NCBI GenBank assembly: GCA_038496445.1
Contig: JALMLS010000179.1
Coordinates: forward strand, 310,001 to 374,000
Reading direction: 5' to 3'
Length of the DNA: 64,000 bases
From: Trichosphaerium sp. ATCC 40318
Taxonomy: Eukaryota; Protista; Tubulinea
The notes beneath the pieces are model-generated. The model was not told where the DNA came from. It made no database searches and saw only the letters and a program-made list of their open reading frames with translations. Position numbers and translations under genes: made by a program. Positions 1 to 64,000 of the stretch are shown one piece after another (within the stretch, counting starts at the first letter, position 1; every line of letters begins with the position of its first letter).

Positions 1-137
1 TATTGAGTTCTTGTTTGTTTGGTGTATTTGACTTAAGCAAGCTTACAGGCGCAATCCGCATTACAGTATAGTACAACACAAGCTCCATCGAGCTTGGGAA
101 AGCCCTACATATTGAGCTTTTACGATTTTATTTACAG

Positions 138-1841
138 TTAACAGAAATCAGGTTCTTTGGGATTTTCTGAACAAGGAAAGTGACCACTCTGGCCACAGTT
201 TGAGTCGACTATTTCATAGTGTGGTAATCCAAGCCTTGCAACTTTTCCAAAACTTGAAGTTGCTGTTATGAAAGCCACATCAGATCGGTGAAGCAAGTAA
301 TTGTCACTAAAGGCCTTCACATACCGACCTTCAACTTCTATATTTAACAACAAGTAAGCCCAAACAAAAAATATAGAGACCAAAAAGAGAAATTATTTTG
401 GCTCACCGATGTGTCCTATCTCCAGTTCTACAAACAATAACTTCTCCCCAAGTAAGTTTTTCATCTTTTCTACTATCCAGGGCATATCTGTAGTCAAGAA
501 AACTTTAACTGGTCTATTTCTTGGGTCCTCAACCCTGCAACAATGTGCTAAGTAAAACAGTTGCAAAACAACTTTTTACGTACTTTTGGTAACATTGATA
601 AAACCTATCAACGTCAATATCACTTAACTGATTTGACTCATCAACAAACCCCTTACGTAATTGAAGGCCAATAATAAAGTGAGTTTCGAATACATCAAGT
701 ATAGGTTGTATAACACTCAGAACTTTGTCGGAAGGTTTAAATAATGTATCGTAAATAAGCCTAACAGATTTGTCCAGACCTCCTGATAACTCATAAAATC
801 TACTCATCCCTTGCTCAGGCCATCTCCAGTCATAATTCCTGACCTTATTTTTTTCACATTAATACACGCAAAACGCCTCAAAATGAAAATGATTTCAAGC
901 CTTCTTTACCGAGTTTAAAAAAACGTACACAAATACCCTTTGAAAATGCATCACGTGTACCTCCTTTTACAGATCTCCATTTATCAAAAATATCTTTTTT
1001 TATACTTGACATAGGCATTTCGTGTTTTACATTCAAAACAGGTCGACTAGTCCATCAAGCAAATAAATACAAAAACACCCTTGATTTCAAAAAAGAGATA
1101 AACTTCAATTACGTACTGTGATCCTGCTTGTGTGTAAGAAATTACCTCCCAATCCGTATGACAAACATAATCATTATCAAATGCTTAAGGAACAATTAAA
1201 CAGTCCAAGTAGGTTAACCACCGTGAAGGAAATATCTGTCTATCTTTCTTTACCTTTTTTAAATTCCATGTCAATTGGAAACTCAATCATATCGTTCAGA
1301 ATAGATGATACCTCCCAGTCAACATAGAAAACTCTTCCCAATGACATTGCCATTATCAGACTTGACGCTATAGAATTCAACCTATTACCCAACCCAGCAT
1401 TCTGTTGCCAAGCTACAAATTCTCGACTTGCACAATCTCTAGAGCTCTTGTCAAATTATCACCTAAGGATTCCTCTCCACGTGCACTGTACGTGATTGTT
1501 TCGAATGCCAATTGAGGTATGCATCAAGTATAGCTTCTGGAGTAGCATAAGCTTCTTCCTGGATCAAGACAAGTCAATCATTTCGAAGTATTAGGCTTTT
1601 TGCGGTGCGTTTTTTGGGAAACTTTGGGACGTACTACGAAGGGTAGAGAGTGTTTCCCTTCAGTGTATAGTGCAGCTATCTCAGACTCTATTACTCCAAA
1701 GTCATGAGGGTCTTCGTTAAAGACATTATAAGCGTAGTAGAGTATACACAAACAACCACAGATCAATAAAACGCGAACACAGTTTTGTACAGTTAAAACA
1801 CTCTTTGATGCTTTATCCTTTGTTGTATACATTGGTCTCAT
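138..1841 (-). CDS. Type II membrane alpha-fucosyltransferase-like protein (GT37/GT23-like), multi-exon
   Basis: N-terminal TM segment (VLLICGCLCILYYAY). Spliced exons give FVAWQQNAGLGNRLNSIASSLIMAMSLGRVFYVDW, IIGLQLRKG, VFLTTD and DNYLLHRSDVAFITATSSFGKVA, which are typical GDP-fucose transferase motifs. Start could be 1841 or 1832. Confidence 0.75.
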
Positions 1842-2245
1842 AACCCACGCTCCTACAGTGTAACACAAACTTTGTTTTTTTGAAAAAGTCAACACTAAAG
1901 TCACGTGCTTTAAACAACTCGCCATACGCGTAGTTCGCGATGAATTAGAAGGCTGTCATTGGTTTGTACAAGAAACAGGCGGAAAACTTGTAAAACAGTT
2001 CAACACAACAAACAACACACATAGTATACATACGACGCAAAGGGCATAACCAGACTTGCGTCATTCAGCGCTAGCGATCAAATAAAACATACTGGTTTGG
2101 TATCTGTAACCGTACAACTCTTCACTACGCATTGCGTAGTTAGTAAGTCGCTTTGTTCAAAATAAGGACGGTTATTGCCTTATAAAAACAAAACCCTAAT
2201 TTAGGGGCTTGAACGTCCTTCAAATGGTACTGTAACACTTCCAGA

Positions 2246-5132
2246 ATGCCATCTAACGCTATTGATAAGAGCATTAGGTTTCACGCTGTTCATAGAGCTG
2301 CTAGGCTCGGTCGAGTGGAAGCATTACAATTCCTCCTTAAAAGAGACCCTTCCGTTCTGCAAATAGTAGATAACGTGTCCTTGTCAACACCGTTGCATTT
2401 TGCAGTAAAATATTCCCAATTGGCCGCAACAGAGTTTCTAATAAGCCAAGGAGCCGATCCAAACGCTAAGGATGGTCATGGGAAGACACCAGTACACTGG
2501 GCAGCAACAAGACCTATAAGTGCCTTTTTAGAGCTATTTATCAACACAACAGCGGATTTCCAAGCCTCAGATGACAAAGGGAGGACACCTTTGCATTTTG
2601 CAATTCTATACGGCGCAATCGGCTGTTTGCATGGATTACTATCTTTTCTACCACAAAAGGCAGTAAACGCTGTAACAAAAGCAAGAAGATTTCCGCTTTT
2701 ACTAGCCCTACGTTATGGTAAAATAGAAGCGGAAGCAGTGCTACTGGACAGCGATAAGATAGACATTGGTACGTTTAACAAAAAACCAATTCGGGATTTC
2801 TGTTGGTTTGGAATGTTGGGTTTTTTTTCTCTTCTTATTTGATTCGATAGACGCTGTTGACTTTAAGATGAGAACTGCTTTACATCATGCTGTAAAAGCA
2901 GGCATGTTAGGAACAGGTACGGGTTCTACAAAAGGAGATATAGTCAAATTGTTTCACTCAATAAAACTTTTCATAGTGGAAGAACTCATTGCGAGAGGTG
3001 CTAACGTAAATCTACCTGATACACACGGTCGATACCCTTTACACTATGTACGTATTTTTTATGGATTTTGGTCTTTTAAGTTTCGTCAGTTCTCATTTTT
3101 TTGATAATTTTTTGGTTGATTTTCTACAGGCTGCTGAGTTAAATAAATTGGAAATGGTATCTGCTCTACTTAAGCGAGATGGTATTGAAATTAACACGTT
3201 GGATAACAGTATGTACCATTTTTATTTTTAAGTCTTTCTGTCCGCAGTATTGTTGTGAAAATCTATTTTCTCTATTGGTTTTCTTGTTTTATGTAAGTTT
3301 TTAACGGTTTTTTTATTTTAGATAGTGACAGTCCAATGCACCTTGCTTCGGAACATGGCAACATTAAGATGACTAATTTTCTTATAAAAGCCGGCGGTGA
3401 TATTTCTCAACGATACGACGCTGAGTACGAACCAAAATTATTTGCTTCTTTTTTTTTTTTGAACAAGTTTTTTTTTTTCACTCTTGGAGATCCCAGTGGT
3501 ATTATCCTTAATGTTGTTGAGGTTAACTCTTTCTTTTTTAGAGTACTCAAAAAAAGAAAACGTGCAGAGCGCGAGAGAATAAGAAAACAACAACGTCTCA
3601 TGACTCTTGACGATACTGGTAAGCCCTTCTTTTTTACTATTATTTCTGTGATGTTTTATGTATTAGTATCTCTAACCCACTCTATAGCCAGTGCAAGCGA
3701 GAAAAATAGCGAAACTAGTGAAAGTGAAGGTGTTAAATGGAACAAATATGGATTTATTGCTAAAGGGTAGGTTCAATGGGATTTTTAATTAATTCCTTGA
3801 ATAGAAAGTGTAACTCTTGTATTTTAGTGATGACTCTCCTCGTGAACTACGTAAGAATGGAAAGAGACAACAAAAGAAGGAAGTAAAGCTAGCCACTAAA
3901 TGGGTTAAGATTTTAAGGCGGCTTCGAGAGTTGAAGGATGTTGATAAAATTCATAAAGAGATATCTAAAGATGACTCTGTATGTTACCATATTATTCAAT
4001 CTTGTCGTGTTCTGATAGCTTTTAGACTCGTGATAAGCTTTGGAAGGGAATCCCATTGCAAGTTAAGGGGGAGGTATGGTGTTTACTAGCAGGAACACAG
4101 AAGATGATGCAGGAATATGGCGATGATTTGTATGAGGTATGAGGGTGTTTATTCTCAACCTCAAAGAAGAAAGTTATTCTTGCTTTTTTCTTACAACCAA
4201 TAGAAATGCTTAATGGGCACGATAACAAGACTTATTGCTAGCCAGATTGATGCCGATATTCCTAGAGCTGCTCAGACTCATATATTATTCACAGAACGAT
4301 ATGGTCAAGGGTACAACTTTATTATCTTCTAGGATCACAGCTCAAAAAACCAACTTTACAATTGCTAGTGCTAACTCTCTGTCTTTAGACAAATATCTTT
4401 ATTCAATGTATTAAAGGCATATGCTGTGTTCGATACAGAAGTTAATTATTGCCAGAGCATGGCAGATGTAGCTGCATTTTTCTTAATGCACGTTGAAGAA
4501 AAGGTATTTTCCTTTTTTGAACTTTCTTTCTTCTATATTAACTTCTTTTCAGATGGCTTTCTGGCTCCTTGTAGCTCTTTGCAAGCATCCACGATATCAA
4601 ATGGATTATTTCTATACTAAAAATTTCCCTGGTGTACATCAAGCAGCATATGTTATGCAGAGGATACTAAAAGAGTCAGAATCAGCGATGTTGGAGCACC
4701 TCGTACGTCCAAAATACAAAAACAAGAGTAAAACATTCCTCTTTTTTTCTTATTTTCTTGCTCTCTGACGTGATACCATAGAACGATAATAATATCGAGT
4801 TTGTTCCAATAATAATCCATAAGTTCTTGAGATGCTTTGTTACTTGTTTTAAAAACACTGAAGTAAATATTCGCCTTTGGGATATCATTTTCTTTGAAGG
4901 AACTGATATTTTGTATTCAATCTTAATGGGTGTCTTCCAGAATTTTAGACAAATATTAACAAAAGGGGAACACGATGATATTTATACTGTACTTATTAGT
5001 AATCAAGTTTCTATTGAAACAGATGCTATTATACACGAGATTCGTAATTGTAAGATTAAGTCATCTCGTATAAGGAAGTATGAGAAGGAATATCAAGAAA
5101 TGAAAGAAAAGGAATCACAAGAAAGAAACTAA
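2246..5132 (+). CDS. Ankyrin-repeat + TBC (Rab-GAP) domain protein, multi-exon
   Basis: Repeated TPLHxA ankyrin motifs (2246-3400). The TBC domain has both catalytic fingers, QIDADIPRA (IxxDxxR) and NYCQSM (YxQ), plus RLWDIIFFEG. Stop TAA at 5130-5132. Confidence 0.9.
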
Positions 5133-5427
5133 CACAGTATAGTATTAGTGAATTGTTCCATTAATAACCAAACAAGAAAATAAAGAATTACATCTCCACT
5201 CCCTACAATTTAGTTCCAATTGTCTGACACAATCTATTACAATGGTGATAACAAGATTAAAGAACAGGATAAGACCTCCGTTGAATAACCAGTGACTTAC
5301 GGTTTATTTATTACCTTTAACACTCATGTGTTGAAATGTTAATCTTGAAGACTTTGATACCCTTTCTTTTCGCTATAGTACAAAAAAGGTATAGATTGCT
5401 GTGCGCCAATACTAACAAAAAAAAAAG

Positions 5428-7532
5428 CTACACGTGATCTCTGTTTATTTGCTTTCTTTTCGTTTCAATCGCTTTCATAAGCATAGACTGTATGCTGTTA
5501 CTTGCACATGAAATAATATATGCTGAACCAAAGAAAACAATAGTGACAAGGATAGCATTCACTTGTTTTAATTCATCCATTTTAAAAAAAACTAGAAGAT
5601 TCTTTGTGTCACAATTCAAGAAAATATGATACTGAGCCAAGTACAACTCCAAAGAAATAGTGCCTCATCCGATTAATTAACAAAACATATTAAGAGTACA
5701 TCACGATCAGTAAAAGAACACAGTTGCCAAAAAAGAATGTGTTATTACAACAAAAAAAAAAACTAAAGAGTATAAAACGTACCAACCCATGCCAAGAAGC
5801 CGGAATAGTACTTCCTCAAAATAGGCAAGCTATTCCTTAAATATACATATGCTAATAAAACCAGAAATGATAGGTAAGGATGATACCTACAACAACAAAT
5901 AAACACTTACAATAGTTTGGTTTAAACTTTTTTTTTTGGCTCAAGGCAACGTTTCATTCGAACGTACGTGTTGTAAACAAACTTATCAGAAATACTAAGA
6001 ATATTACGCCAATACAAGTACAAGGGAATAATAAATATGAAGCCCATAAGAATCTTGATCTTTCTTTTTGGATATTTTAGATCGCTTTGTGAAAGAAACA
6101 CAAAACGTGATAATGGTCTCCATACAGCACCGAAGATCATACCAGCAATGAAATTAGGGTAATCTAGTTTCGATCTAAAATGCCATTCGTGCAAACTTCC
6201 ATTTATACCCAAAATCCACGTGAGTGGTGTAAAGACCTAAAAACTTTTCTTAACTAGTCACATATTGTCAAAAAATAATAATTTGTTTGTTTTCGGACTT
6301 ACAAAGCCGAATACACCTTCAACTTCGTATAGACAAATGCACGCCAATGTGCAAATAGTTATTTTACACAGAACAAGAGTTGTTGAATTATTCCAAGAAG
6401 GCATGATAGCCATTGTTGCATAAATCAATAAGAAATAAAATGTAAATATTGGGCTTTAAAAAAACACTTAGAGAGGACACAGTAATCAATCCATACCTTA
6501 TATAGTAAGTCATATAATAATTATTCATTATAGAAGACAAGCAAAGGCAAAAGAAATTCAAACGAAAGAGAACCTAAGGAAACAAGTCAACAGAAAAAGT
6601 TGCCAAAAAAGAGACTGTCTAACCTTTATAACTCGTTTACCACTAAAATCACCAGTCTTGACAAAATACATGAAGTGACCGAATCCTGATAACCTATTTA
6701 CATTACACGATGAGGGTTTGATATCTATCTTACCATACATAAGCACCAATAGTGAGCCGGATGCTTAAAACAAGTGCAACAAGTTAATAAACAATCAAAT
6801 ATTATTTGCAGTTTTCTTAGAACGTACTAGTTGTATATCCCCTTTGCATTGTACCAATGATACGCAAGGATAAGTACTGTATAAATATTAAATAACATTC
6901 TTAAGTATCAGAATACATACGTTGCAACCACCCCTTCCATTCGTTTGTTTGATTCCGAGACAACACTGGAGCAACTCCATATTTTTCTATTTCGAGATTT
7001 TCTAGTTAGCTCATTTTCCGTTATGTAGCGTACCTGGTTCTTTCCTTATTGAAGCGAAAGCACCAATCAAACATATAAATAGAACTATGGCGAATTCCAG
7101 TGGTAAGTAGTGTTTTGAGACAAACGAAAAGGCAGGCGTCCTATCACATGCAAAAATATATGCTAAAACGACACAATAGCAAGCTGCCCACCTACAACAG
7201 CTTATAACGCTGTGTTCGGAATAAAACAGCACAACATCACGTAAATACGCGTTAAATGCTAACGTGATAGTAAGCAGCGAAATTGTATGCGTTTAGTTTA
7301 TCACGTGCGCACAATTGATAGCTGGGAGATCATAATGAATCTTTTGTATTCCCTTGGCATTAAAACTGCTCTCTCTATCCTCTGGATCGATGAGTTTCTT
7401 ACTACGGCTGCAGGCAAGCAAAGACTCCAACACCAGAACAACCATCAAGAACGTTGAAATAACTATGAACCAAATACATTGTAAATATGTGATGTCTTCA
7501 ACGTCCAACACCCTGCGAAGAACGAGAACCAT
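5428..7532 (-). CDS. CAS1/RWA-family (Cas1_AcylT) polytopic O-acetyltransferase, multi-exon
   Basis: Spliced motifs LSRNQTNEWKGWLQLLILAYHWY, LSGFGHFMYFVKTGDFS, LHEWHFRSKLD and LELYLAQYHIFL. The 3' end is uncertain and may extend to about 5150. Confidence 0.85.
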
Positions 7533-7727
7533 CTCCAACGGCAAAAAAAGCCGAAACTAGTCAAAACGGGTAATTGAAAAAAACAAAATAAACACAAAAT
7601 TTGTTTTCAACAAATACAGAAGAATAACAAAGTCACTAATGCAATCACAACAGTTATGGATTTAATTATAATAGCACATGATTTTCTCCACATAAAATAC
7701 TGCCAAGGTCGCACAACAATACAAAAT

Positions 7728-8668
7728 TTATTGCGATTTCTCAGCTCTTGGTCGCTTGAGGACTTCTTTTTCGAGACGGCCTGGCCATACACTGACGAGA
7801 GGAACACCAAATTCTTCGAGTTGTTTGACTTCATCACCCATCTTGGCTTCAACAGCGACAACTGCTTCCTTGCGTAGTTTCTGGAGAGCTTGCTTGCGGA
7901 GAAAGAATTGTTTGCCACGGACTTGCCTCTTTTCTTCGAGAGCCTTGACGACACCTTGGTATTTCCAGCCAATAGTATTGGCGAGTTCGCCGAGAATGGT
8001 CCATTTACGACCAGGACGAAGGCGGTTTACGCTAAAATACAAAAGTGAGATTTCTACTTGAATTGCAAAATACGATTTAAAAGAAAAAGGCGCAATGGTG
8101 AAAATAACGCGTTTATATCGTAGTTGAGTAATTTTGATGATATTGTACCGGTGAGCATCAGGGACAAGGGCTCTTTTAGACTTTTGAAATTCGTAAGGTA
8201 CACCTTCGAAGACACGGAGTCTGCCAAGGGCGTTTCCTCCACGAGGGATTCTGTGTGGGACCATACCGCGTACACATCTGTAAAAGATCTTTGATGGAGC
8301 ACGGTAGTGTCTAGGACCATTTACTGGGTTGTAGTTTCTGGTTTTGTTCAACCAGTGTTGAAACTTGACTAGAAGGAATAGATCAGCTTAAAAACAATCA
8401 TCTAGCACGTACTTCTGTTTCTCAAGACTAAATAATGCGTTAGAAGTGGATACAACGTAAAATGAAGGGCGTACAATGTCCAGATATTATAATCTTTTCG
8501 CAACGCAAGACGACAACTCTTTTGCCGTTGAGCAATTGCTTGGCAACAATAGAAGCCAAACGGCCCATCAAATGGTCCTTTCCATCGATCACGATTTCCT
8601 TGGAATAAGTTGAGAAATTACGCCTGCATATAGCGTTACAAGTATTATCATACCCCAGTGTAGCTCAT
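7728..8668 (-). CDS. RPL13A: 60S ribosomal protein uL13 (L13a), 5 exons
   Basis: Spliced sequence [39 protein letters not shown]...[26 protein letters not shown]...LRVFEGVP. Includes a 15-nt micro-exon at 8413-8427. Confidence 0.97.
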
Positions 8669-8937
8669 TGCGATGCTTCTTCCTAAGTAACGATTAGAGA
8701 ATACTATTGACTCAAGTTTAACATTTCCCGGTTTTTGACGCGAAAAAACTTCGGCCATTTCTGGACAGTCAAACAGCGTACATTCATGCGTATTGCATAA
8801 CGTATATCGCCACAACGAAATTGAACTTGCAAACAGTATAATTGTCAAAACTTTTTTGATTTTTTTTTACAGCATTACACAGTGATGTAGGAACGCGCTG
8901 ACACTCGCGTGGTGTGTTTTGTTGGGTGCATGTCATT

Positions 8938-9511
8938 TTAATATCCGTAGTTTGCTCCTTCTGGTGGTTGGGAAAGGTTTTTGTTGTGAGGAGCTGCCAT
9001 TTCGCGATGTAGTTCCTTGAGAATTGTCTCCAAGGTGTACTCACGTTTCCAGTTTGACAAGACGTTTAAATTTACTACCTGCTGCTAAGCGTTAGTGGTA
9101 TTTAAATAATGGAGCGTATTCAAGCGCTACATACCCCATTTGAAGCGTTGACGCACTTCATGTTGATCTTGGAGTAAAAACGGACTGTAGGAGGCTGATT
9201 AGGGTAATTATCGCCACAGTGTACTTTACAACTATAAATGCGACCTTCGTGGCGTGTCTAGCAAAAGGTTATGTATAAAGCGTTATTATCTGCCGCATAC
9301 GCCAGGTGGTCCAATGATAGTACATTGCCAGGAAGACAATGACATGTCCGCTCCGTCTTCTAGACCATAAGAGATAGATCCGTTGCCATCGAGTCCCTTT
9401 TCACCTCTTTCGAGTTCTTCTAACAAACGAAAGTTTCGTGGTACTACAAATGCATAAGGGGCGAATTATAGCGATTTCCAATAGCCAAGCAGTACCTACA
9501 ACATCAGCCAT
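8938..9511 (-). CDS. MMS2: Ubiquitin-conjugating enzyme E2 variant (MMS2/UEV1), 4 exons
   Basis: Spliced sequence [22 protein letters not shown]...ISYGLED...[19 protein letters not shown]...[13 protein letters not shown]. Absent from the ORF track. Confidence 0.95.
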
Positions 9512-9649
9512 TTTTGTAGTGTAACAAGTAGAAGGTGTTGTTGCTTGAACGGTTTTAAACCTGTATTTTAAGTTAGGCTTTGAATCAATTCAACAAAACA
9601 AACACGGAGAAGGAAGCACGGCAGCAAATTCTTTTTTATCGTACAACAA

Positions 9650-10562
9650 ATGGAACAAGACGGCAACAATAGAGAGTCTGAAATACCGTATCCAGAGGCG
9701 GATTTATCACAGCAAAGATTCTCGCATGGTATGTGGGTCGCACAGTTCGGTATACCCGAACCAGAGCATGCAATGCATTATTTCGCATATTCGCCGTTTT
9801 TTGACAAGTCATGCGATAATGCCGCGTTACAAATGCAAGGCCATGAATTTGAACACCAGGAGGACTTGCTGTTGTACGTAACGCCAATCAATATCATTCT
9901 GATGTATTAAATACCTTAAAAGGAATATGAAAGGGCTGCAATACGCTATTCACCACGCAGAGAAGCTTCCAGAAGGAGGTAATTTAACTGTTCTACGTAA
10001 AGAGTACCGCCAAGATCGAGCAACGACAAAACCTGTATCGACCTTCTACCTCATTAACGCAGACTTTTATCAATCTCCTACTGTGAGAGATGTACTATTG
10101 TCACGTGTTGTACGTACATAAGCAACAAAAATGAACAGTTATAACCCAAATTTAGCATTGTAGCTCATTTCATGCCCATGAGGCTTTCAAAGCAATGAAG
10201 TCTTTCACTACATTTGATCCGCTCACCAAGTACAGTTGGCGAAAGGGCAAAGTATTAACGCTTTAACCGCCCTTCAGTACATAACAACTACATAGTTCAC
10301 TGATGAAGAGACAAACTCGATAAAGACTGAGGGCAGGCCATCACGGGTACATGACAGCCAACTTAATAGTATTTTTTCTACACTTGAAGCCAAAGTACGT
10401 CGCTCAATATACTCTTCTCATCTAACATTCTTGTAGTTTCCATTACGCAAGAGGGCACGCCTACCAACATCAAATTCAAAGATTTATTGACATTCTCTTT
10501 AGAAACTTGACGCAGAAGATACCAGAGAAGCTAAGCGGATGAAGATAAAACAAGAGTCATAA
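9650..10562 (+). CDS. MED6: Mediator subunit 6, multi-exon
   Basis: AMHYFAYSPFFDKSCDN, MKGLQY and FYLINADFYQSPTVRDVLLSRV match the Med6 pattern. Confidence 0.85.
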
Positions 10563-10777
10563 TGAGACTTCTTCAAAAAGTCATTTTGGCTATTAAAGTG
10601 TCAATATAGCCAATAAGCTTAAATAAATTGTACATAAGTATACTGTAAATCTTAGTCTTAACATTGGTGGTTGCTTGTTTTTATTTTGGAAAAATGCGGT
10701 GAAAAAGCAGTCAAAGGAAAGTAGTTATTCACCAATTTACAAAGCGGCCGGAGAATCATAAGTGGTAACTATACGCT

Positions 10778-12443
10778 ATGGCTACATCTCCAGAATTATA
10801 TAGCACCTCTCGCGTGTGGGAAATACATGACGTTCTAACACCAAAGCCACCAGTGCGTTATTTAGTTAATTATAAAATGGTAACGTAGATTTTAGGACCT
10901 CGTGACGGATGGAAGGTTTTTTGTGCGGTACGTTGAGTCTTTGTTTCTACATAGCGATCATACACTCTGATTATCCTCACACGCAACTAGCGAAGGTACC
11001 ATGCAAATGTGGAGTGATAAGGACAAGAAACAGAAACCAAGGCACTTCTTCCTGTTTAACGACATTATGCTCGTTTGTAAGAAGGAAAAGTCCCGTAAAT
11101 ATTGGTTGCGCATTCACATTACCTTGAACAGTCCGACTGTGTCAGTTGAAGAACAAGGACGTATCCTTATGCACCCTTACACCTAATAACTTGTGTTAAA
11201 CCAATAATCCTTAACTGCGACAGGTGAAATTCGCTTGTATTGTAGAACAAGAACCTTTGTACTTTTCCCTTATTCCCCTCAAGAACGCCAGTCATGGGTT
11301 GAAGGTAATCGCACAGGATTCGTTTGACGTACACGCAAGCTTATCTCATATTTATAGATATCATGGCGTCGGTTAAAGGTACCCACGATGACAAACGTCG
11401 CAAGCACGAGGCGAAAAAGAAAAAATCGAAGAAGGGCAAAAAAACAAAACTTGAGCCACTCAAGCCGCTTCCAAAGAAAAACACGCAACCGGATGTCGCT
11501 GTACGTGATTTAACTGGCATGTTTATAAACCTTATAATATCATAGGTTCCATTCCTACCTCCGCCTCCTGGTTCAAGTGGTAGTAGCGTACGTCAAACAA
11601 GTCTGGAGAATTTTATTATTCTTTTTTACAAATAACAAAACTGGTTGATTTTGGAAGTTTTGTTCTTTTTCTGTGCTCAGCACCAATGAACTTGGTAATT
11701 ATTTGCTTTGGTGAGTTACATCACATTGTATCTTAGAGGGAATAAGAAATAGTGACATATTTATTGGTGCAGAGTGGAGAAAAGACATTACTCCCAGATT
11801 TCTTCGTTTAAGATTTTTGTTTTTTACATTGTCTTACATAATTGTAGCAAACTAGAGTTGCCAACACTCGTCCAGCGCAAGCTCAACAGAAACCACAGCA
11901 AACTCAGCAAGTTCAACAAGTTCAACAAGCCCAACCTGCTGCACAACCAACAGGCAATTTGTTGGACTTAGGTTTTGATCCATTTGTACCTAAACAGCAA
12001 GCTGCTACACAACAGTACAACCAGCCACTGCAATTCAATCAACCGCAACCAGTACAATACAATCAATCCCCTTCTTTGGTTGCAAGTAACCCATTCGCGG
12101 GATTTAACCAGTATGGGCAACCGCCACAACAGCAACAGTTCCAAGGTTTGTTTGAATAGTACATTTCTAGCAAAATCTCAAAATGAAATAGGTCAACCAC
12201 AGGGCGGTCAGTTGAATTTCACACCTTTCCAAGGCGGTATGGCTCCAGCACAACAAGCACAACCAACTCAACCAACTCAACCAGCTAACCCATTTGATGC
12301 GTTCAGCGCTGGTGCACCAGTAAGTAGAAAGACGTCTTACGTCTTGTTTCCTTTATTTTTAAACTTGTTGATCACTCTCTAACTCTTTGTTTCAGAAAGC
12401 AACTGCTACAGTTGGAGGAACGAACGACTTGCTATTTTTTTGA
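10778..12443 (+). CDS. PH-domain protein with Q/P-rich tail carrying NPF, DPF and LLDL endocytic motifs
   Basis: Spliced PH domain DLVTDGRFFVREGTMQMW...RHFFLFNDIMLVCK...QERQSWVEDI. Tail contains GNLLDLGFDPF, SNPF and ANPF and ends NDLLFF*. Confidence 0.8.
11161..11223 (+). other. U12-type (minor spliceosome) GT-AG intron
   Basis: 5' site GTATCCTT, branch sequence TCCTTAAC at 11208-11215, 3' CAG. Removal restores the PH-domain frame (EEQG-R-EIRLYC); retention meets an in-frame TAA. Confidence 0.9.
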
Positions 12444-12599
12444 TTCCTTATGGGTTTTATTAGTATAATAACGCTTTGCGTTGTATGGACATCAAAATGC
12501 TTGTACAAAAAAATTACATTTTACAAAAAAAACACAGGGTTTTATCTTTGCTTTTTGGGTGTTTGTTTGGTTTCGTTAGAGCGTTGTGAGAAAGAAAAA

Positions 12600-13123
12600 T
12601 TATTTCTTTTTTAACATTATGTCAGACCAAAATATCTTCCTTTGTGCTGCTTCAGGGTCGCCAGTGAGATAAGTGCCATCATCTGCTGCCGCAAGGCGTT
12701 CTTGAGTGCGCTCAAATAAAATTTGTTGTTTTTCTGGTGGAGTTATGGTGTATTCCATTTGTTTTTCTATGGGTATGAGCCAGCCGAACTGTGAATAAGA
12801 TTAGTCAACCAACAACCGGAATTCGTAAGAAAGAGCGTAAATCGATTGTATTAATACGTGTTGGCGCTAAAAATTAGTTTGCGTACGTATTCTATGAGTT
12901 GTGGGGCAAATGAAGCAGTTCTTAGCTCCTCTGATATTCTCCACGCTACCAATGGTGCCGATACGTATAAAACAAGCCTCGCAACTTGAAACCATTTAAT
13001 GGCAGTCAGTTTACCCAAGCCTCTTGGCGCGTTTGCTGGTATATTGTAAAGTTTTGGCGTGAATTTAGGGTCTGAGACAGCACGGTGGAAGTTTTTCTTA
13101 TTAGGACCATCTGCGTCAGCCAT
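12600..13123 (-). CDS. PET100-like cytochrome c oxidase assembly chaperone, 2 exons
   Basis: FQVARLVLYVSAPLVAW and TPPEKQQILFERTQERL resemble PET100 (LEIFRMxxYxTFPVAMFW...PPEKLQ) as recalled from memory. Confidence 0.55.
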
Positions 13124-13338
13124 TTTGATAAATATGAATGTGTGATCTTTTTTAAGTAGTTGCACGCGTATAGGCTGTGTTGAGTGGTTTTATAATTATA
13201 CTGGTGTTCTTTTTCTGCTCTTTTAAGCACAGGCTGTCAAAGAAAGATGTTTAGACTCTGCTCCTGTTGTAATGGAAGTAGTGCTTTTTGTTAACTGTAA
13301 ATGTCAGTTATTTTCAAAAAAGATACCCTACCACCTTG

Positions 13339-15906
13339 ATGACATCTGTAGAGGGTGCTTTCGAAAACGAAACAGCATTACAGAATGCTACAGCTGAAAC
13401 TGGTGACAAGGGTACGGAAGAGGAACAAACCCAAACCAAAGTAGCCGTGAGCGACTCAAAAAGTGCCTCAGACGATCGCACTGCAATCGACTCTTTAACA
13501 GCTGAAGCACGAGATGAAACGGGTGAAGATAATAATACAGACGATACAAATGATCAGCAAACTGAATCAGGAGAAGAAGCGGGTGTTAGTGATAATATTG
13601 ATCTCGAAGAAACCGACAATAGATCTCTCGTACGCTACAATAAGTATTGGACGCCTGCAACTTATTTTTATTAGACTTCAGGTGTTTCAGTCAATGAACA
13701 GGGCGTAAATTCGGCAGAGGCCACCACAACGCCAATCGAAGCGCCAGACGCGCCAACAGATGAGAATAAGGAAGTACAGGAGCCTGTCAAAGAAAGAAGG
13801 CGTAGTTCGACAGGCACGCTTAATACACCTGTGCGTCCTAGCGGTAGTGAAGCAGATGTCGGTTCGGGACGGTCCCGTGCAGGCAGAAGTTCAAGTGCAC
13901 CTCCAGTAGAAACACCAATAGATGACGCTAATGCTGACGCAAACGCTGATGAACAAGGTTAGTAATATTCCATTAACTAACACTATCATTACCAACGATT
14001 GGTTTAGATAAACGACGAGATAAGAGTTCTCTAGCAAGTGATTTTGAGCCTGAACAAAATGTTGGTAGATTTTTTACAAGATTTAAAACGTACGGAGATA
14101 CATTAGGTCGTTATGTGGTCTTATGTTACCTCCAGATTTTTCAAAAAAAATATAAATGAATTACATATATCTACGACAAGGCCAAGGTGCGTATACACAT
14201 TACAAAGTGGAAACAAATAATAATATATTGAAATTTCGCTTTATTGCGCTTATTTTATCTTAATTTACTCTTAGAATGTTGCCACCAAAGGATAAGACAG
14301 AAGAGGAGCGTCATTTACGTCAATATGAGGAGATGATGAGAAAATCACGTGAGTTGATTGGTTTTTTTGAAAACGTTTTGGTGTCTTTTATGTGACCGAC
14401 GGTTAGGTACAAAAGAAGAAAGACAGCGACTTACACGAGAAGAGAAGAAGAGGAGAAGGGAAAATCAAATAGGCCAAAATATAGAGAGGTGGAAACAACA
14501 TTTACCAACATGGCACAGGTTCGCTTATCTTTTATTGTTGTTTGGTTTCTTTTTTTTGTACTCCAGTGTTTTAAGAGCTATTTCTTAAACCATGTAGAAA
14601 AGATGCAGAGCGAACAAAAGACTTGTGGTTACATGGTGTACCTTCAAATATGCGTGGTGATATTTGGGTAAAAATGGCTTCAAATGAATTGAATATAACA
14701 CCTGAATTGTACACTATTCACTTAAAGGGTGCCGAAAGGGTGAGTATAATAACTATACTGGAAATGAGTGGTCTGTATTACAATATTTACTTTCTGATCC
14801 AGGCACGAAGAGAAATGAAAGAGGAAAAAGTTGGTGTTGGGAAGGAAGATACAGTATTATTAATTCCACTTGATTTACCACGAACTTTTCCAGCTTTATC
14901 ATTTTTTAATGAAGATGGCCCTTACCATCCTATATTGCGTAATGTTTTAGAGGCATATGTATGCTTTAGACCTGATATTGGATATGTGCGTTCAATAATA
15001 ACCTTTTAGGCTATGTGCTGAAGCAACTTTGTAAAAAAATTATTGCTATTCTTTTTCTTTTTTTCTTACAATGTTAGGTTCAAGGCATGTCGTATTTAGC
15101 TGCAATACTCTTATTGAATGTGAGTGAGTGTAATGCATTTATTGTTCTTGCCAATATGTTGAATACGCGGATGCATCTTGCTTTTTACAGTATGCAAGTG
15201 GAAAAAGTGCGTAACCTTTGTAGTATTTGCGCCAGCTGTTGTTAACCTTCTGTCTTAGATACATGCGTATTACCGTGTATTTCAAACCATGCTTGATTTT
15301 TTCCTTCCTAAACTAAGTGCCCACCTCACAAAATTGGGTGTCCCTCCTGAATTGTATTTACTGGATTGGTACACTTAATTTTTTTCTTTTTTTTTGTTCA
15401 CATTTTTTTCGGCCTTTAAGCAGACTTGCTGCACCATTGTGTTTTGACTTACCGCGGTTTTTATAGGGTGCTCACAATTTTTTCAAAAACTCTTCCTCTT
15501 GATGTTGCAATGCATGTTTGGGATGTTTATCTACTGAAGGGAGAGTCATTTATATATCGTGTTGGATTGGGTACAGGAAAAATTAAGTTTGGATTAAGTT
15601 GCAGTTTTCGTGCTAATGTATTGTATACTGTAGGTTTACTCAAGCTATTCAGAGAGAGACTTTTACGTGAGGAAATGGAAGGTTGCTTGACACTCATTTG
15701 TGGTTTGTCTTCTGAGGTACTTAACGTCGAACAAGCCTTGCTTTTTTTCTTGTCGTAAATTCAAAAAAAAAAAGTTGTTTTCTTACCTGAAGTCTGCGCA
15801 GAATATCGAAGATGATGCTTTGTTTCAACAAATTTGGAGTATTGATTTTACAGAGGAACAGTATGAGAAAGTGTATGGAGTACATACGGCGTCACTTAAA
15901 GTGTAA
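13339..15906 (+). CDS. TBC1D12/14-like Rab-GAP, multi-exon
   Basis: Acidic N-terminus, LPPKDKTEEERHLRQYEEM, LWLHGVPSNMRGDIW, IPLDLPRTFPAL, LEAYVCFRPDIGYVQGMSYLAA and PLDVAMHVWDVYL. Confidence 0.9.
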
Positions 15907-16173
15907 ATAATGATTATATATAAAAAAGAAGTTACGTCATAAAACAAGAGTTCATGGTTTGTATCACGTGTTGCCTTTTATGTATTTCAAACAAGTGAAC
16001 ATTATTTTGATGATGAAAATGTCAATTCGCAAATATCACTGATTGTGTGGGAGGTTGAACTCAGCCTGCGCAAGCACATTTTGTCAACATTTTTCTTGGC
16101 TTAAAAAGTGGATTCACTCAACTGACGCAGTAGAATTAGCGTTATTCGCGTAATTTGAGGCTAGGTCAGCGCC

Positions 16174-16931
16174 ATGGAACGTATCAATAGTCAATGGGTT
16201 GATCCGACTGTAAATGACTCTACGAGTGCCCCTACGCAACCAGCAGATGTACCACAGAATTTAGACCAGCCTGCAGCAGCAACAGACTCTACAGCCAAAC
16301 CAGTCAATCCTAGAGATGACCTAGCAGTCGCTGTCTACGGCACAGGTAGCGAATACGGAACATTAGCCAATAATTGGCGAGCTGTGCACCCAGCGTATAC
16401 CTACATACAAACAATAGCGTACGCTACAATTTTAGTTGGTGTACGCGTTGCACTTCATCTTTCAACGCCTATGGACGAAAGTGCCATATTAGCGTTTGCC
16501 AGCTGGTTAGAAACCGAAAAACTAGCGTACAAGAAAAGGTACGTCACGTTTCTGTGTTAACACGGGCATTTAAGACGTTTTTATGTGACTTTGCGTGTCA
16601 GTTATTTTATTTTGAATTTAAATGCGCTACTACAGGAAAAAAATGAGCAACGAAGTATATGAAGCAATGACAAGGCTCGTAGTGGAATTTCAAGATGAAG
16701 CAGAGCTATGTGCGCAAATGAGTGCTACTGTGACACGTAGCTGGTTCACTGGTATCAAAACTGCAAAGGTGAGCACATTAAAGCACTTTATTAGCGTTAA
16801 CGTATGTGACTTAGATCAAATTTTCAAAAAGAGAAGATTCGCCCGAGTTTATCTTCAATGGGTATTTTGGGACTTGGTATAGCACTTTATATAATACAAA
16901 ACTGCTGGTGGATATGTTATCAGAAGAATGA
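16174..16931 (+). CDS. Hypothetical protein, 3 exons
   Basis: GT-AG splicing joins ORFs 16174 and 16622 and a final exon ending TGA at 16929-16931. No family recognised. Confidence 0.6.
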
Positions 16932-17825
16932 ACACTTATCTAAGCACCTCTGATGTCGTTGGAAGCTTTTGTTGTGAAGACTTTTTTTTTTTTTGGTTTC
17001 GGGTAGTTGCTCTTTTTTGCTGGTCTCTAGAACTTTAGTACGTAGTTTATCCGACAACTACATATTACAGCGTCACAAAATAAAATAAATTGGTGTTGTC
17101 ATTTGGTTTCTAGGCAAGAAAAAAATTTCAAAACAAAAAGGTAAAAAAAACCGAACTGTCCTAACCAATTTGTACCCACTGTAGGCTTTTGTTTGTAGAA
17201 TGCAGTACATGAAAATATTGGTTATTACGAGGTATTGATACTGTGCAGTACGTTTCCAAAGTAGAAAAAATAATGGATGAAGCGTATGTTGGGGAAAGAA
17301 AAAACCTGAAAATCACATCATACTTCTTTTTTTTTTTTTTCTTGCGTGTGTATTTAAACAGCCCCGAAATATGGTGGGTTAAAACGCATGTGTACTTGAA
17401 TTGGTAGTGAGGACCAAAAAACGGAGAAAATTCTAGTTTGTCTTAGAACCACCCCCTTGTACCGTTATATCGCGAAAAACTGCGATTTTGTATTGGTGTC
17501 ATCGCTGTAGTTTTTCTTTTTCATCCGTAGTCTTATTCTTTCGAGATTACGTCTATTTAACTCTACGTGAACGGCGGGGTAACATCCGTTGCGTTGAAAA
17601 AGGGTTTGGTTAGTCAGAAAGATTGCTTAATTTAGTATCACCATTAAAATGCCACACTGTTGTGATTCTTATTTTTTGTTCTAACCTCTCCGGTTATCAT
17701 CCACACTTTAACCAAATATAAGTATTGCGTTTAGTTACACACTTTTAAATCTAAAACTACCCTCTAGTCTTATACAGTCAAGTTTTGTTAGAGTTTATAC
17801 GACAAACATAACTTCACCTTGTTAA

Positions 17826-19916
17826 ATGGACAACACTTTATCAGGTTCAAAGATATTCACTATTTCTTTATGCCTTTTGGCCAGTTATGTTTCGGCTTCT
17901 CTGGTGATTTATCCTCCGAGCCCACAAGCGGGCAGCCACCCAGTAATAGGACAGGATATTGGTAGATACACCAATTTATATCAACCGATCAACGTGACAA
18001 TTGTAAATGAGCAGAGAGATTTTTTAGGTAACATACAAAGCCGCCAAACACTATTTGAGATACCACTCTACTAGCGTAATTTTGATAAAATGATGACTAA
18101 AATTTTTTTATCACGTGTTGAAATTTGGATTGTCACGTGGTTTTTTTTATTTACCAATCGCTTATTTCATTCAAACAGGACTTGCGGTCATTATAGATAT
18201 GGTGAACATAAAGACTTCGGTTCGGGGTTCCAGGTAAATGTCGACAATTTTAGTTCTAAGTCTTTCGTTTATGGTTTTTTTTTATTTTGATTTTTTTTTG
18301 TCAGCATCAGTTTTGTGAATCCGTATTAACACTATGACATTTACGATTGATTACTCTTTTTTTGATTTTGCTTTTAGACTCGAAGATCTTCAAAAACGAG
18401 GTGCTGAAATGATTATTGTAGCTATTGGTGATGACTCTATTCCACAAGGTTAGTTTTCTTTGGAGTTTTTATTGTTCCATGTTATTATTTTACTAATTAA
18501 TGTAATCACTCTAGAGTTGTTTGCTTATAGTATTGATAATCCAAGGCGCTATGATATTAACTTACATATACCTATATTCACTGTTGACAAGAACGATTTA
18601 TCCCCGGACATGCTTAATAGTAGTACACAATGGCAAGGCATAATTTCTTCGGGTAATTAATTATTGCGAAAACAATAATTCACAATTAAAATTAAATTAG
18701 ATTTCAATGCATACTATGCAACAGTAAATCATTGGGGATTCTATGTGGCTTATGGCATAACTATATTTGTAACGCTCATAGCATTTTCATTATGCAGTGT
18801 TAAGTTATGTCGGCTCATTATTGAAGAAAGGTGCCTTAACCTAAGATTATCTTTGGTATGTTTGGCTATGATGGTGGCCGCAAACTTTTGTACGTCCTTT
18901 CTTTGATGTATAAGCGAGTTATCCTAACAATCATGTAGTACGCTTTATGTTTCTTATTGATCCGGCTCGCTCGTTCCAACTCATTCCGGTGTCTATCGTG
19001 TTCACACTTCAGAACTCAAGTTTACCGATAACTGTTAGTGTTATGCTATTGATTACAATGTATTGGCATGAAACACTCCAAGGAAAATCTGTCATTGCTA
19101 GCGCTTTTTTAATGAGCATGAAACTACCTTTTTTGATATCTGTCGTTGTTGTAAATGGTCTGGAGTTCGTAGCAGGGATGTTAAGGATATTTGTCTCAGG
19201 ATCAACTTTGACAACAATCGTCGAAATACTAAGTTGGGTTCGTCGGCTTTTTTAACTCTTTGCAGCTCTGTTGTAACATCTTTTTTAGCTTGTCATATTT
19301 GCTACGTCAATAAGCACACTAACTTATTCATCAATAATAAGTTGGCGTCTTTATGTAGTACTCAAGAAGCGTATGGTCAATAACAAAGATCAAAAGTGGC
19401 TTAACCTGGTACGCGCTTTGTTAAGTTAGTAGCAATTACGCCTCACACTGTATAAAGGTAAAAATAAGGATAATAGTCGCAAACGCTCTGTTGACTCTCC
19501 TTCTTTTGACAATCGCTGTTATAGCTATAGTTGTTTCAGGTACAGATTGTAGAGTAGATTCTTATTATTTTCTTATATTCATTTTAGGAAATCAAGCTGG
19601 TCCAAGTTTCTTGGTATACATGGCTTTTCTATACATTCTTCTTCTTGATGGTCTTTCTATAACACAAGCATTAGCTTTTGCTAAGCCAAGTACACCCAAA
19701 AGTCGCACAAGCGGTCGAAGAAGACCTTCACAGCATGCTACAACATCAAGCTCTAACAAGATGACAACGGCTCATACAACGGCATCAACAGCGACTATAT
19801 CAACTCATGGAACTCCACCTATAACACCAATAGTGACAACAAAAAGAGAATTAAATTCAAAGCAAACCTTATCACTAGCAACTGTAGTAGTCAACGATAC
19901 CAATGACGATGACTAG
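17826..19916 (+). CDS. Signal peptide + PA-like extracellular domain + multi-TM (7TM-like) membrane protein
   Basis: N-terminal signal peptide, LQKRGAEMIIVA...IPIFTV (PA-like), several TM exons (FLIDP, LLITMYWHETL) and an S/T-rich tail. Confidence 0.65.
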
Positions 19917-20148
19917 GTTTCCTTTGTGGTTTCTGTCAAAAAAAAAAAAAACGTCATAATAGTGTGTACATAGAAATAAATGAGATTTTGTTTACAATCG
20001 TTTTCCCTGCGAGGTTTGTAGTTCATTTTCCAACACGAGTAAGATGTCCAAGCGATACACAACTTTTTTTTTTAGCCGAATTTCATCGCATTTCGGCATT
20101 CGTGCTTGGTCATTATCAGGTACTTAACGACAAAAATAGGTCACTGCA

Positions 20149-20751
20149 ATGAGTGATACACGACAAGCCCAAATTGATGCAGAGGAAGCGGAATTAAAAA
20201 GATTGCGCTCCAAAGCCGAAGAAGACGGTGATTGGTCAGATGGAGAGTTGAATGAGTTAAATACAAGGGAAGAGAGGCTAGAAAAAGTGAGATTGGGCGA
20301 ACTGGAGTTAGAAGTAAAGAAAAAGCCGCATTTCAGCTCTTTCAAGATAAATAAAGGTCTAGACGCAGCACTAGCAGCTCGTATGGGCAAAACAGACACA
20401 AATCTAAATTTAAAGACATACGTAACAGAACAATCGTTAAAAGTGACAATAAAGGATACTGACGCTAATAAAGAGTTACCTATGGTAGCTGAAATGTCAT
20501 GGACTGGGCTAGTGTTTAAATCTCAGGTACACAATTCAACATCAATGAAACACAACTCTGCTGACACTCACTGAAAGGTAATGGCAGCTTTGGGGCTTTC
20601 TGGAGGCTTTGGAGGATTTATAATGGAGTGTGATGGAGAATCGTTCCTCTCTCGCGCTTCAGTTGCAACCAATTCTAAAATTAAAGCTGGTAGTGTTATA
20701 GAGATCCGTGCGCGTAAGGAAGGAGAACCACGCAGGACAGGTGAAACCTAG
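20149..20751 (+). CDS. Small coiled-coil protein with C-terminal ubiquitin-like domain, 2 exons
   Basis: Charged helical N-terminus followed by LKVTIKD...FKSQVMAALG...SKIKAGSVIEIRAR, a beta-grasp-like pattern. Confidence 0.6.
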
Positions 20752-21232
20752 AGCCTAAATAAACACCTTACTAATGCATCTCCGCGGAAATTATTTACCG
20801 CTTAAGCGTACAATAGCTTTTGAGTGTGAAAGCACGAAATTGAAAATATCACAGTGATTTGATTTCTTTTTTTCATGTAAATTCTTACTAGCTATGAGAA
20901 TACGATGTTTAAATACTTGCACTCACATACGCGGAAGTCTGGCGTACAAACACGCCGAAAAGGCGCAAAACCACTTCCTTACACAAAGTATTAAATACAA
21001 GCGATTTTTCAAATAAAATAATAGGCTATCGGTTTTGTTGACGAGAATGGCAATAACATATACAAAAACCCACTTGACAGCTTTTTTATCTCATTAATTA
21101 AGCCATGAGTACTTTGAATGACCTATTAACAAGTCCGGGGAGCACGAGTGAAGACATAATTACATTGATTAAATGAAAATGACTAAGAGTTATGCTAACA
21201 CGTGTTGTTATTTATTCTGGAAAATCGCATTT

Positions 21233-23356
21233 ATGTTCAGTTTATGCCATGGGATAGTACTCGCTGCATCAATACTAACCGTAAACAACAAAAGGTAGCC
21301 GTCTTGTAAATGTAGGACAAGTTGAGGTAATTTCTTTTCTTCGCAGGGTAGTGTTCAACAAAGACTTTGCCCAAAGATCGTTTGGAGAAGGTAAACTAGG
21401 TTAATTTCTTGGGGATTTGGTGATATTTACTTGTTTTCATTAGGCCCCGAATATACTCGCGCGCGATGTTTACTAAGCTGTGACCATTGCGTTAGCGATA
21501 GCCCTGACCTTATATCTGCCCCTTGTTTGGATTCAACCTTGACTTCAGTGACAGACATAACACCAGTTGGTTTAATGGAGTACGATTTGTTTATTTCTGG
21601 TCCAATGGGAGAACGCCAAGACGAGCTTGACACAATACTGAATTGGGTCGGACAAGGAAACGTTGCACTTTTACAGTGCGATACTACAAATACATCATAC
21701 TGTGATGACTTTTCAGGTACATTAACTTCTTTGTGCTAGTGTTATTAAGTACCTATCGGATAGGTTACGGTATAACAGTACATCAAGACAATAGAAAATT
21801 GGAAAGCGATGGTGGATCAGACAAAAAGTTTATAATTAAAATGCTCGATCATCCGTTGTTCAAGCATGTTTACAATTTTGGTACAGGTATTTATGGATAC
21901 TGTTTCTTATTTAGACTAGGTCTGGATGAGCTTCCCTTCGAAATACGAGTACAACCACAAAATGGTAGTGAATAAATCTGTACCACAGCGTACTCATTCA
22001 TCCTTTAGTTTATTTCAAAGTCAGTTCAACTGCAAACGCACAAGTTCTTATTACAAAGAGTGGTGAAGCATTCTTTGTTGAAATGGAAATAGGTATTATA
22101 TTACGGTGGCCTTTTTCGTACTTCCTTTTCATTGAATAAAATAGGAGATGGTAGACTTTTTCTACTAGGGGATACAGACATATGGGACTACGATAACCTA
22201 AATGATCAAGTACCCATAAGCATTCTTCGGCAATTGCCGGTATATGGTTCGTACACCTATTTGTATCAAACACATACTCACTGTTGCTAGCCGAAACCAT
22301 TATGGCACCGCCACCAACTAGACCACCCACAAGTACGCCAACAGCTATGCCAACAACTGCACCTACCACTCGAGCACCCGCTATTGGTCCTACTCCTTCT
22401 CCTCCACCAACCATGGCGCCTACTCCAGTACAAACACTAGCCCCTACTGCTACACCAACAGAAGTATGGTTGTTTAATACTCTTTTTACTAAGTACAACT
22501 AGGCACCATCTACAACTGAGTCCCCTACAGTGCAACCAACAATCATTATCGAGGACGTAGTATTCGATGGCACAACTGTAATAGGCGGTGACTTGGGTAT
22601 TCTACAAAACAGCACAGTTCGTATTACCGGAGGTTCTACGTTAAAAATTGAAGGTAATCCCAAGACAAAATTACTTTCAATCTTGAAGTGGCAGTCCAAA
22701 TCGAAACTCAGTCTCTTCATTTCCAAAACCTTTGTAAAACGAAGACTGAACTCACTTTTGTTAACTTCTTTGAGATACTCACATATAGTACGTGTAGGTT
22801 GTCTCGTTGCTATTGATGGTAACTTGGAAATAAATGTGGAAGGCGACATTCCTGAAAATGGAACTAGTGTAGATGTTGCAACATTCACGTGCCGTCAATC
22901 TCAATTCAACACAGTGACAGTTTCTGAATCTGACCCATGCAAAAAAGTTACAGCAACAGAACAAGTGTATACAAGCTCAAAGCTATCAGTTGTATTCAGT
23001 GTTGACGAGGTTCCTTGCGAGAATTCTTCGAAGGGTCTTGAATGGTGGGCGCTGCTTCTCATCGTAATAGCTGTAGTAGCTGTTGCTGGAGGCATAGTTT
23101 TGTTCATACTACTGCATAAGGTACGTTTCACAAAAGTAGAGACTTCAAAACGGTTGGTTTTTGTTGTTTCTTTTCTCCTTTTGACAAAAACTGTATTTTC
23201 TCCGGTGCAACCTTGTTGCACTTCTGAGAAATACGCCCAGTTGCACTACTATACTATAAACTACGTCCTATGATCACCAAATCTAATTCTGTGTAGCCTA
23301 CACGACAAAAAGTGTTTCCTTTTACGAGCAACTTTAAAAAACGAGAAGCAATGTAA
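21233..23356 (+). CDS. Type I membrane/cell-surface protein with P/T-rich mucin-like stalk
   Basis: Signal peptide MFSLCHGIVLAASILT, PTxAPT repeats (22300-22530), TM segment WWALLLIVIAVVAVAGGIVLFILL and a short tail. Confidence 0.7.
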
Positions 23357-24041
23357 ATTAAATAGATTTCAACCAGATTTAAGAAAGAATAATCGTTTGG
23401 AAGTTTGTATTAAATTTTTTTTTGTAAACGAGCCTGACGACTTAAGTTGTTTTTAGTTCAAAGTTTCTGTAGCGAAATTTCTTTTTTTTTGGAATTAAAT
23501 GAACCTCTCAGACAATTAGTTGTGTACATTTTTTACACATTTTGGGTCTCCCATATCACAGTGATTCCATAGAACCTTGACGTAAAATCCTACGATTGTA
23601 GGATTAAAGGATAGCCACCACGTGGTGAAACTAAAGATGACTTATCAATAAAGCGCAATTAAGCCCGTTTTTGAGCACACAAACCAAATAGCACGCATAA
23701 AGTAGCAAGGGGCAACAACCACTTACCACCTTTACTATTTTTACACGTTATAACGGTGTTTTCATCTTAGAATTACGAAGAATACTTACTTCTTTACCTT
23801 GTACGCATAGCAACCTCAGAAAAAAGGCATACGCTATTAATTTGAATCATTACCTCTGTTTCCGCCCGTTTTATGGAACTTTGGTTGATCTGTGCGGGAT
23901 CTTTACTAAAGATAAAAATCATCACTTTTTACCACTACAACACCACCAAAACAAATCACTTTTCAATACAACGGCTATCACTCCTTCATTTCCAATCTAA
24001 AATATCGTTTAGTGCTCCATTTGTAACTTGCACCAACGACA

Positions 24042-25701
24042 ATGTCCAGACGTCGTCGTTCATCACAGAATAGTGATTCAGGTACGCACGTGAATAAGCA
24101 ATGCCGCAAAGGATGCAATTACATTACGAACCCTTCAATCCACGAACTCATCTTTTTGTAGAAGACACAGATCCTCTTAAAGATAAACATACACCTGTCG
24201 GTTCAGAGTACCAAGTGAACCTAGATGAAGTAGATATGACAAAAGATAAAGAAGCAGAGAATAGGTTAAAGGGTACACTTATATGGAACCCTACGAGTAC
24301 AAACAAGGAAGCACCAAAGTCTTTCTTGAAGAAAACACGACACGAACTATTCGATGTACGTACAACCCACTTTATTTTCTTTTGGGTCGTTTCTCGATTG
24401 AGTACAAACGAACATCGTCTCAACTTTCAAAAGTTGTAGATGACATGTTGTTCTCTTATTACCAAAACTGATACCACTCAAACTTTTTTTTCACGTGACC
24501 AAGAACGAGACGAAGAGTTTTTTTCTCACATTTTTTTTTGTCGTTTCGACTTTATGAGTTTTTTTGTATTAACCAGTCTTCTTCTTCAGGCTGCTCCTCT
24601 TTTTGATATTGATTTCTACGATGAAATACGCCCCGACCTTGAAAATATAGATAAGGACAAGGTACTCACAAGAGAGCAAGCCCTAGAGCTGTTCGCACAA
24701 CACAACTACGACGGAGACTCTGCTGCGGCAGAAATGAAGGCGAAAGGACTCACCTGGCACCCACATAGACCACAAGTAGTTATATGGACAGTACAGGAGG
24801 TCGCTATATTCGAATTGGGCATGTCTAAGTACTACAAGAAATTCAGCAGGATACAAAAAATGGTGCGAAGAAAAAAACTTTGTTATGTTTTTCGGCTTGT
24901 ATCAAAGTCAATAGCTTTCTAGCTTGAAGAGTTTACGTAACACGCGTTTACGCGGATTGTTTATGGCTCCTATTGATCCCGTTGTATGCTTAGCGCATAC
25001 CTTTTTTAACCGCTTTTAAAGGTAGAATCAAAGACGAAGAGGCAATGCATTGAATTTTACTTCTACTGGAAGGGATCACAGCGTTATGACAACTGGAGAG
25101 AGGACCATGCCCGAGGAAGGCTACCCAGGTCATATAAGCAAACAAAGCTGCCAATCAAGGGTAAGAAAAACGTAGTTTTCTTTTTTTGATTTCTTTTCTT
25201 CTCTGTTCGACTTTGTAGACTTCTTATAATTCTTCTTAGAGGATACTGGTAAACGAGATTCTAGACTTCGTAATCTACCACGCCTAGATTATAACCTTGG
25301 TGTCTCGAAGAAGCGTAAGAGGAACAAGCAGATGAGAAGGAAGAGTCAGGAACGCATGGCAGTAACACCAAGCCCACCTAGTATATTCTTTGATGTCGTA
25401 GTTATCGCTGATATCGACTGGGATCGTGTTAATCAGCTGAAACGACAACGTATTGAAGAGAAAGATGCATCTACTGATGCGGTGCCATTCAACTTTAACG
25501 CACAACCGATGCTGGTACGTAATAACTAAACATCTTTTTGGGGTTTTTTTGTGGAAAAAAAAAACACAAGTTTATGGTTTGCTTGTGTTTTGTTTTGAAG
25601 AATGACTTCACCCTCACATGAATTTAATGATGTGGGGTTTTTGTTGTTGCCGTTTGTTTGTGTTTGTTGAGTATTGATGATTTGTTTAGGAGGCAAAATA
25701 G
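24042..25701 (+). CDS. ELM2-SANT domain chromatin regulator
   Basis: ELM2 motifs PVGSEYQV...LIWNP...EQALELFAQHNYD, then SANT WTVQEVAIFELGMSKYYKKFSRIQKMVESKTKRQCIEFYFYWK. Confidence 0.88.
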
Positions 25702-25944
25702 CGCTTTTTTAATGAATGATTTATTATTCAACTGTAAATAAATTATAAACTTACAACAAAAAAAGTTTAGTTTCATTCAATTCCTTTTTTTTTTAAAGTG
25801 CTGGTTTGCATATTTCACAATAAATGTTTGTTTTATTGTTACATCCAATTTATGACTTTTACAGTTTCGGAGGTAGTATGCTTAATACTCCAACTGATAA
25901 ATATAGAAGCGTAAACATGCTACCAAAGTTCCTTCCATAACCAT

Positions 25945-26600
25945 TTACTTTATCATTTTTTTAAACAGGAGTTGGCCGTTCTCACGCCATTCCTATTCTC
26001 CATTTACCTTAGTACCTACGAAATAGCGTAGTTTGTGCACATTCCCATCCTAATGCCATGCCTTGTATTTTCCTTCATACTCGCCATTCTTCTTTGTACA
26101 AACCATACGTAGTTGACTACAACTGTATAAATACTTGCAGGTACCGTCTTCCTCGCCATTGAATTTTGTCAAACAACTCTTCATTTGTCCATCAGGATAC
26201 CATTCTTTGGATTCAGCATGACGAATACTATCCTTTACAAAGAAATGTCTCTGTAGTTCGTTCCTATGTCAAGTTTTACTTCGACTTGTACTTTGTTTCC
26301 CCACTGACAAAAACGCTTGGAAACTTGTCCATTGTCATAGAACTCTTCATACTTTCTGCACGTTTGCCATCCTTCACAATTTCACACAATCGGTTAGGAC
26401 CATTTTCATACAAGTGCTTTCCCTCCTAAGCCATGCTTAAAAAACGTTGCCTTGATAAGTGTCCATCCTGAACCATTTTTGAACCCACCCTTCTTTTTTA
26501 CCTGGCAAAGTAATACATTCAAATGAAACAGTTACCAATTGTCAAGTGGACTTATGTTACTCAACGTTTCTTTGTTGATGCCCAGTGCTGTACCGTTCAA
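25945..26600 (-). pseudogene. Decayed MORN-variant (MORN_2/YwqK-like) repeat gene
   Basis: Fragments KYEEFYDNGQV, SKEWYPDGQMK...NGEEDG...KNGEYEGKYKAWH*DGNV...KVNGE*EWRENGQL. In-frame TAG at 26050-26052 and 25993-25995 plus frameshifts; no introns. Confidence 0.75.
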
Positions 26601-26631
26601 GTTCTACGAAAAACTACAGCTGTTGCTTTTT

Positions 26632-27534
26632 TCAATACAAGATTTCTGTTATTATCTTACCACATTTATAGCATGCAGGTTTATTATGATGGATAGGACT
26701 GTTATGCCACTTGAAAGGACGTATTAATTTGTTTATAGCCTTAACTGCAGTCTCACATGGGAAATCCGGGGTCACCATAGCCAAGGTCATGTGAGGTCTA
26801 AGCTGATCTCTTTTAGGAATCATATTTCGAATACCATACTCTACACTCAGTTTATCCTCCATCTCTATGCCTATTTTCTCTAACCTAGCTGCACTTTCTT
26901 CAGTAACGTTAAGCACAACAGATTGTACACCATCAGCGTTACTCACAAAACAAGTCAACCTCTCAAAAGTTACTAAAAGTGAAGTTGGCCAAGAAAAATC
27001 TGATAACATACTGATAATATCACGTGATGCTTTTCTTTTTGGTAAACAACATCCATATAGTAATGATATATGTCTCTTCTTACCCTCCATATCTGCATTA
27101 TGTTTAACAACTGTACCAAAGTCTTTTAACATCTTTACAGCTTCTTTCATGTGTATAAGAAGCTCTGGTGGATAGCCAACTTCTTTATCATGTGCGGTGA
27201 TAGCTAACCACGTATGGTTAGCGTCCTCACAAGGACAAGCACAACCAGGACCACCTAAGCTAGGGAACGATTCACCAAAGAAGTTAGTGTAACCGTCAGG
27301 TGCCTCTTTTCTCATCGCCGTCACATTACTGTGTGCCTTCTGTATTATTGCTGGACAATATTGAATACCACCACGTTTTGGAAGTGTTGGATGAAAAAGA
27401 TCTGTATCTTCGCCTGTAGACGGTTTATAGCCAACCGCATCTTTTGGAGTTAAGAAATAGAACGTTATGAGCAATACCCAGCAAACCAATAGTAAAGCGC
27501 CTCTCGAAGCCTGTGGTTGTGTTGTTGAGGCCAT
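26632..27534 (-). CDS. Membrane-anchored 2H phosphoesterase-family protein, intronless
   Basis: Two Hx[S/T] motifs (RHISLLY, RPHMTLA) about 90 aa apart, an N-terminal TM segment and many Cys residues. Confidence 0.7.
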   Translation of the reverse strand: MASTTQPQASRGALLLVCWVLLITFYFLTPKDAVGYKPSTGEDTDLFHPTLPKRGGIQYCPAIIQKAHSNVTAMRKEAPDGYTNFFGESFPSLGGPGCACPCEDANHTWLAITAHDKEVGYPPELLIHMKEAVKMLKDFGTVVKHNADMEGKKRHISLLYGCCLPKRKASRDIISMLSDFSWPTSLLVTFERLTCFVSNADGVQSVVLNVTEESAARLEKIGIEMEDKLSVEYGIRNMIPKRDQLRPHMTLAMVTPDFPCETAVKAINKLIRPFKWHNSPIHHNKPACYKCGKIITEILY

Positions 27535-27765
27535 TGGTGTTAAAAACGTCAGTAAAGCAACTTAACTCTTCAACTGTTTTTATGTCCATAACGAGTGTAC
27601 AAAGCTGACTTACTCACCGTAGAAGTGCGTAAATAGCGTAGTTGGCAAACAAAATTGGCACGTGATTGACAAAGCTCGAACAAAAAAAAACTGAAATAAA
27701 ATAAGATAGATGTTTTATAAGTAATTGGGGTTTTATTTATACGTGTCAGTTCATTAGAAACGCAT

Positions 27766-30700
27766 TTAGAACAAGCTATCAACAAAAGCCTTGTAATCAT
27801 AGGCATCATCGCTATCGCCATACTTTGGCATTTTACCGAGCAAGTAGTCGACCTTAGCGGCATCCATAACAGAGCGCATCTCGGCTTCAGTGATAAAGTC
27901 CTTATCAGCAGCCATAACTTTGAAGGCATCCTTCATCTGTTCTGGGCTGGAAGCATCACCGTGCTTGCTGGACATGTATTCGACAAATTTGTCGAAGTGG
28001 AGGAGATGCATTGGTGTACCATCCTCGTTTGTACCTTCAGCAACACCCCAAGCGTTCATGAGAGTGTTAAGCTCTTCATCGCTAGGATCTTGACCGAGAG
28101 CCTTAAGACAGGCGAGCAATTCAAGACGACCTAAGGCGCCGCTCTTGTCTTTGTCAAAGTGGTCAAATGTCTCCTTGTATTCTTGGAGAACTTCAGGGTC
28201 GAGACCGGATTGACCGCTGTGTTGTTGAGAAGCTAATACCTTAGCTGTAGTAGCAGACAAGTTCTTAATGTAGTCGAAAGACATTTTAAGAGCCTAAACG
28301 ATAAATAAGTAATCAGTCACAGAAAAAAAGAGCAAATTACATACCTCAATGGTGAGGTCAGTGTGTTTGTTTTCAGCGACTTGACGGTCTTCGAGTTGTT
28401 GGTTAACACCAACAGCAGCTTCGTAAGCGCCTTGGTTCCTACAAAATCAGGTTAGTTTCGCTTAAACCTGAGGTAAAAAAGAACGTACTCATCAACAGCA
28501 CCAGAGATTTGTTCAGTGGCAGCGATTTGGTCATCAAGTTCACCTTCGAGGTTGTTAAGCTCTTGTTCCTTTTCGTCACAGAAAGCTTTAAGAGCAGTAG
28601 CTTGCTCAGCAAACTGTACGCGCAAGGCTTCGTTCTCTTGTTGGGTTACCAACTCTTGTGCTAGTTTCTCACTACGTTCTGTTTGTAGACCAGATACAGC
28701 TTCCCATTTGGCAGTGACATCAGCGAAAGAGTACTCGGAGTATTTACCCTCTGAGACACCCATCTCACTGAGTTCGCCAGACTTGGCTGAGAGTGCTTCG
28801 TATTGAGCACCACCGTTAGCAACTTCGGCGGATACGAAAGAATCGAAAGCTTCTTGGAGTTCACCAACATCTTCTACAGTTTCGGCTTGGATTGGCTCTT
28901 TGAGGAAATCTTCCAAATCTTCTACGAAGAGAGCAAATTGCTAAAACAAAGGCGTCAGTAAAACACAAGAAAAGTTGTTTGAAATGTACGTACAGAAGCA
29001 TCCTTGGCAAATGAGAGGAGAGACTCTTCAATTTGTTGTTGGCGAGCATACTCAGCTTGTAGATCAGCCTTTCTCTTATCGGCAGTTTCGCGCAATTGTG
29101 TGTTGAAGAAACCAGAAACCTCTTGGAATCTGTCTTCGCACCAACCAGCTTCGCTGTGGCCACCTTCTACAATTTCGTTCTTGAGAGATTCCAAGACTGT
29201 GACACGGTTTGTCTAGTAAACGGTTAGACAAGTTCGTCGACAGAAAAAGAACAAGAAAAAATATCGTACCATAGTTTGGTAGTCGCTCTCGAAGGTGTCG
29301 TGGAGCTTGAGTCCCGCGGAGAGCTCAGCTACAGATGAACCAAGGTCATCATTCTTCATGTAGTTATCCTTGCTGTTACTCCAGGATTCAAGGGCAGTTG
29401 CCTTAATCTTGAATTTGTCTACAAGAGCAGCGAGACGTTTTTGTCTCTTTAATTCATCTCTCAATGCAATACCGCGAGCAATCTCAGATTCAATCATTTG
29501 ATTCCACAAGTTGTTAATATCAGCAGGGGATTTGCCTTCCTCTGGGGTAAATGGAGGGCGCTTGTTGAGTCTAAGCGAAATCATTAGGCAATTTATTCGA
29601 AAGCCCAAAAGGAAATAAAGACGAACCTGAGTTTGGTTTGCAAACTGTTGAAGGCAGCTTCGAGGTCGTTCTTTTCTTGACCCTTAGGTGGCTTTTCTTG
29701 TTGTTGCCAGTCTTTGAAATCAGAAATATCACTTTGGATACCTTCAAGGGATTGTTTAAAATCTCTTGAGTTGAGGGACTCTGTGTTCTCTTTGATCCAT
29801 TTTGAGAGCTAAGAAAAACGTTTTAGCAAAACATCGCAACTGACAAAAAAACAAATAAGCCGTACATCATCAGCTCTCATCAAGTAATCCTCCTTCAATC
29901 TTTGGTTTTCTTGGAGCATATCCAAGACAGAGGTCAACTGCTTAGCAGCATCTTCTGCTTTACGAGAAGATGAGAATACGTGGTAAAGAGCAGCGACATA
30001 AGTCATAATAGAACGTTCATCTGGTTTCGGGATGTTAACAATATCTTCTGGGTCAAGGATTTGAGGAATATCCAATTCTCTCTCAGCAACTTCGAAAGCG
30101 AGTTTCAAGTTTTCGAGTTTATCTTGCTAAATTAAAAAGTTAATAAACTTTTTTATCATTAAAAAATATTCCGATAACTGCGTCGTAAGAACAGTTTAAC
30201 GCATTTTCGTTTATTTACGGCAAATAAAAATAGCGAGTAGTCAAAAGATACGTACCTTGTTTAACTCATCTGGGCTAGCAATAAGGTCTGGTCTGTGAGC
30301 GTGAATGAGACCAACAAAGGCGAGACCGTCTTGGAAGCTTAATTTATGAATTAGACGATACTGATTGAAGTAAACGCTTATTTTGTGCGTGTGTACCTCA
30401 TGTGGAAGTTTTGAACGTTGACTTTACCGTATGGCTTTGTCTTTTTCTTACACCACAACAATAAACCTTCCTTTGCGGACATTTCTAAAAGAGGACACGT
30501 AAGTATTGGGAAAAACACAATAAAACCCTTGAGATAAAGAAAAAGCCGTAAATAGCGTTTTACTACCAATTATCGAAAAAAAAAAAGCAAAAAAATTGGC
30601 CTAAGAGGTTAATACCTTCTTCAGAGATGTCTTGAATTTGGAAACGTAGAATGATAGTCCAAACAAGACCCAAAATTAGAGTAAGGTTACCATCGACGAT

Positions 30701-31172
30701 ATCTTTGTCAAATAGTTAGCGTGTAATACCGGTAGTTTAATGTAGTAGTACCCTCAGGACCGATACCAACAAGACGAATATCTGGGTATGTCTTTAGGAA
30801 CTTTAGGGCTTCACCAACGTTTACAACCTTCTGAAGACGGATACGTGGCCTCTTTTCGAAGGTAGTAAAAGGTGTTTCACCAGAGATAATCTCCAAAAGG
30901 GCCATGAGTTTAAGACCATCACTAAAGCCTTCTTGGATATCATCGAGCTTCATCATCTTCTTGCGAAGGTGAGAATTACACCAGCCGGTGAAAGTCTAAG
31001 ATAAGCTTGGTTAACGCTAGTTTCTCGCTAGATAAAAGGCGGTCGTTGCATCCGGTGGGTATTGGTCGTTTTTAAAGCGGCCGCAACAGCCAAAGAACTT
31101 CGAGTAGCTACCGCTACGTACCTTCTTTTGAATCTTTTCCCAATGCTTTTGAAGGTCCTTTTTACTTGCCAT
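27766..31172 (-). CDS. ACTN: Alpha-actinin (CH-CH, spectrin repeats, EF-hands), about 12 exons
   Basis: [46 protein letters not shown], a spectrin-repeat rod and EF-hand [16 protein letters not shown]. About 865 aa by exon sum. Confidence 0.96.
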
Positions 31173-31375
31173 TGTTGTTTAGGGTCTACCAACTAATAAT
31201 TTCTTAACATACTTCGTTAAGCCACTATCGATTTAAACGCGGGTGGGTTTTATTGTGGTGTTGTGGTCAGTGCTCCTAGCAACATTTATTTTAGAAAGGC
31301 GTTCGACACGACAGAATAAATTACATTTTTACTCTCTATTACAAGTGTAAACATCTTTGTATAACGCCGAGCGAT

Positions 31376-32058
31376 ATGGCTGACGAAACCAACCCACTGG
31401 TAGCTAGCTACCCTCTTCCACCTTCTTATGCATTAGAAGAGCCGCCTACAGAACCTCCACCAATACCAGAGAAAGATTACATCGTTTTAGGAGCATTATT
31501 GCATCAGGTGCCAATAGAATTTGCTAGTTTTATTTTCTTTTCACTCACAACGCACAGAATTACAGAGAAGAATTAGGACAGATAGAGAAAAGTTTATTAA
31601 AAGTATTTAAAAGCGGGCCCGACTTTGGTACGCAAACAGCCTTCACAAACAGTTCACCAACGCGACACCTTTGTGTATCACGTTGTTAGCACGTGAACAG
31701 CCATCCTCAAAAAAAATCTAAAACGTTTTTTCTAGTGCACGCAAAAGAGCTAAAAAGACTCAACCTCTCGCTCTTATTTAACTTTTTGCTTCTCATCGAA
31801 ACGTTAATTTCAAACCCAACACAATTTGAACAAAAACTGGACCACATCTTTCATATCGTATCAAACATGCATCACCTTATAAATATGTATCGACCTCATC
31901 AATCGCGAGAGCAACTTTTGGCAATGATGGAGACACAAGTACAAAACAGAAAAAAACTACTCCAGAAAATGGACCAAAATCTTTCACACGCACGACGATT
32001 GATAGATATGACACTAAAGAGTCAGAAGCTTGTAACACAAGATGGATCATCACAATAA
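31376..32058 (+). CDS. MED7: Mediator subunit 7
   Basis: YPLPP, ELKRLNLSLLFNFLLLI and NMHHLINMYRPHQSREQL match the Med7 signature. Confidence 0.92.
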
Positions 32059-32603
32059 AACCGTGGAAATTTCTGTCGTAGCTAAATCCCGCTTTTGGAA
32101 TAGTGCGTATCCTCAAAGTATCTACTAACCGAATAACAGTTCCTTACCAACAAAAGACGGACAAATTTATCAGCAACCTAATCTTTTTCGTTTTTGTTCC
32201 GTTTTGGGGCGAAGTTTAGCTTGCGAGAAAGGTTCTTCTCCGGCTATGTCTGGAGCTCTAAAATGTGAATGCTATGTCGCGACCTATCATAAAGTATTTC
32301 TAAAACCCTATCCAACTTCCTATTCAACCCAATCGCGGTCTACGAGTGCTGAGCTCGGTGTAAGCGATTTCGTTAAAGTAGTAACGCGCAGTTTGTGCAG
32401 TTTTAGCTAAACCGCGTCCTAACCAATAGTTTGTTCACAATTCAGGAAAGCGTTAGAGCTCAGTGCACCACAGAAAATCAAGTGCAATTGACATTACATT
32501 TTCGTACGTTTGAGGATAAAAATCTCGAAAGAATTCAATTTAGGTACAAATTTCTGTTGCGTGTTTTTACTCGCAATTTCAACTTCAGGAGCGCACCTTG
32601 GCT

Positions 32604-34507
32604 ATGGACATTGATGTAAAGGCACCACTGCCTTCGCTCTCACAGATTTTGAACCCACAAAACAAATTAACCGCCGCGAGGCAAAATGGGCAGCCAACAC
32701 CGTTTTTTAATATGCAACGCTCTCAAAAGCGACAAAGTGGCAATTTTACACCCCACAACGCCCAAATGCAAGATGTGACCAGTTCTCAACCGTTTCTCTC
32801 GCGCTACATTGGATGTCTGTCTACGCGACATATTATCAGACCTCAGCCGTATTCGGTATGCGAAACGCGGAACAGCGCTGGTGGCAGCAACTTGGAAAAC
32901 GCGTCATCTCCACACACAAACGAAACCCTCAAGGCATGGGATTTAATGATGAGGGAAGAAATGCGGTTGTTGTCGTCATTTAAGGCTATGAACGTTGACG
33001 AGGGAAGTACGGGCACAGACGTGCAAGAGTTGAAACAGCGTTTGGAACTGTTGCTTCAAAAAAAGACTGCCACATTACAGTCTCTGTTTTCTGTACCAAG
33101 GTACGCTAATGCAGCACAATTGCGTGCAAACTAACAACAAAATTAATGTTTAATCAAACTGGTAATTTGCGAGTGGCTGAAATTTCATTTAGAGGGTTTG
33201 GTCATCTTCCTGGTATTACAATAATTGGTGGAGGCCCAACAGAAGCCTTTTTAAACGAGGTACCCATCTTTCGCCCGAATATTACTCGTTTGAGTGTGAA
33301 TTCTACTAAACCGCGTGTTTTTTTTTTCTGTTTTTTGAGTTCTTTTGTTTATAAGCGTGTAGGTTATTGGTCCTATTGTCATTCGCGTTAAATCTTCCAG
33401 TCACACTAACTTGTGGGCTCGAGTTTATACTGCTGATGGTTGTGATTACCGTTTGGATGGCACACTATGCTTACGAGTACCTGACGTATGCATCTACTTG
33501 TTTTGGCAGTTTAAAGCTGATTTTGCCGCCTTTACGTGAAATCTTATTTTTGCCACAGGTGCCTACAGTTTGTTTCAAGTCCGTGCGTTTGAGTTTGCAC
33601 GAGAACGCTAGTCCAAATCCACCCTCACAGTTGTTTTTATTTTTTCGCTTGGAGCAACAACATTCTTCTGGCACCTTCACCACAGTTGGTGACGCTACCC
33701 AAAGTAACCCTTTGCTCATAAAGCATCGCCTGTTGTTGACATCGAAAAGAAAGCGAGACATAAGGTAAGCGTTGTTAAGTTTGGAACTATTTTCGGCTAA
33801 CTTTTTTGTAGCCCTGTACCAACTACGCGACCGCGTGGACCAAAGAGAGCCAAGCAACACGATGGTACTTACATTGATATAACACACCTGTTGTGTCTTC
33901 CTCAAAAAGTTGCTGCGTCAACTTTGGGTATCTCAGAGTCTATGCTCTGTAAAAGGTACAGTTTGAAGGTTTTTTTTTTGTACTAGCGCGAACGTTATTA
34001 ATAAGATTTTTATAGATTCAAAGAGTGCACAAGGCGCAAGTGGCCTTACCGCTATTTGAAAAAGATTGAAAAAACGATAAACATGCTTCAATATCAACAA
34101 CAAGCTGGTGAGATTACAAAAGATGACGAAAAGAGGCTACAGAGACATCTTGAGGAACGTGCTCAGTGCCTTGCACCAGTAAGAATAAGAATTACGAGAG
34201 ATAATTCTATGATGCAACAACAGCGTCCATCACCTCACTCGACCGCTTTATTCCAGCAACCAATCCAAATTTACACGAACAACCAGGGTAAGAAAACTTT
34301 TTTCCCGCTTTCTTCAAATCTTTGCAATTTTTTTTTTTTGCCTGACTTATCTTCCTTCTTCTTACTCTTTTTTTTGTAGATCCGTCACCTATGGACGAAG
34401 ACGTTGCAGTTTCTTGCCTAGAGAGCTTGAGGTCTGCTGCTGAACCTTTCGAACCATCTTCTATCACGAGAAGAATGTCGCACACCAGGGCGCGTTCTTT
34501 GGATTGA
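32604..34507 (+). CDS. RWP-RK domain transcription factor
   Basis: Spliced YIDITHLLCLPQKVAASTLGISESMLCKRFKECTRRKWPYRYLKKIEK across 33870-34075, not visible in the ORF track. Confidence 0.88.
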
Positions 34508-35229
34508 GGAGAAGGGCTTGAGAAGTTGAAACTTGGTAAACTAGTGTAGATGTTTGTACAGAAGGTTGAATCCCAATTTTTTATGAGTGTTTTCTGAAAA
34601 AAAAAAAAATGGAGACCTCGCTCAAGCCTTGTATGGCTTGTTAGGGACAAAAAGAAAAATAAATAAAAAAAGAAACTTGTTTTAATACGTCTACCCGTTG
34701 ATAACCAGGCGAATTTTCAAGGTACATTTTCCATAAGCCCAAAACACAGAATTGCTCGTTCGGTTTTTTTTTTGGTGTTCGAATTACTTAATTAACTGCG
34801 CTTGACTGCTCTGAGAAGCTTTGTACTAACTCTACAACGCGAAAACCAAGAGCCAGTACAACTGGTTTTAAGTTTCGACGGTCAGTACAACTGTTTGAAC
34901 TTGGCCACAGCCGTTGCTTGTCAACCACCACCAGCGTCGATATATAACGATACGCTTTCATTAGCTCCTGCCACTGAGGCAGGGGAACATAAAATACTCG
35001 GTTGGTACGATAAAGATTTTCGATAATCTACTGTTGCTTCCGATGATGGTGGGAGTAACGTGTGCAGTGTATAATTGTTTAAATTCATTATTATGATGAA
35101 TTCGGACATTGCCTGCAAATTATTGTCATAACTCGCTTTGTTTTTACGCCTGACGAGTGTAATTGCCGTTTGTTGTTTGCCTTTTACAGCATACACTATA
35201 AAAACTCTTATTCTACCTATAGATACGCT

Positions 35230-37943
35230 ATGGATGCTCTACGCACTGAAAACGAGCGATTAAAAAAGCAGGTGCAACACGCCAATTCAAAAATACGCAA
35301 TTTACAAAGTGAAATTGCTCGCTTAAAGGAGGCGCAAGAGGTACGTTAACCCCGCACCATTTTTAAAAAATTGGCTGTCATAACCCTTTTCCCAGTCCAA
35401 AAACAATGGTGAAAAAGCTCCAGGATCCCGCCGAGCGCGCACTAGACGCAAGTCTAAGCCTGTACCCAGAGTTAAAACAGAGAAAGCTGAAAAACATGAC
35501 AAAGTAACCTCTACAAATAAAAGCGATAGAGGAGACAAGAGCGATAGAGGCGATAAGTCTGAAAGAAGCTCGAAATCAGGAGCAGTTACAAAAGTTACCA
35601 AAGTTAAGACAGAAAGATCGTCTAAAAAGAGGGATTCATCTGGCGCAGATAGCAGCAGACGCAGCAGCTCTCCAACAAGTAGCGCAAAACGTAGCAGTTC
35701 CCCAACGAGTAGTGTAAAGCGCGGCGGTTCTCCGACTAGTAGTGTAAAGCGTGGCGGTTCTCCGACTAGTAGCGTAAAGTCTCGTCAGTACGTAACAAAG
35801 GCTGCTATAAAACTTTTTCTTACACGTTCATAGTGGCAGTAAAGGAGCAAGTGATGATGGGCATAAAACACCTACTAAAACACCAACAAAAACCTCAAGT
35901 AGTGAAGCACAACCAAAACAAACTTCACCAAAAAGTGTACCCGAAAATACTGGCACAAAGAAAAAGAGATACTATTTTGGTCGCTTTGCTCTTCGTCTGG
36001 GAAAGAAAAAAGATAAAGAAGTTGTTGCAAAACCTATTGCGGCACCTGCAACACCTGCAGGCGAGCAAGAGAGTACAAGTAGCGGTGCCTTGCAAGTTAT
36101 TCGCACAAGACCTAGAAGAAATAGTTCAATCTCAAAAGCAGCAGTTCATGTTCCTGAGGGTACCAGACGCCGTGCTGGTTCAGATACTATTCAAGATGCT
36201 TTAAAGGTTTCTGTTCCTGTAGAGACTGGTGTAGATGTTAAGCGTAGAAGATCACTTACTGTGAGATCATCTAGAGCACTTGGCAACTTTTCTACAAAAA
36301 CTTTTGGTGAACCTTTGGCGTAAGTTTTTTTTAACTATTTGTTTTGTGCCCTTACTATTCATCCTCTCCTTCGTTTATCATTAACAATTTTTTGTAGTTA
36401 TATTACTACAAATGATAAACCTGTACCAGAAGTTATGTATAAAGCTATAGAATTCTTGTCAGAGCCTGTTAATGCCAAGACCGAAGGTATTTATTGATTT
36501 TTTGAAGATTGAAAATCGTATTTTGACACGGCCTTACACTTCTCCTCATTTTTCTTTTCAGGGTTATTTCGTGTGCCTGGATCACAAGAAGAGATTCAAT
36601 ACTTGAAAGCAATATTTGATAAAGGACAGAGCCCTAGTTTTGAAGGTACAAAGGTTATACAAACAGCTGAATGGCTTATCAAATAAATTAGATCGTGAAG
36701 CAAATGACGTTGCTGGTCTTCTTAAGACTTTTCTTCGAGAGCTTCCAGAGCCACTTATTCCAATTGATAAGAACTCTCAGATACAAAAAGCTGTTAGTGA
36801 GAGTAAAAGTAAGCATGGCAAGGGTGAAGAAGAGTCGATATTGGATCAACAATTGTTGGAAGGTAATTTCTTTTTTGTGCAATGAAAAAAAAAATTAACG
36901 AGTAATTCCTTTGTAGCTATCCGAAATATTCTAAATTCTATGCCATACGTAAACTACACAATATACAAGTATCTTGTAGATTTCATGGTGAAGATTGTTG
37001 AGTATGCAGACGTTAACTTTATGAATATAAATAACCTCATAAAATGCATCATACCGACTATTAGATGCTCGCCAGCATGTTTCTATTTCCCAGCGACGAA
37101 CTACAAGTTCTTTTTTGAAGGTGAGATTTTTTTGCCTTTTACTCGCTTTTGTTGTTTTACAACTCACTTACTTGATTTCTAGATAATAAAAACCAGCCTA
37201 CAAACGATAGTGTGGCTCAAAATGCAGATAGTCAATTTGGTTTTTCAATGTTTGGTGCTGACGGTAAACCTTCACCACATTTCCTGGAGATGATGGCCCA
37301 AGAAGAGGAGATGTATGCTGCACAACAGAAAAAGGAAGCAGAGGAATCGAGAAAAAAGAAAGACATTAGCGTTTCCCACAGCTCGTCCACAGAAGATCTT
37401 GTATCTGCTGGCGAACGCCTAGCCAATGAAGCTGCAAATAAGCCTAAAAAGAAGGATGCAAGTAAGGAAGAAGACGAGGAGGGCGCGAAAAAAGATAAAT
37501 CAACAAAAAAGACGCCGGAAAAGGCGTCTGACGGCGATGATAAGCCAGCGCCTATGATACGTAACATTTCTTGGGTAGCAAAAAACAAAAGGCGAGCGTC
37601 TATGCAAGTTAGCCTTAAAAAGATTGAAAAGAGTAACCACAAGGGTACAAAGAAGCGTAGTGGTAGCGGAAAGAGAAGAGATTCGCGAGGCGATAAACCC
37701 AAGAAGAAAGGGAAAAAAATAAGTGTTTCTGATCCTTCTCCTTCTGTAACTGGTAGCCACAGACCTAAAACAAGTGTTTTTCTTGATAGAAAGAGAGATT
37801 TTGGGCATTCACATCACCACACGGATCACTCTGCTTCTCCCAGGAGTTTTAAGATGACTCAAGGTACTGGACACTCAAAAGATAACAACAATACTACAGT
37901 GAAAGAACCGATTACTGACGTGAACGGCAGCAAGCAAAAATAA
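35230..37943 (+). CDS. RhoGAP domain protein with N-terminal coiled coil
   Basis: EGLFRVPGS (arginine finger), DVAGLLKTFLRELPEPLIP and NFMNINNLIKCIIPTI. Confidence 0.92.
35660..35779 (+). repeat. Coding tandem repeat, 4 x 30 nt (RSSSPTSSAK/RGGSPTSSVK)
   Basis: Four adjacent 30-nt units inside a RhoGAP exon. Confidence 0.9.
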
Positions 37944-38327
37944 CAATTCCGCTGTGTATGTAAATTAATGTACAAGTAAAGAGTTTTTTTCCTCCTCAAA
38001 CCACCTCCCTTTTACATGTTTTCATTCTACGCAGTGCTGTGATTGGTAACGTTGAAATAGATCGGGAGTTAAAAATAAATCTGTTTGTATCACAAATAAT
38101 ACGTTCTTTACCTCTTGTAATTAAAACTACGATAATATTACTCGTTATGGTATGTTTTGACATTTGTAGACATGTAATGACATGTGTCAGCATGAAGACT
38201 GCGTAGTACCATGTATTTGTGCGTATTGGATGTCGTTACACTCATTGTAGATACATGGGAGGTATTCGCAAGAAAACAAGGGAAGAAAAAAACTACAAAA
38301 AATTTCGCATTAATTCACTAATTCTCC

Positions 38328-39316
38328 ATGGATATCATCTCGTCTGTTGTTGCGGTGATATTAGCAGGGGAGGCTAACCCTCCACCGGACTTTAACATCA
38401 TACGCCCACTACACTACTTCTTTTTCGTATTTAACTCATGGACACTCTCTGCGCTGTTATTGGTATGGATAGTCGCCAAAACTGTAGAGGTATTCATTCA
38501 TGCTTTACATTCCAACGACATTTTGGTTAAAAAATTATAATAGTGCTTCGCAGCTCGGTCTAGACACTTTTTCTCAAAGAAAACAGATAAAAGCGTACAA
38601 AAATATTGTCCAAACACATATCTCGAAATAGACAAAGAGCTAGATCGTCTAATGCAAGAAAAAGCAAGCGCATGGTGGTTAAGATGGGGTAATCATAACG
38701 ATACCAACGAAACAGAGTACCACGTACGTTGTACAACAGAAATTCCATAAAAACTTTGTTAAAATGTACTTGTATTTAACTGTATATACGATAATAGGAG
38801 ATTATTGAGTATCCTAACGGAGAAAAAGTGATAATAAAGGGCATAAAGTTGAGAAAACAGAAACCAAGGTTCCTACAACAACAAATGCACGGTTCTAAGT
38901 GTAGACGTATTAATCTACAAGACTACTACAAACACTATCACAGAGCAAGACGTGTCACAGGCCTAACAAAGACAAAAGACGATGTACGTAGTGTATATAT
39001 CGCTTATAACACGTCACACAAATCCATTGATCTTGTCGTCTAGTTACAATGCACGTTTTCTTTAACGAATTATTTCCGACGAAGTCAGTCTCAAACGACT
39101 AGCAAGACAAAGAATAGACTAAAATCGAAGAAACTACGTGATAAAATCCAGAAACAAGGTCAAAAAGAGAATATAAAAGTGGAACAATCTTTTGAAGAAG
39201 TACTCGCAGACCTTAAGCGCCAGACGTCTGTACCTACGCAAGGTGGAAGCTATGTCACTTGTAATTACTGTGAGAGGTCTTTTCATTACCCTGTTTACAA
39301 TCTAAAAGTGCAATAA
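38328..39316 (+). CDS. Hypothetical protein with N-terminal hydrophobic segment, 4 exons
   Basis: GT-AG splicing gives a continuous frame ending ...VTCNYCERSFHYPVYNLKVQ*. No family recognised. Confidence 0.55.
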
Positions 39317-39750
39317 TGTCTTTTCTGACATTTTTGTATTATTTGGTTGTTTTCATTTATTGTAAAGATGTATACTTTTGAATGTACATTTGGCTATTAA
39401 CTTACCTACCTACATAAATACAAACCTATTTTATTGTTTGATTATAGACAAGTTTTTCCTTTTTTATCTTTTATGTGAACGGGTACACGTGCACGCAAAC
39501 AAACTGTAAACAAAAAACCTTGTAAACATTTATTTCGTCATATGTTGTGGCATGTTTGAAGTGTTTCTGTGGTACAAGCACAAACCGACTATACGGATTA
39601 ACGCAATGCCTTTCAAGTCGTGGCGATGTTTAAAACAAAATCAAAACGAGACACAGTATAAATGAGGGTCGGTTTAATTTGGTACATTACATTTATTTTA
39701 AGGATGGTTTTGTTTTAGAATACACGTTTTGTTTTTTTGAAAGAGGCAAG

Positions 39751-40356
39751 TTATTTCTTGCAAGCACGAGATAAACTCGTGATGCGTGCACTTGACGCAA
39801 AGTGCATCAATGGTGTGCGTAGCAGAGATGATACCGTTGTGTTTTGCTCAAAGCACTTCTTAACGAAATGAATGATGCACACTGGCGCTTTGGCATCTAT
39901 CAATCTATTTATCTGACGTCCAGAGTTTGTGTAATGAGCTGTGAGGTATGTAAACCCTGTTTCGTTGGCCATGTTTACCCACTCATCGCCGTAATCACCG
40001 AGGTAAAGTCTAACAGCCAAGTAACCAATGTGGGAGACATCTGTGGTCATGGAATCGCCTTGGTCTGGGAATTGGTATGCATCACCGTCGGTTATCTTTG
40101 TTGCTCTGTTTGTACCACCGAGCTGTATCTGACCCTTTGGCATGATCGTGATGGCTTTTGGAGATACTCCCAAGTGTGCGTAGCCAGCCGAGTGAATGTT
40201 CTGCACTTGTGTAGCCGTCTCCTTCAGTACTATCGCAATAGCACCAAGGTTGAGACGTTTACAAGCAAGCTTCTCGAGGTTTTTTGGCTTCTGTGCTGCA
40301 GTGCGTGTACGTCTTGAGAGTACGTTGATAACGGATGTTCTGATGAAAGAGAGCAT
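39751..40356 (-). CDS. Intronless pseudokinase consisting of the C-lobe only (STE20/OSR1/STRAD-like)
   Basis: IAIVLKETATQVQNIHSAGYAHLGVSPKAITIMPKGQIQLGGTN aligns with alphaE, catalytic loop and DFG region, with HRD replaced by HLG and DFG by GTN. TDVSHIG corresponds to alphaF and HFVKKCF...SSLLRTP to alphaH/I. Confidence 0.7.
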   Translation of the reverse strand: MLSFIRTSVINVLSRRTRTAAQKPKNLEKLACKRLNLGAIAIVLKETATQVQNIHSAGYAHLGVSPKAITIMPKGQIQLGGTNRATKITDGDAYQFPDQGDSMTTDVSHIGYLAVRLYLGDYGDEWVNMANETGFTYLTAHYTNSGRQINRLIDAKAPVCIIHFVKKCFEQNTTVSSLLRTPLMHFASSARITSLSRACKK

Positions 40357-40438
40357 TGGAGGAGTTGTGTTGTTCGAGTTGTTTTTAGTATTTTGACTTA
40401 ACTACAAACTGAGGCCTAACTGCACACTAAAATCATCC

Positions 40439-40445
40439 ATTTATA
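40439..40445 (-). promoter_or_regulatory. TATA box of the pseudokinase gene
   Basis: TATAAAT about 85 nt upstream of the ATG, followed 25-35 nt later by Inr-like GCAGTT/TCAGTT. Confidence 0.55.
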
Positions 40446-41070
40446 GTACGAAACGCATTCTAGAAATCGCTTACGTTTGTGTATAGATTGTATTGTTTAC
40501 TGATCGTTGTCTAGATAAGGAAATCGGATTTTAACAATGTAAAAAAAAATGCCCGAAAAAAAAGAAATGTACTTATTTGGTTGTTCCAACAATAGACTTT
40601 ACGGATTAAACTGCTTTTGACAACGATCCTAACATGTGGCAACCTATTGCAGTCGCGTAAAAAAGAAAAATACGGAGGTAACAAATGATGTATTTTAATT
40701 GCTTTTTTTAGCTACTATCACTTTGAAATCTACTCTGAAACCAAACCCAAGAACCTCCCACAACAAATCATCATTTTTTGTACAACAGTTGTACCATAAA
40801 CAGACTCGCAGACTGATACGGAGAAATATTTTGTGTTGAGAATAACGGAAATAAATTATCGAGAAATTGAGAATCCGAGAACAAAACCAAAATGACTTGT
40901 TTGCACTCTTGACGCGCGCTCAGGGAGTAACAACATCCATACAAGGTGTTTTGGGAGGCGTTCGAAAATGGAGTTTGTGCAGTTTGCAAAACTAAAGACT
41001 CCAAAGTGTCTTAAAACATCATAATCTTACTTCTTGAACCGAACTAACCACTCCTCTTGCTTGCAATCAG

Positions 41071-41268
41071 ATGTCTACATTTACCAAGTCTCTCAAATCC
41101 TTTACGCGCAGCGTATGTAACCTACTCTCGCGAAAAACAACATCTGTGGTCGAAACCTCGATAATACATGGCCGAGTTACATTCTCAGAGCGAGTAGAGA
41201 TCATACCGACAATCGACGAGACAAAACGAAGAAGAAATAAACTCTCAGTTCAGACTCGACTTTGGTGA
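41071..41268 (+). CDS. Small ORF (65 aa) with RVxF-like PP1-docking motif
   Basis: GRVTFSERVEII. The N-terminus resembles that of the divergent pseudokinase. Confidence 0.45.
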   Translation: MSTFTKSLKSFTRSVCNLLSRKTTSVVETSIIHGRVTFSERVEIIPTIDETKRRRNKLSVQTRLW

Positions 41269-41647
41269 CTTGGAACTCGATTGTTCGCCTTTAAAACTCT
41301 GCTCACCTGCTCATATACCTCTGGCGATGAAGTTGTAAACCTCTAACTACTTCCCACCTTGTATAAAAAACCAACCAAACTAAAATGTAAAAATACACAC
41401 AAAAAACAAAAATGATGTAACAATAGTAAAAAAATGTATTCTTCCACACAACTTCTTGTGCTTATTTTTATTATTTCTAATACATGACTATACCTTTGAG
41501 TGACATCTATTGTGCCATTCAGCAGCGTTAACTGCATGTAAAAGTGTTGTTGCAGAAAATACAGTGACTATTGCAAACGAAACAATGGATTTTATTTTAA
41601 TGCTTTTTACTGTTCTACACGTGTTCACACGTGAAATATAACAAAAT

Positions 41648-42589
41648 TTATTTAACTGGTAGTACTACTTCAACATCGCACACGTTTGATGATAATAGTG
41701 TCAAGGCATGTTCTGTCATGTGTATAAAAAGTTCGCAACTCTGTTTCGGTGTGAGTATATTTTGCAATAATTTTGACCATTTTTCTAGAGACGATCTTAC
41801 TTCGTCTAGAAATTGCGATCCTTTCAAACAAGCACGTTTGATACTTTCACGATCGTGGCTCTCAACACCAGCTTTGACTCCATAAATAGATGATTTCAAG
41901 TTCATCAGAAACACTTCTTGTTCTTTCTCGACGTTCTAAGATTTGTGAAAAAAATAAGAATAACGAAGGATTTATCATCCTTGTGCGTACCTCCTCCATT
42001 TTGTTAAGGAAATTAGCTTGTTTTTTATTTAGTTTAAGCTTATCTCGGCATGCCTTTACTATTTCAAGTACAATCACGTGTGGGTTAAACGCTGAACCTA
42101 ATAAAGGTTGACATTCTTTTGAATTCAAGCGTAGAGCTCTACCTGATTCTTGTTGTGTTGCCATGAACAGAAAGGCTTTTGCCTAGAGAATCACAAGTTA
42201 GCCGGCGTCATATTCCATTGCAATCTCTTCGCTTACGTACTTGTTGTAGAGGTGTAAAAACTTTAAGTATTTTATTCGCTTTTTTCTTCAGACTTTCATT
42301 CCTTTTCTTCAAAAAAAGCATTAATATAGGTCCTTTGACACGTGAATTCAATATTTTAACCGGTGGTGATCTGTTATTGTTTTTTGTATCCAACGAATCT
42401 GTTGTTTCATTAATCTCCACAAATGTCCCTACTGGACTGGTACGTACTTTTTATGTCCTCGCAAGCTTTTATTGAGTTTTTTAGCTCAACTTCTGTAGGT
42501 ACTCTTTTAATTTCTTCTATTTTATCACGCTGAGCACGAGAAAGATCCACGTGCTCGCAAGTTCTGGTTACAAAAACAAGACCCATCAT
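41648..42589 (-). CDS. Hypothetical multi-exon protein
   Basis: ATG at 42589/42586 and GTACGT donors link the ORF fragments to a stop at 41648. No family recognised. Confidence 0.5.
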
Positions 42590-43192
42590 TTTGAATAATT
42601 TGCGGTTTGTTTAGTATATGAAAACTACAAATAGAACTACCCCTTTGAACAATTTATGGCTTGAATTCCAACAAGATATTAATTAATATCTTCTGTTTGA
42701 TCACCCAAAAGAAACAACGTGACCACGTGCCTTATTTATGTTAACTACCAGTTTAGTACCATACAACTATATGGACCCATTGCCGTCACTGCTATCAAAG
42801 AGCAGAGAACCCAAAATGACCGAAAGTATTCAACATTCGTACTTTTTCCTTGTAGTACCAAAGCCAGCTATTCATATTACAAATTAATGTGTCATTCGAT
42901 TGCCAACACAATCTTCGTCTCTAGGGGGAAAGACGCTCAGTTTATGTCTCGTGATTTGTATTGATAGTCTTGTAAACGCTTGAACTGTGACATTCCTTTT
43001 GGCTCAAGTGTGAGGCAAAAGATTTGAGCTTATACAGTCGTCCTTTGTATCAGCAGCGAACTGTTTGAGCTCATTGAGGCGATTGTTACGTTGAACAAGG
43101 CAGTCGAAATTGGGAATCTGACGCAAGCTGAACAAACAAGGCTTTTTTAAATTATTCTCATTTTATTTTTTTAATATTCTATTGTTGTTACA

Positions 43193-46100
43193 TTACAAGT
43201 GAGATAGAAGATAAAACATAATCCCAAAGTAAATAACATTAAAAACCAAAATACCAGCAATAATAGAACCAGTATTAGTATTCTTATGTCTATAAAGGAC
43301 AAAGAACCAATAAGAAAAAAGGCCATAACTAACAACGACTAAACCGAAAGCAAAAGGTCTAGCTAGTGTGCTAAGCTTTTCAGTACTACCAGGATTAAAC
43401 AAATGAGTAATCTTTTGGCTCAATCCGCTAAACGTAATCTCAGGATGATCCAAAATCCCTTCGTTCCCGACTTGACTAACGTCATCACCCTCTATAACAT
43501 TACCAGTACCTTCATTAGCATCCTCAGACTCTTGGCTTATCTTTGAAGACGCAAGGAAAGCGTTTCTTGATTTTCTAGCTTCTACGGATGTGTAGATTAT
43601 AAAAGTACGTATTTCTACTGGTTTGATAGTCACTGGTCCTGTTACATCACCAATAGAATACATATGAGTCAACTTCGTCTCTTCAATAGTCTCTTTATCA
43701 CTTAACTGAAACGATTTACTTAAGTCTACTGTAACGGCCTTTTTATCATTGTCCTCCCATGGTACGTAGTGTATACGTAGAGATACTTGGTTAGGTTTCC
43801 AAGAAGCGTGCCTGGCTTTGTAAGATATAACATGAAGTCCATCTGTTGTTGAAATAGAACTATCTGGAGACAAAAGACTTGAGGTTTTCTTGAGCTTCCA
43901 AGCTGATATCTTTGGTATGGCTGATCTTGCGTGGACATAATGGAATGGATGCGTATGAGAAAGACTTCGGAGACCAGTCTTTGTTGTCAAGAAAGTCATT
44001 GGTGACTCCACTAAAAATATGACTGTTGTTAGCAGCGATTTGATTTGTTTTTGCATGTTTTGACTCAAAGCGAGATAGGATTTAAATAAACGTACCAGGA
44101 GCTGATTCTAGACGTAGCTTGAATTCCAACATTGTTGGAATATTATCTTTAACACCTTGACCGACACCTCTGTTGTCATCCTTGTTCAGACGACGAGCGA
44201 GCATGATCTACGCGAAATGTAAAAAAAACGCTGAGGACTTCAAGTGAAAGAAAGTTGAGTGTTTATGCTAAGGAACTCGTACCTCTATCATGCCTTCAAC
44301 GCCTGTAGAAGAAACACCATGACCTTCTTGTGTCAAAACATTGAAACGACGTTTTTTATCTTGAACGAATGCCGCAGAAGACATTGGGAAGTAGTTAAAG
44401 TTAAGTGGTTGGTCAGTCCTAAATGGAAAACAAATAAGTCAAGAATATTCTTGTTTTTTTCTTGTTTTTTGTTATGCACCTGTATTTACTTCTCTTCAAT
44501 GTCAATCCATTCATATCGTTAAATAGTACATTGTCATTCTTAATATCTGTCTTGTATTTAACTACAACCTCACTATGCCTAAATTTAGTGATATCAACCT
44601 TCATCTGCGAAGAAACCCAATCACAACCTAAAACAACTTTTTTTAGAACTTGACAAAAACAAACTCTTATCTTTAAAACAAGGGTAGCCCTTCAATTTGC
44701 AGTGTATATAGACGTACTAGGACAAGAGTAGATTCCAAGTGTTCTATCTATACCATTAAAAGTAGAACGGAACTCTTGAATCAAACTTCCTTTAACAACA
44801 ACCATTGCTGTTCGTTTTCTTTGAAGTGGTTGTGGAGCTCCTTTTGGCATAAACAAGTATGCTCCTGATTTAACAGAATCTGTGTACTCTCCAAATTGTT
44901 CGTCAACAGTCATGGACAATCCTGACTTCTTGTCTCCATCAACCTTCTTGTTCTTTAATGAAACCATACGTCCAGTCGTAAGCGACATTGTCAAAGATAT
45001 CTTTGAATTCTCAATGACAGAAACGTCGGCCATTGACTTTCTCTTCAATCCAAGGAACTTCGCGTCCTCTTGTTTACCCTTCTTGATGAAAGATACTTGT
45101 GCTACATTCGATGCTGATGGTGGTTTGTCTATTCCTGATATGAAGTATGTCTGTAGAGACATTGGAGCAACATCAACAAGGAACAAGATGCGAACAACTG
45201 ATTCAGTGATACGATCTTCTACAATAACAGGAGCGATCTCATGCTTGATTACTTTACCAGCACTGTTCGTTACCTTGATGTTTGCTGTTGAAGAATACAC
45301 TGTTGCTACATCAACACGTTGTTGTGCCAGAGAGTTGATGATAACAACTGGTACGGTTTGACCTTTTGAGAGAGGTTAGAAAAAGACAAAGGGATAAAGA
45401 CTGCTTTAATACTTACCGTTTGAAACCTTTACTACTCTTGGTGCTCGGAGGTGATCGTGTTGTAGCGATTCTTTACCGTAAAAGAATACAGGTTTTTCTA
45501 AGAGAATATAAGCTAAACTGTAACTGTTTCATAAAGTATCGTACTCAATACAGTTTTTGCTCCTAGAACTATAGCACTATGCCTTTCAATGACATCTCGT
45601 AGCCCAGAATATGCTTTAAATAATATTCTACCATAATCCACATGTACAAAGTCCTTGGATGTTCCTAAGAAGATAGACCTTAGCAATCGCTTTCTTCCAA
45701 CAAGAAACAAAAATTTACCTGTAATTCCATCGTGATGTAAATAAAGACCGGCTGCTCTTCTTGCCTCTTGTATTACCTTAAAGTCATCCTTAGACTCGCT
45801 TCCAGACCACTGGTATAACATATCGGCTAGCCTAGTACAAGTTAGTATCCAATACAAAAATAAAAGAAAACAGTCACCTTATGGTATCTTCAATATCTCT
45901 TATAAAGCTCTTGTAGAATATTCTTGAAGTAAAATATCCACTCCAATAATCTTGGTGTCTATCTGAGTATGTAAAGAAATCACCTTGCAATACAGGCAAG
46001 TGTTTACGCCATTCTTTTTGTGAGTAGACTGTCTCTAAACAAATATTTTAAGCACTTTTTTGAAGTGGTTTATTAGAAAGTCGAACAGCACCTGATTTGT

Positions 46101-48014
46101 CCTGTTTGGGTTTTGTAGTAAAAAGTATGACTTACTCTCTGATCCTGTGAATTCTGTCTTCAATTGCTTGTAATAGTCACCTACGTTACCCCATTGAACG
46201 TTAACTTTTAGTTCAGAACGATGTTCGTTAATGTAGTCCATTATCATATTCATGCTGTTGATTTGTAGATTATACTTATCTTTGTTCACCCATTTAAAAT
46301 CATCACCTTTCATAACGTTAGAAAAACATCAAAGAGTTGTTTCAGCGTAGACCAAAGGTAGTTTTGAGTGAAAAATAAGGAATGCTATAACATAAAAACC
46401 AACTTTCATTTGTACATACCGATAGGGTGTAGTATATTGTTTCCACTCTTGTACATGGTAGCCTTCTTTTTATATTGGTCGACCAAGTTTTTAGCCAAGT
46501 GCTGTAAAGTAAGGTCAGGTATAACGAAACGAAGAAAAACGTTTTTCATTGCAATACGAAATAAAAAATCATACCGGAATATTTGCTGGTGACACTCTAA
46601 CAATAGTATCTCCCCAAGGTGTACGAGATCCAGGCTGATATAGCTGATACTGTGAGCATATTTTTGGATAAGGGCCACATGTATGAGGAACATCGTAATG
46701 ATAAAAAGGCATAATATGTGTGACAATATCATTAGCATTTTTATCAGTTTCATGTTGAGATCGCCAAAGAAACTCAAGTGTTTGTTCCTGTTTTAATTAT
46801 TAGCATTACGTTTGAAACTATAACACTCTAAACAAACATAAAAAGGATTCTTTACGTACTTTAGCAAACTTCTTCTTGAGACTGTAGTGTATTCTAGCAA
46901 TGATATTAGGTTAAACCCACAGTACACGTGTTGAAGAAGGAAAAAAAAAAGACATACCTTTGTCCGAGCATAAATTCTAGACCTGCCAAAGCGTTCAATG
47001 TAGCAATTGTAGGTGATAATCCGAATGGATCAATAGAGTATCCTGCAACTGGTTTATGGTCAAGGTTTTGTTGAACCCAATCTACCCAAAAAGGTTAGTG
47101 ATGTCCCAGGTTTTGTTAAGCGCATTAACGCACCATGTCCTTCAGCAAGTTGCTCTATGATACCCTCGTAATATGTAGAAGCTTCATCAGGCATTACCCA
47201 ACCTCCAGTGAGAACATCAAACTGACCAGTCTTCACAACGCTGAGATAATAACAATGTTTAGTACTTTTGATTGCACACTCACAAAACTTACGCTTTCAT
47301 TTTTTTGCGCATTTCTTCATTTGCTTGCTTCCACCACATGTCAAGGTATACCACCTCAGCCCATACGAACCTATATTTAGGGTTCTTTACAACAGGCGTT
47401 AGTATAAAAGAAAGCGTTGTACTTGAATGCTTGTTGGATGAAAAAATGATGTTCTGCAATTCAAGTTTCGGATGATGACCCTTTTGACAGTACGTACTTC
47501 GTAAAGAGAGTTCACCAAGTTATTGAGAATATGTTTAGTTTGTGCAGAAAAATAAGAATCGAGAGTTTTAACCCAACCTGGATCATTGTGGGAATGCATC
47601 ATCTGATACTGTGAGGCTGTGTATTTAAGCGTATCTGCGTACCACAAAAACGTTCAAAGGATCCTTTTCGGACCATGAAGCGTCATCATAGTTTACTGTA
47701 TACCCTTGGTTCCAAGCACCGCCATCTGGGTCGTCGAATGGCCACGATTGATAAACTTTGTTCATCTGAAGGATGTAAATATGAGTATTGTGTATATTTA
47801 AACTGTTTGGCGTACTTGTATTGGTTTAGGGTTCGTTGCAGGCCTTGGTTTTGGAAAACGGCCTAAAACGCGTATTAATTAACAAACGTTGTATTTTGTA
47901 TTATATAGAGTTGACATATAGTTTTATGCAGCGGGAGATTAAAAACGTGTAAAAAAACGCTAGTGTACCACAACATAGTGCCAAAAGAGCATAAAACACC
48001 CACAGGTGCTTCAT
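43193..48014 (-). CDS. GH38 alpha-mannosidase (Golgi mannosidase II-like) with two C-terminal TM helices
   Basis: [44 protein letters not shown] and KSGAYLFMP, plus a signal peptide and a C-terminal hydrophobic hairpin. Confidence 0.92.
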
Positions 48015-48328
48015 GGTGTATTATTTGTAGTCAGTTCAACAGCTACGTTGCTTAATACACTGACTCATTTTGACGTTAAGCAGTTTCTCACCACAGTGGC
48101 AGTATGTCCATTTCAAGGTTTTTTTGCCACAGGGAGTATACCAAGTTTCGTAGTAACAGACAAAGAAAACTCGCACACTTTCGTATCCCACGTGCTGAGT
48201 GCGCGTGCTATGGAATATTTCCTCACATTACAAAGAATGTATGCTATTAAACCATAAACAGCTTGTTGTAAGCGAACAGTGTTGACTTTTAAACTATTCT
48301 CTTCACCTGCCTTATTCAGTGTTTGGTA

Positions 48329-49469
48329 ATGGAAAACACCGCCAGTTCGCAAGCAAGGTCCCCAAGGGGCCCAAGATCAAATAGAACGCCCAACGCTTCG
48401 CCCAGGACAAGCGCGAGAGATACATCAGATGGACTCCAGGCTGATATAACCGAACTGCGTAATATAACCACAAGAATATTGCTCAAGATTGAAAAACGGT
48501 ATGCGCAACTGCAGAGGAAGGAAGCTAGGCAGAGGAAAAACGAAAAGAAGATAGCTAAGTGGGGAAGAGAGAAAATCAAACTAAACGTTGGCGGAAAGAT
48601 GTTTGAAACGATAGTGGCTAATTTGACAAAAGAAAAACCATCTTTGTTTGATTCGCTTCTAAAACTCTGGATAGAGTCAGATGTACGCCATAGAACTCTT
48701 TTTGCGCGTAATTGAGGGTTTTGCAGATAAAATTTGTTGGCGTTACAGTGCAATTCCCGTTTTAGTTAAAACTCGCCTAAATAGTCTGTAGGACACTGAC
48801 GCTCCCTTTTTTATCGACCGTGATCCAGAGTACTTCTCACCTATATTATTCTACCTTCGTCACGACACTTTCTCACCAAGTATTTACACACACTTCGAGC
48901 TACAGCAAATCGCTAATGAAGCAAAATTTTATAAATTATCTGGTCTTGTAGCGAAGCTTCAAAGAGTGACGTCTGCGCCTGTTTTATTCGACTCGAGTCT
49001 CTCTACAGGCTTTAACACATCTAACTCTGGCCTACAAGCGACGAGAAAAGGCACTGGATGGAGTATAGCATTAGCTAAGGACTCATCAAGTAACTGGCAT
49101 GTTAAAGTACTTAAGTGCTTCGGTCATAACGATAGGGTCGGTTTTCTCTTTGAAAAGAAGCTAAACATGGATAATATGCCGTTGATAACACCTTTGGCTA
49201 CATTTGGTGTATATCTAAAGAACAATCAGAACGATGGACCTGTAATCCATTCAGATAAGATAAAACAGGTTAAAATCAACTCAACAGTACCACAACCCAA
49301 TATTGGTTCTATAATAGGTTTTGAACAGACGTCAACAATGCTCTCTGTTTCTGTAGATGGCGCAGAGCTTGGTGTTTGGCGTATACCTAAAAACACTTTT
49401 TTGCTACCTGCTTTTGGTAGCCGTAATCCAGAAGCAAGTGTAATGTTCTACAACAGCGCAAGCGAGTGA
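48329..49469 (+). CDS. BTB/POZ (KCTD-type) protein with SPRY-like C-terminus, 2 exons
   Basis: IKLNVGGKMFET and FFIDRDPEYFSPILFYLR...EAKFYKL, followed by a beta-rich C-terminal domain. Confidence 0.85.
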
Positions 49470-49891
49470 ATACAAACAAACTGATTCATGGCTGTCAAAA
49501 AACAATCCAAATAAAGAAGTCAAAACTGACGCAACTATGACATCATGCAATAACGGAATTAAAACGAGTTCAGAAAAAAACAAAGCATGATGGCTTGTAT
49601 TTTAGTTCGTACTGCAACTAAGACATGTGCAATTAGTTCTTGCGTTTAACAACTATTTATTGCTTTTTTTGGAATATTTGTGTTGTCATTATCGTTGAGA
49701 TTAAATTAGTTTGCAAGATGGAAGCAACTTGCGCTACAACATAGGCGCTGAAACTATCAATTATCAGGTACGGATTGATAATAACACTTACATGGAAGGA
49801 TGATAGATTCCGAGATAGGATCGTTTATGCTGCCGCTTAATATATCAACATTTAAGCGCACCAATGACATTTAACAGATATTAGCCTCATA

Positions 49892-50759
49892 ATGGAAGAT
49901 TTTAAGGCGTTCATTGTTTCCCGTTTAAAACTAAGACCGTGGCCTGAAGTGTTTGACTTTAATTCGCTCAAAGTACCCTATCCTCCCTATTTAAACACTA
50001 GCCCATGTATTAAAACATATTAGGTACCCGCTGGCGTCGATAATCTTTTTGAACGTGCAGAGTACAATTTACGTTACTTTCTTGCCAACTATGTCGCTTT
50101 TATAAGCGTTGTAACGATTTTATATGGATTGTACGTAGTTTTACAATATAAACTAATTTGAAGCGTAAACGTATGCCTAAAGCTTCTTATACGCACCGAA
50201 GCTTTCTTGATAACCCAGGCATTATTTGAAACTAACACGTCATTAGTTTTCACTATCCGGCACTATTAGTTGGTCTAGGCACATGGGTGGCAGGTGTAAC
50301 AGGTAAAAACAACATAGATAGCTCATAGAGACAGATTAGTAATCAAGTTGATTGATAGGTGTCACAATGACGCTAGACCAAGCTGTCGTCATTAGCGGCA
50401 GTACTGTAGATCCAAACACTAGATATCTTGCAGCTATAGTTGGTACGCTTTATCAATCAGATCATTTTGAAGCCTAAAATATCGCTGTGAAAAAAAAAAG
50501 TACTTTCTGCTTAACTTTTTTTGTAGCTGGGTTTTTAGTACATTGGATTACAGGAAGTATACTTCAATTATTAATTAGTATTTTAATAGGGTTAGTAGGT
50601 ACGTACAAGCTACTACTAAAGTGTTGGCGCTTTACTAAACTTTTTTTTTAAGCTGTTTTGATGCACGCTTCATTCTTAAAGAGAGGATGGAAGAAACGCG
50701 CAAAATATACAAAGGATGGACTTGTCAATGCTTTTAAAGAAGAGCTCAAGATTCGCTAA
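49892..50759 (+). CDS. PRA1-family prenylated Rab acceptor, multi-exon
   Basis: LRPWPEVFD...RAEYNLRYFLANY...VLMHASFL. Absent from the ORF track. Confidence 0.85.
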
Positions 50760-51903
50760 ACAAAAACCACTTTATTAAAGTTTTATTGTACACATTTGAT
50801 TTACTGTTAGTATTTTCGTCATACATTTTCGTTTTCTGGATTGTAACCTTTTGAAAATGATATCATTCAGACACAAAATATTGTAAATTACGCATATAAA
50901 CAACAGGCGTGCACAGAACAATAGTTCAGGATCCTTAAAAGGATCAATAAAAGAATACAAAACTACTTTAAGCTGTCTTTTCATTTAAATAAAAAGTACA
51001 CTTACACTCCACTCTAAGTTGCTCTTCTCAATTTGAGTTATGTGCTAAGGTATCAAAGAAAAGTGAACCCGCAAAAAAGAATAAAAATATTGTAGTAGGA
51101 TCATCACACCGAAGAGAAATCTCATGTATTTCTATCCATCAAGCGAACTTGTGGTGTGACTTTTCTAAGCCTTCCTACTTTTGACTACGTGTAGCTACTC
51201 TACATACTGGTGTCCAGACCTGCGGCTGCATAGGTTATGTGCAACCAATCTTGTTATCACAGCAACCCCTACTACAGAGAGCTAGATATATGACAGTGTA
51301 AGGGTCATATTTTTTCGGAATACAAATTTTGGGAAATCGACATTGTCAATTTCAGGTTATTTGCAACCTATCTAACTTCTGATGGTATTCAATATTGACA
51401 GTTTAGTTTTTGTACACTAGAAATCGCCCTCAGAAAAAATTATGGGTAAGGCAAATACCTTCGCAATGCTGTATATGACACTGGCAAGAAGTTTCAGCGT
51501 GTTCAGTGTTGCATGGTGCTCAAAAATCAATCATAAAAAAACCAAAATCACTCAGATTTTAGCGTAATGACCCTTCTGTAACGAGTGAATGCTATATTGC
51601 GTTGAAACAACAAAATCTTGTTGCACACGAATTTCGATAATTTTATATCAATATCAATCATCAATGATTTCAGACTTAAACCGCAAAACTTCAACTTAAC
51701 ACAAAAAATACAAGAGCGCGTTTCTGATACCCATCATAGCCTTTTTAGTGTTCATACAACGCCATAGCATAATTATTCAAGGAAATCCTGTTTTCGAATT
51801 TGGTTGCAAAAGTCTAGATTGAAATAACTATTTTATTACGGGCAAATATAATCATTATTTCACGTCTCAATACGCACTCACAACAGCTCATAAATATATT
51901 CAA

Positions 51904-52311
51904 ATGCTTCAAACAATTCTACGCCTGTTTGGTTTGTCACACGTCAAAAACTTTTCGAAAACGCATAAAAAAAGCGTCAAAGATAACGAAACGCGTCTAC
52001 AACGACGAGAGGACTATATAAGACAGATACAAACACTACACTGGCACTTTGTACCAGATGTGGCTAAACACTACAACACGCTCACAACACTACTGTTACC
52101 CCACATGGTGGCATCAGCAGATGAGAATGGAGAGTTTACGCTTGACGGTCCAGAACACTTGATCAAAGCTGCTTATATTGCTATTACCCGCGACGGTCCA
52201 TTCCCTCCTCCATCAATGTTTCCAACAAGTTCCAGACAAGCCTACATTGAATATACGTACACATTTAACATAACCTTTAACTCACAACAAAGAGTGCAAC
52301 GTCGATTATGA
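51904..52311 (+). CDS. Hypothetical protein (about 135 aa)
   Basis: ATG-initiated ORF with an amphipathic basic N-terminus and a possible short 3' intron. No family recognised. Confidence 0.5.
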   Translation: MLQTILRLFGLSHVKNFSKTHKKSVKDNETRLQRREDYIRQIQTLHWHFVPDVAKHYNTLTTLLLPHMVASADENGEFTLDGPEHLIKAAYIAITRDGPFPPPSMFPTSSRQAYIEYTYTFNITFNSQQRVQRRL

Positions 52312-52751
52312 CGTATGAAAAATAGATCAATAAAAATCAATCATACCAAATTATCAATCATTTTTGTTTTTGTACAAAAGTTGAATAGGCCACGTATAGC
52401 ATGAAAATAAGTTTTGGTGAGTTAATTGGTCCTCCTACCAGACTTGAATGTAAATCCTCATATAAACGCCGTGGATGCTTCTTTGCGCGTAGAAAAGGCG
52501 ATTTAGTGTAGAGAAAGTCGTTTGCTGTACTGTACAAGAATGACATAAATCCAATTTTTGCTGCTAGTTTTCACCCATCTTAACGCTTCAATACAACGGT
52601 GTCGGAGAGTGCTTTCAATCGCATGCTAAGCGAATACAGAAATCTCGTAAAAAAAATGATATTTTTGGGATGTTGACACGAGTACATCTTCAATCACCTT
52701 GAATCCTTTTTATAATACATTTGTGATTTTATTTCTTACAGCGTTTGTGTC

Positions 52752-52825
52752 CGCAATATGTTTTTATCAATCCTGTCACACCTTTCTAGATAAGGTTTCT
52801 TGACAGTAAATCATCTAACATTGCA
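52752..52825 (-). promoter_or_regulatory. Type II SECIS element in the MsrA 3' UTR
   Basis: Minus strand reads UGCAAUGUUAG-AUGAU-UUACUGUCAAG-AAA-CCUU AUCUAGA AAGG-UG-UGACAG-GAU-UGAU-AAAAACAUAUUGCG. This gives helix I, the AUGA/GA core, helix II (CUGUCA/UGACAG), AAA 11 nt after the core and an apical CCUU/AAGG mini-helix. Confidence 0.9.
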
Positions 52826-52862
52826 AAAAGCATTCACTGTTTTTCTTTGTTATACAATTCAG

Positions 52863-53969
52863 TCAGTCAGAAGAGCGAACCAACTTTTTTACTTTGTGGG
52901 GCATCTTTAGCTCAAAGATTTCTTTCTGAAGATAATCCTTATCGGCGTATTCGTCGCAAAAACCTGAGGCTAATCTAAAAAAAGTCTTAGAAACCGAAAC
53001 AATCACGTGTATTTTGAGTGAAGTTTTTTTATATTTCAAACAAAAGTTAAGGATGTTGTCATCCCTTGCTTATGCTTTGTTTGTTTATTATTATATTAAT
53101 ACATACCCATTTAATTTACATGCGAGTGGAGACAAAACCATTTGTCTATCGCTCAAACCAGCTGCGGAATACATTTTTTTATTTCCTCTGTTTTAAACCA
53201 ATTAGTTCGGATTCTTTTTATGTTTCACTATTAGTTACCTTAAGTAATATTTTTGGTGGTAGGGCTCAGCATGAGTCCACAGTTTTGATTTTTCAATGTC
53301 AGTATAAATTTTCTTGCCAAGCGCTTTCTAAGTTTTGGTTGTTAGCTTTGAAACAATAAAACCGTTCAGTGTACCTGACGCTCTTTCTTTGACTTTTTGG
53401 CAATCTCTTTTTGCTCAGCGTTGTGATAGTATATAGCAGATCTATATTGACGCCCTCTTGGATATGAAGCAGTATGTGTTTGCCAAAAAATTTCGAGTAG
53501 CTTTGAGTACGATGTCTACAAAACAAGTAAGTTTCTTTTTGTTACTTTTTATCAAAAAAAAAGAGAAGGACAAAAAAAAAACAATCACATACAACGTTTG
53601 TGTCATACTCAATTCTAATAGACTCAGTATGGTCTCCCATAGTTCTGTAAGATGGATTTGCCATGTTACCACCTGTGTAGCTGCGAGAAATGTGAGCTTT
53701 TATATTTTGATCTAAAAGAGTTACATACCCAACAGTTGTCGTGACTACGCCCGGAACGCAACCAAAGATAGCGTCCGGGGTCCAAAATCAACCTAAAATA
53801 GGTAAGCGGGTATCTTTGAAGTATTGTCCGCATTCTTCCGTTAAAAGCGAGTGTCAAATGCTTTAGGCCCATGTTGGTACGTACCAGTAGCGAAAGAGCA
53901 AACTTCAATGTCCATTGGCTTCTTAACCTTATAGGACTTGGATCGCTTAAGATTAGTCGACGATCTCAT
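52863..53969 (-). CDS. msrA: Selenocysteine-containing peptide methionine sulfoxide reductase A, 7 exons (about 219 aa)
   Basis: Exons 53969-53885, 53792-53729, 53680-53593, 53515-53375, 53327-53239, 53187-53107 and 52974-52863 total 660 nt. They give FATG-U-FWTPDAIFGCVPGVVTTTVGYTGG...GDHTES...QYRSAIYY...AEPYHQKYYL. TGA at 53790-53788 occupies the catalytic GCFW position. Confidence 0.95.
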
Positions 53970-54435
53970 ACCTTAGTTGTGTTTATGATAGTTGTAAAGT
54001 GAAATAACGTCAAAAACATGACTTATGGCGGACAAATGGTCTAACTTAACCTTGACGTCAAATAGCGAACGAAAACTGCTGTTTCGTTGTCCCTTCCCAT
54101 AATATCCACTAGGTACTCATATGAAATGATGTCATCCATACTCGCACACTTCACTAATCGAGTCTTTCGAGAAAATAACGACACTTCTTTAATCTTTTTT
54201 TCTGTTGAGTATTTCTTCCAAAAGTCTCCTAACATGATGGTTCGCTGTTTGTTTTATTTACAAGTCCAAAAAGACATTTATCGATACTTCGTAGTACCAA
54301 GAGAAAAGTAGAGGGTATTTACAAAACGGAAGTACCAACGCCGCTACACGTCGCGTGACGCACTTCGAAAAAATACTACGCGTAGCTAGGCAACAAAGTT
54401 TGTTTCTGGTGACATTATACTGCGGTTCTTTTGAG

Positions 54436-57087
54436 CTACAAGGAAGTTAGGTGCACAAAGTTCCAATGTGCATCTAGCGTACATGTCATAGATGCTACTA
54501 TATCGTCTGGGAGATGTAATAAAGGTAACTGCGTAGTAGGTAGCTGCAAATCAGTGCAGTAATGATTTATAGTTGCCGCTAGTTCTCCAGTACTTCCGTT
54601 CCACCTACAAGAGTCTCATTAGTCCTAACCCTAACAAAGCCTTTTCATGTTTACCAAAATGGTACGGGAACAAGTGTTAGCCCTGCGCAAGATGTTAACA
54701 AGGGGGTGATAACATAACAAAAAATGCGTTACCTGATGCTTTACAGTGTACTTTTTTCTCAGTGTCTGATGCCTCGTATACTGTTGTTGGACTATTATAC
54801 GGTAGCACAGAATGATAGTGATGTTCTCCTATTGTAAGTATGAATAACTGAGGAAAAAGGTTCAAGTACCTTGATACTCAAAGGCGATATTGTGCTGAGG
54901 AAGGAAAATGTCAATTGTTAACCTTGCGCCAGTCTCAAATTGAACACCGATGCAGTGTTCCTCTTCAACCCGTAGACCAGGAAAAATGAGCTTTATCGCG
55001 TGTAATAATGCTCTTATTTAATACTAGTTAGATACGATAACTGAGGCAACAACGAAATGACAAAATAAAGAAATATTATTTTTTGATTAAAAAGCACATA
55101 CTGTTGATTAGCGCGCTTAGCTGTTACAGCAAATGCTTTCCATTTCCATGAGAAATCAGGGTAAATTCTCTTTAATATTTTTGGAAAGTAAGTGAGTAAC
55201 CCACGGCCACCCATATTCTGGAAGTGTTCATCAGAGACACGATACCTATTAATAATTTGAAAAAAAAGACAGAAAAAAAGAAGAAAAAGCGTGAGATTGC
55301 CATAGAAAATAGGAAAAAAAAAAATAGCTAATATTTTTCAGACAGTCTATTTACCATTGCTCAGGTGATTGTATAACATATTTCTTAGCAACATTTTCTA
55401 AAAAAGTTATCTGATTTGTGTACTCTTTCCAGTATCCTCTAGGTCGCATTGGTTTGCTAAGTAGGACTAATTAGCATTTGTACGCTTTTCAAAAAACCAA
55501 GTACATCGACCATTTGTAATTAGGATACAGAGATTTTAAGGTTTCCTCTTTTGTGTTGTTATTCCTAACGTAAATAAAAAATTAACTACTCCAAACCTTC
55601 ATTTTTTTGTAAAACCTCACAACGCACCAGTAAAATACTTGTGATCCACCATATGCTTTCATATCATCTGTTACTATATCCTCCCATTCGTCAAATGTAT
55701 GTATTTCGAGTTTTTCACCAATACGCTCGAATTGAGCTCTTTGATTGTTTATATCTCGCCAATATCCACTTGGCATAGAAACTCTTGTTTAAGGGCCGTC
55801 AATATATTTATTTTTGAACAGATTACTCACCTGAATTCATTGATATCCCAATCATATTCATTGTATATAGTACGCACCATATCCCTAATAATCATTCCGT
55901 ACCTAAACTTCATCAAAAAAACTTTACAATTTATGTTTTTTTCATGACAAATTATCTCAGAGAGAACTACGTACTTGCGCAACACATGAGCTCCTCCCTT
56001 ATTTATAATCTGTTTGTGACTTATTTTATACCATGAATCAAAGGTCATGATTCTTAGTTTCTCTGCTACCCGTTCAATGTACTTTTTTTGATTTTCAACC
56101 AAAAACTTTGGTACTTTCTTTCTACTCACAATCAGCAGCTCATGAAAAAACATTTTTTGTCGTACACTGGTTTATCACGTGACCAATCATTTTCGGGATA
56201 TACAAACTTAAGTACACTGATCAAATCACCAAACCTTTACTTGTATCAACAAAACGCTTAAGGCCTAACAACGGCATACTTGCTCAAAATTTTTGAACCA
56301 CCTGCCTTAATAATATCAAAGGCGTCACATCGTAGCCAGTCATCTGGAACGAATACACGTAATTCCTCAGCCATGGCTTCAAATTGCTGAAGATAAGAAA
56401 CTTCTTCCTCCCAATCGAACTGAGGAAACACTTCACGCAGAACATCTATGACTTCAACTGTATTTCTATGGTTGATCTTTTAGCATCAAGAAAAAACGCC
56501 ATTAAGCTTCTTCACATACCCTGGAGGACCTCCAAGAGTAGAGACACGGACACGAGCTATGCTCCACCAATCCTTTGCAATCTTTATGTTTGATTCAAGA
56601 GCAACCTTGTCTAACCACTGCATTTTAAATGCTAGGTTGTCATTGAACTTGTATCGAGCCCATTCATGTTTTGGGTAAGCAAAAGCCATCACTTCTGGCA
56701 AAGAACCATGTCTTTGACATGGTAAGTATTACATTATTGATGCAATTTGTACGTTGCCATTAGTGCGCGACCGTCTGTCCGTTTAAAGTCTGCGGGTGTA
56801 ACTTTGTACCATTCATCTAGAACTTTAACGTTCAGATGTCTTGAAATATCATTTAGTAGCGTCAAAGCATCGCATGGCTGAGAATGGCACCAGCGAACTG
56901 TAATACGGCTTTGTTATGTGTTAATAAGGCACTGGGGCGTAGTGACGCACAGTGTAGATCGACTAGTACCAAACTGTCGTGTACAATGAAACGCATTTTG
57001 TAACGTCGCTAAAATCACTTAGATGGTCCAAATAGTACTCAAGGCGCGTATAGAGCGCGTACGTTTGTATCTAAATGTTGTGCGCAT
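54436..57087 (-). CDS. Helical Trp-repeat protein (6 repeats) with C-terminal RAP/PD-(D/E)XK-like nuclease domain and putative mitochondrial presequence
   Basis: Repeat pattern NQxxFxxxxAxxLxIxxxDxWYxI...GG...LxxxYPxxxW. C-terminus IDIFLPQHNIAFEYQGEHHY...DTEKKVHCKASGLTLVPVPFWW. N-terminus MRTTFRYKPTLQNAFHCTRQFVRWCHS. Confidence 0.8.
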
Positions 57088-57271
57088 ACAATGACGCAGG
57101 ATGATTTATTTCTCGTATTTATTCCAAATGTATTTCATTGTTACGTTATACAGCCTCTGGCCAAGCAAATGGTACTGAAAAAGATGACAGTGACTTAAAA
57201 ATCCAAAATAAGTTTTATTGACTTGCGCTTGGCATACACGGCTGACGCAGCCACGCTCGTTTGCATAAAAG

Positions 57272-60015
57272 ATGAAGAGAAAGCAGTCCACCGCACCAAC
57301 CGCCCACGACGCCAAACGAAGGCGTCTCTATAAGAGCGTATGTTTTACACCCCTGTGAGAGTATTAACAAGCAATAGAGTGCTACAGAAAGTTTACGCGC
57401 CACTCTTAGCGCCACACCTCTTCAAGCATTACAATTTGGTCACTATTTAAAGAAAATAGGCAAATTAGACGTACGTTAATAAAATTGTAGTTACCTTTTT
57501 AATTTTCAAACAGGCTTGGCTCGAGCATGATAGAGTACAAGCTAGCGTTATCCTGCCAATAGAAATACAAGGTATTTCGAAAATACGACATTTAAAAAAC
57601 CCTTCTTGAAGTTTGAAGTTTGTCGCGATATTGACACCTTGTTGTTTAGGTCCTCCTGTAGACTACACAACTATCCTTCCACAGGAAATACATGCACATA
57701 TATTTAACTATGTAGAGCAAAAACAACTACCATTCTGCGCACAAGGTACCCTCATATATAGCGCTAACACATAACATTATTTGTTGGTGAAATAAAAACC
57801 GACTCCCTGTATTACATGCACAATCTTTTCTAAAATTGCGTGTAGTTTCTAAATCATGGCGTAAACTTGCATACGAAAGCGTCACGTCGTTTACACTTCG
57901 ACAAGAGTGTCATATAAACTTGCTACCTCACTTGAAGAACCTACGACGCTTGGAAGTCCACTCAGAGTCCATACTTTTGATTTTACTTGAGGCGAAAGAA
58001 ATATGTAAAAAAGTATTTAAAACTATACAACGTCTTCAACTAGAGGTATGTAATTTAACCCTCTAAAGCTATTACAAGCGTCTCAAGCAAACTATGTAGT
58101 TGAGGCTTATTTTAGAAAGACAAAAAACCGGAATTGTTGGAAAAATCATAAACACTAACGGTTTTTTTACTAGGTTCAAGGCCGTCTCTTTGCTGCTATA
58201 TCTATCCTCCTTACAGAATATGATAAGTTTCCGTTCTCAATAGAATCAGTACGTGTAATAACTGTCTACACAGTACCCTACTCATACTGCTGTTCAAAAA
58301 AAATAGAGTGAAACACTTTCAATACAACGAAGTTTGCTATCGCTCCCTGAAAAAATGCCTAAATTCTCTATCAACGTTTCAATGCTCAACTTTCATTACC
58401 CAAACCTTCAATACGTACATCAATTCAACAGACAGTTTCATCCTATCGGCGATGAAGCGGCACCTCAGCGCCCTGAATTTGTCGGAATGTGGCAACCTCA
58501 AGTTGTGGGTGGTAATGATCCTCTTCACGCCATGTTGCATGCTGCTTTGGATAATGTTGGTCAAATAAATGGGATGGAAGCACTCGGTGGAGAGTTTGGG
58601 TTTGCTGTTCCTGGAGTTAGGCCTACGGTTAATGAGGAAGCAGGGAATAATGAAGGTGTTGGAGAGTTTTTAAAAAGTATGGAAGGCATGGCAAAGAAAC
58701 AACGTATTGTTGTTGACTCTGATGTATTTTGTGCTTTTCATACACAATTACAGAAGGCAAAGAATTTGGAGATATCTATTTTTGATAAGTCGAGGTCTCT
58801 AGAGTACGTCTAGCAAACTTTTTTTGAAAATTATTTTGAAAAGGGTTCATTTGTGGTTTTTGGGGTTTTTTTTTCTTTCGCGCACGTGACCCGAAACTTA
58901 ATGTTTTTGGGTTAATTTTTGTTTATAGGAAGTTTGTGTTGAAGGATAAGAGTGTATTCCAGAATGTAGTTCGCGTTGATCATAGCCCTAATTTCAACAA
59001 TATGCATCTGTATTTTCCAAACTTAACACATCTCAAAGTTACAAAATTTGGGAAATTTGGTTTGAACAAGATTGAGCATCTGACTCGGTTACGTGTGTTA
59101 GAGATTATGAATGTAGACGCTACAGATGTACAGTTACCTCAAACACTCACTCAGTTATGTATTTATGGGTACGTGGCATGATACCGGAGAATTTTTTTTA
59201 TCCCATCGTAACATTTTGTAGAGGTCATTTCTCTTCTCCTTTTATTCGACACCCACCTGATGTAGCACAGTTTGAACGTACTATGAAAAAACAAGAGAAA
59301 AAAATTCTTGAGTTTACGAGAGAAACATTACCACGTGCTTCAAACCTAAAGACTTTGAAGTGTCTATGTGTGCCAGGTACGCATGCAATTAAACAACAAA
59401 AAAATCCCCAAAACACACAATTTGTCTTTTACTGAGAGTGCCCGTTTTTTTTACTCTCTCGTTTCACTAACGTCTCTTTTAACAATAGGTATAATCAAAG
59501 CTATTTCTCAAAGTACTTCTGATTTTATAAACCTCCATAGTCTCGCTATAGAGCTACCAAATAATCCAACGATAGCAAAGTTTACAAAGAGTTTGAAAGA
59601 AACAGATTTGGTTTTTTTGAAAGATATTAAGAATCTCAGAAAACTTTCTCTTCCTTATACTGATTCAAAGCTTTATCATCGTACAGATATATTCTCAGAA
59701 CTTAAGCATCTTGTATGCTTACGATTTAACTCATACGTCGACTCTCTTCGATACAACAACAACAAGGTACACGAAGAAGAACTCACAATGAGTCAACTTT
59801 TTGATTTTTTGGCTTGTATGCCAAAACTTCGAACTTTTGGTCCTCCTCATGTTCATGCTATGCCTTTCTTTGTTGATGGCGGTCAGTATTCGGGTGCCAC
59901 TGGTAAATTAAATGATATTGAAGTTATATGCACTAGTATGGGTATAAAACTAGAGGGAAGTAATCCTTTTGATAGAAGAGAGTGGGATGATGGTTATGAG
60001 AACTTTTTTTGGTAG
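57272..60015 (+). CDS. F-box / leucine-rich-repeat protein, multi-exon
   Basis: TILPQEIHAHIFNYV...CAQVSKSWRKLAY (F-box) and repeated LxxLxxLxL motifs. Confidence 0.8.
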
Positions 60016-60262
60016 CGTAACCAATCGGTAGCTCTGGAAGACTTAAAAAAAAACCGCAAAATAAGAAAAAAAAGAAAAACATTGATTGTAAGTAGTGAAT
60101 AGACACAAATAATTTTTTGAGTATTGTATACGTTTGGATATGGTATAGATGTTGTTGTGATAGAGAGATACGAGTTTATCCGGCTATCTGGAGTTTGACA
60201 CTCAAGTTCCTTTTTCAGTTCAGTAATTATAAGCTCAAAGCTATTTGTAACGCTTGGTGGTT

Positions 60263-63200
60263 ATGTCTTCTATTGGCATTAGCTTGCAAAGGCTCAAGGA
60301 TTTATTGATTAAGAGGACAACGTATAAACATGTCGCTGTTGGTGGTGTGGTCGTGTTAGGAGTTGTATTTTCGTTTTTAAAAGGTTTGGGAATGAAAATG
60401 ACGACGGTATGCCCAAAAATCCCAATACAAGTAAAGTTTGTTTAACTTGGCTATTTACAGGATAAGGATGAACAATCAAAGACCAAGTCAAAGAAATCGA
60501 GGCGTCCTGCCGTGAACAGCGAGTTTTTTAAACGTTTGTACAAGTTTTTACCAATCCTCATCCCTGGCGTATTTTCCAAGGAATCCTTGTATATGGTCGT
60601 GATCGCAGTCGTTCTATCGGTGCGTGGCAATACTTGTGCTATTTTCCGCTCAGGATTTATCGAAAATCGCGCTCCACGCTCGGACTACGCTAAGAAAGTT
60701 TTAGACGCGTACATTCCTCGATCTATGGTTAATCAGAAATAACGCCGATGTTGTATTGGCTATTCAAGAGCGTAACTACCCAAAGTTCATCCAACGCGTT
60801 GTATACGAGTTCGCTGTTATGCAATTTTTCATCTCGTTCATCAACAATACGCTCAAATACTTCACTGACAACCTTTCCTTGTCGTTCAGGTATGATACGC
60901 CGCTCTTATAGCGCAAGCTGACGTTTCTAAACTCAAACCACTTTAGACGTAATCTAACAAATCACTACCATGCAAACTACATGAAAGGCTTTACTTCATA
61001 CTCAGTATCGAATTTAGACGGCCGTACGAACAACCCTGATCAAATTATCACCCAGGTACGTTTTTTGCTGAAAAAAAGGCAGCTACCGCTAAATGAGTGC
61101 TATTCAAATGCATTATTGCACTTTTAACGCTAAAACATGTTGACAATTATTTTTACAGGATGTTCAAAAATTTTGTGAGAGTTTGAGCATGCTCTACACT
61201 AATGTCACCAAACCGAGCTTCGATGTTATTCTTTTCTTCTCTCGTTTGGTAACAAACTTTGGATGGAAGGTACTTTACACTATCATTACACTATTGGCAA
61301 TAGTAATGTAAAACAACGAACCTAACACTGTATTTATAATAGGGACCAAGTATGATGTTGTCATACTTTATCTGTGCGTTTTTTTTGTGATTTCCTCTTC
61401 ACAGCTCCCTCTTTACATAATTATCTTACTGTATTTAGTCGCTGGATACTATATGACATTACTCCGTACACCGTTCGGTAAATTTAGCGCAAAGTATGCG
61501 AAGAAAACTTACGGAGGCTGTTGACTAAATTTTCTTTTTAGAGAAGCTGAACTTGAAGGTGACTTCCGTTTTGCTCACTCGAGAGCCATTACGTACTCTG
61601 AGGAAATTGCCTTTTACAAGGGTAGCGACAAAGAACGCTCTACACTCAGGAGCGCTTTCACAAAATTATACAGACACTGTGGTCGTTACATCACCTTCAG
61701 AGCTGTTCTTGGGTATGTTTCTTGCTTTAGTAAATTTTCTGACACGTGCCTTTTTAGATTCTTCGACTCTTGTATTACCAAATACACTGCCACCATACTT
61801 GCTTACTTTATTGTAACACAACCTATCTTCGATCCAAAGAATGACGCCAGATAGTACGTAAAGAAATTGCTGTTTTAAGTGTTTTGTGTTAATTTATTTT
61901 TTAGTGTTGCTGCTTTGGGAGGTAATCCAGAGGTGATTATTCAAGATTACACACGTTATATTCGTCTCCTCATTGCCCTTGTCACTGCTGTTGGTAGATT
62001 GGTAGATTCTGGACGTGAACTCGCCAAATTAGCTGGTTACACTGCTCGCTTACATGACTTCAGTTCTGTTCTTGAAGATGTCCGCAATGGTATGAATTAT
62101 ACATTTCGGTGTAATCTCTGAAATACCCTTTAGGAAAGTTTGTTCGGTCTACAGTAAAGACTGAAGAAGGTGATGATAAAACAGAAAAATTAGACGTTTC
62201 TGAAGCGAAAGGAAAGTTAGTAGAGCTTGACCAAACACCACGTGCGTAAATCTATCTTAGCTTGTTATTGTTTTGTTGTTTGAAGGCGTTAGCTGACTTT
62301 TTTTTTCTACTTTAGCTGTTATTGAGTTCGATCAAGTACCAGTCGTCACACCAAATGGAGATATACTCGTACGATGTACGTGTTGTCAGATATTATTAGC
62401 AGACTTAATTCATTGAATTTTTTTTATTGATTTCTATTATTAGCACTTTCATTCAAGATAAAGGCCGGTATGAATTGTCTTGTTGCTGGACCAAACGGTT
62501 GCGGTAAATCATCGCTATTCAGAATCCTTGGTAACTTGTGGCCGGTATACTCTGGAACCGTACGACGCCTTCTTTTCGCAAAAGAATAATTTCTTAACCG
62601 ATACTTTTTAGGTAACTCGTCCAAGTGGTAAGAACTTGTTTTATGTTCCACAGTACGTCATATCTTTGTTGTGCTTGTGTTTACTGTTTTTTGTAGAAAA
62701 CCATACCTCACTTTGGGTACTCTCCGAGACCAAGTTGTATACCCTTGGTCTTGGGAAGAAGCCTATGAGAACGGTGTTACACAGAAATACTTGCACGAGC
62801 TTTTCTTGATTGTAAAATTGGATCATGTTGTAGAACGTGAAGGTGGATGGGAAGCAAAACAAGATTGGACCGACGTATTATCCGGTATGCTTTATCACCA
62901 AATATAAGGCGACAACCAAAACCCCAAAAACGTCAAGAACCCATTTGGCTTTTGTATTTTTTTTGTTTGTTTCAAGATTGGGTTGTTGAGCATTTTAATT
63001 ATCTTTTTTTTTGTCTCTAAAACTGATGGTTTAGGTGGTGAGAAGCAGAAGATGGCCATGGCACGTTTATTTTTACATAAGCCACAATTCGCAATTCTTG
63101 ATGAATGTACCTCTGCAATGAGCGTAGATGTTGAGGTATGTCTTTCTTTCTATTTGATCTGTTCTTGGAGCCTTTGTTGCGAATCTATGACTCATTCTAT

Positions 63201-63465
63201 GTATTAGGGCGATACTTATAATCACTGTAAGAAGCTAGGAATCACTCTATTTACTGTATCCCATAGGTATGTGCCAAAGACTGCTAAGTTTTGTTTTTTT
63301 TGTATTTTCCAGCATTGTGGTTCGCTTGTTTTCAGCCCTTTTGACACTTTATTTAGAAAGAGCTTATGGCAATACCATGATTATGTAATTATGTTTGATG
63401 GTCGTGGTTCAGTAGACTTCAAGAATATTGATCACTCCAACAATGAGGACTTTTTTGGTAGTTAA
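60263..63465 (+). CDS. Peroxisomal ABC transporter, ABCD family (PMP70-like)
   Basis: [22 protein letters not shown] (EAA motif), [14 protein letters not shown] (Walker A), [15 protein letters not shown] and [14 protein letters not shown], ending FFGS*. Confidence 0.95.
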
Positions 63466-64000
63466 AGAAAAAGACAAAAAGTTCAGTATATTTGCTTTAG
63501 TTCAAAAAATGAATGACTCCCCCCTATATTAACAAACCAATTTCCGTACACAACAGCGTTGTATAAATAAAGCATAGTCTCGTATAAAAACAACTTATAA
63601 AAGGCGAATATGGTGATTGTACAGGCAACAAGTTAGTTGATGCTAAAAATGATTAAACAGTTAAGGCGCCCTTAAGTCAAGTTGTCGAACTAACGCGTTA
63701 ACTTTCAATCAGTACGGTCAAACACGTGACGCTGTTATCATAATCTCAACGTACGTCAGTTCGGAAATCCAATACAAAGATTTCAAGGTTTAAAAAGTGC
63801 ACTGATTTAAACCAATGTTAGTCTTTTTCTTCGGTTTCTCGAACATCTACAAAATGGCCATTCAAAAGTATCCTCCAACAATCTTGATTTGATAAAACAA
63901 AAGAGTTTGTTTACATGACATCAGCTTTTTTGTTTCTTGCATACCATTCCAATTTGCTTTGTTGTACTGACCTTCATACAGTTGCGAATATCAAAATTGA

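Follow-up and report, generated by a model that had tools for sequence, protein, structure and literature searches.

The closest described counterpart of the gene analyzed here is the selenoprotein MsrA of Clostridium oremlandii (CoMsrA; PDB 4LWJ-4LWM and 4U66; PMC4333827, PMC4479559), whose active site comprises the GCFWG motif together with Tyr47, Glu55, Gln89, Tyr90, His137 and Tyr140 (PMC4333827). MsrA proteins with selenocysteine (Sec) at the catalytic position (Sec-MsrA) are also found outside bacteria, and among eukaryotic selenoproteins Sec-MsrA ranks with the most widespread (PMC7539508, PMC3473315, PMC2375036). Algal hosts include Chlamydomonas, Ostreococcus, Thalassiosira and Emiliania, and invertebrate hosts are Amphimedon, Trichoplax, Nematostella, Capitella and Branchiostoma (PMC2375036, PMC7539508, PMC3473315). 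The protein is known from Ostreococcus and Thalassiosira (PMC2375036), is among the algal selenoproteins with the widest distribution (PMC7539508) and is widespread in marine invertebrates (PMC3473315). A first-pass annotation of the locus, made from the DNA letters, had stated that Sec-MsrA occurs in some bacteria and algae, with which the literature agrees, extending the distribution to marine invertebrates (PMC3473315). The algal and marine invertebrate proteins resemble the one described below in family, in the UGA at the catalytic Cys, in the 3'UTR SECIS and in the aquatic life of their hosts, which is a likeness at the level of the family.

Within the Amoebozoa, Sec use is scattered (PMC4561486). 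The sole amoebozoan selenoproteome in the searched literature is that of Dictyostelium discoideum, which comprises five selenoproteins and no MsrA (PMC2375036), in agreement with the first-pass annotation. Neither an amoebozoan Sec-MsrA nor a paper linking Trichosphaerium with selenocysteine was found in the searched literature, and the published draft genome of Trichosphaerium sp. (37.69% GC, mean intron of 75 nt) leaves selenoproteins unmentioned (PMC10521059). The window analyzed in this study is a stretch of 64,000 nucleotides from Trichosphaerium sp. ATCC 40318 (assembly GCA_038496445.1, contig JALMLS010000179.1, positions 310,001 to 374,000). Its GC content is 38.1%, and the GC content and introns of the MsrA locus match the published draft (PMC10521059). 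Dictyostelium was rejected as a source on account of the GC content and of exact and closest matches from MMETSP, Trichosphaerium and Cochliopodium.

Gene structure, protein family and truncated relatives

The gene was modelled from the sequence on the minus strand (53969..52863) as seven exons separated by six GT-AG introns of 92, 48, 77, 47, 51 and 132 nt, in that order. The spliced frame comprises 660 nt, or 219 codons, and its sole internal stop is the TGA at codon 30. The features of the locus are as follows, with transcript contigs of four studies designated X1, X2, X3 and X5.

53885..53969, minus strand: exon 1, with the start ATG at 53969-53967, coding for MRSSTNLKRSKSYKVKKPMDIEVCSFAT and the first base of Gly29
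53793..53884, minus strand: intron 1, 92 nt, GT..AG, whose excision builds the G-U-F-W codons; joint present in X1, X2, X3 and X5
53729..53792, minus strand: exon 2, with the putative Sec codon TGA at 53790-53788 (codon 30), followed by FWTPDAIFGCVPGVVTTTVG
53593..53680, minus strand: exon 3, coding for YTGGNMANPSYRTMGDHTESIRIEYDTNV, with Tyr61 and Glu69; PMSR profile positions 29-60
53375..53515, minus strand: exon 4, 47 aa, with Gln102 and Tyr103; PMSR match of 38 bits, profile positions 63-113
53239..53327, minus strand: exon 5, with His150 and Tyr153 (AEPYHQKYYL); PMSR profile positions 119-144
53107..53187, minus strand: exon 6, based on transcript contigs, alignment, PDB sequence match, AF2 model and Foldseek
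52863..52974, minus strand: exon 7, remainder of the predicted helical domain and the terminal stop TGA at 52865-52863
52707..52862, minus strand: 3'UTR, with AATAAA at 52733 and contig ends at 52707-52723

Removal of intron 1 joins GCT ACT G to GT TGA TTT TGG and gives A-T-G-U-F-W, in the wider context S-F-A-T-G-(TGA)-F-W-T-P-D, which places TGA where MsrA proteins have the catalytic Cys of GCFW. The central claim of the first-pass annotation, that excision of 53793-53884 produces GGT TGA TTT TGG with UGA exactly at this Cys, was thus borne out: the junction is the same in our model and in the contigs of four studies, and codon 30 aligns with the GCFWG of the Cys-forms, its column holding the TGA of five relatives and the Cys of the Cys-forms. 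The seven-exon model also bears out the five introns that had been placed 3' of the UGA; the accompanying remark on escape from NMD is generic to selenoprotein mRNAs.

The 5'UTR (54005-53970) contains no ATG. Exon 1 begins with a basic 18-residue N-terminal extension (MRSSTNLKRSKSYKVKKP; 53915-53969, minus strand), which is present neither in CoMsrA nor in any of the relatives, and Met19, the second in-frame Met of exon 1, is aligned with the start of the relatives. It is possible that the extension is a targeting signal, or that translation in fact starts at Met19. A 64-aa ORF on the same strand (54041-54235) ends ~36-55 nt upstream of the 5' end of the MsrA mRNA and showed zero depth in four runs; a neighbouring silent gene may have its last exon here, or the ORF may be no gene.

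The public record of the gene is an MMETSP ORF call (P0151), which has Met56, shortly 3' of the UGA, as its start and is identical to residues 56-219 of the window protein, as had been anticipated for automated annotation. Pfam, PDB searches and structure prediction were run on the exons and on this fragment. P0151 matched the Pfam family PMSR (PF01625) with 90.5 bits (E 1.7e-25; cut-off 23.7 bits), and exons 3, 4 and 5 matched it in collinear order in the profile search. The alignment showed that the MsrA active-site residues are kept (G29-U30-F31-W32, Y61, E69, Q102, Y103, H150 and Y153), the last six being the equivalents of the Tyr, Glu, Gln, Tyr, His and Tyr residues of CoMsrA listed above. 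With these matches and no other internal stop, the rest of the protein is an intact MsrA, as the first reading of the locus had it.

The best PDB sequence matches of P0151 were the C. oremlandii selenoprotein MsrA entries (E 8e-28), with an alignment that extends into the helical domain, as far as CoMsrA residue 180-181 of 209; the next type of MsrA scored 66 bits. In the AF2 model of P0151 (pLDDT 85.8), the C-terminal ~65 residues are all-helical, with pLDDT of 83-93. Foldseek aligned the whole model to CoMsrA only (164-169 columns, 38-39% identity, probability 1.00), and other MsrAs over 80-100 columns; weak points are the TM score of 0.49 and rmsd of 7.4 A to CoMsrA and a model that starts at residue 56, without residues 1-55. 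The Pfam family PF20939 ("Selenoprotein MsrA, helical domain") matched neither P0151 nor its residues 105-164 at E<=10, and it matched the relatives P0003 (3.7e-11), P0126 (2.2e-07) and P0063 (6.6e-04). Exon 7 alone gave chance matches only against the PDB. The resemblance that the first-pass annotation had seen to C. oremlandii-type MsrA and its helical extension is supported by the PDB match, the predicted tail and the Foldseek alignment, although PF20939 is silent on the window's own tail.

CoMsrA and the window protein are similar in having Sec (predicted here) in G-U-F-W, in two shortened loops (GD-HTE and a short stretch before QY), and in a C-terminal helical domain after YHQKYYL, which is predicted for the window protein and comprises residues 145-209 in CoMsrA. 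They differ in several respects. CoMsrA is bacterial and has a bacterial-type SECIS within the ORF, whereas the window gene is eukaryotic, with introns and a type II SECIS-like element in the 3'UTR. CoMsrA has no Cys (1-Cys type), whereas the window protein has four (C24, C40, C179 and C189), one of which may act as a resolving Cys, and does not fit the 1-Cys type. The motif ends as GCFWG in CoMsrA and as GUFWT in the window protein, Thr being the fifth motif residue in its clade. Unlike that of CoMsrA, the tail of the window protein is too diverged for PF20939.

A phmmer search with exon 4 as the query against 1.84 billion representatives gave 212 matches. Among the best 150 of these 212, the catalytic N-terminus was missing from 127, and 20 had Cys there (GCFW); in a second family search, 100 of 118 members were without GxFW. 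We read the DNA of five independent relatives (L001, L002, L003/4 and L005, JGI environmental assemblies; L006-8, Logan assemblies), which are 37-57% identical to the window protein. An in-frame TGA in G-U-FW was present in all five, in four of them within the ATG-U-FWTPDA context of the window, and the database proteins begin just after it. These relatives resemble the window gene in the TGA at the same codon and, together with P0001 (Trichosphaerium sp. ATCC 40318, MMETSP0405; the closest, with 57% identity) and P0057 (the relative from Cochliopodium minus), in a helical tail with a KLNG motif; L001-L008, P0001 and P0057 are in databases solely as uncharacterised, truncated ORF calls. The truncated P0151 and the two family searches suggest that the clade is systematically truncated in databases, bacterial MAG entries included. 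In one relative (L003:1-153), the FTCGTG-TGA-FWT segment occurs twice in frame at the 5' end of the contig, owing either to an artefact of the assembly or to a short duplication in tandem.

The same truncation bears on the alternative that survives best, although we regard it as very improbable, namely that UGA30 terminates translation and that the sole product starts at Met56, an N-terminally truncated protein that is catalytically dead or a regulatory remnant. The public ORF call, which comprises exactly residues 56-219, agrees with such a product. However, the 29 codons before the UGA and the 25 codons from the UGA to Met56 are kept in frame with the relatives (SFATG-U-FWTPDAIFGCVPGVV), the TGA recurs in five relatives and a SECIS-like element is present, and a product from Met56 would lack the catalytic motif as well as the strand and the helix with which the fold begins.

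SECIS-like element and the terminal UGA

The 3'UTR contains a hairpin with the following features, ~620 nt from the UGA of codon 30 to the core.

52750..52827, minus strand: type II SECIS-like element, based on folding, Rfam alignment, energy scan and shuffles
52827-52818 paired with 52759-52750, minus strand: helix I
52814-52811, minus strand: AUGA core, opposite UGAU
52769-52766, minus strand: 3' UGAU
52806-52801 paired with 52778-52773, minus strand: helix II (CUGUCA with UGACAG)
52800-52797, minus strand: unpaired AGAA
52796-52792 paired with 52784-52780, minus strand: apical mini-stem (ACCUU with AAGGU)

All parts of the SECIS consensus are present, i.e., the AUGA core, the unpaired AA, the GA of the 3' side, and helices I and II, and the apical mini-stem above the unpaired AGAA assigns the element to type II. 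Helix II is short, with six Watson-Crick pairs and a bulged lower part, and a rigid SECIS pattern scan demanding at least eight helix II pairs missed the element, since the bulge leaves seven. In an energy-based scan applying identical rules to 603 ATGA sites on both strands of the window, the MsrA element ranked first, with -17.1 kcal/mol vs -11.9 kcal/mol for the runner-up. Among 22 shuffled versions of the window, amounting to 2.8 Mb, a candidate as good or better was found three times (~1 per 940 kb), which corresponds to a chance of ~2e-4 for such an element in a ~155-nt 3'UTR on the correct strand. The next-best candidates of the window, at 43485 on the minus strand (-11.9 kcal/mol) and 37426 on the plus strand (-9.8 kcal/mol), lie inside the range of shuffled sequence and are probably due to chance.

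The Rfam family SECIS_1 (RF00031) aligned over its full length (1-64/64), with AUGA, AAA and UGAU in register, and scored 17.1 bits, below the gathering threshold of 35; by the Rfam cut-off the hairpin is not a member of SECIS_1, despite the full-length alignment. The E value of 0.65 (171 nt x 4227 families) becomes ~1.5e-4 for the one family asked. The match came from a scan restricted to the 171-nt 3'UTR, and an Rfam scan of 2.5 kb at E<=1 missed it. The type II SECIS announced in the first-pass annotation is supported by its anatomy, its transcript coverage and the shuffles, and the SECIS_1 score is its weak point. In X2, which represents a slightly divergent strain, a 5-nt insertion is located at 52839, just 5' of helix I, and C>U at 52760, at the edge of the 3' strand of helix I; the core, helix II and the apical part are identical to the window.

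Each of the five relatives has an ATGA...GA hairpin candidate shortly 3' of the stop, with z of -3.5 in L005 and -5.1 in L006; the minimum free energy folds of the candidates in L001, L002 and L003 are ambiguous. An Rfam search of the five loci at E<=10 returned no SECIS_1 rows, which is uninformative, since the window's own 17 bits correspond to E ~26 there.

TGA is likewise the terminal stop of the gene (52865-52863), with 51 nt separating it from the SECIS core downstream and 38 nt from helix I. Decoding it (codon 220) would append 15 residues (LNCITKKNSECFLQC) before a TAG inside the SECIS. The minimal UGA-SECIS spacing is ~51-111 nt, and because UGA220 is at only 51 nt from the core, near this minimum, it most likely acts as a stop. 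We infer that one MsrA mRNA uses UGA both as Sec, at codon 30, and as stop, at codon 220.

Some protists reassign UGA, and the residue at codon 30 would then be one other than Sec if UGA were reassigned genome-wide or read through by a near-cognate tRNA (e.g., as Cys or Trp), with the hairpin being incidental. We hold this to be very unlikely, since the same gene stops at UGA where the C-termini of the relatives end, the hairpin fits the SECIS consensus and is very improbable by chance in a 3'UTR, and relatives from other lineages show post-stop ATGA...GA hairpins, including the two whose z scores are given above.

Transcript evidence

Runs of four studies (X1, X2, X3 and X5) were placed on 52500-54300 as assembled contigs rather than raw reads; assembled contigs drop rare isoforms, and neither the expression level nor the exact ends can be read from them. 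The X1 contig (834 nt) and the X5 contig (846 nt) are each 100% identical to the window and span 53987/54005 to 52707/52713. All six introns are out in both at precisely the predicted positions, so that the proposed splice junctions are confirmed at the RNA level. Intron 1 is also bridged in X2 and in X3, the latter being a library entered as RNA-Seq. For X1, X2 and X5, the designation as RNA is a guess; intron-free contigs, however, are only possible from spliced RNA. As the contigs run intron-free from the UGA through the hairpin of the 3'UTR, the mature mRNA holds both.

X2 and X3 differ from the window at four coding positions, all 3' of the UGA, of which Y61, S96 and S218 are synonymous and D219N is not; three synonymous changes out of four agree with a frame that is under selection beyond the UGA. 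Among the observations that the first-pass annotation had named as speaking against its reading are transcripts using another acceptor that removes the UGA, and reads with TGT or TGC at this codon. Neither was encountered in the contigs: a single junction set was seen in the contigs of all four studies, and letters 53788-53790 (TGA) were unchanged in every run.

These data also bear on a minor splice form that would skip the UGA and give a Cys-containing or Sec-less MsrA beside the Sec form. Such an isoform, if rare, would be invisible in contigs, but four studies gave one and the same junction set and no nearby alternative acceptor restores GCFW, which makes it highly improbable. The possibility of a recent pseudogene or of an assembly or sequencing error, in which a single base change turned TGT or TGC into TGA, is effectively refuted by the TGA found in the contigs of four independent studies, a divergent strain included, and in the corresponding codon of five distant relatives, and by a gene that is expressed and fully spliced, with mostly synonymous downstream substitutions.

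A second, paralogous MsrA transcript was also observed. Contigs of X1, X2 and X5 match 53729-53790 (exon 2) with five differences, and their flanks encode IEVCTFSTG and YTGGKKDNPT; a search of the window for the paralog's flank gave no match. P0001, an ORF call starting with MGDHSES, may be this paralog of the window MsrA; if so, its truncation hints at an upstream stop there too.

Function of the gene and its significance

We conclude that the gene is a genuine, expressed Sec-MsrA with a catalytic PMSR domain and a predicted helical domain at the C-terminus (probability of about 0.9), because of the RNA contigs, the TGA in five relatives, the SECIS statistics and the ORF call that starts from Met56. 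The presence of Sec itself at codon 30 is what the sequence evidence points to. The spliced mRNA carries UGA at codon 30, and in the proposed mechanism the type II SECIS ~620 nt 3' of it would recruit the eukaryotic Sec-insertion machinery, with SBP2 and eEFSec inserting Sec at UGA30. ARAGORN detected no tRNA gene in the window. Sec30 of G-U-F-W would then attack the Met-S-O sulfoxide, helped by Tyr61, Glu69, Tyr103, His150 and Tyr153, to form a selenenic acid, for whose reduction a glutaredoxin/thiol system of the kind described for CoMsrA is the probable route, possibly with the participation of one of the four Cys residues.

Sec-MsrA is already an established and widespread family, and the window gene involves no new mechanism; apart from its mis-annotation, it is therefore a correct but ordinary addition to this family, and its practical value lies in re-annotation. 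A gene on public record only as a 164-residue fragment without the catalytic residue is corrected, and the frequency of truncation at the UGA in the two family searches (127 of the best 150 matches and 100/118 members) matters for redox-enzyme surveys that use databases. Sec-MsrA is also added to the Amoebozoa, where the Dictyostelium selenoproteome is small and without MsrA, and its occurrence in a marine amoeba accords with the view that aquatic organisms keep large selenoproteomes (PMC2375036).

A broader reading can be offered only tentatively, and we consider it possible rather than probable. In this reading, the gene is one of at least two Sec-MsrA paralogs expressed by a marine amoebozoan whose selenoproteome is large and undescribed, it stands for a GUFWT-PDA clade of eukaryotic enzymes of the CoMsrA type that truncated ORF calls hide almost wholly, and UGA as Sec and UGA as stop are told apart by position alone. 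If this is true, the gene, with its terminal UGA at about the minimal UGA-SECIS spacing, would lend itself naturally to testing how recoding depends on spacing.
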